Shown here one piece after another: positions 1-64,000 of a stretch of DNA of 64,000 nt (position 1 is its first letter; each line of letters opens with the position of its first letter). The position numbers were made by a program, and so were the translations under genes. This DNA comes from Octopus vulgaris (lineage: Eukaryota). The DNA is taken from contig OX597822.1 of assembly GCA_951406725.2 (NCBI GenBank), positions 13,268,001 to 13,332,000 of the forward strand, given 5' to 3'. The notes beneath the pieces were generated by a model. That model saw only the letters and a program-made list of their open reading frames with translations, ran no database searches and was not told the origin of the DNA.

Positions 1-1007
1 TTGTGCGAGAAACATTTTAGGTTTTACCTTAATCCTGAAAGTGTTTTGTAAACAACACCGAAAATTAATATCGAATGAATGCGCGCACGTTGGTTAGTGC
101 GGGAGTATTTGTGTGTATACGTAGATGTTTGTGAGTGTGCGTGCGTCTGTGCATGAGTGTGTGTATATGTATTAGCGATAACGTGCATTTGTATACGAAT
201 GTAATTGTGAATGTGTTTATATAAGCATGAGTGTGTGTGTGTATATGTGTGTACATGTGTGTGAGACAGAGAGTGAAGAGAATGCGTATATACGCGCGCA
301 CACACACACACACACAAACACCTGCACACACATACATATACCAAGGCACACACATATATGTATACATATATGTGTGTGTGTGTATGTATATATATGATTA
401 TAAAATCGTATACATATATATTGACTGGATTATATGTACATTCGTATATAAATATGTGTGTATATACATTTACCTGGCTATCTATTGCTCCGTGTATGCT
501 AACGTATATCTGTGTAAGTGTGAATGCAAGCTTGAGAACGTTTATAAGTGTGTTTGCGCGCGTGTATAGATTAAGCTTGTGTGAGCATGTGTTTGTGAGC
601 TTCTGAATATCCTTGTTTGCGCATGCGTATAACTTTATATGTATATGTCAGCGTCACGGCGTTTTGTTATAGAAGTGTTAAAACAACCACATTTCGGAAT
701 ATTATATCGTATCTGTGAATTAATATTAAATATATGAATATCATTTTCTGTATCTAATTAATTTTTTTTTAATTAAATAAATCATTTAACGAGAATTTTA
801 AATAGGCAATCCATCGGAAATGAATATCAAGGAACTAGGTATAATGTCATTAAATTGGACTTTTATATTAATTGATTGCATGTTTTTGGTCATCTACATC
901 GTTGGAATGACACTACATAAATTCAACGGATACTCATTGGAATGCGAAACTATAATTGTGTATGTGTGTTTGAATATCTGTTTCTATGTGCGTGTGTGTG
1001 TGTGTGA

Positions 1008-1054
<47 letters not shown>

Positions 1055-1281
1055 TGTGTTTGTTTAATACATGTGTTTAATACATGTGTGCTTGTATCTA
1101 TGGGTGTGATTTAGGAGAGAGTTGTCATAATGTGTGAAGAAAATGTTCACGCAATCCGTGTCTCTGAATCTGGCTTTGGTTTCCGCTCTTAGCGATGTCA
1201 ATTATCATGTTAATGTCTTTGGAATAATGCATTAATGTGTTATACAATGTACGTACGCATGAATGTATATATGTATGCATG

Positions 1282-1315
<34 letters not shown>

Positions 1316-1355
1316 TCTATCTATCTATCTATATATGTACTATATATGTACGTAT

Positions 1356-1388
<33 letters not shown>

Positions 1389-1389
1389 C

Positions 1390-1424
<35 letters not shown>

Positions 1425-1525
1425 TATATATATATATATATATATAGATATATATATACATATATATATACATAAACACATGTATATTTATACACTCACG
1501 TATATATATGTAATTATGTACGTGC

Positions 1526-1568
<43 letters not shown>

Positions 1569-2049
1569 CATACATATACATACATACATACATACATACA
1601 TACATACATACATACATACATACATACATACATACATGCATGCATGCAGAGAGAGAGAATGAGTGATATTTTACGTCGGAGAAAATGTGGTATAACTTAG
1701 TGTTCTATGTCGATTTGAATACGGTGTTTATAAAACTGTGTGTATGTGAGTGCGTGTGTGTGAGAGAGAGAGACATAGAGGGAGAGAGAGGGGGGAATGA
1801 GAGAGAGTTTCTGTAGATGTATCCAGGAAGGACTCATCCAACACTGCAGCCGATTCTTTTACACAACATTAGCATGTTTCAGTAGTCTGTACCAGAAAGC
1901 AATCTCCTCTCCTCGTGCGTAAACTTCTCTCTTCCAGCTTACTTCCAGCCCCTACCACTGACCCTCAACTTCGACCCTCAGCTTCACATTCTGCTTAACC
2001 CTCAAAATTTGCAAACTCTACTCGCTGCATACCATTTTTTAAATCTTTT

Positions 2050-2270
2050 TTGTTTTACTCGTTTCAATCATTAGATATCGGCAATGCTGGGGTACCGCCC
2101 TGGAGAAATTTTAGTCGAATAAATCGACCCCTAGTACTTATTTTCTTAAAGCCTCCTACATGTTCTATCGATGGACTTTTGCCGAACCGACAAGTTACTG
2201 GAAGATAAATACACCAACACCAGTAGTCAAGTTTATCAAGCGGTGCTGAGGTACAAACATAGATACATAC
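2050..2270 (-). mobile_element. SINE group A, 3' half
   Basis: Reverse complement of the 3' half of the 12392 SINE (atgctggggtaccgcc...gccgaaccg...acaccaacacc). Confidence 0.75.
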
Positions 2271-2439
2271 AGACTAACAAACCATGCACACGCACACGCT
2301 TGCAAGCACAAAGGAATTATTATTTGTAGAGATATATCCGGATGTAGGTGGTTTATTTAGAATTAGTCAGAGAAATTTCCTAAATGTGTCATATGAATGT
2401 GAATGATATCTTTTTCTCATCGTACAAGTCTTGGCGTGG

Positions 2440-2660
2440 TATTAAAAGATCAGGGTCAGTTGAGACGAAATATTTCTCTGATGTGACTCGACCTTGATGG
2501 TTGTTGAGGGTGTATGGCACAGAGACCAAGTCTTAGGTACATTTTAAATGCTGATGGAATATTTCCCAAGCCATACAAAATAATATGGCGTTCACGGCAG
2601 CGATGGAGGACACTGAGTTTCAGCTTCTTGAACCGATAAGCACAGTGCAATGGCTACCGT
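2440..2660 (-). pseudogene. Decayed CR1-group LINE RT C-terminal fragment
   Basis: ORF 2456-2650 reads AYRFKKLKLSVLHRCRERHIILY, resembling the Y-x-RLKxLKL-x-SL-x-RRRERY-x-II motif of the CR1-type C-terminus; the 59.5 kb element continues into the same IYIWKILEGL region. Confidence 0.5.
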
Positions 2661-3190
2661 AAGGCTGGTGCGTCACAAAGGAAGTTATATCTTAACGCAA
2701 AGGGAGACTAATCTGTTTTGTATTTAGATTTTCGGTTATGTTGTCTCGTCTCATTCTCCATCTATGATTCACTCACATACTATCAACAAATAGTTCGACT
2801 CCGCTCTCTTTCACTCACTCACTCATCTTCGAGTTCAACTTACCCACTCACTCACTCATTTTGTCATTTTCTTCACACATTCACGACGTTTATTAAATCA
2901 CATCAAACCTGTTGAATAATAAATGAAATGTAAATACGCCAAGAAGACACTTTCTTGAATAATGCAAATATTGCAGATAATACAAGGTGGGGGGGGGGGT
3001 AAAGACAAAAAGATAGAAATGTGTGTGTGTGAGGGAAACACAGAGAGAGAGAGAGAGAGAGAATGACGTGGTATTAAGAAAAATAATGATGTGTGGAAGA
3101 CAGTGAAGGGGGGGGATTACACAGTTATGTTTCTGTATGAAAGAAAGAGAGAAAGAGAAGATGATTAAAAGATACAGTGATGAGAGTTGT

Positions 3191-3475
<285 letters not shown>

Positions 3476-4118
3476 AGGAGAGAGGGGGCAGAGAATGGAG
3501 AGGAGAAGTAACGAAAGATATGAAACACGGTGATAGAATATGTTGGATAGAAAGAGAGAGGAGGAGAGGAGATGAAGAGAAAGAAAGTAAATAAGTCAAA
3601 GAAGTGTTTGAAGAGAGAGGAAGAGTAACAATGTTATTGAGAAAGTAAAATGGCTGGTGAGAACAAATGAAGAAACATTTGGATAAATGAAGTGAATTTA
3701 TGAGAATTTATGAGAATTTATGAGAATTTATGAGACTGCTGAAAATAGGGGTGGCGTTAGAGGAAAGAGCAAAGAGGTGAAAGGGGAAGAAAGAGAGAGA
3801 GAAAGAAAGAAGGAAAGAGAGAAAGAGAGAAAGAAGGAAAGAGATTTAAAACAATTGTGAGAAAGAAGAAAAGGAAGAGACGAGGAAAGAAAAGAAATAG
3901 AAAATTCGAGGAGCAACATTTAAGATCAGCTGCAGCAATGAGAACAAGGATAAAGAGTACAAGCACAACAACGACGACAACAACAGCAACAGCAACACAA
4001 GAAAACAAAGAAAAACAGCATCGACAACAAGAAGAGCAAGAAATTCCAGAGAATTTAAGATAAAGAAAAGCCAGTCTCATTAAAACTTACTCTGTCTCCC
4101 TCCATCTCTGCCCTCATG

Positions 4119-4320
<202 letters not shown>

Positions 4321-4886
4321 AAACTTAGATATGTTTCGACCAAAGATTGATCCAGGCCATGTCTAACTTAATACCACCACCTGATAGGATTATCTAAATC
4401 CTTTTTAAGTCAAGTTTTGTTTATGGTCCATTCGAGTAGTGAGTTCTTGTTGAGTGAGTTGTATTCAGGTATGCGGTATTCTTTAAAGAAATATGTCCAG
4501 ACTCCGTTTAAAGGTGATGGGGTACTTTTCCTCAGTTATGGGACAATTGAAAAACAGAAATTGTGTCGCCGTGTAGAAAAACAGAAATTGTGTCGCCGTG
4601 TACCTCTATGTTGTGATCCTAAATTGGGCAGGGGACATATGATCAGTGGTCCCAGCCTTGGATGAACCTTGAAGCTAATGTTCAGGTCGTTTGGGCAATG
4701 TAGGTGCTCTACTCTCTCGAGCGGCGCTGGAGAGAGTAGAGTTTCAAGGCTTAAAGGCGATCCCAGTTAACTAGATCAGTCTTGTGTTTTTCTCCGTCAC
4801 AACATATGAACGAGAAAGGAAAGGGTGATAGATGAATAAGGAAGGAAGGGTGATGGCAATATGTGTGTTTGTGTGTGTGTGTGTGT

Positions 4887-4941
<55 letters not shown>

Positions 4942-5214
4942 CAATGGAAGTTGGATTGTGAACATTCAACGCCGAAAAGGAAAATCAAACAGCGTTTCAA
5001 CTGTTTGTGTGAGTATATGTGTGTATGAGTGTGCGTGTACAAAGGAAGTATGTGAATGTTTGTATGTGTGAAGCAGCGTTCTTTCAGTAACAAACGATGA
5101 TCGATGTTACATCTCAAAAGACAACCTCTAGATAACATCGACAAGTGTATTCATTTGATTCACTGTCCATATTTGTACATAAAATACTACAATTAGCCGT
5201 AATATTTGACGGCA

Positions 5215-5390
5215 GGGACCAGGAAAACAGCTGACAACTGATGAAGGGTCGTTCTTTTATGTTGCCTGTCTTGTTTTCCATTTGTTTCTTTCGTTGTTCG
5301 CAAAAAAAAGTTCGTATTCCATGCTTTCGTATTTTATGTTGTTTTCGTATTGCATGTTGTTTACGTTCTGTGGTGTACTGTGCCCATATA
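5215..5390 (+). mobile_element. Dispersed short repeat (aactgatgaagg family); second copy 16085-16270 on minus strand
   Basis: aaaacag..acaactgatgaagg...tttatgttgc.tgtct.gttt...tttctttcgttgttcg matches the reverse complement of 16150-16240. Confidence 0.7.
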
Positions 5391-5401
5391 TGCATGTGTA
5401 T

Positions 5402-5525
<124 letters not shown>

Positions 5526-6027
5526 ATGTGTGTGTATGTGTGTGTGGTGTGTGTGTGCGTGTGTGTATGTACATATATGTATATATGTATGCATATATAT
5601 CTATATATTATGGATATATATATATATATATATATATACATACATAAGCATACGGCTGTAAGCTGATGCAAGTACAATATATAAACCCATATGTTTGCGC
5701 ATGTGTGTGTATATGTGTTAGGTGTATGCATAGTTACATTGTTAAGGAGCATATTACTCAGAATATCACACTTGATGCTCTGTGTGGCTAATCGATCTGC
5801 CACCCGCAATCGGTGAAGTCTCTTGCTACGTTCACCCTGAAATGTAGTTCCGTTCTGATCGCTTTTTGATTAGACTGGAGAAAATGTTCAAGAAATTTTA
5901 TATAAATCATTGTCTGATGATTGAGTTAAATTGCAAATGGGAGAGAGAACTTCTCAGCAATTAATATTACTTGATATGACAGTTTGTTCGTTGGTTCTCG
6001 ATTGTCCCTGGTATAATTTTCGACATC

Positions 6028-6210
6028 AAAGGCGGTGTGCTAGCCGTATCCTTAGTTTGCCAGACAAAACGCTCCACGTAGTGTGCTGACGCTAAGGTTA
6101 ACGTTGTCATTCATCTTTTCGGGGTCAAAGTCCCTGTCAAGTACCAGGGCCAATGTTATCGATTAACCCCTACCCTTAATTGACTGGATTTGTGCCAAAA
6201 TTTGAAACAG
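6028..6210 (+). mobile_element. SINE group B, degenerate
   Basis: aaggcggtgtgctag head, ttcatcttttcggggtc central domain, tttgtgccaaaatttgaaac tail. Confidence 0.6.
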
Positions 6211-6717
6211 TTATTTCCCTTGCTTGTTGATTCGGATAGATCTAATGCAGCGGATTGTCTTTAATGATAAGTGCAAACGGTAACGTATTTTTTGATCGAG
6301 TGTACCGCAGAATACTGCAGGATATACAGCTTATCAAACAAGCAGAATATGTCGTTATGTAACCCAAAGAAGAGTGAAGGAGTCCTTTGTTTATGCTTAA
6401 CAGTGCAGTAGGTTAGTCATGTCCTCTATCTCTGAGTAACAATAAGAAACGGGGCGAATAAAAGGTGTCTACATTCCTTTGGTTCTAAAGGAATGCAAGT
6501 TTTGATTATAATATCCCCTGCATTCAGAGATTCCTGTACTCGACAAAATGAAGCAATGGTGATAGCTCTGTATACTGATGTAATGCAAAAGCAATATTGA
6601 TTGAGTGGAGGGGGCCTGGGTTACTGGATTTGAAGATGTCTATATATCCGTACTCAGTTGTGGCGCATAATGCTGAGAGACATGTCATGCACATAAAAAA
6701 CATCTAACCTTAATAAT

Positions 6718-7121
6718 TCTTTATAATATAGGCACAAGGCCTGAAATTTTGAGGGAGATGACTAGTCAATTACATCGACTGTAGTGTTTCAATGATACCT
6801 AATTTAACGACCCCAAAAGGAAGAAAGGAAAGGTCGACCTCAGCGGAATTTGAACTCAGAACGTAGCGACGGGTGAAATACCTATTTCTATTTCTTTACT
6901 ACCCACAAGGGGCTAAACACAGAAGGGACAAACAAGGACAGACAAAAGGATTAAGTCGATTATATGGACCCCAGTGCGTAACTGGTACTTATTTAATCGA
7001 CCCCGAAAGGATGAAAGGCAAAGTGGACCTTGGCGGAATTTGAACTCAGAATGTAGCGGCTGACGAAATACGGCTACGCATTTCGTCCGGCGTGCTAACG
7101 TTTCTTTCAGCTCGCCGCCTT
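6718..7121 (-). mobile_element. Dimeric tRNA-derived SINE group B with 18-bp TSD
   Basis: On minus: head aaggcggcgagctg, B-box gagttcaaattcc, central gcctttcatcctttcggggtcgat (Meta-domain-like from memory). Two units. TSD acatcta(a/g)ccttaataat at 6700-6717 and 7122-7139. Confidence 0.85.
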
Positions 7122-7647
7122 ACATCTAGCCTTAATAATGAATGCATAGAACTGTTTGTATTTATTATTTTCAATCGGAAAGTGATGATCGTCAATAAAA
7201 AAAAAAGTCTTAGCAGTCTTGATCGTAATGTCTAACTTATAAAGTTGATTAAACCATATCACTCTCAGCTTCCTTATTCACTTGAGATCCGGAGTAAATG
7301 ATGGATTCTTCATTATTTGACTAACTTCTCACTGAAACCACTATATATAGGCCCATTGTTGCGTTTTAATTTCTATGAATGTTACAGTCATATTTCTATT
7401 CTTATTCTTCTTTCTAATTATTTCAAAATGACAAGACTATTTCGCAAAGGATTTCACCGTTTTATCCACTTTAAAAATTAAAGTTTACTTAACCGTGTCC
7501 TTAAAAAAGTAAATCGATTTTCCCAGGTGCTTTCCGGAGTACGGGACTTCATCACAATGGCCGAAGAATAATCACTTTAGTTGTGTTACGGAAGCTCATA
7601 TAAGAGGATTGCTCCTAAAGGAAAGCATTTTGCCCCATTAGCAACAA

Positions 7648-7701
7648 ATTGTAAGGTTGCTCCGATATTCACCGTTCCAATATAAATGTGTGTGCGTGTG
7701 C

Positions 7702-7755
<54 letters not shown>

Positions 7756-7809
7756 GCACACGCACACACATTTATATTGGAATGGTGAATATCGGAGCAA
7801 CCTTACAAT
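7648..7809. repeat. Near-perfect palindrome centred on a (TA)n tract
   Basis: attgtaaggttgctccgatattcacc...gtgcatg (TA)n catgcac...ggtgaatatcggagcaaccttacaat; one mismatch. Confidence 0.95.
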
Positions 7810-8393
7810 ATATTCTAAAATGGAGGCGAACACCTTTCTCCATGTGATCGGCTAGAAAAAATGTTATGACACTAGGCTATTTTCCTACTTTCCTTAATAT
7901 GAAACCAATGGTAGCCTTAATTCACAAATAAACAAAATATATACATACTTAAATACATACATACATATATATATATTCTGGAAGCAGATAAAGCTATAAA
8001 AAACAGCATGTAAATTTGAAGCTCCAAACCTCTTTGGATAGAAAATTTTGAAGGCTGCCTGTGGGACACGATGTTTCTAAATTCTCATGACGTCGACGAC
8101 ATACAATTCTTGCAGATAATAATAAAGCATCTAAAAGGAATAGAGAAATCCGAAGGATTACCTTGTTCAAATGATAGATCGCTTTCATATTTATAGGAGA
8201 TATGGGTTCGAATGCCCCATAGGGATTTCTTCAATATTTACATTTTAGTATTTATAACTATACCTGCTTCGAGTTTAACCATTCCAAACAAGAATCATTT
8301 CGTATTTCTGAAGGTTTTGAATTCTTATGACGTGAAACATCTATATACCTACATACATGCATACCACATACATATTCATATACATATATGCAT

Positions 8394-8475
<82 letters not shown>

Positions 8476-8785
8476 AAATGTATCTGTAATCAATAATCTG
8501 TATTTTTGTTATTTTTTATTTGCCCTGTCCGTGTGAGCTAACAATCGTACTGACTTTCATGGTAAGCATGTATTTTCGTGGTTGAAACCTTTTGGATTAA
8601 CTAGTGCTAGGGTGAGCAATATAGTGACCACTCTCTTATATTTATTTTGTAAAAATATTATAATATGTTATAAAATATTATAATAATCCAGGTTTCTCGA
8701 AGCACTAGGCCACTTGGTGTGGAATAAATATACTATTAAATTAGTATCTAATTCTCTCACCCTTATTAATTAATTATATATATAT

Positions 8786-8820
<35 letters not shown>

Positions 8821-9030
8821 CAGTTAATCCAAACATGAAAGCACAAAGAGAAAACACAACAACGCGAGGACGTGGAACAAGTATAGTGTTATTGGACACT
8901 CAGGAATGGAAAGAAAGAAGGAGGATTTAACGTTTCGAGCGGAGCTCTTCGTCAGAAACATAGGAAAAGGAACGATCCAAAGAAGGGAAGACGGAGGGGA
9001 AAAATCGCCAACGATACACACGCGGTCACA
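8821..9030 (-). mobile_element. Short PLE-like element with minimal HHR, in (TA)n
   Basis: Flanked by TA repeats; an HHR-deleted sister copy lies at about 13010-13130 (+). Confidence 0.7.
8925..8959 (-). ncRNA. Minimal type I hammerhead ribozyme motif
   Basis: Minus reads gttt CTGACGA a GAGC tcc GCTC GAAAC GTT aaat; stem III is the palindrome ACGT. Confidence 0.75.
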
Positions 9031-9100
9031 ATATATAAGCCTGTGTATCTGTATGTGTGTATACATCCATGTATAGATAGATAGCTACATGAACAGATAA

Positions 9101-9202
<102 letters not shown>

Positions 9203-9891
9203 GGTATAACTTCATGGTGTCGAAGCCATGAAGAAAGGAAAATGAGAGGATAACAGGAAGAAGTACTCAACATATTCAAAAACCAGTGTAATCTGTAAAT
9301 CGCTTATCAAACATGCTTTCAACGGAACTCTGCATCTTTGAGTCACTTACATAGTTCACATCTGAAGCAATGCAACCGAGACAACTTTAGTTCTTAAGTG
9401 TGAGGTTGAGAAAAGAACTCGTACCTTGAACGAACTGCCTTCCCTAACTAAGTCTTATGTCACCATTTTCACTTATACTTAATTGTTTTTGCTTTTTTAT
9501 GAACAGCTATCAATTTATAACGTTTCTTTCTGAAAGTTTACTTGGCTAGATTGCAGCGCAAAACCAGACACATGACAGAGAAGCAAGTGTCGGAACAGAC
9601 TACGTCTGTTTGCTTGCTACTATATATTCTAAACTCTCTGTGTTTAATTTATATTATATGTTTTATTTTCTCCTGTATGTTTAATGGCTATGCCTTCACT
9701 GATGATTAACTTGACTCGCCTTAGGCAAACTACTTTCCTATAGATAATTCTATATCCTGTCAGCCGCACAGTTTTCCTGTAAATGAAACGAATACATCAA
9801 CGCATATCACAGACTGAATGCGGAATTGATACGAGACTAAATCAAACCAAGGAAATAACCGAGGAAAGTAAAGAAGCTGAGAGTTTAACGA

Positions 9892-9952
<61 letters not shown>

Positions 9953-10298
9953 AAAAAGGCAAGCAACAGGTTGCTTAGCCACATACCTAAAAATTAGAAA
10001 TAGCAGTCAAAGACCGCTTATTTCTATTTTTCTACAAAGATAACTCCACATATGACATATACATTTAACTCACATATGTAGAACAGAAGGAAAATAACGG
10101 AAACAAAGTCTTCGGTCATATATATTGGTAAATACGGTAAGATAACAAAAGAAAGAAAGAGACATCGATATTATGTAAATAGAGGAAATTATTTGTAAAT
10201 GTAATACCTCGGCATCCGAAACTCAGACTTTTATCTTGGCTACCGAATAATTGTCACATATTACATTTACAGTTATATACATATATATATATATATAT

Positions 10299-10501
10299 GT
10301 AGGTCCCGGGTTGATTCGGGGTTAACCACAGTAAATAAGGTACTCAATACATAGCAGAGTAAAATTAATTTATTATATAGAAGGAGCTTCTACAGGACTA
10401 GAACTGTTTCATTCAAGAGAAATCTTCAGGAAGCTCCTGAGCTTCCTGAAGATTTCTCTTGAATGAAACAGTTCTAGTCCTGTAGAAGCTCCTTCTATAT
10501 A

Positions 10502-10507
<6 letters not shown>
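10299..10507. mobile_element. PLE-like terminal-repeat fragment with perfect 69-bp inverted repeat, in (TA)n
   Basis: Arms 10368-10436 and 10439-10507 with 2-nt spacer; related single arm at 30790-30857. Confidence 0.8.
10439..10491 (+). ncRNA. Type I hammerhead ribozyme motif (mirror copy on minus at 10384-10436)
   Basis: GAGCTTC CTGAAGA tttctcttgaat GAA ACAG ttctagtc CTGT A GAAGCTC: 7-bp stem I, 4-bp stem III, GUA site, weak stem II. Confidence 0.8.
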
Positions 10508-10548
<41 letters not shown>

Positions 10549-11014
10549 CTTTTTTAGTTAAGTGGAAGATACGTTATCCGCGACTTTTGCAGATGGATAA
10601 ATGTGATGCGACTGATGTAAAAGTTGAGAATTTTTAGGCCTGCCTTTGTAGGGATGCCATGAATGTGGATAGCATTCTAAGAGTATTACTGTTTCGGGAT
10701 GTGTTTGAAACGGGATCTACAGTGTCTAAGCAATAGAAGTGAATCGGAGAAACACTGATGTGTTACGTTGTATAAGTTAGCTAGTTTACTGAGGTCGATT
10801 TTGTTGAATGAGTAACAGTAGGCCGCTCAATACGTACAAAAGGGGAGACTAAACGACATCGCCATCCACGTGTAAAACCCTGTTTCTTGAGCCAAATTAT
10901 AGATTCGGTGATGTAGAACGTCGCAAACAACTAAATTATGTGATATAATTAGTCAGAAATTCAGAATTTCTCCCAGGAATTAATTGATAAATATCTCTTC
11001 AGGACTACATAGAA

Positions 11015-11056
<42 letters not shown>

Positions 11057-11578
11057 ACAAAGCAAGAGAGATAACTCCAGTAATATCAAGAGAATTTGGA
11101 AAATGAAGACAATAAAACTAGAAATTAATCTTGATTTCTTTTATCAGTTTTATTGAAATTCATTTTCGCTAACTTTTTTCAAATATTTCTCCAATTTTTC
11201 TTTTAGTTTTCTTTCACTTCTTCTCTCTTGCATTCTCTTCGTCTCGCTTTTCCCTTCTTCTTTTATTCTTCACTTGCCCTCTTTAGTTCATACGTTTTAA
11301 GTTCACTTCTATTGCATTCCTCATGTCCTACCACGTGCCTCTCAGATCATCTTATCTCACAGAAATACATTTTTTCTTTCACATTACACCATCTGTCACC
11401 CATCCTCTTATATACACTTCTTTAATGCCCTCACATTCATCTCGCCTTCTCTTTTACCTTACATTTTCCATCTCACTCACTTGAATGCGTTCTTCACACA
11501 GACACCTGATGTTTACACACACCAACATTCCCCAGTACCATCAACCTACGACACTGTACTTCGATAGTTGCATACTTC

Positions 11579-11986
11579 TACATACATACATACATACATA
11601 CATACATACATACGTACATACATCCGTACGTACATACATTCATACATACATACATACATACATACATACATACATCCGTACATACATACATCCGTACATA
11701 CATACATCCGTACGTACATACATACGTACGTACATACATACATACATACATACATACATACATACATACATACATACATACATACATACATACATACATA
11801 CATACATACATACATACATACATACATACATACATACATACATACATACATGCATACATGCATACATACATACATACATACATACATACATACATACATA
11901 CATACATACATACATACATACATACATACATACATACATACATACATACATACATACATACATACATACATACATACATACATACA

Positions 11987-12015
<29 letters not shown>
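11579..12015 (+). repeat. (CATA)n microsatellite with CGTA variants
   Basis: Seen directly. Confidence 0.95.
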
Positions 12016-12017
<2 letters not shown>

Positions 12018-12391
12018 GCAGCACTGCTCCTTAAACTAAAAAAAATAGATGCACTCCAGTATCTGAACACACACACTCACACAAACACATTCACTCATTT
12101 TTCCACTATTTAACTCTGCCTTAGAATCGCATTTCCACCCACTTACCTGGATTTTACCCGTTATACTTTCGTGTCAGTCAGTTTTTTTGTTTTTGTTCTT
12201 TCACGTTCTACCTTCGTTTTTCATCTACAGTTTTCTTTTGAGAAAAATTTCAGCATCCGTATCGTTACGATTCCTTTTTAAGCGTTAAACAAATACAATA
12301 TTTGTCAAACCATTTCCTCCTGTTATTTCTTGTGATTTTGTTCTTTAGCTACACTATAATAAAGGCATGTATACATACATACTTTTATATA

Positions 12392-12553
12392 GGCGCAGGA
12401 GTGGCTGTGTGGTAAGTAGCTTGCTTACCAACCACACAGTTCAGGGTTAAGTCCCACTGCGTGGCACCTTGGGCAAGTGTCTTCTACTATAGCCTCGGGC
12501 CGACCAAAGCCTTGTGAGTGGATTTGGTAAACGGAAACTGAAAGAAGCCCGTC

Positions 12554-12607
<54 letters not shown>

Positions 12608-12790
12608 GTGTTTGTGTGTTTGTGTGTCTGTGTTTGTCTCCCCAACATCGCTTGACAACCGATGCTGGTGTGTTTACGTCCCCGTTACTTAGCGGTTTGG
12701 CAAAAGAGACTGATAGGATAAGTACTAGGCTCACGAAGAATAAGTCCTGGGGTCGATTTGCTCGACTAAAAAGGCAGTGCTCCAGCATGG
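12392..12790 (+). mobile_element. tRNA-derived SINE group A (CORE-like) with internal (TA)n/(TG)n
   Basis: A-box tggctgtgtgg, B-box-like ggttaagtcc, CORE-like accttgggcaagtgtctt, tail ggcagtgctccagcatgg; at least 8 copies in the window. Confidence 0.9.
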
Positions 12791-13182
12791 ATAGATAGAC
12801 ATATAGGTACATCACAACTAACACTCTATATATATTTGCATGCATGTATATGTATATATATATATATATGTGCATACATACGCACATATATATATATAAT
12901 GCATACACATAAATACATACACATATATGCATATACAAATACATATATACATATACACAAGTACATATGCATATACATACATGTATATACATACATATAC
13001 AACTACATGAGGGCTGTTGCCGTTTTTTTGCTCCGTCTTCCTTTTCTTTTCTTCGCTGAGCATCTGCTAATACTTTGCATGCACCACGTTCTTGCGTTGT
13101 TGATTTTTTCTCGTATTTATTCTTCGTTTTTTTTTTGTGGGGTGGGATTTACTATATATATATATACATACGTGAATACATG

Positions 13183-13222
<40 letters not shown>

Positions 13223-13455
13223 TAAACAGTAAAAATAATTACAGACATGGACAAGAACATGAAACGCCACAGAGACGACACAAGAACCACAGGACGGGAC
13301 ATTCGAAGCCCTCAGTCATCAGTCAAGAACCAGATCATCTTAGCAATTTCGATACATACAGGCATGCATACATGCATACATACATACATGCATATACATG
13401 TACATATATACATATATACACTTACATACATATATATTTATGTGTGTGTATATAA

Positions 13456-13950
13456 GGCGCGGGAGTGGCTGTGTGGTAGGAAGAAGCTCACTTCCCAACC
13501 ACAAGGTTCCAGGTTCAGTCCCACTGCGCTGCAACTTGGGCAAGTGTCATTTACTATAACCTCGGGCCGGCCAAAGTCTTGTGAGAAGATTTGGTACACG
13601 GAAACTGAAAGAAGCTCGTCGTATATATATATGTGTGTGTGTGTGTATATATATATATATACATACATATGTGTGTGTGTGTATATGTGTGTGTGTATGT
13701 GTGCATGTATGTATGTATGTATGTATGTATGTATGTATGTATGTATTTGTGTGCTTTTGTTTGTCCCCTCACCATCACTCGACAACCGATGCAGGTGTCT
13801 TTACGTCCCCGTAAATTGGCGGTTCGGCAAAAAGAGACTGATAGAATAAATACTAGGCTTACAAGGAATAAGTCCTGGGGTTGATGTGTTCGACTGTAGA
13901 CAGTGATCCAGTATGGCCGGCGTCAAATTACTAAAACAGATAAAAGAATA
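13456..13950 (+). mobile_element. SINE group A, full length
   Basis: Same head, core and tail as the 12392 copy. Confidence 0.9.
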
Positions 13951-14298
13951 TAAGAACAATGCATGAATATACGAACATGAAACTCTGTCGCGTTCGCACT
14001 TAGACGCAGAAACCTCCCTTGAGTAATTTTCCGTTATCATATTTAACGACATTATGGTCGGGTGTACAAGTGCCAGTTGGTATAAATCGAACCGTAGACT
14101 CCACTACATGTCTGATATTCAATACCCTCTCGATTCTGTTATCTCCAATCTGCAATGTAGCTGGGTGAACGCCAGCCAACAATATTTTGGTTTGTTGTGA
14201 CAAATTTCTGATATTTATTTCTGTTTTACTTTCTGTGATCGAATATATTTTCGAAAAAAATATTTTTCTTACACTTTTTCCTCCATTTAAATACGCTG

Positions 14299-14381
<83 letters not shown>

Positions 14382-14989
14382 TCGTTTTGTTTCTTTATCT
14401 CTTAATTACACACGCTGTCTCTTCTCCCTCACCCTCGCTATCTAACAATCTATCTCTCTATATCTTTCTCGCTATCTCTATAACTATCTCTTATCTAAAT
14501 ATCTATTTCTACAACGGTATCAGTATTCATATCTGTTTGTTTTTCCACCATATTGCTATGGCGTCAATTTCTGATGCACGTTATTCCTATTGTTAGTGTT
14601 CTGTTCTTAACAGATTTCAACGAGTAAAAAGCAAGAAAAATAAAACAAAACAAAACAGAAAAAATTCATATTTCATGCCTTATTTGGTAATTACATATTT
14701 ATTATTTTATTATTGTTATTGCAGTTCTTGTTTTTTTGGCTAATTTTATATTATATTTTATATTAGTTTTATTTGATTTAGAGTTTTTAGCAGTCATATT
14801 GGAACTAACAACGACGAACATACCCCATCGTGGCTAAAAACGTCTGTTGTTAAATAATTCTAGAATGAAACACACAAATAGACAAACGTAAATACGGACT
14901 CAAGCGTACGCACGGATATATTAGAACAGACATATAAACATAGTTATACGTGTGTGTGATTATATATATATATGTATATACATATATAT

Positions 14990-15074
<85 letters not shown>

Positions 15075-15205
15075 TTCATCAAAAATTTAGATTCAGATGA
15101 ATATGGTACTTAAGTTAAAGGTACCAGAATTTGGTATGGTATTATCCATATAAATCAAATAGGGTGATTATAATCAAAATAAGCAACAAGGATATCCAAA
15201 GGTAG

Positions 15206-15293
15206 TGTAGTACAATCGTTTCATACTACTTAATTTTATTAAACAATGTAAGTATTACATCAGTTTTAAAATGTAGACCACTCTTCAGCCACA
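15206..15293 (-). ncRNA. Type I hammerhead motif with long stem II, in a TA-flanked element (about 15072-15680)
   Basis: Minus reads TGTGG CTGAAGA gtggtctac...gtagtat GAAAC gatt GTA CTACA. Confidence 0.7.
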
Positions 15294-15709
15294 TATGGAA
15301 TTTTAAAATTAAATTGACAAGATTCATTTTTATATTTATTCCATATGCCAACATTACAAAGAGGGTAGGTATATAGACAGAGAGGTGAATTTCATCAGTA
15401 AAAACATGGTAGTAGAAGATCTTTACTCATGGGCAGATATTTTATCACTGAGTTCACTTTGTTATTTAGATTTACCAATGGGGAGGGGGTCTTCTATTAA
15501 GTTCAATGGAGACAATCAAGAATTTTTCTAATTATAGATGGAGGAAGTGGCAGTTTAAATGGCCGAGCCATAAATCCAACCCTTTTGTGAGGAATTTAAC
15601 TTTGACACATTTGAGTGTATTTTAGCTAAAGTTAGTAGGCTGAAGCTAGGGAGAAGTAGGGAGAATAGAGACTTCTAATGCCCTCGACTTACTCGACCGA
15701 ACTATCATT

Positions 15710-15925
15710 TTCTTTTATTTGTTTCTGCCATTGGATGCAGCCACGCTGGAGCACTCCCTTGCAAGGTTTTTTTTGTCTGAAAAATGAAAGCCAGTGCTTA
15801 TATTTTATGTTTATGGTTGCCACTAACTTTATTGGTCTCTTTTACCGAAGCGATAGCTTACGGTTTCATAAACAAACCAACACCGAAGCGGTGCGAGGAG
15901 AAAGACACAAAGACACACACACAAA
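15710..15925 (-). mobile_element. SINE group A 3' part, degenerate
   Basis: gcagccacgctggagcact...accaacaccg...gacacaaagacacac. Confidence 0.65.
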
Positions 15926-16567
15926 CATACATACACACATACATACAACATACATACATACGTACATATATATATACATATATATATATAATATAATATA
16001 ATATAAATAGTATATAAATATATACATATATACATACATATATGCACATACCTACATATATATGTATATATATATATGGATATATGGGTACAGTAGATAA
16101 AAAACCTGAACAAAATAAGAAACGAGAACATGAATAAGAAAAACATAGAAAACGAACATTTTTCGAACAACGAAAGAAACAGAGAAACGAGACATGCAAC
16201 ATAAATAACTTTTCCTTTATCAGTTGTTCTCTGTTTTATCTACTCCGCTTTTCGAAGGTAGGGACAAATATATATATATGTGTGTGTGTATGTGTGTGTG
16301 CGTGTATACATATATAATTAGAAAAAGGAGAAACCACAGATTAAAAAACACATCAATTGGACCACATTTATAGCTTATTTTTTAATACAAAGCACGATAT
16401 AAAATAGGTGACGTAACATATCTTACGGCTGTTTCTGATCTGTTACCAAAATGGTGTCTATAAATAAATGCGAGAATAAAGTTTTTCATCTTAATAGGGC
16501 ATTCGATAATATTACGGATATTTTATCCCTTAGTCGGTTATTATAACCGCTAACTCTATTTACAATT

Positions 16568-16625
<58 letters not shown>

Positions 16626-16828
16626 GGATTTAACATAAACCGAAAAATTTAACAAGAACACACCAAAATGAAAATTTTACAAAAACCATAACAAACGAAA
16701 AATTCGTAGCTAATTGCTCGTTAGTCAACATCCGAAAGATCATAACAATGGGAATAGTTAACGAACGTACAAGACATTGACGTAAAGAAATATTACAAAC
16801 TAAACTAATTATCATAATTAAACGTATA

Positions 16829-17821
16829 CTGGTTGAATTACCCGACGTTGCCCGGGTTACTGTTGTCCTTGTTCAGATTAGTAATCAATAAATATGAAGA
16901 TATATTTGTTTTTCTCACAATGATTTCAAAATATCTATATTTTATTTTAAAATCTCCAAATTGTAATGACAATAGAACTTAGAACTGAAAATCAATCAAT
17001 TTTGAAGCACCTCGCTGTAAACAATATCTGTTGTGTAATTTTGTTTTTTGGTGTCCAAATGAATGAATTGTTGCTGCTTCCAACTCGTGAGCCACGAACA
17101 TTTGGTCGTGGGAGAAGCGTGTAGTAGAGAGATGAAGTCCAACTATCTGGAAATACCAAAACTTAGTTTGACTGGAAACTGAAGCCTTTTAAATTCAAAT
17201 GGAACATCTGTAGGTATGAGAGAAAATTTTGGAATAAAGGCATTCTCTTTTTTGTGACTACCATTATGATTATTGCTTGTAGGAAATAGGGTTTCATGGA
17301 AGTAACAATTGAGTTCCATTACCCATGTGAGTTGGATCAAGATTCCTAAAGAACATAATGGAAGCATCCAGCTTTAGAGTCGAGTTATGCGGTGACATCC
17401 CAGTGGGTTTGAGTGTGTTCAGAAATTCAGCAGGGTATTGAACAGCCTGATCTTGATCGACTGTTGTCAGTTGATCGAAAAGTCAATTCTGATGTATCTG
17501 TTAATTTTTGAAGAAGTTCATGATTGAGTTTATCAACCATTTCATGAGTTGGAGCCCGTATAGCTCTTTCAAATAGCCAGATGGCATCAGTGTAATTGGC
17601 AATCACACATACACTCACACATACATACACTCTCACATACACTCACATACATAAACGAAGATAGACACACAGACATACATAAACGAAGATAGACACACAG
17701 ACATGCATTTACGTAACGAACGCGCAAACACGCACACACACTGACAGACACATACACACTCATATACAAAATGTGTCGTCGTGATACAAAACGTCGTATA
17801 CTATAGTTGACTATAGAAAGA
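16829..17821 (-). mobile_element. Internally deleted Helitron
   Basis: Minus: 5' A|TCTTTCTATA; 3' hairpin cccgggcaacgtcggg followed by CCAG|T (CTAG variant); contains helicase remnant. Confidence 0.8.
17146..17600 (-). pseudogene. Helitron RepHel PIF1-like helicase fragment (frameshifted)
   Basis: Manual translation gives NYTDAIWLFERAIRAP, EFLNTLKPTGMSPHNSTLKLDASIMFFRNLDPTHMGNGT and IPKFSLIPTDVPFEFKRLQFPVKLSF, all classic Helitron helicase motifs. Confidence 0.9.
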
Positions 17822-18399
17822 TTATTTTCGAGAAAATGTTATATTGTTGTAATCCAAACGAAAATAAAAATCCCATGTAGCGGAACCCTCGTCAGTCGTG
17901 TACAGCGGGAGGGAAGATGTCACTACGCCTAGGGTTACGGTTCCTTTACGATAAGGAGTAGACGTGATTGTTTATGGCTACAACCTTCACATTACTATCC
18001 TGCTACACAGTTACTGCTAAGTCCTCTTGGAATATTTTAGCTTTGTAAATTAAAAACTAATTTTTAGCTTAAAATTGTTTTGGTGACGGCAAAGAGAATC
18101 GATCATATGTTTTTTGTTGAGAAGTTTTTACCTTTCATTTCCCGAAACCTATTGTGGACCAGGAGTGCCACTAAATAATTATTGCACATATTATGTTTAG
18201 ACTTCTCCCTTTCAGGTTCGAAATGCGCCGCGATGAGCACGTGGTATTCCTTTTCGATGAAATTCTTATGTTTCATTCCCTGGCTCTGAACGTTCCATTT
18301 GCTGCGCCGATATTATCTATGTTAGTGTTTTCTATTTCGGATTCATTCTCTTTGCACTGCTGGAGCTTAAAAATACTTTTAAACGACTGACAGGAATGA

Positions 18400-18900
18400 T
18401 CTAGATCTGGAATGAAAACATCTATATTCAGTCGTAGGTTGTTGACCACTTGATATTTCGATATTAATATATCAGATCGGTAATTTTGGTTCTGCTTGAA
18501 ACGGTAGCTAACTTTTATATTGATCTATTGATCTTATTAAAGACTGTGTGCTACTTGAGGCAGATTCGGAAATGTTGAATTTCCTTTTAGCTCTTCATTA
18601 CAGGATGGTTCAAGCAAGTAAAATATTATTTTACCACGGGATAGTGCTGACATTCTCCTGCTTCCTTTATTGATTAGATTTTGTATTACTGAAGGCAGGT
18701 ATTAGTGGGTAGATAGAGTGTCCGTTTATAAATATAATTGCGAATTTATATTTTGTTTTCCCTTTTTGTTAATTATTTTACCAATGTAACGTTTAGTGTT
18801 ATACCTAGTAAACTGCGCATCAATGTATTGGTTGAAGTCCTTGAAAGCATTTAAGTTTGTCCGTCGTGCGAGCGACTCTGCCACCTCATCGCCTTACTAT
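18400..18900 (-). pseudogene. Decayed Penelope-like RT, C-terminal part
   Basis: Manual translation: FKDFN, LLGITLNV (FLDVTLNL-like), FINGHSIYP (SNHPP-like), RRMSALSRGKIIFYLLEPSCNEELK. Confidence 0.55.
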
Positions 18901-18939
18901 TCTACAAATGATGTCTTTATGACAAAGCATCAACGTCTG

Positions 18940-19410
18940 TCATCCATGGAAACACAAAGATCTTCATATCTGTTGATAAAAAAGGGGGAAATGCACTTCG
19001 CAGAGACCCCATAGAAAGCTACCCCGCAAAACCTCTCCCGAGCAAAACTGTAAAATTAGGTAAAAAAAATAATAACAAAACTCCAGTCCCCAACTATTAC
19101 AATGTAATCAGTTTGAAAGCAAATATCAACCACCAGTTTACAGATGAAACAGAGTTCTTTAGTCATTCGTCAAGCCTGCATCCTCTTGAAAGCCCAGGAA
19201 ACCAATTTCGTAGCCGACCCTTAACTATGGACGCATTTGATCAAGAAAAATTAGTGTAGTTAACAAAATCATTCTAGCAAACCATCAACGACAAAATCAA
19301 TCAAGCAGCAAATTTAATGCAGTGGAGCAACTTCAAAATTGTAACCGAACTGCTTAAAAGGAAATATCACATAAATTTACTCAGTTCGACAAACAAAATT
19401 TCACTCATTA
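18940..19410 (+). pseudogene. Decayed Penelope-like RT, N-terminal part (inverted relative to 18400-18900)
   Basis: KIFISVDK (ADK-like), INDKINQAANLMQWSN (LNQWKN-like), HKFTQFD. Confidence 0.55.
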
Positions 19411-19830
19411 ATTGGAAAACACATTTCATGTATTAAACATAGCCAGCAACTTCAAGAGGTATGAAAATGCGTCCGAGAATCACTTCTGTCCTCTGATGAT
19501 TGTTAACGAAGAGATGAAGAAGATAACGAACGAGTTTTTCGATGTTAGTACGGATACATATAACAGGGTTGAGATGACGTAAAATGACGCAAAAATGATG
19601 GTCAGCCAGCTTTTCCACTAATACATTTAGTATACTAATACAATTAAGTGTATTGAAAAACTGTTTTTTCCGCATTTTGCTGGGAAGCAATCGTAGTTGC
19701 AGTTTTTCTCCATAGCAGTTTACCCTCAAAGAGAAAAGCTTTCAGAGGCGAAGTCTTGGAAAAATCAAATAATTGAACCATGCTTTGGAATCACAACAAA
19801 GCAATATCGTGTGAGAGCACTTTCAGGAAA

Positions 19831-19870
<40 letters not shown>

Positions 19871-19941
19871 CGAACGAATGCCCGCACGCATATACATACG
19901 TATAGTTACACACACATATATATATACATACATACATATAT

Positions 19942-19976
<35 letters not shown>

Positions 19977-20047
19977 CGCGCGCGCGCGCGCGCACACACA
20001 TATATATATATATGCTGTTGTGCCTGGGGAGAGTCATTCTCTTTTAC

Positions 20048-20145
20048 TGACTTATAATTTAACACACTCAGCGGTAAAATTTCCACATTTCTTTTTTATT
20101 TTTCTAAAATCTTCGTTGCGTCTTGCAACCTTTTTAATAGTTTTG

Positions 20146-20222
<77 letters not shown>

Positions 20223-20275
20223 GGATAGATAGATAGACAGATAGATATAGATATAGATATACACGTATATGCGTA

Positions 20276-20311
<36 letters not shown>

Positions 20312-20333
20312 TGTGTGTGTGTGTGTGTGTGTG

Positions 20334-20373
<40 letters not shown>

Positions 20374-20550
20374 TATGTATATATGTATAGATGGATGGAT
20401 GGAGGGTGAGATGGATTTGTGGATGGATGAATAAATAGATATATGTAAATTTATAGTAGTTTTGAAAAGATTACAAGACGCAACGAAAATTTTAGAAAAA
20501 TATAAAAAGAAATAAGCGCAAATTTTATCGGTGGGTTAAATTATAAGTCA
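20048..20550. mobile_element. MITE-like element with about 90-bp imperfect TIRs around microsatellites
   Basis: tgacttataatttaac...ttctaaaatcttcgttgcgtcttg mirrored by caagacgcaacgaaaattttagaa...gttaaattataagtca. Confidence 0.75.
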
Positions 20551-20599
20551 ACAACACACGAACTCACATAAAGAATCTTGCAAAATAAATCCCAAAACG

Positions 20600-20642
<43 letters not shown>

Positions 20643-20645
<3 letters not shown>

Positions 20646-20691
20646 CATCTAGTTTCAGCTCACGAGCTGTAGCCATGCTGAGGCACCGCCA
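20643..20691 (-). mobile_element. About 50-bp CR1-type 3' tail insertion in (TA)n; second copy 30731-30776
   Basis: tttcagctcacgagctgt(a/g)gccatgctg(a/g)ggcaccgcc matches the LINE tail at 59454-59494. Confidence 0.7.
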
Positions 20692-20717
20692 TTCATATAT
20701 ATATATAAATATACATA

Positions 20718-20808
20718 CGTGTTTCTGACGTGAATTTGCTACCCAGGTTTCGGTTAAACGAATTTTCCATGCTGACTATAAACATAAGATAATTCATTCA
20801 CCTACTTA
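20718..20808 (+). mobile_element. 3' end fragment of the HHR element family at 55697-56151
   Basis: Reverse complement of 55697-55788 (ttgctacccagg...ttcattcacctactta). Confidence 0.8.
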
Positions 20809-20814
20809 TATATT

Positions 20815-20975
20815 CTTATATCCGTGTTTCTTTTCTGTGTATCTTTCTGTTGAAGAGCGTAAGCTCGAAACGTAAAAGAGTTGTTTTATTTATATTCCTG
20901 AGCGCCATACTAATACAATTGTTTGTTTGTACTCCACCTGCCTTCGTCTTTTGTTTATTTTCATAAAGCTTCCCG
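20815..20975 (+). mobile_element. Short element with variant HHR (CUGUUGA core); family copies at about 22963-23130, 28770-28925 and 44025-44175 (-) and 46351-46445 (+)
   Basis: TCTTT CTGTTGA a GAGC gtaa GCTC GAAAC GTA AAAGA at 20842-20879; shared downstream cc(t/c)gagcg...tgtttgtt...cacctg.cttcgtctttt. Confidence 0.75.
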
Positions 20976-21089
<114 letters not shown>

Positions 21090-21758
21090 TATATATATAC
21101 ACACATATATATATACACACATACATATATATTGATAGATAGATATATAGATAGATAGATACCTACAAATATATATATACACACATAAGCATATGTATAT
21201 ATGCATATATAAGTGTGTGAGTGTGTTTGTATGTGCATGTGTGTCTTTGTACATGTGTGTAGTAGTACTGCGCATGCGGGTGTTTTCTGCACTATGTACG
21301 GTAGTTTATTTCAATACAAGCAAAACTTTCCTGGTGTTACATTAGATCTTAAGGTAAAAATTAGATGTGGTTATCAAGAAATGGCTTAAGTTTGAGCCTT
21401 GATGTTTAAAGGGAAACAAAGAATTGCCTATAAACACCAAACAACATGGTTTCCTTTTTGCTTTCTTTCTTTATAGATATGTATGTATGTATGGATGGAT
21501 GGATGGATGGATTTGTGGACGAATGGATAAATAGATATTTATATATAAATTTTTAGTATATTTCAGTGACTCCTAATATATATCTAGACGCGTACATATC
21601 CAAAATCAATATTGATATTTGCTCTGGAGCAAATTTTGTTTCGTAATTCCGTGTTTCATGTGAAATCTTATCAGATGTATAATTATAAACCGAAATTACA
21701 AAGAAACAGTGTACATATATGCAGGTGCTTTACCGGCAAACTACCAGGTGTACATATA

Positions 21759-22422
21759 TCTATATATATAAAACTCAACTTGTGTGTCTGTGTGTGTATC
21801 TGTGTGTGTGTCTGTGTGTTTAACTTCCCGGCACATCTCCTAGTCAACAAATCGTAGAACCACCAAAGATGGGTCACTTAAAGTTTAGGTAAATGAAAAT
21901 TGAACTGCGCTATTTCTGTTCCGAAATTCATCTCGCAAGTGCAAATATCGATAATGTGTTTGTTTAGGCCTTATCCCATGCATTGAATAGTGAACTTTAC
22001 TCAGTCAGCTGTTTGACGTGAACTGTGTTCACCACGCGTGCAAGCATGCGTATATTGCATGAAAAATAAAAATGAAGATATAAAAACGAATCGCCGTAAA
22101 CATTGTAGAAATTCGGCAAAGAAATGAATTTTCGGGATGTAGCCTGGAGGGTGTTTTCGTATTAATCGTTTGGACTTTGTGAACACATACCAATTGTTTT
22201 CATAACATTTTTAACGCTTCGAATTAAATGTGACCATTTTGCGTTGAGTCTGCAGTTTGAATCACTTTAACCAAATTTTAGCAGACCGGATTTTTGATCA
22301 TCACGATACATCGCCAGCGACTCCCTGAAACTCTCCCCTGAAATCCCCGCTGAGAAATCTATATATATAAAACTCAACATGTGTGTCTGTGTGTGTATCT
22401 CTGTGTGTGTCTGTGTTTAACT
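21759..22422 (+). mobile_element. Helitron-type 5' ends repeated at 21759 and 22358
   Basis: A|TCTATATATATAAAACTCAAC(t/a)tgtgtgtctgtgtgtgtatct occurs twice. Confidence 0.6.
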
Positions 22423-22473
22423 TTTGGATCTACCAAGTTTTATTATTAAGGATGGAAAGTAGTGTGTAGCAAA

Positions 22474-22862
22474 TCTCTATATATAAAGCTGAAGTTGTCT
22501 GTGTGTGGCAGGTTTGGTAGCCTTCAACTAACACTATCTCCTTCGAGACCCTGCAGCGGAAGTTGACCAAAATTGAGAGTATGATAGACGAATGGTTGCT
22601 CTTCATTCTGTAGTAGAGAAAACTCAAATCGGACCATGTTAACACCAAAAATTATTTACATCAAAAAGGTGCTTTTTGTCTATGAAAATCCCTATTTTTT
22701 ACGATTTTTGACTGCTGTGTCACCATTTTTCGGTGTATTTCAACTGGAAAAATGTTCACTTGAAGAGAATAACAAGTTGCATAATGCAAAATTTTTACTT
22801 TTCAAAAATTCCAATTCTAAAGGGTCGTAACAGACCCAAGCAACACCGGGTGATATTGCTAG
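22474..22862 (+). mobile_element. Non-autonomous Helitron
   Basis: A|TC start, subterminal hairpin cccaagcaacaccggg, CTAG|T end; second copy at 50131-50512. Confidence 0.85.
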
Positions 22863-22882
22863 TTTATATATATATATATATA

Positions 22883-22945
<63 letters not shown>

Positions 22946-24041
22946 ATGTATGTATGTATACATAGTGAGAATTTACAAAGAAAATAGACGAAGATGGGTG
23001 TGTAAACAACAAACAAATGTATTTTTTAACGCTTGGGAAATGAGAAAGTATTTTACGTTTCGAGCCTACGCTCTTCGAGAGAAAGGAACACAGAAATAAA
23101 CAGGGAGAGAAAATACAAAAAGGTTTAGTGGCTAGCGATCAATCATGGCGAGTGCTGGACAGAGGTGTCACACAGGAGAGCTAGATAAAAGGGGAGATAT
23201 TAAAGTAGTAGTGATCCCAAAACGAAGTTGCGCGTACGTGTGTATGTGCGTGTGGAAAGGCGCTGGTAACCTTGACGTGTGCGTGTCTGCATGTGTAGGT
23301 GTAAAGATGATAGTGTAGGTGCTGGGAAGTGGTCAGTGCTAGTGTGTGCGCTGATATATGTATATATATATGTATGTGTGTGTGTGTGTGCGTGTGTGTG
23401 AGTGTATGTTTGTGTAAGTCGTTTCATTTAAGTTTTGCTTTATAGTTTCACTATATAAATATCCATCTCATAAACAAGGCTTTAACAATGCAAATTTGAA
23501 GATTGAAAAATTATCGGTATTGAAAATAACAACTAGAATCCGCCATTTTGATGTTAAAATACGAAATACCAGTAAACTGTAAACTAAGGTAATAACGATT
23601 TACGACACTTTCCTTCTAAAATGCTTTCCATTTCCTTAAGGGGATTTTGACAACTTAAAAGATGTGGAACACCGAGAACCAACGCTGAAATATCAGCTTT
23701 CACCATTGAACCTTATCTATTATAATGTTAGCAGCCTGAGTAATTCTAATGTTGTTTTATTGGTTCTAACGTAATAAGGTCTTCGGCAACTTGGGTATAA
23801 AGGTCATTCGCAAACAGGCCCACTAAAGATAGAAGGGTCCAATTCTTATTTAATATTATAAAGAGTTATCGGTGATATTATTGGCCTTCGAAGGGGTATT
23901 TTTAATCAACATTAATCTCTATGGACTTTAATTGCGACTAGGCATATCTGCGCTCTTGCAATCTACAAATTGAGACCAGCCCGACAAGGCTATGCATATA
24001 TTTGTGTATATATCCATACACACATGCGTGTGCGCGCAAAT

Positions 24042-24105
<64 letters not shown>

Positions 24106-24353
24106 GTAAGACCATAGCGTATCTACTTCTAACATAAGGGTTGTCCACGTTGTGGTCATCCCTCATATATATATGTATGTAATATAATTTTCTGAACCTT
24201 CACATTTTAATATGCTAGACCGGTGGTTTTAAATTGATATTAATGAAATTAATATTCAATTTTTCACCCTTATTTTAAATATATATATATATGGAAAAAA
24301 TGGGGGGGGGGGGCAAGATAGTAAATGCTAAAATAATTTTATAAAAAACATTT

Positions 24354-24389
24354 CAGTATCGGTTTCAGTCATTGAGACTTTTTCAACTG
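24354..24389 (-). ncRNA. Degenerate minimal HHR with U3-A8 core covariation
   Basis: Minus reads aCAG TTGAAAA AGTC tcaat GACT GAAAC cg ATA CTG. Confidence 0.5.
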
Positions 24390-24510
24390 TAACAATTAAA
24401 CAAATTAAATTTAGAAAAATTAAAAGAAAAGTTTTTTCAAAATAATATTTGTATAGTGTTCAAATACAAATGTCATTTTCCTTGTTTCTTCCTGTCTCTG
24501 TCACTCTTGT

Positions 24511-24561
<51 letters not shown>

Positions 24562-24656
24562 GATAAGAAATTGGAGGAAAAACAACAATTGAGAAGAGTG
24601 TCTTTGGTGCAAAAAAGCCATTATTTAATTAGTTCAGCAAGGTAAGGGCAAAGTGA

Positions 24657-24733
24657 GTTTGCAACTGTTTCTGTGTACCATGTTGAAGTAAATACGTATT
24701 TACCTCGTTGCAAATGGTAGTCGTCATCAGAAC
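24657..24733 (-). ncRNA. Degenerate type I HHR with long stem II
   Basis: Minus reads GTT CTGATGA cgac TACCAT...gtaaata cg tatttac...ATGGTA caca GAAAC agtt GCA AAC (U16.1 mutated). Confidence 0.55.
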
Positions 24734-24831
24734 GAAGAAGGGAGAGATAGACAAAGTGGAGAATAGAAGGAGACAGAAGGAGAAGCCGGAAAAATCTATC
24801 CCTTAGAGGATTTAAACACCTCTAACATATA

Positions 24832-24872
<41 letters not shown>

Positions 24873-25213
24873 ATACATTTATGCATGGATCGATAAAAAG
24901 ATACATACATATATATATCTATAATGATGTGTATATATGTATGTAAATAAATATACGTAGAGATATGTGTATACACATATATGAATATATTTAAGCTAAA
25001 CAATCTCCCTTAAATAATGTAGTAATATACATTGTCACTCAGTTTCCTCCGCACTGTGTCGCTTTTTGTCTCAATAAACCAGTTTTCGTACAATAACAAA
25101 TAATTTATAACCCTATAAATAAGTGATATATAATATATACACCTTCTGACAATAAAATAAGGCTTCCATGTCAATTTCTATGTTCAGAAGAGAAAAAAAC
25201 TCTACATTGAGAC

Positions 25214-25730
25214 TATCATCATCATCATCATCATCATCAACATCACCATCATCATCATCATCACCATCACCATCACGTCATCATCATCATCATCAACGTC
25301 ATCATCACCATCACCATCACCACCAGCATCATCACCACTACCATCATCATCATCATCATCATCACTACCACCACCACCATCACCATCACCATTATCATCA
25401 TCACCATCATCGCCACTACCACCACCACCACCATCATCATTATCATCTTCTTCTTCTTCTTCGTTGTCGTCGTCATCATCATCATTGAAGTCCTGTTTCC
25501 CATGCTGCCATGGGTTGTGTAGCTTGACAGGAGCCGGTAAACAGGAGAACTGCACAAGGCCCTATTTTCTGCATTGCTATGGTCCCTACGGCTGGTCGCT
25601 CTTCCCAGTTCCAAAATCTTTACAGAGTCTAACTGGGTGCTTTTCTTTTATGTGACACTGGATCCGGTGCCCTTTACGTGTAACAATGGACACCAGAGGC
25701 GTCGCCAAGTAACTTGCCAGACGAAGGCTT
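25214..25730 (-). mobile_element. Degenerate RTE-tail-type SINE ending in an expanded (GAT/GGT)n tract
   Basis: tcctgtttcccatgctgccatgggttg and ctacggctggtcgctcttccc next to a 270-bp (CAT/CAC)n tract; family assignment from memory of RTE-type tails. Confidence 0.5.
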
Positions 25731-25913
25731 CTCGGCTAGGAACAGGAGTGGGACCGTGGGAAGCGACTTTGGACTAAGTAAAAAGTTAGGGCTATGATAG
25801 GGAGATGAGGAGATACTTGGCTACCCCATTGGGAAAAGAGAGGAGAAAAGAAAAGAGATAGAGATTTAAAGAGAAAGATAGAGAGATAGTCAGAGTGAGA
25901 GTAAGTGAGAGAT

Positions 25914-25950
<37 letters not shown>

Positions 25951-26061
25951 GATGGGTTCGGAGATATACAGACGGGATGAAGGGGAATGTTCCTTCAGAG
26001 TTACATTTTGTGCAGTTTACCACTTTCAAAATAAAACTATTAACTTTTTCAATGGCGTATT

Positions 26062-26268
26062 ACAGGCACAAGGCCTGAAATTTGAGTGGGGGCGGGTGTA
26101 AGTCGATAACACCGACCTCAGTTCTTGATTGGTACTTTATTCTGTCGACTACGAAAGGACGAAACCACAGTAAACCTCAGTAGCATTTGAAATCAGATCG
26201 TAAAGCCGGAAGAAATGTCATTAAGCACTTTGTCCGGTCTGCTAACGGTTCTGGCAGCACTGCGCCTT
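26062..26268 (-). mobile_element. SINE group B
   Basis: aggcacaaggcctgaaattt...tttgaaatcaga...gctaacggttctggcagc...gcctt. Confidence 0.8.
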
Positions 26269-26423
26269 AATGATAATTAAGATCTGAAATTTTAGGGTAG
26301 ATAGTTAATCGATTATATCGACGCCAGTACTTGATTTTCTCGATCACGAATGAATGATAGACAGAGTTGAACCAGATGGCATTTGGTCTTTGCACGTAAC
26401 ACCGGAAGAAAGGTTACTGTTTT

Positions 26424-26516
26424 ATTTACATTATTTACATTTGACGGATATTTTTCCTCATCTTGTTTGTTGTTAACACAACGTTTTGGCTGCTATACCC
26501 TTCAGCCTTCATCAGG
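26424..26516 (-). mobile_element. 5'-truncated copy of the 51.6-52.3 kb HHR element with 13-bp TSD
   Basis: Minus reads CTGATGA a GGCTG...CAGCC aAAAC GTT GTGTT; TSD aggttactgtttt at 26411-26423 and 26514-26526. Confidence 0.8.
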
Positions 26517-28327
26517 TTACTGTTTTGTTCAACGTGTTAAAGACTTTGCCAGTTTGCCGTCTTTGAAAAATAATGCTATTATTCTGGCGCTCGGCGCTTC
26601 AATCTCAAATCCTGCCGACGTCGACATTTATCTTTCGGTTACATAAATTACCTGTCAGATATATTGTACTGGGGAGCGAAACTTGTCAGTAATTCGCTTC
26701 TTTTTCCCTTTTTTGAACTCAAATCTGTCGAGCCGTGGAAATGGTCATAGGGAAGCAATCATCGATTCTTTCACAGAAATGAGTTAAACTTGAGTGAGTG
26801 GTTGATAAATTCTTGTAGAAATACTATTATGCTATAGGAACCGTATCCATTGACGGATTGATATGCAGGCCATAACGAGAATGAGTCCATCATGTTTGAT
26901 GATTTAGATCCCAGCACTATTTTTTTCTTGTTGACACCGCTATATTGAATAGTATCATGTGAAAGTGTCGAAATCGTGATGACATTTAGATTATAACTGA
27001 TGAAGGGTTGAGCATTTCCTTCTTACTCGATGCATTAACTGCTAAATTGTTCTATTCATATTTGTTGGCTTTGCCTGGAGTCTTAAGAGTTAAAATAATA
27101 TATATAGTATTTAAATGTTCTTCATATTTGAATTAGTTTGGAAATTATAATTTTTTCGAAAAGTCCCAAATAAAAAGTCGCCCCCTGAAATAAAGTATAT
27201 TTATTCTTTTCTATCCAACTGCAATAATAAACATTTTATTTTATTTATTTATTTATTTTTGATATAGTCGTATCAAATGCGAATGTATATGATATATCAA
27301 TGAATGATTTAGTTAAAAATGCAAAACAGAGAAAAAAAGGTTTTCAAAACAGTCAATATTTTTGTAGTTCAAAAATTGCGATTTGTGACATAAAATGTCC
27401 TCTAGAATTAGCCAGAGTTAATGAGAAACTTGAATTACTAAATATTTTTAAACATACGTCTGCAAATGCAATGTCCATAAGCAATTCACTTTAAATACCA
27501 CGAACACCCGGTACTGAGACTGTTTTTAGAAGATCTCCAAATGAGGCTCATGGCAAGCAATGGGTTAAGAGTGTCTTTTTCTGTATTTCTGTATGCTCCT
27601 TTGTCGTAACTCTATACCGTGAGTTCTATCAAGATAGAAAGAATATGGATAACATGCCGAAGTTTCTATTGAAAATATTAGAAGAAACACCATTATTTCT
27701 ATCTCAATAATTGTTCCCATGGAAAATGTATTTTTTGATAGAGAGTACGTCAATATGCATGTTCCCTAATATAGCTCTCTGCTACATATAAGTAACGAAC
27801 GCATTTTGCTGTCTATATATCATATATATATGATGTTCTCTCTAGTTCTCTATAGTTTCCTTATTCGATATATAAACCTCTAATGCATTCATCTTTATTT
27901 CCAATCGGGCAGCTTCCCAGGAAACACATATTCTTTCGACTAGACGCACGTATATTTTCCATATCTTTTTTTTCCTATGAAGAGCAGAATGGGCAAGTAG
28001 ATTCATAAAGAGAAACCTGAATGAATTAGTTAAATGACCAGCTTTATTCTCCTTAGAATATATCTAATAATATCTGTATAATATTCACTTAATGCCTCTT
28101 AATGCCATTAAGTGTAAAAATAAGCTTGTTTTTCAGGTTTTTTTTTCTTCTAAGGGTTTTAAAGCTACCGTGCGTTTGAAGCAGTCAATATAAGAACATA
28201 TATCTGTATGTCTGTATGTTAGTTTGTGCCAATGTGCATGTATGCAGGAATATATGTGTGTGTGCGCTCGCGTGTGTGTGTGAGTGAGTGAATGTGAATG
28301 TACATATATATATATATATATATATAT

Positions 28328-28386
<59 letters not shown>

Positions 28387-29130
28387 TATATTCCGATATA
28401 CGTATGTATGTTTGTATATCTATACAGAAAATGCATATATGAACGTATAAGTGTATTTGTATGTTTTATATATATATATATATACATCAGTTTTTTATAT
28501 ATATGTTTGTGTTAATGTATGTATATTATATGCTGTAAATCAATCGATCTTCATAGATATTCTCTTTGCTCTCCATTTTGCCTTCTTCTCCTTCTGTGTA
28601 CAGAATAAGCACCAACGAAGACATATACTGGCAGGAACTTGTTTTACTAAATCTCGGAGGATGGACTGCTTAGTTCATTCTCACAAAACGGAATTCACCT
28701 TGGAAATGTGTATGTGTGTGTGTTTGTATGTATGTACCCCCGCGCGCGCGGATGTGTGTAGTTAAAATGTATTGGAAAACAAAAGTCGAAGACAGGTGTA
28801 GGAGCAACAAACAAGTGTGTTAAGTTGACGCTCGGGAAAAATGGGAAAGTCTTTTACGTTTCGTGCCAACACCCTTTGACAGAAAGGAATAAGAGAAAAT
28901 AAACAAAGAGAGAATGAAAAAAACGTTTTGAATTCCGTGGATCAACATTGTTGTTGCTATTGTTGTGTTTGTCCCCCTATTACTCGTCATCCATGATTGA
29001 GTAAATATATGAAAAAGCAGTACTCCAGCCAGGACCAAATAGTGTTTTCAGCTGTCTCTGCAGATGGACCATATCAAACGTGTTCCTATGGTACTCGTGG
29101 CAACAATGAATGATCTAAAGAAATTTTTGT

Positions 29131-29491
29131 TGGAGTGGCGGTATTCCTTCCCAACCACATGGTTCTGGGTTCCGTCCCACTGCTTGGCACTTTGGCCAAG
29201 TGTCTTCTGCTCAAGGCTCTCCTGGACCAAACCCTTGTCAGTGGCTTTGGTAGACAGAAATTTAAAGCAGCCTGTCATATATATATATATGTTTGTGTGT
29301 GTGCATGTGTGCGTGTGTGTGTGTGTGCGTGTGTATGTTGTGTGTGTATGAGTGAGTTTGTGTGTGTGTGTGAGTGAGTTTGTGTGTGTGTTTGTGTGTG
29401 TTTGTAACATATTTCAAAGTCTAGAAGACAAAGCTTTGCTTATGCCTAAACACTGCTTGGTGCGAATATTCCGTTATGTGTGTGTGCGTGC

Positions 29492-29564
<73 letters not shown>

Positions 29565-29778
29565 AATGTTTGTGTGTCTTTATGTTTGTGTTTGTCCCCC
29601 TATTACCGCTTGAAAACCGGTGTTGGTGTGTCTCCGTCCTCACAACATAGCGGTTCGGCAAAAGTGACCGATAGGATTAGTACTAAGCTTGAGAAATAAG
29701 CCTTAGGATCGATTTGTTCAATCTATGCCTCAGCATGGCTACAGTCAGATGACTGATACAAATAAGAGCATAAAAGAA
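29131..29778 (+). mobile_element. SINE group A, expanded middle
   Basis: ggagtggc head, gcactttggccaagtgtctt, tagcggttcggcaaaagtgaccgatag, cagcatggctacagtcagatgactg tail. Confidence 0.8.
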
Positions 29779-29869
29779 TTTTTCACATCGAACGTCATAA
29801 TATCGCTTTGTAAGAAGATATTAACGACAACGAAAATAGGAAACGAATATATATATACATATATATATA

Positions 29870-30666
29870 CTAGCTGAAGGTGACCCGCTCTACGCGCGGG
29901 TAAGGGTGTGGTTGTTGCTTTCTGTTGCTTTCATTCTGTTTTTTATCACCACATTCTCCCTCTTTGTTTCTCTCTCCTTTCTCTCTCACTTTCCCACTCA
30001 CTTTCCCACTCTCTTACTCTTCCTTTCTCTCGGACTCTCCCTCGCTTTCTCTTACTCTCTTTCTTTCTCTATCTATCTCTTTCCCATTTATAAACAACAA
30101 AAATCTTGAGAAAGTAAAATATTTTGAAAGATCAATCATAAATATCAGGCAGTGACAACGGAAAGGTCTGCTTCAAGGCAGACAGCAAAACACTAACATT
30201 TAAAAGGGACAGACGAACTTGCGAGCTGAATAAAAATTTTTAAAATATTGGAAACCAAAGTTTGAAGGGATAGAATCTGAGGATAGTAGAGTCACCATGG
30301 CTGGCATTTCTTAAAGACGGACAGCAACGTAATGGCAGTTTAACGGCTGGCGTAAAATTTTGAACTCCATGTAGAAGAAAATACCTAAACACCAAGTTTT
30401 GAAGTGATTCTTTCTCACGACAGTAGACTCACCCGCTCCTTTAAATTTTAATCCCCCTCCAGCCCCATTTAGACCCCTTTTCACATTTTGGTTAATATAA
30501 CCCGATTTCATTCAGGTCTACTCGGGCCACATTTTATAAAATGAGGAATTTTGTCCCAGAGGTCACGCCTTTCATTTGAGGAAAAAAAATAGTTGCCATG
30601 CAAACTCGCCAGCACTTTTAAAGTAGGTGTGCATATTTTCAACTCAACCGACCACATAATGCACAC

Positions 30667-30675
<9 letters not shown>
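29870..30675 (-). mobile_element. Non-autonomous Helitron-like element
   Basis: Minus 3' end acccgc gcgtaga gcgggt hairpin then CTAG|T; the 5' end is lost in (TA)n, so the right boundary is approximate. Confidence 0.6.
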
Positions 30676-30714
<39 letters not shown>

Positions 30715-31482
30715 TTTTATTTTTTTTTTTTATCTAGTTTCAGCTCACGAGCTGTGGCCATGCTGGGGCACCGCCAAATATATATATATATTTATTTTAT
30801 AGAAGGAGCTTCTCCAGGACTAGAACTGTTTCATTCAGATGAAATCTTCAGGAAGCTGGCTGTCAAAAAAAAAAAAATCAATATATATATATATATATAT
30901 ATGCATTATATATATGTGTGTGTGTGTGTACGCATTATATATGCAAATGTATACAAATTATATATATATATATATCACACACCCACACACACACATATAA
31001 ATTAACCCAATAAATATCTGATTCATAATATTTGTTCTCATGATTGTGTGGTGGTGGTGGTTGTGGCGATAATAAAACTCTCTATGAATACAGACAGACA
31101 TACAGAGAGAGGGAGAAAGAGAGGGAGGCGGTAGGGGAAAGAGGGACAGTGCTGGCGAAGGCAGCGGGGGGGGGGAAGATAGTAGTATCTGTCAAACGTC
31201 GTTATAGAGAGAAAGTGATGGGAAGGAAGGAAACAGAGAGAGACGGAAGAAGACATGCAGATAAGAGAAAGGGAAAAGACTTGTCAAAGTGTGTGTTTTT
31301 TGCCCTAGTAACCATACCTTTTAAGATAGGGATTTCTAACCTAGCCCACTTGCATCCCCACCTCATTTTACATGTCCCTGTAAATTTTGGAGTCAATTCG
31401 ACGGGATCTAATGGCCTTTAACCCGTTCCAATGCCAAAACCAGACAAACTTTTCGCATTTCAGATTTATAGCTATTGATATA

Positions 31483-31526
<44 letters not shown>

Positions 31527-31607
31527 TGTCTGTCTGTGTGTGTGTGTGCGTGTGTGTGTGTATATGTGTATGTGTGTGTATGTTTGTGTGTGTGTGTGTT
31601 TATATTT

Positions 31608-31805
31608 ACTTTTGCTTCTTTCAGTCACTTGACTGCGGTCATGCTGGGGCACCGCCTTTAGTTGAACAAATTGACCTCAGGACTTATTCTTTGTAGGCCT
31701 AGTATTTATCCTATCGGTCTCTCTTACCGAACCGCCAAGTGAACAGGGACGTAGACACACCAAATTCAGGTGAGGGGACACACACAGACACAAATTACAA
31801 ATACA

Positions 31806-31846
<41 letters not shown>

Positions 31847-31940
31847 TGGGCTTCTTTCAGTTTCCATCTACCACATCCACTCACAAGGCTTTGGTCGGCT
31901 CGAGGTTATAGCAGAAGACACTTGACCAAGGCGCCACGCA
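31608..31940 (-). mobile_element. SINE group A
   Basis: ttcagtcacttgactgcggtcatgctggggcaccgcc...ccactcacaaggctttggtcgg...agaagacacttgaccaagg. Confidence 0.85.
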
Positions 31941-31963
31941 TGTGATTGGTGAGCCTAGCCTCA

Positions 31964-32007
<44 letters not shown>

Positions 32008-32009
32008 TA

Positions 32010-32752
<743 letters not shown>

Positions 32753-32790
32753 GTATATATATATTATGTATATATATATATGTATATATG

Positions 32791-32893
<103 letters not shown>

Positions 32894-33786
32894 TTCCGAA
32901 TGTGTATTTTAAATTCTCTTGATCTTTAATGGAGATACGCCACAGGATTCCTCAAAGACTTGCTCTTGACATACAAACAACTGAATGATGAAATAAATGT
33001 ATGCATCGAGTACTGTGTTAATGCGTTGATAATACTGCAATCCTCCTGACACCATAGGCTTTCTTTTGTCCTAGGCCAACCAAGGAACCCCCAAAATCGC
33101 GAGTTCTCCTACTCACCAAGAAACCAGTGTTGCGCTATCCTATCTGGTTTTCATCCTACAGGTGCGTGGTGAGTTTAGGACGCTTCGTTTGTGCCGTTCT
33201 CGCTAAACTCACTCAGCTTCTGAAGAATTCTCTGCGGTTTCGGGATGCATCCCCCACTCAGCCCTGATTCTCCTTTCCATGTTGAAGTTGAAAACTTTGA
33301 TATGTCCATAATAATAAATAGATTTTCATCAGTCTCTAACCAGAGCCTAAACGACAATAACATCGACCACTTTCTCATATAAATATAATCAAAACATTGT
33401 TTTTTCTCTGTTCCAAATTTTTATTCCAACATACATTTAACTAAACTTTCTTCTATTCTTTCGTTTCCCCGCTTTCTTTTTGTCCCATTTATTCTTCCTT
33501 TCCATTATCTTCTATATTTCCTCGTATTTTATTGTTTCAATATTTATTTTTACTGGTATTTATTGTTTCTTAACCACAATTCCTTCCTGTTATTCTTCTG
33601 ATGTTTTCCGGTTCGTTTCATTTAGAAAATGCTTTTTATTTCATCTTACTGTATATTATTTTCATTGTTTCTATCCACCTGCCAGTCTATCTACCTATCT
33701 CTCCCTCCCTTCTTTTATCTCCCTCTCTTCCTCTACGTGTGTGCGCGTATATATATATATATATACTTATACATATATATATATGC

Positions 33787-33840
<54 letters not shown>

Positions 33841-33866
33841 GTATAAGGTATATATATTTATATATA

Positions 33867-33957
<91 letters not shown>

Positions 33958-34299
33958 ATGTATATGTATACACACATATATACATTCAAACATACTTGTG
34001 TATGTACGTTTTGAAGAGTTATATTATCAATGTCTACAAACACACTCACAGATTGTTTGTATTTTTCCTTCCTTCCTTTTTTTTTCTTTTCTTTGTTCCT
34101 TCTAAAAGTTTTTCGTCGTATCCCCTCTGTGGTTTTTTCAACGGGTATACATTTTCCAGATGATGAATTAGATTTTCTGACTGAATTTTTTTTTACCTTT
34201 TTTTCCTTCCTTCTATGATAACCGTGTAAGCTGACGACAATTGTCATTTGTTAGTTTCTTTTATCTTATTGAGCCTACTTGTGTATGCATGGTGATTTC

Positions 34300-35220
34300 T
34301 GTGTTTGGATTTAGCCTCATTGAATGTGGGTAGGTCCAAAACATGTTTCCTGTATTTGCAAAGACTTCATAATAAGTCTTAACTTTAGTATTTTAGGTAA
34401 TAACACACAACTTTTACTTCAGCATTTTTAACGAACCATTGTCTTTATGTGACGCATGTAGCTTCTTTCCATCTTATTCACTCCCCTGACTGCAATACTT
34501 TATCTTAAACTGCGAGAAGTTTCTCCTATAAATGTTGTGGATGTATCCCTAAATCGCTTTTCCATGCGTCTATTTTCATAGTTTTGCAGTTTATCTCTGG
34601 ATTGGTTGAGTATACTCTACTGTTGTCAGTGCAGAATATTTTCTGAAATGGATGTCTTATATAATAGCGACTTAAAGGATCAGCTTGTTCTGTAAGTTTT
34701 ATCACAACTACATTTATTTTTATGTCTATTTCTATGGATCTTTTCTAATTTTACTCGCTTGTTCAACTTTGCGTGCAGCATCGATGAAAATTGCTGTCTG
34801 CTTCTTTATATTTTTGGAGTACCAGAAATTTTTCCTGTTCAGCTTTTTACATTTTCTTTCCGATTTGTTCCAGAAATTGCTCTGGTACATGAGGTCAATT
34901 CATTTGTATCATTTTTTTATATAGTTTCATACTTTTTTCCGGCTCCTCTGTATACCTTAATTTGGTCTAGTTGGTTGTATCCGAAGAGCTGCATGCGCTG
35001 GATAACATCCAGTACGTGTCTCGTGATGAAGCCTCGTGATGAACGCGCACAAGATTCATTACTCACCACTCTTGTTAGATATTCCACTAAAATGCTTATT
35101 TCTGCATTTATCGAGATAGTAAAATTCTGGAGTACCTGGTGTTAGGTGGCTATAAGTTTCACATCATGCGTGTAGACTATTTATAATTTTTAGCTATACT
35201 TCCATATCTAAAATAGGTAG
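34300..35220 (-). pseudogene. Decayed Penelope-like RT thumb and GIY-YIG endonuclease
   Basis: Manual translation: LPILDMEV (LPFLDV-like), FGYN, FIGETSRSLR (YIGETSR-like), KLRLIMKSLQI, PTFN. Confidence 0.55.
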
Positions 35221-36262
35221 AATTTTGTTGGGTATTTGATGACAAATCTTTCTCTTTCCCTCTCTCTCTCACGTCGACACAAAAACACATTCACACACAC
35301 ACACGTGTTCTTTTGCTGTCAACAATTGATGAAGAATAAAATAACATACAAATAAATAAAGATGCCATTAGTTTACTCTCATGCACTTGAGCAATACACA
35401 CAAAATCTGACTCAATGTGAAGCCGTTGTCAATGTCACTGGGGTCACGTGATGAAAGGTTTCCGGGAGAAAAGACAATAGAAAGAATGTTGAGAAACATA
35501 CTCTAGTGACTTTGTTTATAGGTTTTAATGATATGATTTCCAAAATATAACAATATTGGTGTCAGCAGACGCTTTCAGTTGGAAACTGTTTACATCACAA
35601 ATTCATAAACAAAATATACACAGACACCCGAAAAGCAAAGAGACACCCTCATTTTATTTCTTTTATTTCTCCTTTCATTTCGGATTTATTTCTCTTTTTT
35701 CGTTGGATATTTGTTGGCCGAAGAAGAGGTTTCTTTCCAGCTGCTCTGCCATAGTAACCAAGTAGATGAAGATAATTCTAAGAAGTATACCGGCTCATTC
35801 GGAACTGCTCTTCAGCGTCAGTGGTTTTACAACGGGGAATATCTTCAACCATCCGCTTGACAGCCCCAAAAAACCTATCAGAGGGTCATGGTCGACCTTA
35901 GTGGGATGTTGATTCCTTCCCTTCGCTAGTTAATTATACAATCACCCTAATGAATGTGGTAACATACATCCGCGAGACTTGTGTAATTCTATCCTGGCTA
36001 ATCTACCCTTACATTGATCCATAATACACGCCTTTGAAAATCAGACAAATCAGTTGCTCTTGGTGACCGCGGCATGGCTATTGGCTGGAAACAATTAATA
36101 TACTGTTCGATGGTAGTGTCCGCAGAAATAAAACAGCAAGATATGTCTACATACTTTTCAGATGTCTAAATACAAAGATAGGTAGATAAATAGATAGAGA
36201 AATAGAAAGATGGACAGACAGACACACAGACACAGACACACAGACAGACAGATAGATAGATG

Positions 36263-36361
<99 letters not shown>

Positions 36362-36759
36362 GGAAAGAAAGAAAGGAAGAAAGAAAGAAAAAAGAAAGAA
36401 AGAAAGAAAGAAAGAAGGACAGAAACAAACATGACATAGCCTACACATGCATTTGCCCCTAGGGATTACCAGTGTGTCACTGTCTATCTTGTTCACCAGG
36501 TACTTGTAGCAATCTCTTCTTCGTAGATTGCAAACGCATAGCCTTCAAAGCATGATGATGTAGTGGTCTTGTGTCCAAGAGAGGCTGCGCTTCGTGTCAG
36601 CTCAACTATATTATTGAAACTTCCAGGCAACATACCCATGCATGAGCTTTTTTTTTGTATGTTGAGTGTTTTCCATTCAGGTCTTCCCTGAGGTAAGGGA
36701 GCACGTGTATGCTTACAAATATCTGCAGCTGCATGGCTGAAACGATTAAAAGAATAAAG

Positions 36760-36854
<95 letters not shown>

Positions 36855-36894
36855 GAGAGAGAGAGATACATATGTATGTACATATATGTGCATA

Positions 36895-37030
<136 letters not shown>

Positions 37031-37765
37031 AGTATGTATGTATAATCATGAGGAAGAGAGAGATTGTTTTCAACATCCTTCCTTCTGTCTTTTCCTTCCT
37101 TCCTGTCAGACTTTGTTAGTTTTCTTCATTTCTTTCTCATTGTCTTACCTCAGTCTATCTATCTCACACACAGACACTCTTTCCCTTACTCGCTCTCACT
37201 TTATCTCATTTTCTCTCACTTTCACTCGCTCTCTCCTCTCTCTCTCCTTCTCTCTCTCTCTCACTTTCTCTCGCTCTTTTCCAACTTTTCTCCTCCTTAA
37301 AACCTTTTGTCTTTCTTTTCCCGAAAGTCGTTCTTTTGTAAACTCATTTGATGTCATTTAATTGTATATTCGCAATCATTTATAATCACCTTCCTTCCTT
37401 CCTTCCTTGATACTGGTATTTATGTTATCTCCCTCTCCTCCTCTCTCTCCCTTTCCCTCTCTCTCTCTCTCTCTATCTCTCTCTTTCACTCTCTCTCTCT
37501 CTCTCTCTCTCTCAACATCTATCCATCTATGTAGCTAACTCCCGTTCTATTCCTTCTTCACTCATCCAAACAATCTTTTGGCCTCTCGTTTCTTTCTTGC
37601 GAATATTCATTCTTTTATGAACACAGTACATTTCATGATATAACTTAAAGCATTTCTGTGCGTGTGAGTATACGTGCGAGCGTGTGTGCGTGTGTGTAAG
37701 TGTGCGCACGTGTGAGTATGTGCGTATGTGTGTGTATATATATATATATATATATACACAGATAG

Positions 37766-37847
<82 letters not shown>

Positions 37848-38620
37848 GTATATATACATATATACATGCAATCATACACATATACATATATATGTACGGG
37901 TATATATGTGTGTATGTGTGTGTTTGTGCGTGTGTAAGTGTATACACATACACATATATATTGATTGATTGATTTCATTTTATTTTCATAAATTCCTTTC
38001 CAATTATTCTTCTCTTTCACATTTCTCTCATTTTTTATCCTCAAATCATAAAAGCAAAAACAACACACCCATTTGTCGAATCCCCCAACTACCACCCTCT
38101 CCCTTACCACTTACTTTTCTTTCATTCACTATTTTTCTCTTCCAGTTTTTATCCCTACAGCATACCCTGTCGCTTCCACCACCACAACTCTCCCTCCCAC
38201 CTACACGCCTACCTTACTTTCAATCTTTCATCCTATTCCGCCATTTTTGCCTTCGAATTTGTCAGTGTTTCTTTTATTTTCTTATTTCCGGGTGGTGGTG
38301 GGAGGAATTTATTTTTATTTTTTGAATTATTTCCTTCAACTTTCCTTTCAGTTTCTCTCTGGTGAATTCATTTTAATTTCGTCATCTATGTATCTTTCAG
38401 CTCTTTTTTGGGGGGAATTTTTGTTTATACTTTTCGCCATTTTTTTTACTAAAATGCCTTTTCTTTTATTCCTTTTCTCTTTCATTCTTTCTTTCTCTCT
38501 CCAAGATATTAAATCCTAACCAAAAACCAATCAGAAACCAATTGATTTATATTTAATGAACACGCGTAGCTTCTTCCTTCTGTTTTTTATGACAGTTATT
38601 ATACATATACGTATGTATGC

Positions 38621-38668
<48 letters not shown>

Positions 38669-39002
38669 ATATGTATATTCGTAACTATGGGTTCGAACAT
38701 ATGCATATGTGTGTGTCTGTACCTCTATGAGGGCATGCCTCAGTGTACATGTGCATATGTGCGTGTGTGTATGTGTGTGTGCGTATTCTTGTGTGCATTC
38801 TTCATTTTCTGGGTGTTTTTGGTCCATTATTATCGCTTACTCTTCTAAAACTCTATCGATTTCAAGAAGCAATAAGCCACGCTGTTGTTTCTTGGACATT
38901 GATCGGTACCAAAAAGTTAAATCACCGCCAGGAGATCGACAATAACCACAACACAAGCAACACTAACCAATGAAGGAGTCTTCAAGTGGCCGCACGTCTG
39001 GG

Positions 39003-39048
<46 letters not shown>

Positions 39049-39061
39049 TATATATATATAT

Positions 39062-39108
<47 letters not shown>

Positions 39109-39771
39109 TATATATATATATACACACATATATATATAGCATAAAAGTTTCACAAATCTTTACATAGCGTCTTTAATATAGGTAAGATACATTAAATAAT
39201 GGAAACCTGGATATATTATGCTATATATTATGACCTAATATTATGTGAGGCTAGAGATCATTTAAAAGCAGAACAGTATTTGTACCAGCACACACTGTCG
39301 TCACTACCAAGACCACAAACTGCAACAGCAAAACGACGGAAGAGAACAACAACCAGGCGCCATGTTTAGCATTGTCATTTTGTCCTACAAATACTCGCCA
39401 TTATTACTAGCAACAGTAGTAACTGCAATGACGGCTGCAACAGCACTGAGAGCAGCACCAGTCGTCAAGGCAACCGTTTTAGACAGTCAAATAAATGTTT
39501 AATAATATCTATTTGATCTTAGACGATATTCCGATGTACAGGAACTTTAACTGGTTATTTTACATTTTGATTTGGATTATTTTGTTGTTTTTATTACGGG
39601 AAGCATTGTTGCGACAACAACAACAACAGTGACGTGTACAACGGCAACGATTACATTAATAACATCAGCAGCAGCGATACCAATTGTAATAACAACAGAC
39701 AACTGCTAAAAATAAGAAAAAATAACAAGTTATATCTGCAACACTGACGACAGCAACAGCACTAACGGCGG

Positions 39772-40412
<641 letters not shown>

Positions 40413-40414
40413 AA

Positions 40415-40627
40415 ATCCTTTCTACTGGAGGCACAAGGCATTAAATTTGTGGGTGGTGGTACTGCTCGATGACATCAACACCAATACTTGACTGGTACTT
40501 TATTTATCGACCCCGAAATGATGAAACACAAAGCTGACCTCGGAGGAATATGAACTCAGGACGTAAAAAGCCGGACGAAGTGCTGGTAAGCATTTTGTCC
40601 CGTGTGCTAACGATTCTGCCTGCTCAC
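40415..40627 (-). mobile_element. SINE group B
   Basis: cctttctactggaggcacaaggc...ttatcgaccccgaaatgatgaa...gaactcag...gctaacgattctgcc. Confidence 0.85.
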
Positions 40628-40675
40628 TGAGACTTGGAGCCAACTTGTACAAATATAAAGCAAAAGTCAAACATA

Positions 40676-40793
<118 letters not shown>

Positions 40794-40888
40794 CATTATA
40801 ATCATATTAATAATAATCATAATAACAACAACAATAACATTAACAACAACAACAACAACAACAATAATAATAATAATAATGATAATAA

Positions 40889-41410
40889 CTTTGCCAGAAA
40901 TATGGACTTGACAGAGCAACAAATTGGTTAGACTACAAACCCGAAGGCATCATCGAAAATGATAACGCAAAGATCCTATGGGATTTTATGATTCAATGCC
41001 ATCATGAGATAGAGAATAGGAAGCCAGACATAGTCTTAATTGAGAAAGAAAACAAACTATGCTGGATCATAGATATAGCTTGCCCAGCTGACAGCAAGGT
41101 ATGTGATAAGAAAGAAAGAAAAATCGAGAGATATAACAGGTTAGCTTGGGAGGTTAAGCAGCTGTGGTCGCTCAAAACGGTGGTAGTAGTACCAATAATT
41201 GTCGAAGTCCTGGGAGCAGTGAGTGAAAATCTCTAGAAGTACATGGAACAAATAGGGGCTGCAATAAGGGTGGAGCGGCAGTAGAAAACAGCACTGCTTG
41301 GAACAGTTCCAGCACTCCGGATGGTGCTCGAGAATTAAGGGGTGTTACCTTAATTCACTGAACAGCTGACATCGTAGTACATCTCCATCGTCAGAAGCTG
41401 TGCAAAGACA
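40889..41410 (+). mobile_element. R4/Dong-clade non-LTR retrotransposon 3' fragment (RLE domain), inserted in (TAA)n
   Basis: KPEGIIENDNAKILWDFMIQCHHEIENRKPDIVLIEK...IIDIACP...KIERY...VVVVPIIVEVLGAV...KTALLGT: PD-(D/E)xK restriction-like endonuclease with internal stops. Confidence 0.9.
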
Positions 41411-41449
41411 ATAAAATAAGAAGACAAAGAAGAAGGAGAATAGTGATTT

Positions 41450-41635
41450 CGAATTTAGGCACAAGGCCAGAAATTTGGGGGGGAGGAGCCAAGTGGATTA
41501 CATCGACCATATTTTAGCGATCCCGAAAGGATGAAAGGCAAAGTCGACATTGACGGAATTTGAAATCAGAACGTAAAGACAAAACACCGCTAAGCATTTC
41601 GCTAGGCGTGCTAACGTTTCTGCAAGCTCACCACG
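41450..41635 (-). mobile_element. SINE group B
   Basis: ggcacaaggccagaaattt...cccgaaaggatgaaaggcaaagtcgac...gctaagcatttcg. Confidence 0.85.
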
Positions 41636-41637
41636 TT

Positions 41638-41669
<32 letters not shown>

Positions 41670-41866
41670 TAATAATAATGATAATAATAATAATAACAGC
41701 AACAACAACAATAATAATAATTATAATAATGATAAGGACAACAACAACAGTGTTACCATAACACGACTAATAATCACAATACTAATGAAAAATAACGATA
41801 CTAATTGCTATGGCAATAATTACAATAATAGGAACGTGAATAACAACATTAACAATTGCAACAAGT

Positions 41867-42170
41867 GTACTGGCTCTCTGTCGGTTTCGACGACAAGCGT
41901 TGTAGCTGATCCGAGCCTGCTCGTGAAACTTGCGTGTAAGTGGTTGAGTACTCCAAACACACGAGTACCCTGTTATAGTTTTAAGAGAGAATCAGTGTGA
42001 CATGGCTGTCCTCTTTGAAATACAGATGTAATTCATTTTTGCCGACTGAGTGACATAGAGGACGTGTAATAAAGTGTTTTGCTCGATCTCACTATGCGCC
42101 ACCGGGAATCGAACTCAAGACATTATGATAGTGAGCCGAAAACCCTAATCACTAAGCCACGTGCCTTCAC
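41867..42170 (-). mobile_element. tRNA-derived SINE sharing its tail with the 61932 SINE but with a different head
   Basis: Minus head gtgaaggcacgtggcttagtg...gagttcgattccc; tail ttcacgagcaggct...gtcgtcgaaaccgac. Confidence 0.75.
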
Positions 42171-43159
42171 AGTAATATGTACAGTATTTACCAAAATAAT
42201 AACATGGAAAATACGGCAATTATAACAACTATAGAAGTAATCAAAGGCAACTTTGGCGATCGCAATAACAGTAATAACAATAACAAGAACAATAGAAATT
42301 CTAAGAATTATGGTTTTAACCAATGCCACAATATTAGCAACAACAGCAAGAATTATAGTCTTAACCAAATTAGATACATCAAAAATCAACTTCATACTTT
42401 AACAGAAATAAAATTTTAAAAACCGTTTCTGTGAGTAAAAGAAATTTTATTAAGAATAATTAATTAATTTTTAATATTCTCATTGTTTGTCTCGTTTACT
42501 TACTGTTTTTTTAAATAATATTTCACATAATTTTATCTTATTATATTATATTTTCATTTTTTATTTTCATTTTTGCATTTTGCTTTTCCGGCTTTTTTTT
42601 GCCTATTTATAAACATTTTGCCATGTTTTGCTTCTACTTTTTTATTCGTTTCTTTATTAAATTTATTTTTTATGTTTTACTGTTTTCATTTATTCTTTCT
42701 TCTGTCTTTCATTGCGCTTCTTTTTATTTATTGCCTTTCCTTCATTTATTTTCTTCACTCATCTTTTTACTTCTTGTCGTCTTTTATTAAATTTTATCGA
42801 TCCTAGTTTTTTTTCTTTCCTATCATAAGCACAAGGACACACATTTTGATGAGCACGTGAACAGCTTGTCTTTTTATTTTCTTTATTTCATTTCTGTCTT
42901 TATCTTCTTTTTTAAATTCCCTTCACTTCTAAGATATTCTATAGAAAGTCTTTGAATGGCATGATTCTTTTAATGAGTACATGGACACCAAAAGTCGATG
43001 TAGACTTGGACGGCATCCAGATCTGAACTCAAACATAAAACAGGATAACTAACTACAGTAAAGGCGCTGACACCGTCGTTCCACAAGTTCTGCCTACCCA
43101 CCCTCATTCTTGTAATAAATGTTAGTTTCAAATTTTGACACAAAGACAGAAATCATATC

Positions 43160-43231
<72 letters not shown>

Positions 43232-43240
43232 CCAGCGTAC

Positions 43241-43275
<35 letters not shown>

Positions 43276-43506
43276 CTAATTTTGATTTCTATACCAGAAA
43301 TTAAATCACAGAGATGAAGGAAAACATTCATTTGTGCAGCCCCAAGAATTTCATTTCTATATTATCATCTTAATTCTTAATGAACTTGCATTGATATTTG
43401 CCACTTAGTTGGGAAGAGAAAACCAAAGTGGTAATTGACACCTTCACTTGTTTGAAATACATTTCGGTCACCTGAACGAAGGCAGACTTGAGAAAATTAT
43501 GCTATA

Positions 43507-43532
43507 CTAATGAGGTTTAATAAGACCGAAAC
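43507..43532 (+). ncRNA. Degenerate HHR core
   Basis: CTAATGA GGTTT aata AGACC GAAAC (G5 mutated; stems I and III unclear). Confidence 0.35.
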
Positions 43533-43652
43533 ATTTCAGTGGTGCAACCTTATCCACTAATATACTAGTAAAGGTCCCTAAGCATTAATGTACAAAAGAA
43601 CAGACAGGTACATGTTAATTCGTGCATGTACATACATACAAACATATATACA

Positions 43653-43765
<113 letters not shown>

Positions 43766-44623
43766 CTAATTTTATTTTATTAAAGCCGAAAAAACTTCAG
43801 ATTGTGAAAACTTTTTCGGCTTCAGTAAAATAGCATTTCACTCTACATTTTGTAGTCGATTAATATTTTTTCCACATTGTTTTGTGCCTGTGCTTACTTC
43901 TGTGTGTGTATGTGTGTGTGTGGGGGGTATATATGTGTGTGTGTGTGTGTGCAATCATATATATATACATATTTGTAAATATGTATGTGTATGTGTGTTT
44001 GTGTGTATGTATAGTTCAAACTTACAATACAACAAAAGACAAAGAAATGTGCATGAACAACAAGTGTATTAGTCTGACACTCCAGAAAAATGGAAAAAGT
44101 ATTTTATGTTTCGAACCTATGCTCTTCAACAGAAAGGAATAGGAAGAAATAAATAGAATGAAAATAAAACGTGTTGAGTTCAGGGGTCATGTATATACAT
44201 ATATACATGCATATATGTATATTTTTATATTTACACACACACACACACACATATATATGCATACACACATACATATTTATGTATATATATATTTGTATAT
44301 GTGCGTGTGGGGGGCTGTGCGTCTACGTATACATATATGACGCGTACGTAGAAGAATAGTTTGTATGTAATCTAGCCTTGTGTTTTAGAGTAAATATTTA
44401 TTATTGAAATTAAAAGCTTCAATACCTCGCAGTTACCAAGGGTCCCATCATTTTAAGGGGGACTTTCCAGAAGGGTTGAGCTCTGTAAAAATGCATGCAT
44501 TGATGTTTGATTTGATCTGTAGCTGCTCTGTATTTTGAAATGCTTATCATGTTTACCTGCGTGGCTTTGGTGGTAGTGACGGGGGGGGCACATGGGGCTG
44601 ATGGTGGTAACGCTGGTTGGCGA

Positions 44624-45384
44624 TCATAAAATATATTTATTACGATATACGCATCTACATATCTTACTTAAAGTATACACATCGTGATAGGAAAACAACG
44701 TCAACAGCAACAATTCTGCATCACAGCATCGATGTTTAACTGCAACAAAAACCATAATAATCCTTTCTACACTAGGCACAAGACCTGAAATTTTGATCGA
44801 CCACAGTGCGCAATTTATCGATCCAGAAAGGTTGAAATACAAAGTCGATCTCGGCGGAATTTGAACTCAGAACGTAACGACGTTGTACTAACGTTTCTAC
44901 CAGCTCGCCGCATTACAAAAACCACAATAACCATAATATATGTACCAGAACACATAAACTACATGTACCCTTTACGTTACAGAAACCTCGCGTTCCGGAT
45001 AATCTTCTCATAATGTGAGATTCCATAAAGTGAAACCAATTGTTTATGGCCTACCCCGAGTTACATTCTGATCTAAGATAATTATGACAATTATCTTATG
45101 AGTTCAAAAATGCTACAACTAATTTCACGAAGCTCTTTATAATATAGTAGTAGTGCGGTTTGCCTGATAAGGGTCATTCCTCACAGGGCCCGCTTCTTGA
45201 AAATGGAACAAAGAGGTTGTTTGTGTCTGTCTTAGTGGTTAAGTAATTTTTATGATTATGGTGGCTGTAACAGGGATGTGGTGATAATTATCGTGAGAGG
45301 ATGTTAGTGTTGGTCATAAAATATATTTATTAATATACGCATCTACATATCTTACTTAAAGTATACACATCGTGATAGGAAAAC
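44624..45384 (+). repeat. About 72-bp direct repeat (44624-44696 and 45314-45384)
   Basis: tcataaaatatatttatta..atatacgcatctacatatcttacttaaagtatacacatcgtgataggaaaac occurs twice. Confidence 0.9.
44761..44914 (-). mobile_element. SINE group B, internally deleted, with 16-bp TSD
   Basis: TSD acaaaaacca(t/c)aataa at 44745-44760 and 44915-44930. Confidence 0.85.
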
Positions 45385-45638
45385 GTTACTGCAGTGTTCA
45401 TCAGGAGATACCATCTCTTGCGGATGCACTATGTTGAAGCAAAATATATATCGGAGTCAGAGAATATTCATCTCGGCAGCGGCGTGTGAGAGCACAAGAT
45501 GCATTTCTGACTTGTTGGGTGTTATCAATAACATATATTAACAGCCAGCATGCCTAGATGAAATTTGTCTCCACATATATATGTATGTAGGTGTATAGAT
45601 AGATAGATAAATAGATACATACATACATACATAAATAC

Positions 45639-45885
45639 GTACCAATAAAATTGGAGCACTAGGTTTTGTTAGTAAACGCTTAAAGGAAAATCTGGATAAA
45701 CTGGGATTTTCAGAAAGAGAAATCGACCGACTGATTTATAAATGCAGTCTGTGAGTGGAACAGTAAAAATATGCAAGACTTATCTCAAGTTCTAAATGTG
45801 AATTTGTCTGTGTTAACTACATCCCAAAGGTGGAGCCTTGTATCTTTGTTGGAAACCGGTTCGGTCCTCAGTGGAAGATTTATAA
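45639..45885 (+). mobile_element. RLE-type non-LTR retrotransposon extreme 3' end
   Basis: Frameshifted VPI / IGALGFVSKRLKENLDKLGFSEREIDRLIYK / QSVSGTVKICKTYLKF*, then a short 3' UTR. Confidence 0.65.
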
Positions 45886-46038
45886 TAATTAAAAAATAGA
45901 ATATATATATATATATTATAATAATATATATATAAATAGAAAAAAATTAGTATTTCTAAATTGAATTTTTCCTAAAGTTGGAATAATATTCCCTCTAAAT
46001 TGAATTTTTTCCCTGTAAGTTGGAATAATATTCCCTCA

Positions 46039-46126
<88 letters not shown>

Positions 46127-46345
46127 CTTTTATTATTTTACTGGTTTCAGTCATTTGACTGCAGCCATGCTGGAGCACCGCCTTTAATGAAATGAAGACC
46201 CCAGGACTTATTCTTTGTAAGCCTAGTACTTATTCTATCGGCCTTTTTCGCCGAACCGCTAAGTTACGAGGACGTAGGCGCAACAACATCGGTTGTCAAG
46301 TGATGATGGGAGACAAACACAGACACACAAACACACACACACACA
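46127..46345 (-). mobile_element. SINE group A 3' half
   Basis: gtttcagtcatttgactgcagccatgctggagcaccgcc...gccgaaccgctaagttac. Confidence 0.9.
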
Positions 46346-47084
46346 TATATGCGTAGGCTCGAAACATAAAAGACTTCCTCACCTTCCCGAGCGTTAAACT
46401 AGTACACCTGTTTGTTGTTTACACACCTGTCTTCGTCTTTTACTATTTTATATTATATTCATATGATATACATATATTGGTGTGGTCACTTAATATTGTC
46501 CAAGTGGAAGGATCACTGGAGTAATGTTACTCAACAGGAAACGGAGATCTGAGATCAGGGAGTCTTTCCGGTCGAGAGGCTATTTCTCCGCATTGTGAGG
46601 TTACAGTTCCGGTACAAAGTACCTCTGGTTAGAATTTAGCAGGAAAGAATTGTAAGACAAAGTTTTCAAGTTGAGCCTACCAGCAGAGGTATACTATTTT
46701 CTCAGTTGGTCAGGCTTGGAAATCAAGCCGGAATGTCTATGAGGATGGTAGTGGTGAGGTGAAAATTTCCTGGCTTTGGGTAAAAGAAAATACAGGAGGA
46801 TCAGTTAATTATGATTTTATTCACCATAATTGCACTTATTAAGATTCACACTTATTGCAGCGGTCCTTTAGATTTTATAAGCCCAGTAAAAGAACTCGAA
46901 CGGCTGAGCCTTTAGCCAGGCCTTGTCGCGATGCCCTCACAGCCAGGATCTTTCCAGCACCCCGTCGTAATTATGGTTGCTAATGATAGGTTTCTATGAA
47001 GGGGACACTTGAGGTGTCTATACCCACGACACTCCCAGAAAAGTGAATGTAGAAAATAGTTTGATGGACGAATGGATTGATGAA

Positions 47085-47268
47085 TAGATGGATGGATGGA
47101 TGGATGGGTGGATGGATGGATGGATGGATGGATGAGATGGGTGGATGGATGGATGGATGGATGGGTGGATGGATGGATGGATGGATGGATGGATGGATGG
47201 ATGGATGGATGGATGGATGGATGGATGAGTGGGTGGATGGATGGATGGATGGATGGATGGATGGATGG
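47085..47268 (+). repeat. (GGAT)n microsatellite
   Basis: Seen directly. Confidence 0.95.
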
Positions 47269-47749
47269 GTAGTAATTTTTTTGCTTATACAGGGATTGGC
47301 TATAAGTCACTCAATAGTAAATCAAAATTCCATAAAAACTATCTCTAATTCTGTATTGACGACCCGAATGGGAAAATGTGTCGCTCAAGAAGGACTTCAG
47401 TTTGAACAATGCTCCTGATGTTTCATATTTAGATGTCTTTTTAAAATTCATTCATTCAGTTGTTAAACACAAATAAATCTTGGAATGGTTTTGATCTACT
47501 CTCAGGTCACTGAGCCAACCCTGTACGTGCAAATGTGATTCAACGTTGTTGATGTTATAGTATGTGTTGTTGATATTCCCCACGGATTTCTTTGCATACT
47601 AATCACAACGTAACGCGGAGTTACGCAAAAAAAAGTCGGCTTTACGATACAGAATAACTGATTAAGAGATTTTATAGAACGCGCCGTTTCTTTAACGAGA
47701 GATACACCTGTTGTTCATCTGTTGTTCATCTGCTGTTCATCTGTAATGC

Positions 47750-48131
47750 TATATTGTGTTTGTTGTTGCTGTTATTGTTGGTTTCTCCCATGTTGAACTT
47801 ATCGTCGTCGTCAGCGTCAGCGTCAGCGTCAGCGTCAGCGTCTTCAACGTAATCTTCCATTTTTGTTGTTATCGATGACGTCGTCTTCGCTGTTATCGCC
47901 ATTTTTGTCCTCCTCTGTGCCAATAAAATTTTTGTTGCGGTTGCTGCCATCGTCATCGTCGTAATCACTTCCGTTGTTGTTGTTGTTGTTGTTGTTGTTG
48001 TTGCCGCTACTTTTGTTGTTGAAACCATCATCGTCATCGTCGTCGCGATCGACGACGGTTTCCTTGCTGTGACTTTTGTTTTTGTTTTTGTTCTTAATGC
48101 TGTTCTTCCCCACTTCCCACTCCTCCAGCTT

Positions 48132-48162
<31 letters not shown>

Positions 48163-48622
48163 TTCTTCTTCTTCTTCTTCTTCTTCTTCTTCTTCTTCTT
48201 CTTCTTCTCCTTCTTCTTCTCCTTCTTCTTCTTCTTCTTCTCCTTCTTTTACTTCTTCTTTCTTTCTTCTTTCTTCTTCTTCTTCTTCTTCTTCTTCTCC
48301 TCCTCCTGCTTCTTCTTCTTCTCCTTCTTCTTCTCCTTCAGTGTTAATGTGGTTCCTTGAGGCAGTTAGAATGTGTCTAGATTTGAAGCAACTGGTCACT
48401 AATCTGCAACAAACATCAATTGAATGCTAGCTAGCCCTGATCGATTATCGATTGATTCTTCACATGTGGTGCGTTCAGGTAGATGGAAGCGACGGGATTG
48501 GATGAGGTAGAGGTTGGTGGTGATAGCGATGGTGGTGGTTATTGTAGTTTTTGTGTGCTGGGGGTTTACAATGGTGTTAATGGTTATGGCGATAGTAAGA
48601 GTGGTGGTGGTGGTCAGGGTTG

Positions 48623-48657
<35 letters not shown>

Positions 48658-49850
48658 GTAGTAAGGATTGCAGTAGTGGTGATGGTTAAGGCGTTGGTGA
48701 AGGTTGCAGTTATGGACGTATTGGTGGTGGTGGTAGGGTGGTGTTGTTACTGATGGTTATGGGGTGGAAGGGTGGGTAGTGTTAGTGATTTTAACGGTTA
48801 TTAATGGTAGCGGTGGAGCGGTGGAGCGGTGGTAGAGGTAGACAGTAGTGGGGTGGGTGGCGTTGGTTTGAGGGCGGTGGTTGTGGTGCTGGCAGTGGTG
48901 GTGGTGATGGTGACGAGGTCGTCGTTTAGGTGAGAGTGTTGGATGAGCTGGTGACGGTTATGTTTATGGTGGCGGTGGGGACGGCGGTGTGGTGGTTGTG
49001 GTGGTGGTAGTAGTAGTAGTAATGGTAGTGATATGGTGTCGATATCAACGGTATCTGTGACAATGCTAGTGGTGGTGGCGGTGGAGATGGCGTTTACTTT
49101 TATAGTGCTGCGAATGGCATTAAAAGAGGGAAGATGTGGTGGGGGTATTAGTTCAAGTCTGTCTGTTCGTCGTAAATTTAAATACTGTCCGGCCATTTTG
49201 TCAGTGTCACATGCTTTTAAAAGCAGATAAAATATATCGATTTCTTTTTCATTTGAAATCGTTTCATGATGATATATGGGGTAGAGATGGGGGCCAGCTT
49301 TTGTTGTGATGGAGGCGGCGGCGGTGGCGATGGTGGTGGTGGTAGTGGTGGTGGTGATTATGGCTGCGACGCTGGTGGTGGTATCTGTTGGTGGTGGTAG
49401 CGTTGGGTGAAGTGTTGTTGTCGTCGTCATCGTCGTCGTGATGCTGAGGATGCTGATGATGGTGGTGGTGGTAGGATATATGATGTTGGAATTTGGTGGA
49501 GGTGGTGGTGGTGGTGGTGGTAGAGGTGATTGTTGTTGTGACGGTGGTGAGAATGATAGTAGTGATGGTGGGGATGCCGATCGTGGTGGTGGTGGTGGTG
49601 GTGGTAGCCTTTGTTTTCATTTTTGGTTGATGTTGTAGTTGTAGCGATGGTGGCAATGATGGCAATGGTGAAGTTTGTTGTAATGGTATGGGTAAAGGAG
49701 GTGAGACTTGGGCTTTAAGAAAGTGGGTATGGTAAGATGGTGGTGGTGGTGGTGGTGGTGGTGGTGCTCCTAGTGCTGGTGCTAGTGTTGGTGATGGTAA
49801 GGGTAGTACTTGCGGTTGTAGCAACGGTGCTGTGATGATAGAAGTGGTCA
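47750..49850 (+). repeat. Low-complexity trinucleotide region ((GTT), (CTT), (GGT), (GAT))
   Basis: Seen directly; (CTT)n at 48135-48338. Confidence 0.85.
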
Positions 49851-50130
49851 AGACGGTTAGAGATTAAATACCTTTTGGTCATATCTACTGTCCTAGGCCT
49901 GACAGAAGCTAAATAACAACTGCAAGCAGCAGGGACGGAGCCACTTATCGTATCTTCTTACATAAAAGTCGAATTTTTCAAAATGATAGATCGACTTATA
50001 CATGAAGAAAACTTTGGAGGACTATAAATTCTCAGTGAAACACAGCAGGATTTGAAGAAGTAGTGACGATGGTTGAATGTTTATTCTATATATTTACATT
50101 GTACTCTTGTACTCTGGAAAATGAGGTAAA

Positions 50131-50512
50131 TCTCTCTATATATAAAGCTGACGTTGAATGGCAGGTTTGGTAGCCTCAACTAACACTATCTCCTCCGAGA
50201 CCCTGCGGTGCAAGTTGACCAAAATTGAGAGTATGATAGAAGAAGACTTGATCTTTCTTCCGTAGAAGAAAAAGTTCAAATTGGACCATGTTAACACCAA
50301 AAATATTTACATCAAAAAGGTGCTTTTCTTCTATGAAAATCCCTATTTTTTTACGATTTGTTGACCGCTGTGTCGCTATTTTTCGGTGTATTTCAAACAG
50401 AAAAATGAGCACTTAAAGAGAAGAAGCTACATAATGCAAAATTTTTACTTTTCAAAAATTCCAATTCTAAAGGGTCGAAACAAACCCGAGCAACGCCAGG
50501 CGATACTGCTAG
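50131..50512 (+). mobile_element. Non-autonomous Helitron (same family as 22474)
   Basis: A|TC start, cccgagcaacgccagg hairpin region, CTAG|T end. Confidence 0.85.
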
Positions 50513-50613
50513 TAAATCATATAGAACAAGCATTACTTCTTATTGTGTAGCGCATCTCTGATATGCCCTGCAATTCAAACAACCGTGAACTTGTTATTGT
50601 TGTTGCTCTTTCT

Positions 50614-50838
50614 AAGGCGATGAGCTGGTTGAATCGTTTGCACGTCGGACAAGATACTTAGTGGCATTCTTTTTTTTTTTCGGCCCTTTACGTACTGAGA
50701 TCAAATTCCGCTATGGTCGAATGTGTCTTTCGTCCATTCGGGGCCGAAAGAAATAAGTGCTAGTGGGAAACTGGGGTCGGTGCAATCATCTTGCTCCTTC
50801 TCTCAAATATTACTGGCCAGTTGACGTGTTTCGAGACT
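50614..50838 (+). mobile_element. SINE group B
   Basis: aaggcgatgagctgg...tgagatcaaattccg...ctttcgtccattcggggccga. Confidence 0.75.
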
Positions 50839-50857
50839 ATTATTGTTGCTGGTGTTG

Positions 50858-51234
50858 CGGTTGCTGCTGTTGCTGTTGAGCGAACGGTTTTCGTCCCAGA
50901 GCTCGCAAGATGGGAGAAGTCCGAAATGTGGTCCTTTGCTATTCGTAAGACCCGCAGAAAAGAAAGCAGGTCAACCTCCGACATCGAGAACATCGACGGA
51001 TGGATGAATGCGCATCCAGGCTCAGCGGTTGCGTAGGAAGTCGGGGACAAGAAACAGGAAGAAAGAGTGAGAGAAAGTCGGGGCGAAAGAGTACAATAGG
51101 GGTCGCCAATAGGAGCCTCGTGGAGATTTAGGTGTTTTCGCTCAATAAACACACACAACGCCCGGTCTGGGAATCGAAACCGCGATCCTCCGACCGCGAG
51201 TCCGCTGCCCTAACCACTGGGCCATTTCGCCTCC
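50858..51234 (-). mobile_element. tRNA-derived SINE (OR-like head) with alternative tail
   Basis: Head nearly identical to the 61932 copy; diverges after tttctctcact...cttcctgtttct; TSD-like ttgctggtg(t/a)tg at 50846 and 51237. Confidence 0.85.
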
Positions 51235-51569
51235 GCTTGCTGGTGATGTTGTTGTCCTTGTCAACGTCATCGTTATTGTTGCTGTAGTTGTGTTGTTGTT
51301 GGTGGTGGTGGTCACCGTAGTGATAGTCGGTGCATTGGATTATTTTTAGCCCTATTGCAATCCTGATCAAGCAGTGATACGATCATAAGCATTCCATGTG
51401 TTACCATCCCGTCTTTATTTTCTTAAATGTAAAAGAAACCACAGGATGGCATCAACAAGTTTGTCAAATATAAGACATTTCTATCCAATAGAAGACTGAG
51501 GATGAAGTCGTCTTAAAGAAAGATCCTTATCGCAGATATTCCATTCTGTGAACAATCGGAAGCAATATT

Positions 51570-51751
51570 ATTTATATTATTTACATTGTTTACATTTGAC
51601 AGATATTTGTCTTCATCTTGTTTGTTGTTAACACAACGTTTCGGCTGATATACACTCCAGCATTTATCAGGTGTCTTGGGGTAATTTAGAACCTGGGTTC
51701 TCATTCCTAAGGTATTTTTCGATGCTCTTTTTGTTGTTATTATTGTTATTA

Positions 51752-51826
<75 letters not shown>

Positions 51827-51923
51827 GGTCACAGCCTAGAATCAAACTCGGAATCTTGGGTTTAGTAGCCCGCGCTCATAACCACTACTCCAAGATTCCG
51901 AGTTCGATTCCAGGCAGTGACCC

Positions 51924-51989
<66 letters not shown>

Positions 51990-51991
51990 TG

Positions 51992-52058
<67 letters not shown>

Positions 52059-52063
52059 TAATA

Positions 52064-52102
<39 letters not shown>

Positions 52103-52287
52103 TTAACATCGAAAAATACCTTAGGAATGAGAACCTAGGTTCGAAATTTCCCCAAGACACCTGATGAAGGCTGGAGGGTATATCAGCCGAAACGTGTTAA
52201 CGACAAACAAGATGAGGACAAATATCCGTCAAATGTAAATAATATAAATGATGTATCTAATTCCTCATCTCTTAAATATAGAACTAC
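51570..52287. mobile_element. Head-to-head inverted pair of a tRNA-head + (AAT)n + HHR-tail element, with 15-bp TSD
   Basis: Minus unit about 51888 to 51570; plus unit about 51890-52287; B-box gagttcgattcc at 51900-51911; TSD atcggaagc(a/t)atatt at 51555-51569 and 52288-52302. Confidence 0.85.
52156..52198 (+). ncRNA. Minimal type I HHR motif (mirror copy 51630-51675 on minus)
   Basis: Three-copy consensus GACAC CTGATGA a GGCTG-loop-CAGCC GAAAC GTT GTGTT; each copy carries a private lesion. Confidence 0.75.
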
Positions 52288-52317
52288 ATCGGAAGCTATA
52301 TTTAAAAAAATACGTCT

Positions 52318-52470
52318 TTCTAATTTTGGCAGATGCCTAGCTATTTTTCGTGGGGAGGGGCAAGACGATTACATCGCCCCTCCTTCCAGTGTTTGACTTG
52401 TAATTTATTTTATAAAACCCTGCAAAATGACGGTTGAAGTCGACCGTGGCAGAATTTGAACTGAGAACCT
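52318..52470 (-). mobile_element. SINE group B, degenerate
   Basis: gggcaagacgattacatcg...aagtcgaccgtggcagaatttgaactgagaac. Confidence 0.6.
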
Positions 52471-53075
52471 AGAAAAAGGAGCCAAATCTAAAATCACACT
52501 AGAGTCTCTTTAAAATACGAATGAGACATTGTCTTATTTATCCTATGACATATCAGTCCTAGATATACTATACTATGTTTATTTCAACCGGACCTTTAGC
52601 TTCTCAGTTGAATACCAACGGGTATCACTGGTATCATCTTTGAATTTCATTATTCTGGTGTCAATAGAATAAAAGTAGTAGGCCAGAATGTTAGATTGGG
52701 CAGGAATATTAGAACGTTGGATGTTTTGCAATATCTGTTTCGGTTCTTCTTGTACTCAACGACCAGTTAGGTATGACGAATTTGTCTAAGTCTAGTTAAA
52801 TTGAAAATAAAAAAGAACACTCGACGGAAGGCGACAGCAGAATGTCTTTTTATTCTGTCAGGAGAAAAGCCATGACAAGCCATATAAGTCGTCAAACAAG
52901 TCACCAGGTGTCGCTCACTTATATGATGATATAAGTAAGTCTGGGAGTAACTAAACAATAACATCTACAACAAAAGCAGCATCAACCATCACTGACAGCG
53001 AGAAGATTCCAGATAAAGAATAACAGCACCATAGAGAAAATCTAGATATTTTGCTAAAATTAGAAGACTCCAGAG

Positions 53076-53272
53076 CAGTGCTTCTCAAACGCGGCTCAGC
53101 AAGCCGCATGCGTGCCTCAAGCATCCTTCCGGTTGCCCCCTACCACCTTCTCACTATAAATATAATATTTTTTTCTTTAATTGACTTATGTTTTACTTTT
53201 ATTGAGTGCAGCCCCTGAAAACAAACCAGGCTTTGCATCTGGCCTGGATATTAAAACGGTTGAGAACCAATG
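53076..53272. mobile_element. hAT (Charlie-like) MITE
   Basis: TIRs cagtgcttctcaaac and ggttgagaaccaatg; flanks ctccagag and atctagac resemble the NTCTAGAN target. Confidence 0.7.
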
Positions 53273-53280
53273 ATCTAGAC

Positions 53281-53467
53281 CAGTGCTCCGCAACCTGATT
53301 TGCACTTGCGGCACACTTATACTCTTTTTAAAATTCAGTGACATACCTGAACTAAAAACATAACTAAATGTATAGGGGAAGAAATTATATTCAGGTTACA
53401 CTGCGGCACATCTAGCATCGTCTCGTGGCACACCAGTGTGCTGTAGCATACCGGCTGTGGACCATTG
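53281..53467. mobile_element. Second hAT MITE abutting the first
   Basis: TIRs cagtgctccgcaacc and ggctgtggaccattg; 8-bp TSD atctagac / atctaaac; internal gcggcacac motifs. Confidence 0.75.
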
Positions 53468-53989
53468 ATCTAAACTGCACGTTTGTTAGGAACCAGAAAA
53501 GATTAAACAAATACAGATAAAGTCGTTCATCCAATGTCGCTGATTAGAGAGATTAAACTGGGATCGACACACTTTTACTCCAATTTATTTCATCCCTGAT
53601 TCTTTCCATCTTTTATGAAGAATATATCTCACTACATCATCCAAATGTGTCTCTTTTTAAGACAGTAGAGGTTTGTTTCCATGGTAACTCCTATTTCTTG
53701 ACATTAATCATATATTGTGGAGATAATTTTCTTTAAAATATAAATATTAAGCAGTCAAAAATGTGAAAAGTAGTGCTCTCAATAAAATAACTGTAGCAGA
53801 TTCTGAACATGTTTGGTAGAGTACTTTCAGAGAATAGAAAACTTTTAGAGAAATATAAAACCTAATCAAGATGCTGTACGCAGCCAACGCATCATACAGA
53901 CCTGTGCTTTGCTGCGAAATGAAAGCACGCAAGGAAAAATAGCATCGGTGAAAAAAACAAGCGAGTAAATAACAAAATGATAACACAAC

Positions 53990-54339
53990 TGATAATAATA
54001 ACAACAACGATGACGGAGAAGATGATGCTGCTGCTGGTGATGATGATGATAATGGTGATGGTAATGATGACGACGACGACGACGATGATGATGATGATGA
54101 CGACAACGACGACGACGACGATGGTGGTGGTGATGATGATGATGATGATGTTGATGATGATGATGATGACGATGATGATGATGATGATGACGATGATGAT
54201 GATGATGATAATGACGACGACGATGATGATGATGACGACGACGACGATGATGATGATTATGATGATGATAATGATGATGGCAACGACAATAGCAACAACA
54301 ACGACAGCTTCAACAACAACGATAAAAAACAATATTAGC

Positions 54340-54398
<59 letters not shown>

Positions 54399-54437
54399 TA
54401 ATAACAATAATAATAATGAAGATGATAATAATAATAT
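53990..54437 (+). repeat. (GAT/GAC)n then (AAT)n microsatellite
   Basis: Seen directly. Confidence 0.9.
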
Positions 54438-54717
54438 AATAGGTTTATAATGAAGTGGAGTGAAAGGAGGAAGGAAAAATAACATTTCAATAATGAAAGA
54501 ATAACAGAGAAGAGCAAAGATATCGAAAAATATTTACGAAGAGAAGAAGAAAAGTGCAATTTAATCCGAATCTCTGTATTCCAGCAGATGTTGTTCGTTT
54601 ATTCCATTTTAACCATTGTCTTCACTTATGGGTGCTAGATCTGTAAGAGGTCCTTCCCATACATATATATAGACATGCATTACGCATACGTGTATGTGTG
54701 GGTGTGCATGTGTATGT

Positions 54718-54763
<46 letters not shown>

Positions 54764-55696
54764 GTATGTATGTATGTAAGTATATATATAAATATGTATA
54801 TGTGTGTATGTATATATATGTGTGTGTGTATGTATGTATGTATAGTGCTATATGAATGTATGTATATGTATATCTAGGTGTGTCTGTGTGCACGTGAGTC
54901 TGTGAATGGTATTTGGTACGAGGAAACAGTGGCAGAACAATGTGCAACGTTCTATTTTCGTGAATACATATTTTTTTTTATATTTTGTTTCAGTTTTATT
55001 ATCGTTTTTTTTTTTTTAGAAGTTTCAATTTTTTTTTTTTTAAATATATCTTGCAACAAAACCTCTGCTTGTGTCGTAGCACTTTTCTTTCCTCCTTTTT
55101 TTTAGTTTTTCACTGGTTGGTGAGCTGGTGGTTTTTCTCTCGCTAAACACACATATATGCATAAGCACACGTGTGTATGTATGTATGTGTGTGCGCGGGC
55201 GTATGTGTATACACGTATGCCTCTATGCATGTGTGCGTATGTGAGCGTGTGTGTATATTCGAAATTTCGTCTTGTTTTCGAACCGTTTCGGGAGTGGTTT
55301 TAAATTGAGTCAACAACATCCGGGCTCTTCTCACAATCCATATACATGCACACACACACACACACACACACAGGCACATGCACACGTACACACACACGTA
55401 CACACACACACACACACAAGCACTGACACAAATGCAAGAGCTCACAATCGCACACGCATATACACACAGACATATGCACTTACGTGCTTATATATATATA
55501 TATGCGTGTGTGTGTGCGTGATTGTATGTATATGCGTATACATGTATGTGTGCGTGTGTTGAGGGAGAAGGAGAAAGATTTGAAACAATGAAAGGGAAAC
55601 AATGATAGAGGGGAACATACTAAAATGTAAACAGATAAAGGGGAATAGTGATTAAAGGGAGTGAATGATATATACATATATATGTATATATATATT

Positions 55697-56148
55697 TAAG
55701 TAGGTGAATGAATTATCCTATGTTTATCGTCAGCATGGAAAATTCGTTTAACCGATACCTGGGTAGCAAATTCACGTCAGAAAACACGGTTGAAGCGACC
55801 TGTCAAGGGTAGAAACTCCGGGTTCATGTGTAGAAATTTGTGTGTTGTATATGAATAAATGAAAGAATGGAGTCGAACGAAGATGTTAACAAAATTCCTT
55901 TATTCTCGACACATGTTTTGAAGACAGCATATTTTCATTCCGAAGGAATAAAGGGTGCATTATGCAATCTTCTCATCAGGAAAGAAAAGGAGCCTCTCTC
56001 GACAACATGACAAGGCTTTTTTTCTTTCCTGATGAGAAGATTGCATAATGCACCCATTTATTCCTTCGGAATGAAAATATGCTGTCTTCGAAATATGTGT
56101 CGAAAGTAAATGAATTTTGTTAACATCTTCGTTCGACTCCATTCTTTC

Positions 56149-56151
<3 letters not shown>
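55697..56151. mobile_element. PLE-like fold-back element in (TA)n, arms 55858-55995 and 56013-56151
   Basis: Inverted arms with several mismatches; unique left extension shared with 20718 and 32057. Confidence 0.85.
56024..56106 (+). ncRNA. Type I HHR with canonical core
   Basis: CTTTC CTGATGA GAAGA ttgcata...tatgctg TCTTC GAAA t atgt GTC GAAAG; GUC site. Confidence 0.85.
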
Positions 56152-56232
<81 letters not shown>

Positions 56233-56235
<3 letters not shown>

Positions 56236-56920
56236 TAAGCAATTAAGGGTTTAGCAACGAATTGCCTTACCGCACACCGAATTTAGAAATAGCAGTCAAA
56301 GAGATTATAGCTATTTCTTCTACTAAAAGGGAGATCTCAGTAAAAACACAGCAATTTGAAAGGCAAACACAAACAGGTAAGAGAGAATGAATTGACGGCA
56401 ATCTATCATACAGTTTTAATTCACCTACGGACGTACGTTTCGAAATCAAGTCTTAGGAAAGCATAAGAATTAGATAATTCTACCTTACCCAAACTTCTTC
56501 TCTCATCAGCGCAGGATACAAACAATCATGAATGATTGTATATTGAATTTTGAGATACTAGAAGGCACCAACTCAACTCAGTATCAGAGCGAGCTAGAAG
56601 CCACAACTAGTATCACCAAATTCAAAGTGTGAATGAAAGTTTGTGTCACCAGCCCCTTCCCACCCGCGTGTAGCCAAGACAAAGTGCTGTGGTCATTTAC
56701 TGGGATGAATATGGTTATCAGTAACAATGAAGGGTGAAATTAATTAATTTGGAATAATTATCAATTACACCAAGTAGTCTTCGGCATGTAAAAGCCTCAT
56801 TCGAGGAAAATTTAAGTAATACTAAGCAATTAAGGGTTTAGCAACGAATTGCCTTACCGCACACCGAATTTAGAAATAGCAGTCAAAGAGATTATAGCTA
56901 TTTCTTCTACTAAAAGGGAG

Positions 56921-56924
<4 letters not shown>
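56233..56924 (-). mobile_element. Non-coding HHR element with identical 105-bp terminal direct repeats (587-bp period), in (TA)n
   Basis: 56233-56337 equals 56820-56924; TA tracts on both sides. Confidence 0.85.
56424..56515 (-). ncRNA. Type I HHR with canonical core
   Basis: Minus reads CCTGCG CTGATGA GAGA...TTTC GAAAC gtac GTC CGTAGG; stem III palindrome ACGTACGT. Confidence 0.88.
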
Positions 56925-56967
<43 letters not shown>

Positions 56968-56971
56968 ATGT

Positions 56972-57065
<94 letters not shown>

Positions 57066-57147
57066 CAGTCCCTTTAATTATTAATAAACCGTTTCCAATA
57101 TATGGTGAGAAATAGATATTATTTAATGAGCACATTAGATATTTTTA

Positions 57148-57233
57148 AGAGCTACTAAGAGTTTCATGCAATGTAAATGATACAGACAAAATTTTATAAA
57201 ACGTATTGGGCGTTTATGCAATCTTCAAACCCT
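57148..57233 (-). ncRNA. Degenerate type I HHR
   Basis: Minus reads AGGGT TTGAAGA tTGCA...TGCAt GAAAC tctta GTA GCTCT (C3 mutated). Confidence 0.5.
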
Positions 57234-57877
57234 GTTTGTGGTTTGGGAAGAGCTGAGTAAATTAGGAAGAGAAGAGCGAAAATGTTTGATTCAATCAGCG
57301 GCTCTCATAACACTACGAATATATCAAGCGCTAACAACCGTACCCCATGGTGATTGATTTCACTTGTTTAGCAGTCCTGTTTTCAGGTCTAGAAACTGCG
57401 AAATTCCTAGAGCAATTGAAGAGATTTCTTAATATTGTTTATTTATTTTTCGATATTTCCCTCTTTGTTATGTCTTCTCATTGCTTCTGTTTTGACTTCT
57501 CAACTTATGGTACCAAGGTACCTAGTTTTGTTTAAAAATGATGCGTGTGTTTTTGCGAATGAGTGCGTGTGTGCCAGCATGTGTGTGTGTGTGTGTCAAC
57601 CGCATTCTCAATTAAATCCTAACCATCATTTTATTCTTTCTTTCCTTTCTACTTAACCACATTTCTTCTTTCTCTTCCTTCCTCTGCTTTTTGCCTGATG
57701 AACGACTGCCTTATGAAATGTTAAAAGTCATTACTTAATTTTTAGCGTGTAGCTAATGAAATATTTATGAAAACATGTCCTTCCTGTGATGTGTATATTC
57801 TTTTGCTTTTGTTTTTACATTTACAAACTTATGTGTGTATATACATGTATGTCTGTGTGAGCAGATATATATATATA

Positions 57878-57971
<94 letters not shown>

Positions 57972-57986
57972 CATATATATATATAC

Positions 57987-58074
<88 letters not shown>

Positions 58075-58076
<2 letters not shown>

Positions 58077-58490
58077 CAAAAATGGGACAAGAACGCAAAA
58101 CACCCAGACAGACGATACAAGGAAAACAAGGACGGATCATTCGGAGTTTTCTGTCCTCAGTCGAGTTCCAGATTATCGGCTGGTTATACTCGAGATTGCT
58201 CCAATCTGGCCAGCCACAAGGAAAAATAAGCTAAGAGCATTACATTCCTTGGAAGAAATCAGTGAATGTAACGGTCGCGTCTCGAACTCGTCCCGTTTTG
58301 TTATATTTTGGTCCCATTCCTGCAACTTTCTTGCCGGTGCCTCCAGACTGGAATCAATGTTATCGATAATGACCGAAATTGCGTTTGACTCCCTGGCCGA
58401 TAACTGATGAGGAGTTGGTGACCTTCTGTATTTTCTGTTCTCCTGTGTATAGTATATGTTGTCGTGTTTATTTAGTACACGTTTTGAAAA
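58075..58490. mobile_element. TA-flanked dispersed element related to 13245-13350
   Basis: Shared gacaagaac...agacga.acaag...ggacgg..cattcg...cagtc.ag..ccagat.atc. Confidence 0.6.
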
Positions 58491-58665
58491 ACTATATAGG
58501 TGTGTCAAATTTTCCATTTGTTGTTTTCTTTTTATTTAATCCTAAAAATATTATTCATATAACACACGCACTCCTTAAACTTTTTATCTATATACACACA
58601 GACACACACAGATACACACACACACACACACACAATATATATATATATATATGTAAAAGAATATA

Positions 58666-58712
<47 letters not shown>

Positions 58713-58713
<1 letters not shown>

Positions 58714-58914
58714 TTTATTTTACACAACAAAACTGTTACAGTTCTCGTTGCCGTTCATCAGACAGCTTTTGCTAGAATTTGCTAGATAGCAAAATCTGAT
58801 GAACGGCAACGAGAAACTCGAGTAACAGATATATATAAAATAAAGCATATTACTCTACCACTGGTATTAGTACTCTTTTTTCCACCTTGTTTCACATTTA
58901 TGTGTTTACTCCGG
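58713..58914. mobile_element. Small fold-back HHR element in (TA)n
   Basis: ttctcgttgccgttcatcaga mirrored by tctgatgaacggcaacgagaa; plus copy CTGATGA acggcaacga GAAAC tcga GTA acag at 58796-58828. Confidence 0.75.
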
Positions 58915-59434
58915 TATATATATATATACATATGTACACACAAACATATATATAGTAGAATGTGTGTTTATGTTCTGAGCGTGCGCATGCACATATGCCT
59001 GTGCATATATGTATGCACGTATTCACACATACGTTCACATACATGTTTGTAGCGTATGCACGTGTGTTCTTGTGTATTTATGTATTGAGATCATTTTTTC
59101 TTTCAAAAACGTTAGATTTAAAACACGACTATGTTTGAATTTAATCTTTGTATTAAATATTTTGACATTTGTTTTAGACTTTAATCTTTAGCTTGAATCC
59201 ATAATGCTCCGCAACGTCATTAACATTTCAAGACGTTCTAGATTCTCCGAATGAAGTGACGGTAGTACAAAATCACATCGTGTTCAGCAGAAAAGAATCA
59301 ACGGAATGATGTCTTAGCAATAATAAAAATCATCATCTCAAAAGATTCAAGTTTCCTGACTGACCGCTTCCCAGTATGTTGACAAACAAACTTTCTTCCT
59401 AAATGGAATCATATAATATTTATCTGTTATATAA

Positions 59435-60385
59435 CTATTTTACTATTTTAAAATGTTTCAGCTGCAAAGCTGCAGTCATGCTGGAGCACCACCATTGACT
59501 GAGATACACCATTATATGAAACCTCCTCTGATATATGGCAATTGGTGAATGAGGGAGTTTGCTGCTGCCCTCATCTGTGCTTCCTGACATGAAGTAGGTT
59601 CCTTTAGAACCCGTAACAGGAAGAGATCTAGTTTTGTTTTTAAGACACTTACATCCACACCATGCAGGTCGCTTAGGCATTTTGGAACGATATTAAAGAG
59701 CTGTGGGCCCTTGAAGCCCAATCTGTTGCAGTATCTGGTCCTGTACTTTGATGGTGATGCTGGTATCTTTGGCACTATGCAGTGACGCCTCCTTCTGCAA
59801 TGTGAGTAACTTTCAATGCCAAAGTTTGGTACAAGCCCTTCTAGGATTTTCCAGATGTATATCACTCCATATCTCTCCCACCTTCATTCCAGGGAGAAGA
59901 GTCTTAATTCTTTAAATCTTTCCCAGTAGCTGGCATGTTGCATCGAGACTATTTTCTTAGTGTAGCTTCGTTGGATTACTTCGAGTTCCGCCGTGGATTT
60001 TTTTATTGTGTGGTGACCATAGTTGGGAGCAAATGTCTAAGCCGCTGAGGACGTATGTCCTCCAAAGGATCATCAATGTCTCCTTTTCTCTTGTTTTGAA
60101 AAATCGGAGGATCCAGCCACCCAGCCAGCCGCCTGCATTTTATTACCAAATTGGTGATATGCCCTTGAAAAGATGCATCATTGCTCTTGTCAATGCTCAG
60201 GTCACGCACTGACTTTGATTTAGGGATTTCTATTCCTCCTGGGCCAGTGTAACCTGTCTGCATGTCATTTAGCTTTGTGTGCTGGTAGCGTAGGGACTGG
60301 AATTTTCCTACATTAAACTGCATATTGTTGTCCTCAGCCCACCTGTATATTGCGTCCAACTCCCGTTGCAGATGTACAATATTTC
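59435..60385 (-). mobile_element. CR1-group LINE, 5'-truncated 3' end (RT C-terminus and short 3' UTR)
   Basis: DAIYRWAEDNNMQFNVGKF, VRDL, FQGHI, IYIWKILEGLVPN, GPQLFN, KLDLFL, NSL; frameshifted; stem-loop tail. Confidence 0.9.
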
Positions 60386-61931
60386 AAATCTTAAAGTAAA
60401 GGAACACTATAATGGATTTCTAAAATTGCATAGTTGTGCTTCTGTCGGCTAAACGTCAGACAATCAATACAAATATATTTTTTATAAATATAATACTGAG
60501 TGTGATGTGTGTGTGTGTGTGTGTGCGTGTGTCTGTGTGTGTGTGAGTGAGTACGTTTGTGCCTACGTCGTGTTCACCTCTTGTAACAGGCAGTAAGCAA
60601 TCATCAGAATGATGCGTTAGCTAATAAAATCATCCACACCGAATTTAAAATCTTTTGATGTCTGACTTCTGGTTAATACCATAGTTGATTTCACGTCTGC
60701 CGAATCCATTTGTTTATTTGTAATCTTTTTTATCAATAAAGCTTCCATAGCAAAAACTATTTTTCACTTGCTTATTATTGCTCTTATTTTATGTTCATTA
60801 TCTGGAAATTTTTCATCACACACCCTGTGACCTCTTCACCAATCTTCCATCCCGCGTGTCACCGGATGTGTGACGAAAGATTTCCAATTTTTCGTCGTTT
60901 GCTTTATGTATTTCTGTTTTAAATACTATCTCTATATAAGAGATGCTTTCTCGAGACAAATACATGTTTACAGGTTTTCTACATTATATCATCGTTATGG
61001 TAGTGTATGTGTGTGTGCGCGACTGTATTTGTCGTGTGTGTGTTTGTGCATGTGTGTGCGTGAGTGTGTTTGTATGTCGACATACGCCTGCCTACAATCA
61101 GATGCAAAAGTATAGGAACGCAACTGACGCATGCGCGTTGCAATTTATGTTCTACAGAGGGTATTATTGCGTTTGAACAGAAACCGCTTTCTATCAGTCC
61201 GTCACCCCTGCCACTCACTCTCTCTCTCCCTTCTTTGTTCATGCATACACATTCGTACACACAGACACACACACATACGCATGCACACAAATATGTGTGT
61301 GTGTGTGTGTATACACATAGCACGTGCATTACGTCTCCAATGTTTCATGCTTTCTTTACGCAGATCTTGAACTCCATGTCTTTTCTCTCTTTCTGCCTCT
61401 TTCCTTTTCTCTCTCTCTCTCTCTCTCTCATTCTTTCATTCTTCTCTCTCTCTCTCTATCTCTTCCCGGCTTTCTGTCTGTCTTTCTCTCTGTCCTTCTC
61501 TGTGTTTCATCAACAGAACCAAAGTCAATATTTAGAAACCCAACGTTAACCGACATTAAATATAGATTTAGGAGAAGTGGATGCTTTATTGAATATTTCA
61601 GTCGTTCCGTTATTGTCCATGTTTCTCTTGTTCTTGTTGATGTTGTGAAGTTTGAGGTATGCGTATTCCATATACGAAGCTAACACACAATCCGAGAGCA
61701 ATATATATGCATTAAAACACACACACATGCTGATACATACGCACACATACTCACATACACATAACCATACATCCAATCTACAGGTGTTGTATGTAGTTGC
61801 GTTGAGCTGAGAGCTTCGAAACAACGAAGAACGAATAATTACGGGAGTGAAAACGTTATGTATTTCACTGGAAACAATGCATGGACAAAAAACATTCATA
61901 TATATCTGCGGGTGAATACATATATGTATGT

Positions 61932-62309
61932 GGAGGCGCAATGGCCCAGTGGTTAGGGCAGCGGACTCGCGGTCATAGGATCGCGGTTTCGATTCCCAGA
62001 CCGGGCGTTGTGTGTGTTTATTGAGCGAAAACACCTAAAAGCTCCACGAGGCTCCGGCAGGGGATGGTGGTGATCCCTGCTGTACTCTTTCACCACAACT
62101 TTCTCTCACTTCCTGTTTCTGTTGTACCTGTATTTCAAAGGGCCGGCCTTGTCACTCTCTGTGTCACGCTGAATATCCCCGAGAACTACGTTAAGGATGC
62201 ACGTGTCTGTGGAGTGCTCAGCCACTTACACGTTAATTTCACGAGCAGGCTGTTCCGTTGATTCGGATCAACGGGAACCCTCATCATCGTAACCGACGGA
62301 GTGCTTCCA
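61932..62309 (+). mobile_element. Full-length tRNA-derived SINE (resembles octopus OR-type, from memory)
   Basis: A-box tggcccagtgg, B-box gtttcgattcc, core tgtgtttattgagcgaaaacacctaaa, tail ...cgtaaccgacggagtgc. Confidence 0.85.
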
Positions 62310-62350
62310 TATATGTATATATACATATATTTGTGTGTGTGTGTGTGTGT

Positions 62351-62538
62351 ATTCTTTTATTTGCTTCAGTCATTTCACTTGCGGCCATGCTGATGCACCG
62401 CCTTTAGTCGGAGAAATATATTCCAGGACTTTGGGAGCCTAGCACTCTGTGGCCGAGTCGCTAATTTACGGGGACGTAAAAACACCAGTAGCGGTTGTCA
62501 AGCGATGTTGAAGGCGACAAACACAGGCGCACAAACAT

Positions 62539-62582
<44 letters not shown>

Positions 62583-62654
62583 GACGGGCTTCTTCAGAGG
62601 CAATAGTATAAGACACTTGGCCAAGGTACCACGCAGAGGTATTGAACCCGTGAA

Positions 62655-62695
<41 letters not shown>

Positions 62696-62849
62696 CACGA
62701 CGGGCTTCTTTCGGTTTCCGTCAACATAAAACCCACTCACAGAGGCAATAGTAGAAGACACTTGCCCAAGGTATCACGCAAAGGTATTGAACTCGGAGCC
62801 ATGTAATTAGAAAAAGCAAACGTCTTACCAGACAGCCACTCCGGCGCCT
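62351..62849 (-). mobile_element. SINE group A with internal duplication of the core segment
   Basis: acgacgggcttctt...agacacttg.ccaaggta occurs twice; head ccactccggcgcct. Confidence 0.85.
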
Positions 62850-62857
62850 ATATATAA

Positions 62858-62902
<45 letters not shown>

Positions 62903-63517
62903 TAGAGATAGACAACATATATATATATAGAGACAGACAGACAGACAGAGACAGACAGACAGACAGACAGAGAGATATAAACAGATAGATAGATAGATAG
63001 ATAGATATATAGATAGATAGATAGATAGATAGATATAGATATAGATATAGATATAGATATAGACATATATGTTGTTTGTATTTGTAATTGTGTAACACTT
63101 TCTCGGTTTTGTTTTGTTTATTTGGGGTGGGGCGGTGTTGTCTTATTTGTCGAATACATTTTCTTGCTTTCTTCCAAAATATTTCATGCTCTTAGGGATT
63201 TCTGAAACCGGCCAGATTTGAACACTCTCAAAGTGTATCCGGCCGAAACTGTAAGGATATCTGCAAGCTTTACTTAGAAAAGTAGGCTGAGAATGAGCCG
63301 TCTTTTTTCTTTTCTCGCCCGTCTTTGTATCGTCTATTTGCCCGGATGTGTTATTGTCGTCTGTTGCGTTCTTGTTCCATTTTGGGGATTTATACAGAGT
63401 GCGTAAGATATTTGAAGACAGGTTTATGTTTATAAAAAGAAAAACGGGTATATAATAACTGATAACTTTATTTATCAAAAAATGCTATGAGGATAAAAAT
63501 AAACCTTTTCTATAATA

Positions 63518-64000
63518 TTATTTAATAAACCCACCTCCAGCTGCAACAACAGCTTCTGTATGATATCTAAATTATTTAAAACAGATCCTAGTTCATTTTG
63601 GACATTACTCTGACAGTGGCTGCTTTTAAAGTATCTTTGGTGTTATGGGCGTATTCATTGACTTCTTTCTCAACAACGCTTCATATGTAATAGTCCAATG
63701 GAATGAGATCTGGGGAATTAGGAAGGCCAAATGTTAGGGGCTATGTGATGATGAAAATTTTCCGCTATCCATTCCTGTGTTGGTAGAGCCATGTTTGATA
63801 GTGCAGAGTCATACTGAAACACCTATGGCCTTCCATTGCATACACTACCTATGCAGGGCTTAACAATTATTTCCAGGACTGGAATTGTAATGAATGTTCT
63901 GTTGAACTTGCTGGACATACTCATGTTCTTATGATTTCAAAGTGTTTAGAATGCTTTTTTCTGATTTGATACTGGTGATACGTTTTTATCTTCAGTCTCT
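63518..64000 (-). pseudogene. Tc1/mariner DD37D (maT-like) transposase C-terminal remnant
   Basis: VKP..GRP*VFQYDSA..TQEWIAENF..IWP/PNSPDLIPLDYY..VVEKEVN..HNTKDTLKAA..EAVVAAGGGFIK*; 37 residues between the last two catalytic Asp after correcting one frameshift. Confidence 0.85.

What the first reader, a model, noticed from the sequence alone, without database searches (positions are those of the whole stretch)
51555..52302. Candidate ribozyme-carrying, Penelope-mobilised SINE: tRNA head + (AAT)n + hammerhead tail, inserted as an inverted pair
Seen: on minus from about 51890, GTAGTGGTTATGAGCGCGGGCTACTAAACCCAAGATTCCGAGTTTGATTC (A-box, anticodon-like loop, B-box), then (AAT)n, then a ~170-nt tail with a minimal HHR. 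A 5'-truncated second unit runs on plus from 51890, head-to-head. The whole 718 bp is bounded by a 15-bp TSD (14/15 identical). Established: SINE tails normally derive from their partner LINE; minimal type I HHRs with palindromic stem III and inverted 5' duplications are hallmarks of Penelope-like elements. Inference: a Pol III SINE whose tail is a PLE terminal repeat, mobilised by a PLE RT. I do not know of this combination as a described SINE class, but cannot confirm novelty without a search.
Basis: partly seen in the sequence, partly recalled or inferred. Interest (0 to 1): 0.92.

Follow-up and report, generated by a model that had tools for sequence, protein, structure and literature searches.

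The report
Penelope retrotransposon repeat with tRNA promoter
This is not a separate SINE but the end repeat of a common protein-coding jumping gene, inserted as a back-to-back pair; the unusual part is that the repeat starts with a tRNA-type promoter, so the element may be read by RNA polymerase III.

Summary
The anatomy is real, but the reading changes. Head, (AAT)n and 'tail' together are the pseudo-LTR (pLTR) of an autonomous, 2.66-kb Penelope/Poseidon-type element (RT + GIY-YIG-type endonuclease) with thousands of copies here. The head sits 29 nt behind the ORF stop; the 'tail' is the first ~53 codons of the same ORF (ATG at 52127) and holds the minimal hammerhead, as in other Poseidons. 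The window holds a head-to-head pair of pLTR-only copies with one long and one short end and a 15-bp TSD: ordinary PLE behaviour. Both window hammerheads and both promoters are damaged. What is not ordinary: the pLTR begins with a tRNA-derived head with perfect A and B boxes; 49 of 73 copies start within -20..+8 of the tRNA start and none between -21 and -112; the whole unit has no TTTT on the sense strand (P 0.004-0.17 by null model); relatives lack such a head. Likeliest: the PLE captured a Pol III promoter, and internal priming copies the RNA's first ~270 nt into SINE-like inserts. No separate SINE subfamily was found; Pol III transcription is not shown. Repbase/Dfam could not be checked.

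The parts
51555..51569 (+). left target-site duplication
   Evidence: 14/15 with 52288-52302; family TSDs median 12 bp vs 8 in control
51570..51724 (-). left arm: 5' start of the PLE ORF ('tail'), ending at the short end (site B, ~51576)
51630..51675 (-). minimal type I hammerhead, core changed (CUGAUAA), probably inactive
51696..51704 (-). ORF start codon region of left arm (ATG at 51704)
51725..51824 (-). (AAT/AAC)n spacer of the pLTR
51825..51888 (-). tRNA-derived head, positions +12..+75; B box 51849-51838 with two changes; A box incomplete
51890..51924 (+). tRNA-derived head fragment +41..+75; intact B box 51900-51911
51925..52106 (+). (AAT)n/(GAT)n spacer, expanded
52107..52287 (+). right arm: 20 nt of leader plus first ~53 codons of the PLE ORF (ATG 52127; stop at codon 4 in this copy), ending at the long end (site A, ~52285)
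52156..52198 (+). minimal type I hammerhead inside the ORF start, 3-nt deletion after GAAAC, probably inactive
52288..52302 (+). right target-site duplication

Best explanation
The insert is a head-to-head pair of pLTR-only copies made by an autonomous Penelope/Poseidon-type retrotransposon (shown). That element's pLTR is: 29-nt spacer after the ORF stop, tRNA-derived head with A and B boxes, short (AAT)n, then the ORF start with the hammerhead (shown). The head acts as an internal Pol III promoter that starts RNA about 6 nt before the tRNA-like start (inferred). The RT primes inside the RNA, at two sites about 125 and 155 nt into the ORF (sites shown as copy ends; internal priming taken from Frangieh 2024), and runs off the RNA's 5' end after ~250-290 nt, giving SINE-looking inserts that outnumber ORF-bearing ones roughly 4-10 to 1 (ratio shown; route inferred). 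Two arms, one from each site, are joined head-to-head, by priming on both target strands or by fold-back plus endonuclease resolution (not resolved), with an 11-16 bp TSD. ORF-bearing copies arise when synthesis continues on upstream RNA (template jump, tandem or circular RNA; inferred).
For: PLE identity: RVT_1 E 5.8e-8; endonuclease region 26-30% identical, E 5e-15 to 8e-13, to three relatives with precomputed GIY-YIG hits; 25 of 29 endonuclease-selected loci have head and/or tail directly downstream; 22 of 29 ORF-start-selected loci have the tail in register in front (read from the BLAST table); window peptide 45% identical to the N-terminus of an 847-aa relative, E 6e-6. Pair rule: 46 of 51 inverted pairs long+short, 0 long+long; 30 of 34 in the two sets not chosen for a long end, P 7e-7. 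Pol III: both boxes match consensus at tRNA spacing; best host match tRNA-Arg; 49 of 73 arms start at -20..+8, 0 at -21..-112; exact 27-mer counts 701 just upstream of the head vs 3028 in its first 27 nt and 4738 in the hammerhead; no T4+ run in the 2662-nt sense unit; copies 0.3-0.5 T4+/kb vs 3.3-4.9/kb in related PLEs, none of which has an A/B-box head after its ORF.
Against: No transcript start was observed: RNA reads are strand-symmetric and 76-82% run on into unrelated sequence, i.e. host read-through. The T4 signal is weak under stricter nulls (P 0.064 dinucleotide, 0.17 trinucleotide, 0.031 synonymous shuffle; G4+ is also absent) and two related families also have T4-free ORF stretches. 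Sharp pLTR 5' ends and palindromes there are known from PLEs without tRNA heads (PMC3846280; second family here), and the spacer plus head start can fold into a hairpin (-13.9 kcal/mol for 55 nt) that could by itself stop or fold back the RT. Rfam and ARAGORN do not call the head a tRNA. A 2.7-kb uncapped RNA with a short upstream ATG in the head would need an unusual route to translation.
Confidence: 0.6

Rival explanations
1. Same autonomous PLE and same inverted pLTR pair, but the tRNA-like head is a passive passenger (an old SINE or tRNA fragment fixed in the pLTR). Transcription is Pol II, and the sharp 5' boundary comes from a Pol II start or from RT stalling and fold-back at the hairpin spanning spacer and head start.
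For: Penelope and Chlamys-3 pLTRs hold internal promoters with introns (PMC8557442 passages); palindromes at pLTR 5' ends are common (PMC3846280 passages); many junctions are perfect fold-backs centred at -6..+1; T4 absence is not significant under the trinucleotide null.
Against: Both boxes are perfect although the cloverleaf is lost and identity to the nearest tRNA is only ~64%; the start cluster falls exactly where Pol III would start; related pLTRs are T-run-rich while this one has none; no source SINE with this head was seen in 761 kb.
Confidence: 0.3
2. One reading: the short units are an independent Pol III SINE family with its own source copies, mobilised in trans by the PLE. Short copies with intact boxes could be transcribed and re-primed at the inner site.
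For: About 85-90% of heads are not ORF-linked (6 of 73 are); many start at the tRNA start; their (AAT)n spacer is longer (median 38 vs 20 nt).
Against: The head is part of the autonomous element; no position where the majority base differs between 97 solo and 33-45 ORF-linked copies; short copies end at the RT start sites and may lack the downstream ORF sequence that the anole Poseidon protein needs (first 172 nt, PMC11167929).
Confidence: 0.08
3. Chance composite: a tRNA SINE ending in (AAT)n into which a separate hammerhead element inserted.
For: Other retroelements do insert into these (AAT)n tracts.
Against: Fixed order ORF stop, spacer, head, (AAT)n, ORF start in dozens of loci; one TSD around the whole pair; no free head family.
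Confidence: 0.02

Closest known systems
Penelope/Poseidon PLEs, e.g. Poseidon_Ac of the green anole (PMC11167929) and Adineta Pen2a (PMC3846280)
   Same: Single RT + C-terminal GIY-YIG-type ORF; pLTR includes the ORF start; hammerhead overlaps the ORF start; two RT start sites 30-40 nt apart giving an optional tail at one end; inverted pLTRs; variable TSD; AT-rich targets.
   Different: pLTR begins with a tRNA-derived A/B-box head; described pLTR promoters are Pol II-like (TATA/Inr, intron); pLTR-only copies with a fixed start dominate.
PLE minimal hammerheads (PMC4209133)
   Same: Short stem I, unpaired base before stem II, palindromic stem III for dimer cleavage; paired motifs 100-700 bp apart on opposite strands were already noted there.
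   Different: Nothing new in the ribozyme itself; cleavage triplet is GUU; activity untested.
TRIMp3: Cassandra, Helenus, Ajax (PMC10886601)
   Same: Small-RNA-derived Pol III promoter built into the terminal repeat of a retroelement, probably by SINE capture.
   Different: Those are short non-autonomous LTR elements, and that paper argues autonomous partners must use Pol II; here the repeat belongs to an autonomous 2.66-kb PLE.
Schistosome Sm-alpha/Sj-alpha SINE-like elements and animal non-LTR retrozymes (PMC8490949, PMC6155905, bioRxiv 2026.07.22.740005)
   Same: Short repeats carrying a type I hammerhead, linked to PLEs; Sm-alpha is called SINE-like (its Pol III boxes are recalled, not read here).
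   Different: Tandem head-to-tail units with canonical hammerheads and no shown identity with an autonomous element's own pLTR; here units are inverted pairs identical to the pLTR.
tRNA SINEs with LINE-derived tails (PMC5786205)
   Same: tRNA head, ~250-300 nt, TSD, high copy number.
   Different: The 3' part is the 5' end of the partner's ORF, no simple-repeat 3' end, and the head is shared with the autonomous element.

Membership tests
EN+ Penelope-like element | RT domain in a single long ORF | tested here: met
   RVT_1 E 5.8e-8; one 803-codon open frame in the column majority of 32 copies
EN+ Penelope-like element | C-terminal GIY-YIG endonuclease with CCHH motif | tested here: met
   No direct Pfam GIY-YIG hit; YSIPCSCG..YKGET..EEH..ADH motifs seen and E 5e-15 to 8e-13 to relatives with precomputed PF01541
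EN+ Penelope-like element | pLTR made of ORF 3' flank plus ORF start, direct or inverted, optional 30-40 nt tail at one end | tested here: met
EN+ Penelope-like element | minimal hammerhead in the pLTR | tested here: met
   motif in family majority, full core in 20 of 70 copies; Rfam silent; cleavage not tested
Penelope/Poseidon clade | no CX2-5CxxC zinc-finger-like motif in the RT-EN linker | tested here: met
   linker read in L061/L062 translations against the definition in PMC8557442
Penelope/Poseidon clade | RT phylogeny with named references | not testable with these tools
   no named Poseidon/Neptune reference set was available; relatives carry no clade labels
tRNA-derived SINE | tRNA-derived head with A and B boxes | tested here: met
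   (103 heads; boxes at tRNA spacing; best match host tRNA-Arg among 30 genes of 8 anticodon types); Rfam/ARAGORN negative
tRNA-derived SINE | non-autonomous family separate from its partner, with its own source copies | tested here: not met
   head is part of the autonomous element; no diagnostic majority differences
tRNA-derived SINE | 3' tail derived from the partner's 3' end, usually ending in a simple repeat | tested here: not met
   3' part is the ORF start; ends at two fixed internal sites
tRNA-derived SINE | Pol III transcription | tested here: inconclusive
   indirect support; RNA reads uninformative
Non-LTR retrozyme | tandem head-to-tail units each with a hammerhead | tested here: not met
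   units are solo or head-to-head pairs
Catalogued family (Repbase, Dfam, SINEBase) | sequence match to an existing entry | not testable with these tools

The most novel reading that the evidence does not exclude
An autonomous, protein-coding retrotransposon has replaced its promoter with a captured tRNA promoter and purged Pol III terminators from its whole 2.66-kb unit, so that Pol III makes both its template and its mRNA; because PLEs prime inside the RNA, the element spins off its own SINE-like copies, a direct route from PLE to tRNA-headed, hammerhead-bearing short repeats such as Sm-alpha.
Probability: 0.3. Interest if true: 0.8.

Novelty: new variant of a known kind. Interest (0 to 1): 0.52.

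Why it matters
How PLEs are transcribed and why they make inverted, one-tailed inserts is still open. A family with a compact, mutable promoter (A/B boxes), a predicted start site and thousands of two-ended inserts makes these questions testable. If Pol III reads the whole unit, it contradicts the working assumption that autonomous retrotransposons need Pol II and shows how SINE-like families can come straight out of a PLE. It also warns annotators: these copies will be filed as 'unclassified SINE' although they are PLE pLTRs. If the head is passive, the finding is an ordinary PLE with an odd passenger.

Tried and rejected
Rfam on the window region, eight loci and two short cut-outs: no tRNA or hammerhead hit. 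ARAGORN: none in the window; relaxed run on the head majority gave no credible cloverleaf. Free folding does not give the hammerhead as a monomer, as expected for the minimal type. Pfam GIY-YIG misses this endonuclease. Sequencing-run search: no RNA holder listed on record; laying three raw RNA runs of a related organism and one contig set gave equal depth on both strands and no start site at the head, so no verdict on Pol III. One RNA template for both arms: arms of a pair differ 7.9% vs 8.2% between pairs, with only a small excess of shared variants (26/237 vs 729/11464, P 0.007), so fold-back versus two-strand priming stays open. Donor SINE: none among 84 A/B-box-like segments in 761 kb; 77 were this family and the best outsider scored like a tRNA. 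Viral contigs: no relative. A distant relative used as query in the own genome returned only this family in 30 of 30 loci, so no same-genome Poseidon control. The first hammerhead count had a faulty pattern and was redone; the regex tallies were too strict and are not used. Earlier scan findings: three look-ups, all empty. Two papers (PMC108972, PMC5785218) were not held.

Full report
1. Observation. The stretch 51555-52302 is as described: a 15-bp direct repeat (14/15) around 718 bp made of two oppositely oriented units, each tRNA-like head, (AAT)n and a ~160-180-nt segment with a hammerhead-like motif. The TSD is unlikely by chance (4 of 300 random pairs). Both arms are damaged: the minus arm starts at head +12 and has a changed B box and a changed hammerhead core; the plus arm starts at +41 and has a 3-nt deletion at the cleavage site. 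ARAGORN and Rfam see neither tRNA nor hammerhead.

2. The unit is the pLTR of an autonomous PLE. The window lies in a 2.8-Gb genome (G000; its other SINEs looked octopus-like to me from memory, which guided two literature searches and was not tested). The tail had 2515 first-look candidates. Two of the 29 other top loci showed an endonuclease reading frame just upstream of the head. Searching with that frame, 25 of 29 loci had head and/or tail directly behind it. A near-complete copy (L062) shows N-terminal domain, RT (RVT_1, E 5.8e-8) and endonuclease, then head and tail, and the tail's last bases reappear in frame at the ORF's 5' end. Of 29 loci chosen on the ORF start, 22 have the tail in register in front. 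The ATG in the tail reads in frame into the ORF in 5 of 6 copies where both anchors were found, 4 of them without an indel shift. The window's plus arm translates to the same peptide, 45% identical to the N-terminus of an 847-aa relative from another organism. So the 'tail' is the first ~53 codons. The majority of 32 long segments gives one 803-codon frame, a 29-nt spacer, then the head; the unit is 2662 nt. The linker lacks the Neptune/Nematis zinc finger (definition in PMC8557442), so Penelope/Poseidon type; no tree with named references could be built. Copies are ~5-8% from the majority; no intact copy was seen.

3. The inverted pair is standard PLE output. Among 89 loci plus the window, 51 distinct head-to-head pairs were found; 46 have one long end (tail position ~172-182) and one short end (~136-152), 3 short+short, 2 unclassified, none long+long. 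In the two position-sampled sets it is 30 of 34 (P 7e-7 for 30 of 33). TSD-like repeats have median 12 bp against 8 for mismatched flanks. RNA reads have loose ends at the same two sites. This matches the published one-sided 30-40-nt tail (PMC8557442, PMC3846280), the two internal RT start sites and two-strand priming of the anole Poseidon (PMC11167929), and the opposite-strand hammerhead pairs 100-700 bp apart (PMC4209133). Arms of a pair are about as different as random arms (7.9 vs 8.2%), with a small excess of shared variants; fold-back versus two primers is undecided.

4. Not a separate SINE. 55 of 73 heads have the tail within 750 nt; several others have it further away behind an inserted element. 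No position has a different majority base between 97 solo and 33-45 ORF-linked copies; five tail positions differ in frequency at P<0.01, all towards more decay in ORF-linked copies, which were sampled differently. In 761 kb of the genome no other body carries this head.

5. What is unusual: the head. The majority of 103 heads has a consensus A box (TGGCGTAGTGG) and B box (GAGTTCGATTCC) at tRNA spacing but no cloverleaf; among 30 host tRNA genes (8 anticodon types only) the best matches are two tRNA-Arg (z about 8 against shuffles). I took 73 of the first 74 exact B-box matches on contig C1 (of 1678 genome-wide; the one skipped lies in L103 and starts at about +7). Their 5' ends: 49 within -20..+8 of the tRNA-like start, none from -21 to -112, 5 running into the ORF, 19 cut inside the head, one of which is ORF-linked with a deletion. 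The -20..-7 group partly reflects fold-back junctions that mimic the spacer. Five arms start exactly at a G at -6 preceded by T, and nine at +1. Exact 27-mer counts agree: 701 just upstream, 3028 at the head start (CpGs degenerate), 4738 in the hammerhead; with retention of about a quarter this means roughly 10,000-20,000 arms. The sense strand of the whole unit has no run of four T, the Pol III terminator: expected 5.0 (P 0.004) by base shuffle, 2.6 (0.064) and 1.6 (0.17) by Markov models, 2.8 (0.031) by synonymous codon shuffle; G4+ is also absent (expected 1.0). Individual copies have 15 runs in 48 kb and 21 in 40 kb, partly the same copies. Of 52 related loci from metagenomes (26-61% protein identity), 32 had a 0.9-3.2-kb match: 245 runs in 49.9 kb, 3.3/kb in 11 hand-picked non-duplicate loci of similar T content, zero in 5 loci of two families; none has A/B boxes after the ORF. 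A second hammerhead family in the window (8835-9035) has a T-run-rich repeat and no tRNA head, but also a sharp 5' end. Raw RNA of a related organism shows strand-symmetric read-through and cannot show a start.

6. Mechanism. Shown: element structure, two copy ends, start cluster, box motifs, T4 absence. From literature: internal priming and two-strand cleavage. Inferred: Pol III starts at about -6; RT primes 125-155 nt into the ORF and runs off the 5' end, making the short copies; longer copies need a template jump or tandem/circular RNA; the head was captured by template switch or SINE insertion. I put 0.95 on the PLE-pLTR identity, 0.6 on a working Pol III promoter, 0.3 on Pol III making the full mRNA. 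The main rival is a passive head with Pol II transcription and hairpin-caused stops.

7. Literature. Read: PMC4209133 and PMC11167929 (parts 1-2 of 4 each); bioRxiv 10.64898/2026.07.22.740005 (part 1 of 5 and passages); passages only of PMC8557442, PMC3846280, PMC10886601, PMC13282606, PMC8967140, PMC8490949, PMC6155905, PMC5786205. Not held, recalled only: Ferbeyre 1998, Lunse 2017. Searches for a PLE with a tRNA head or Pol III promoter, or a PLE-mobilised SINE, found no such report; the library omits most subscription papers, and Repbase, Dfam and SINEBase were not available, so the family may be catalogued as a Penelope entry or an unclassified SINE. Closest analogue: TRIMp3 elements, which are non-autonomous.

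8. Verdict. Ordinary PLE insertion structure; new variant in that an autonomous PLE carries a tRNA-type promoter at the start of its pLTR. Interest 0.52; 0.8 if Pol III reads the whole element.

Noticed in passing
window 26424-26517 (-): Third, 94-bp copy of the same pLTR (hammerhead region to the short end), with a 13-bp direct repeat at 26526-26514 and 26423-26411.
   Followed up: partly
window 8835-9035 (-): Second high-copy family (2072 first-look candidates) with an intact minimal hammerhead, pyrimidine-rich, sharp 5' end, ending in (TA)n; probably the pLTR of another PLE; its ORF was not sought.
   Followed up: partly
window 51000-51235 (-) and 61932-62120 (+): An unrelated tRNA-headed SINE, two copies 85% identical; the first lies 320 bp from the finding.
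   Followed up: no
L020, L028, L030, L102, L121, L122, L070-L072, L082, L095: Other retroelements sit inside the pLTR's (AAT)n and split head from tail; some 3' ends look like R4/Dong-type LINEs (label recalled, not tested).
   Followed up: no
pLTR spacer, -18..+17 around the head start (e.g. L062 oriented 5905-5950): The 29-nt spacer is an imperfect inverted copy of the head's first 18 nt, perhaps the relic of an old head-to-head junction through which the head was captured.
   Followed up: partly
L092 and L175: Two separate insertions on C1 share the same 13-bp TSD sequence: same site in another repeat, or a duplication.
   Followed up: no
L104:1000-1270: 3' end of a different GIY-YIG element (Neptune-like by recalled motifs) with T4 runs on its sense strand, next to a copy of this family.
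   Followed up: no
window 51570-52287 and family: Head-to-head pairs form 200-350-bp double-stranded hairpins in host transcripts (head junction alone -66 kcal/mol) and are abundant in RNA reads: likely A-to-I editing or small-RNA substrates; not tested.
   Followed up: no
window 55979-56029: Short inverted pair of a repeat beginning with a CUGAUGA-like motif on both strands; not examined.
   Followed up: no
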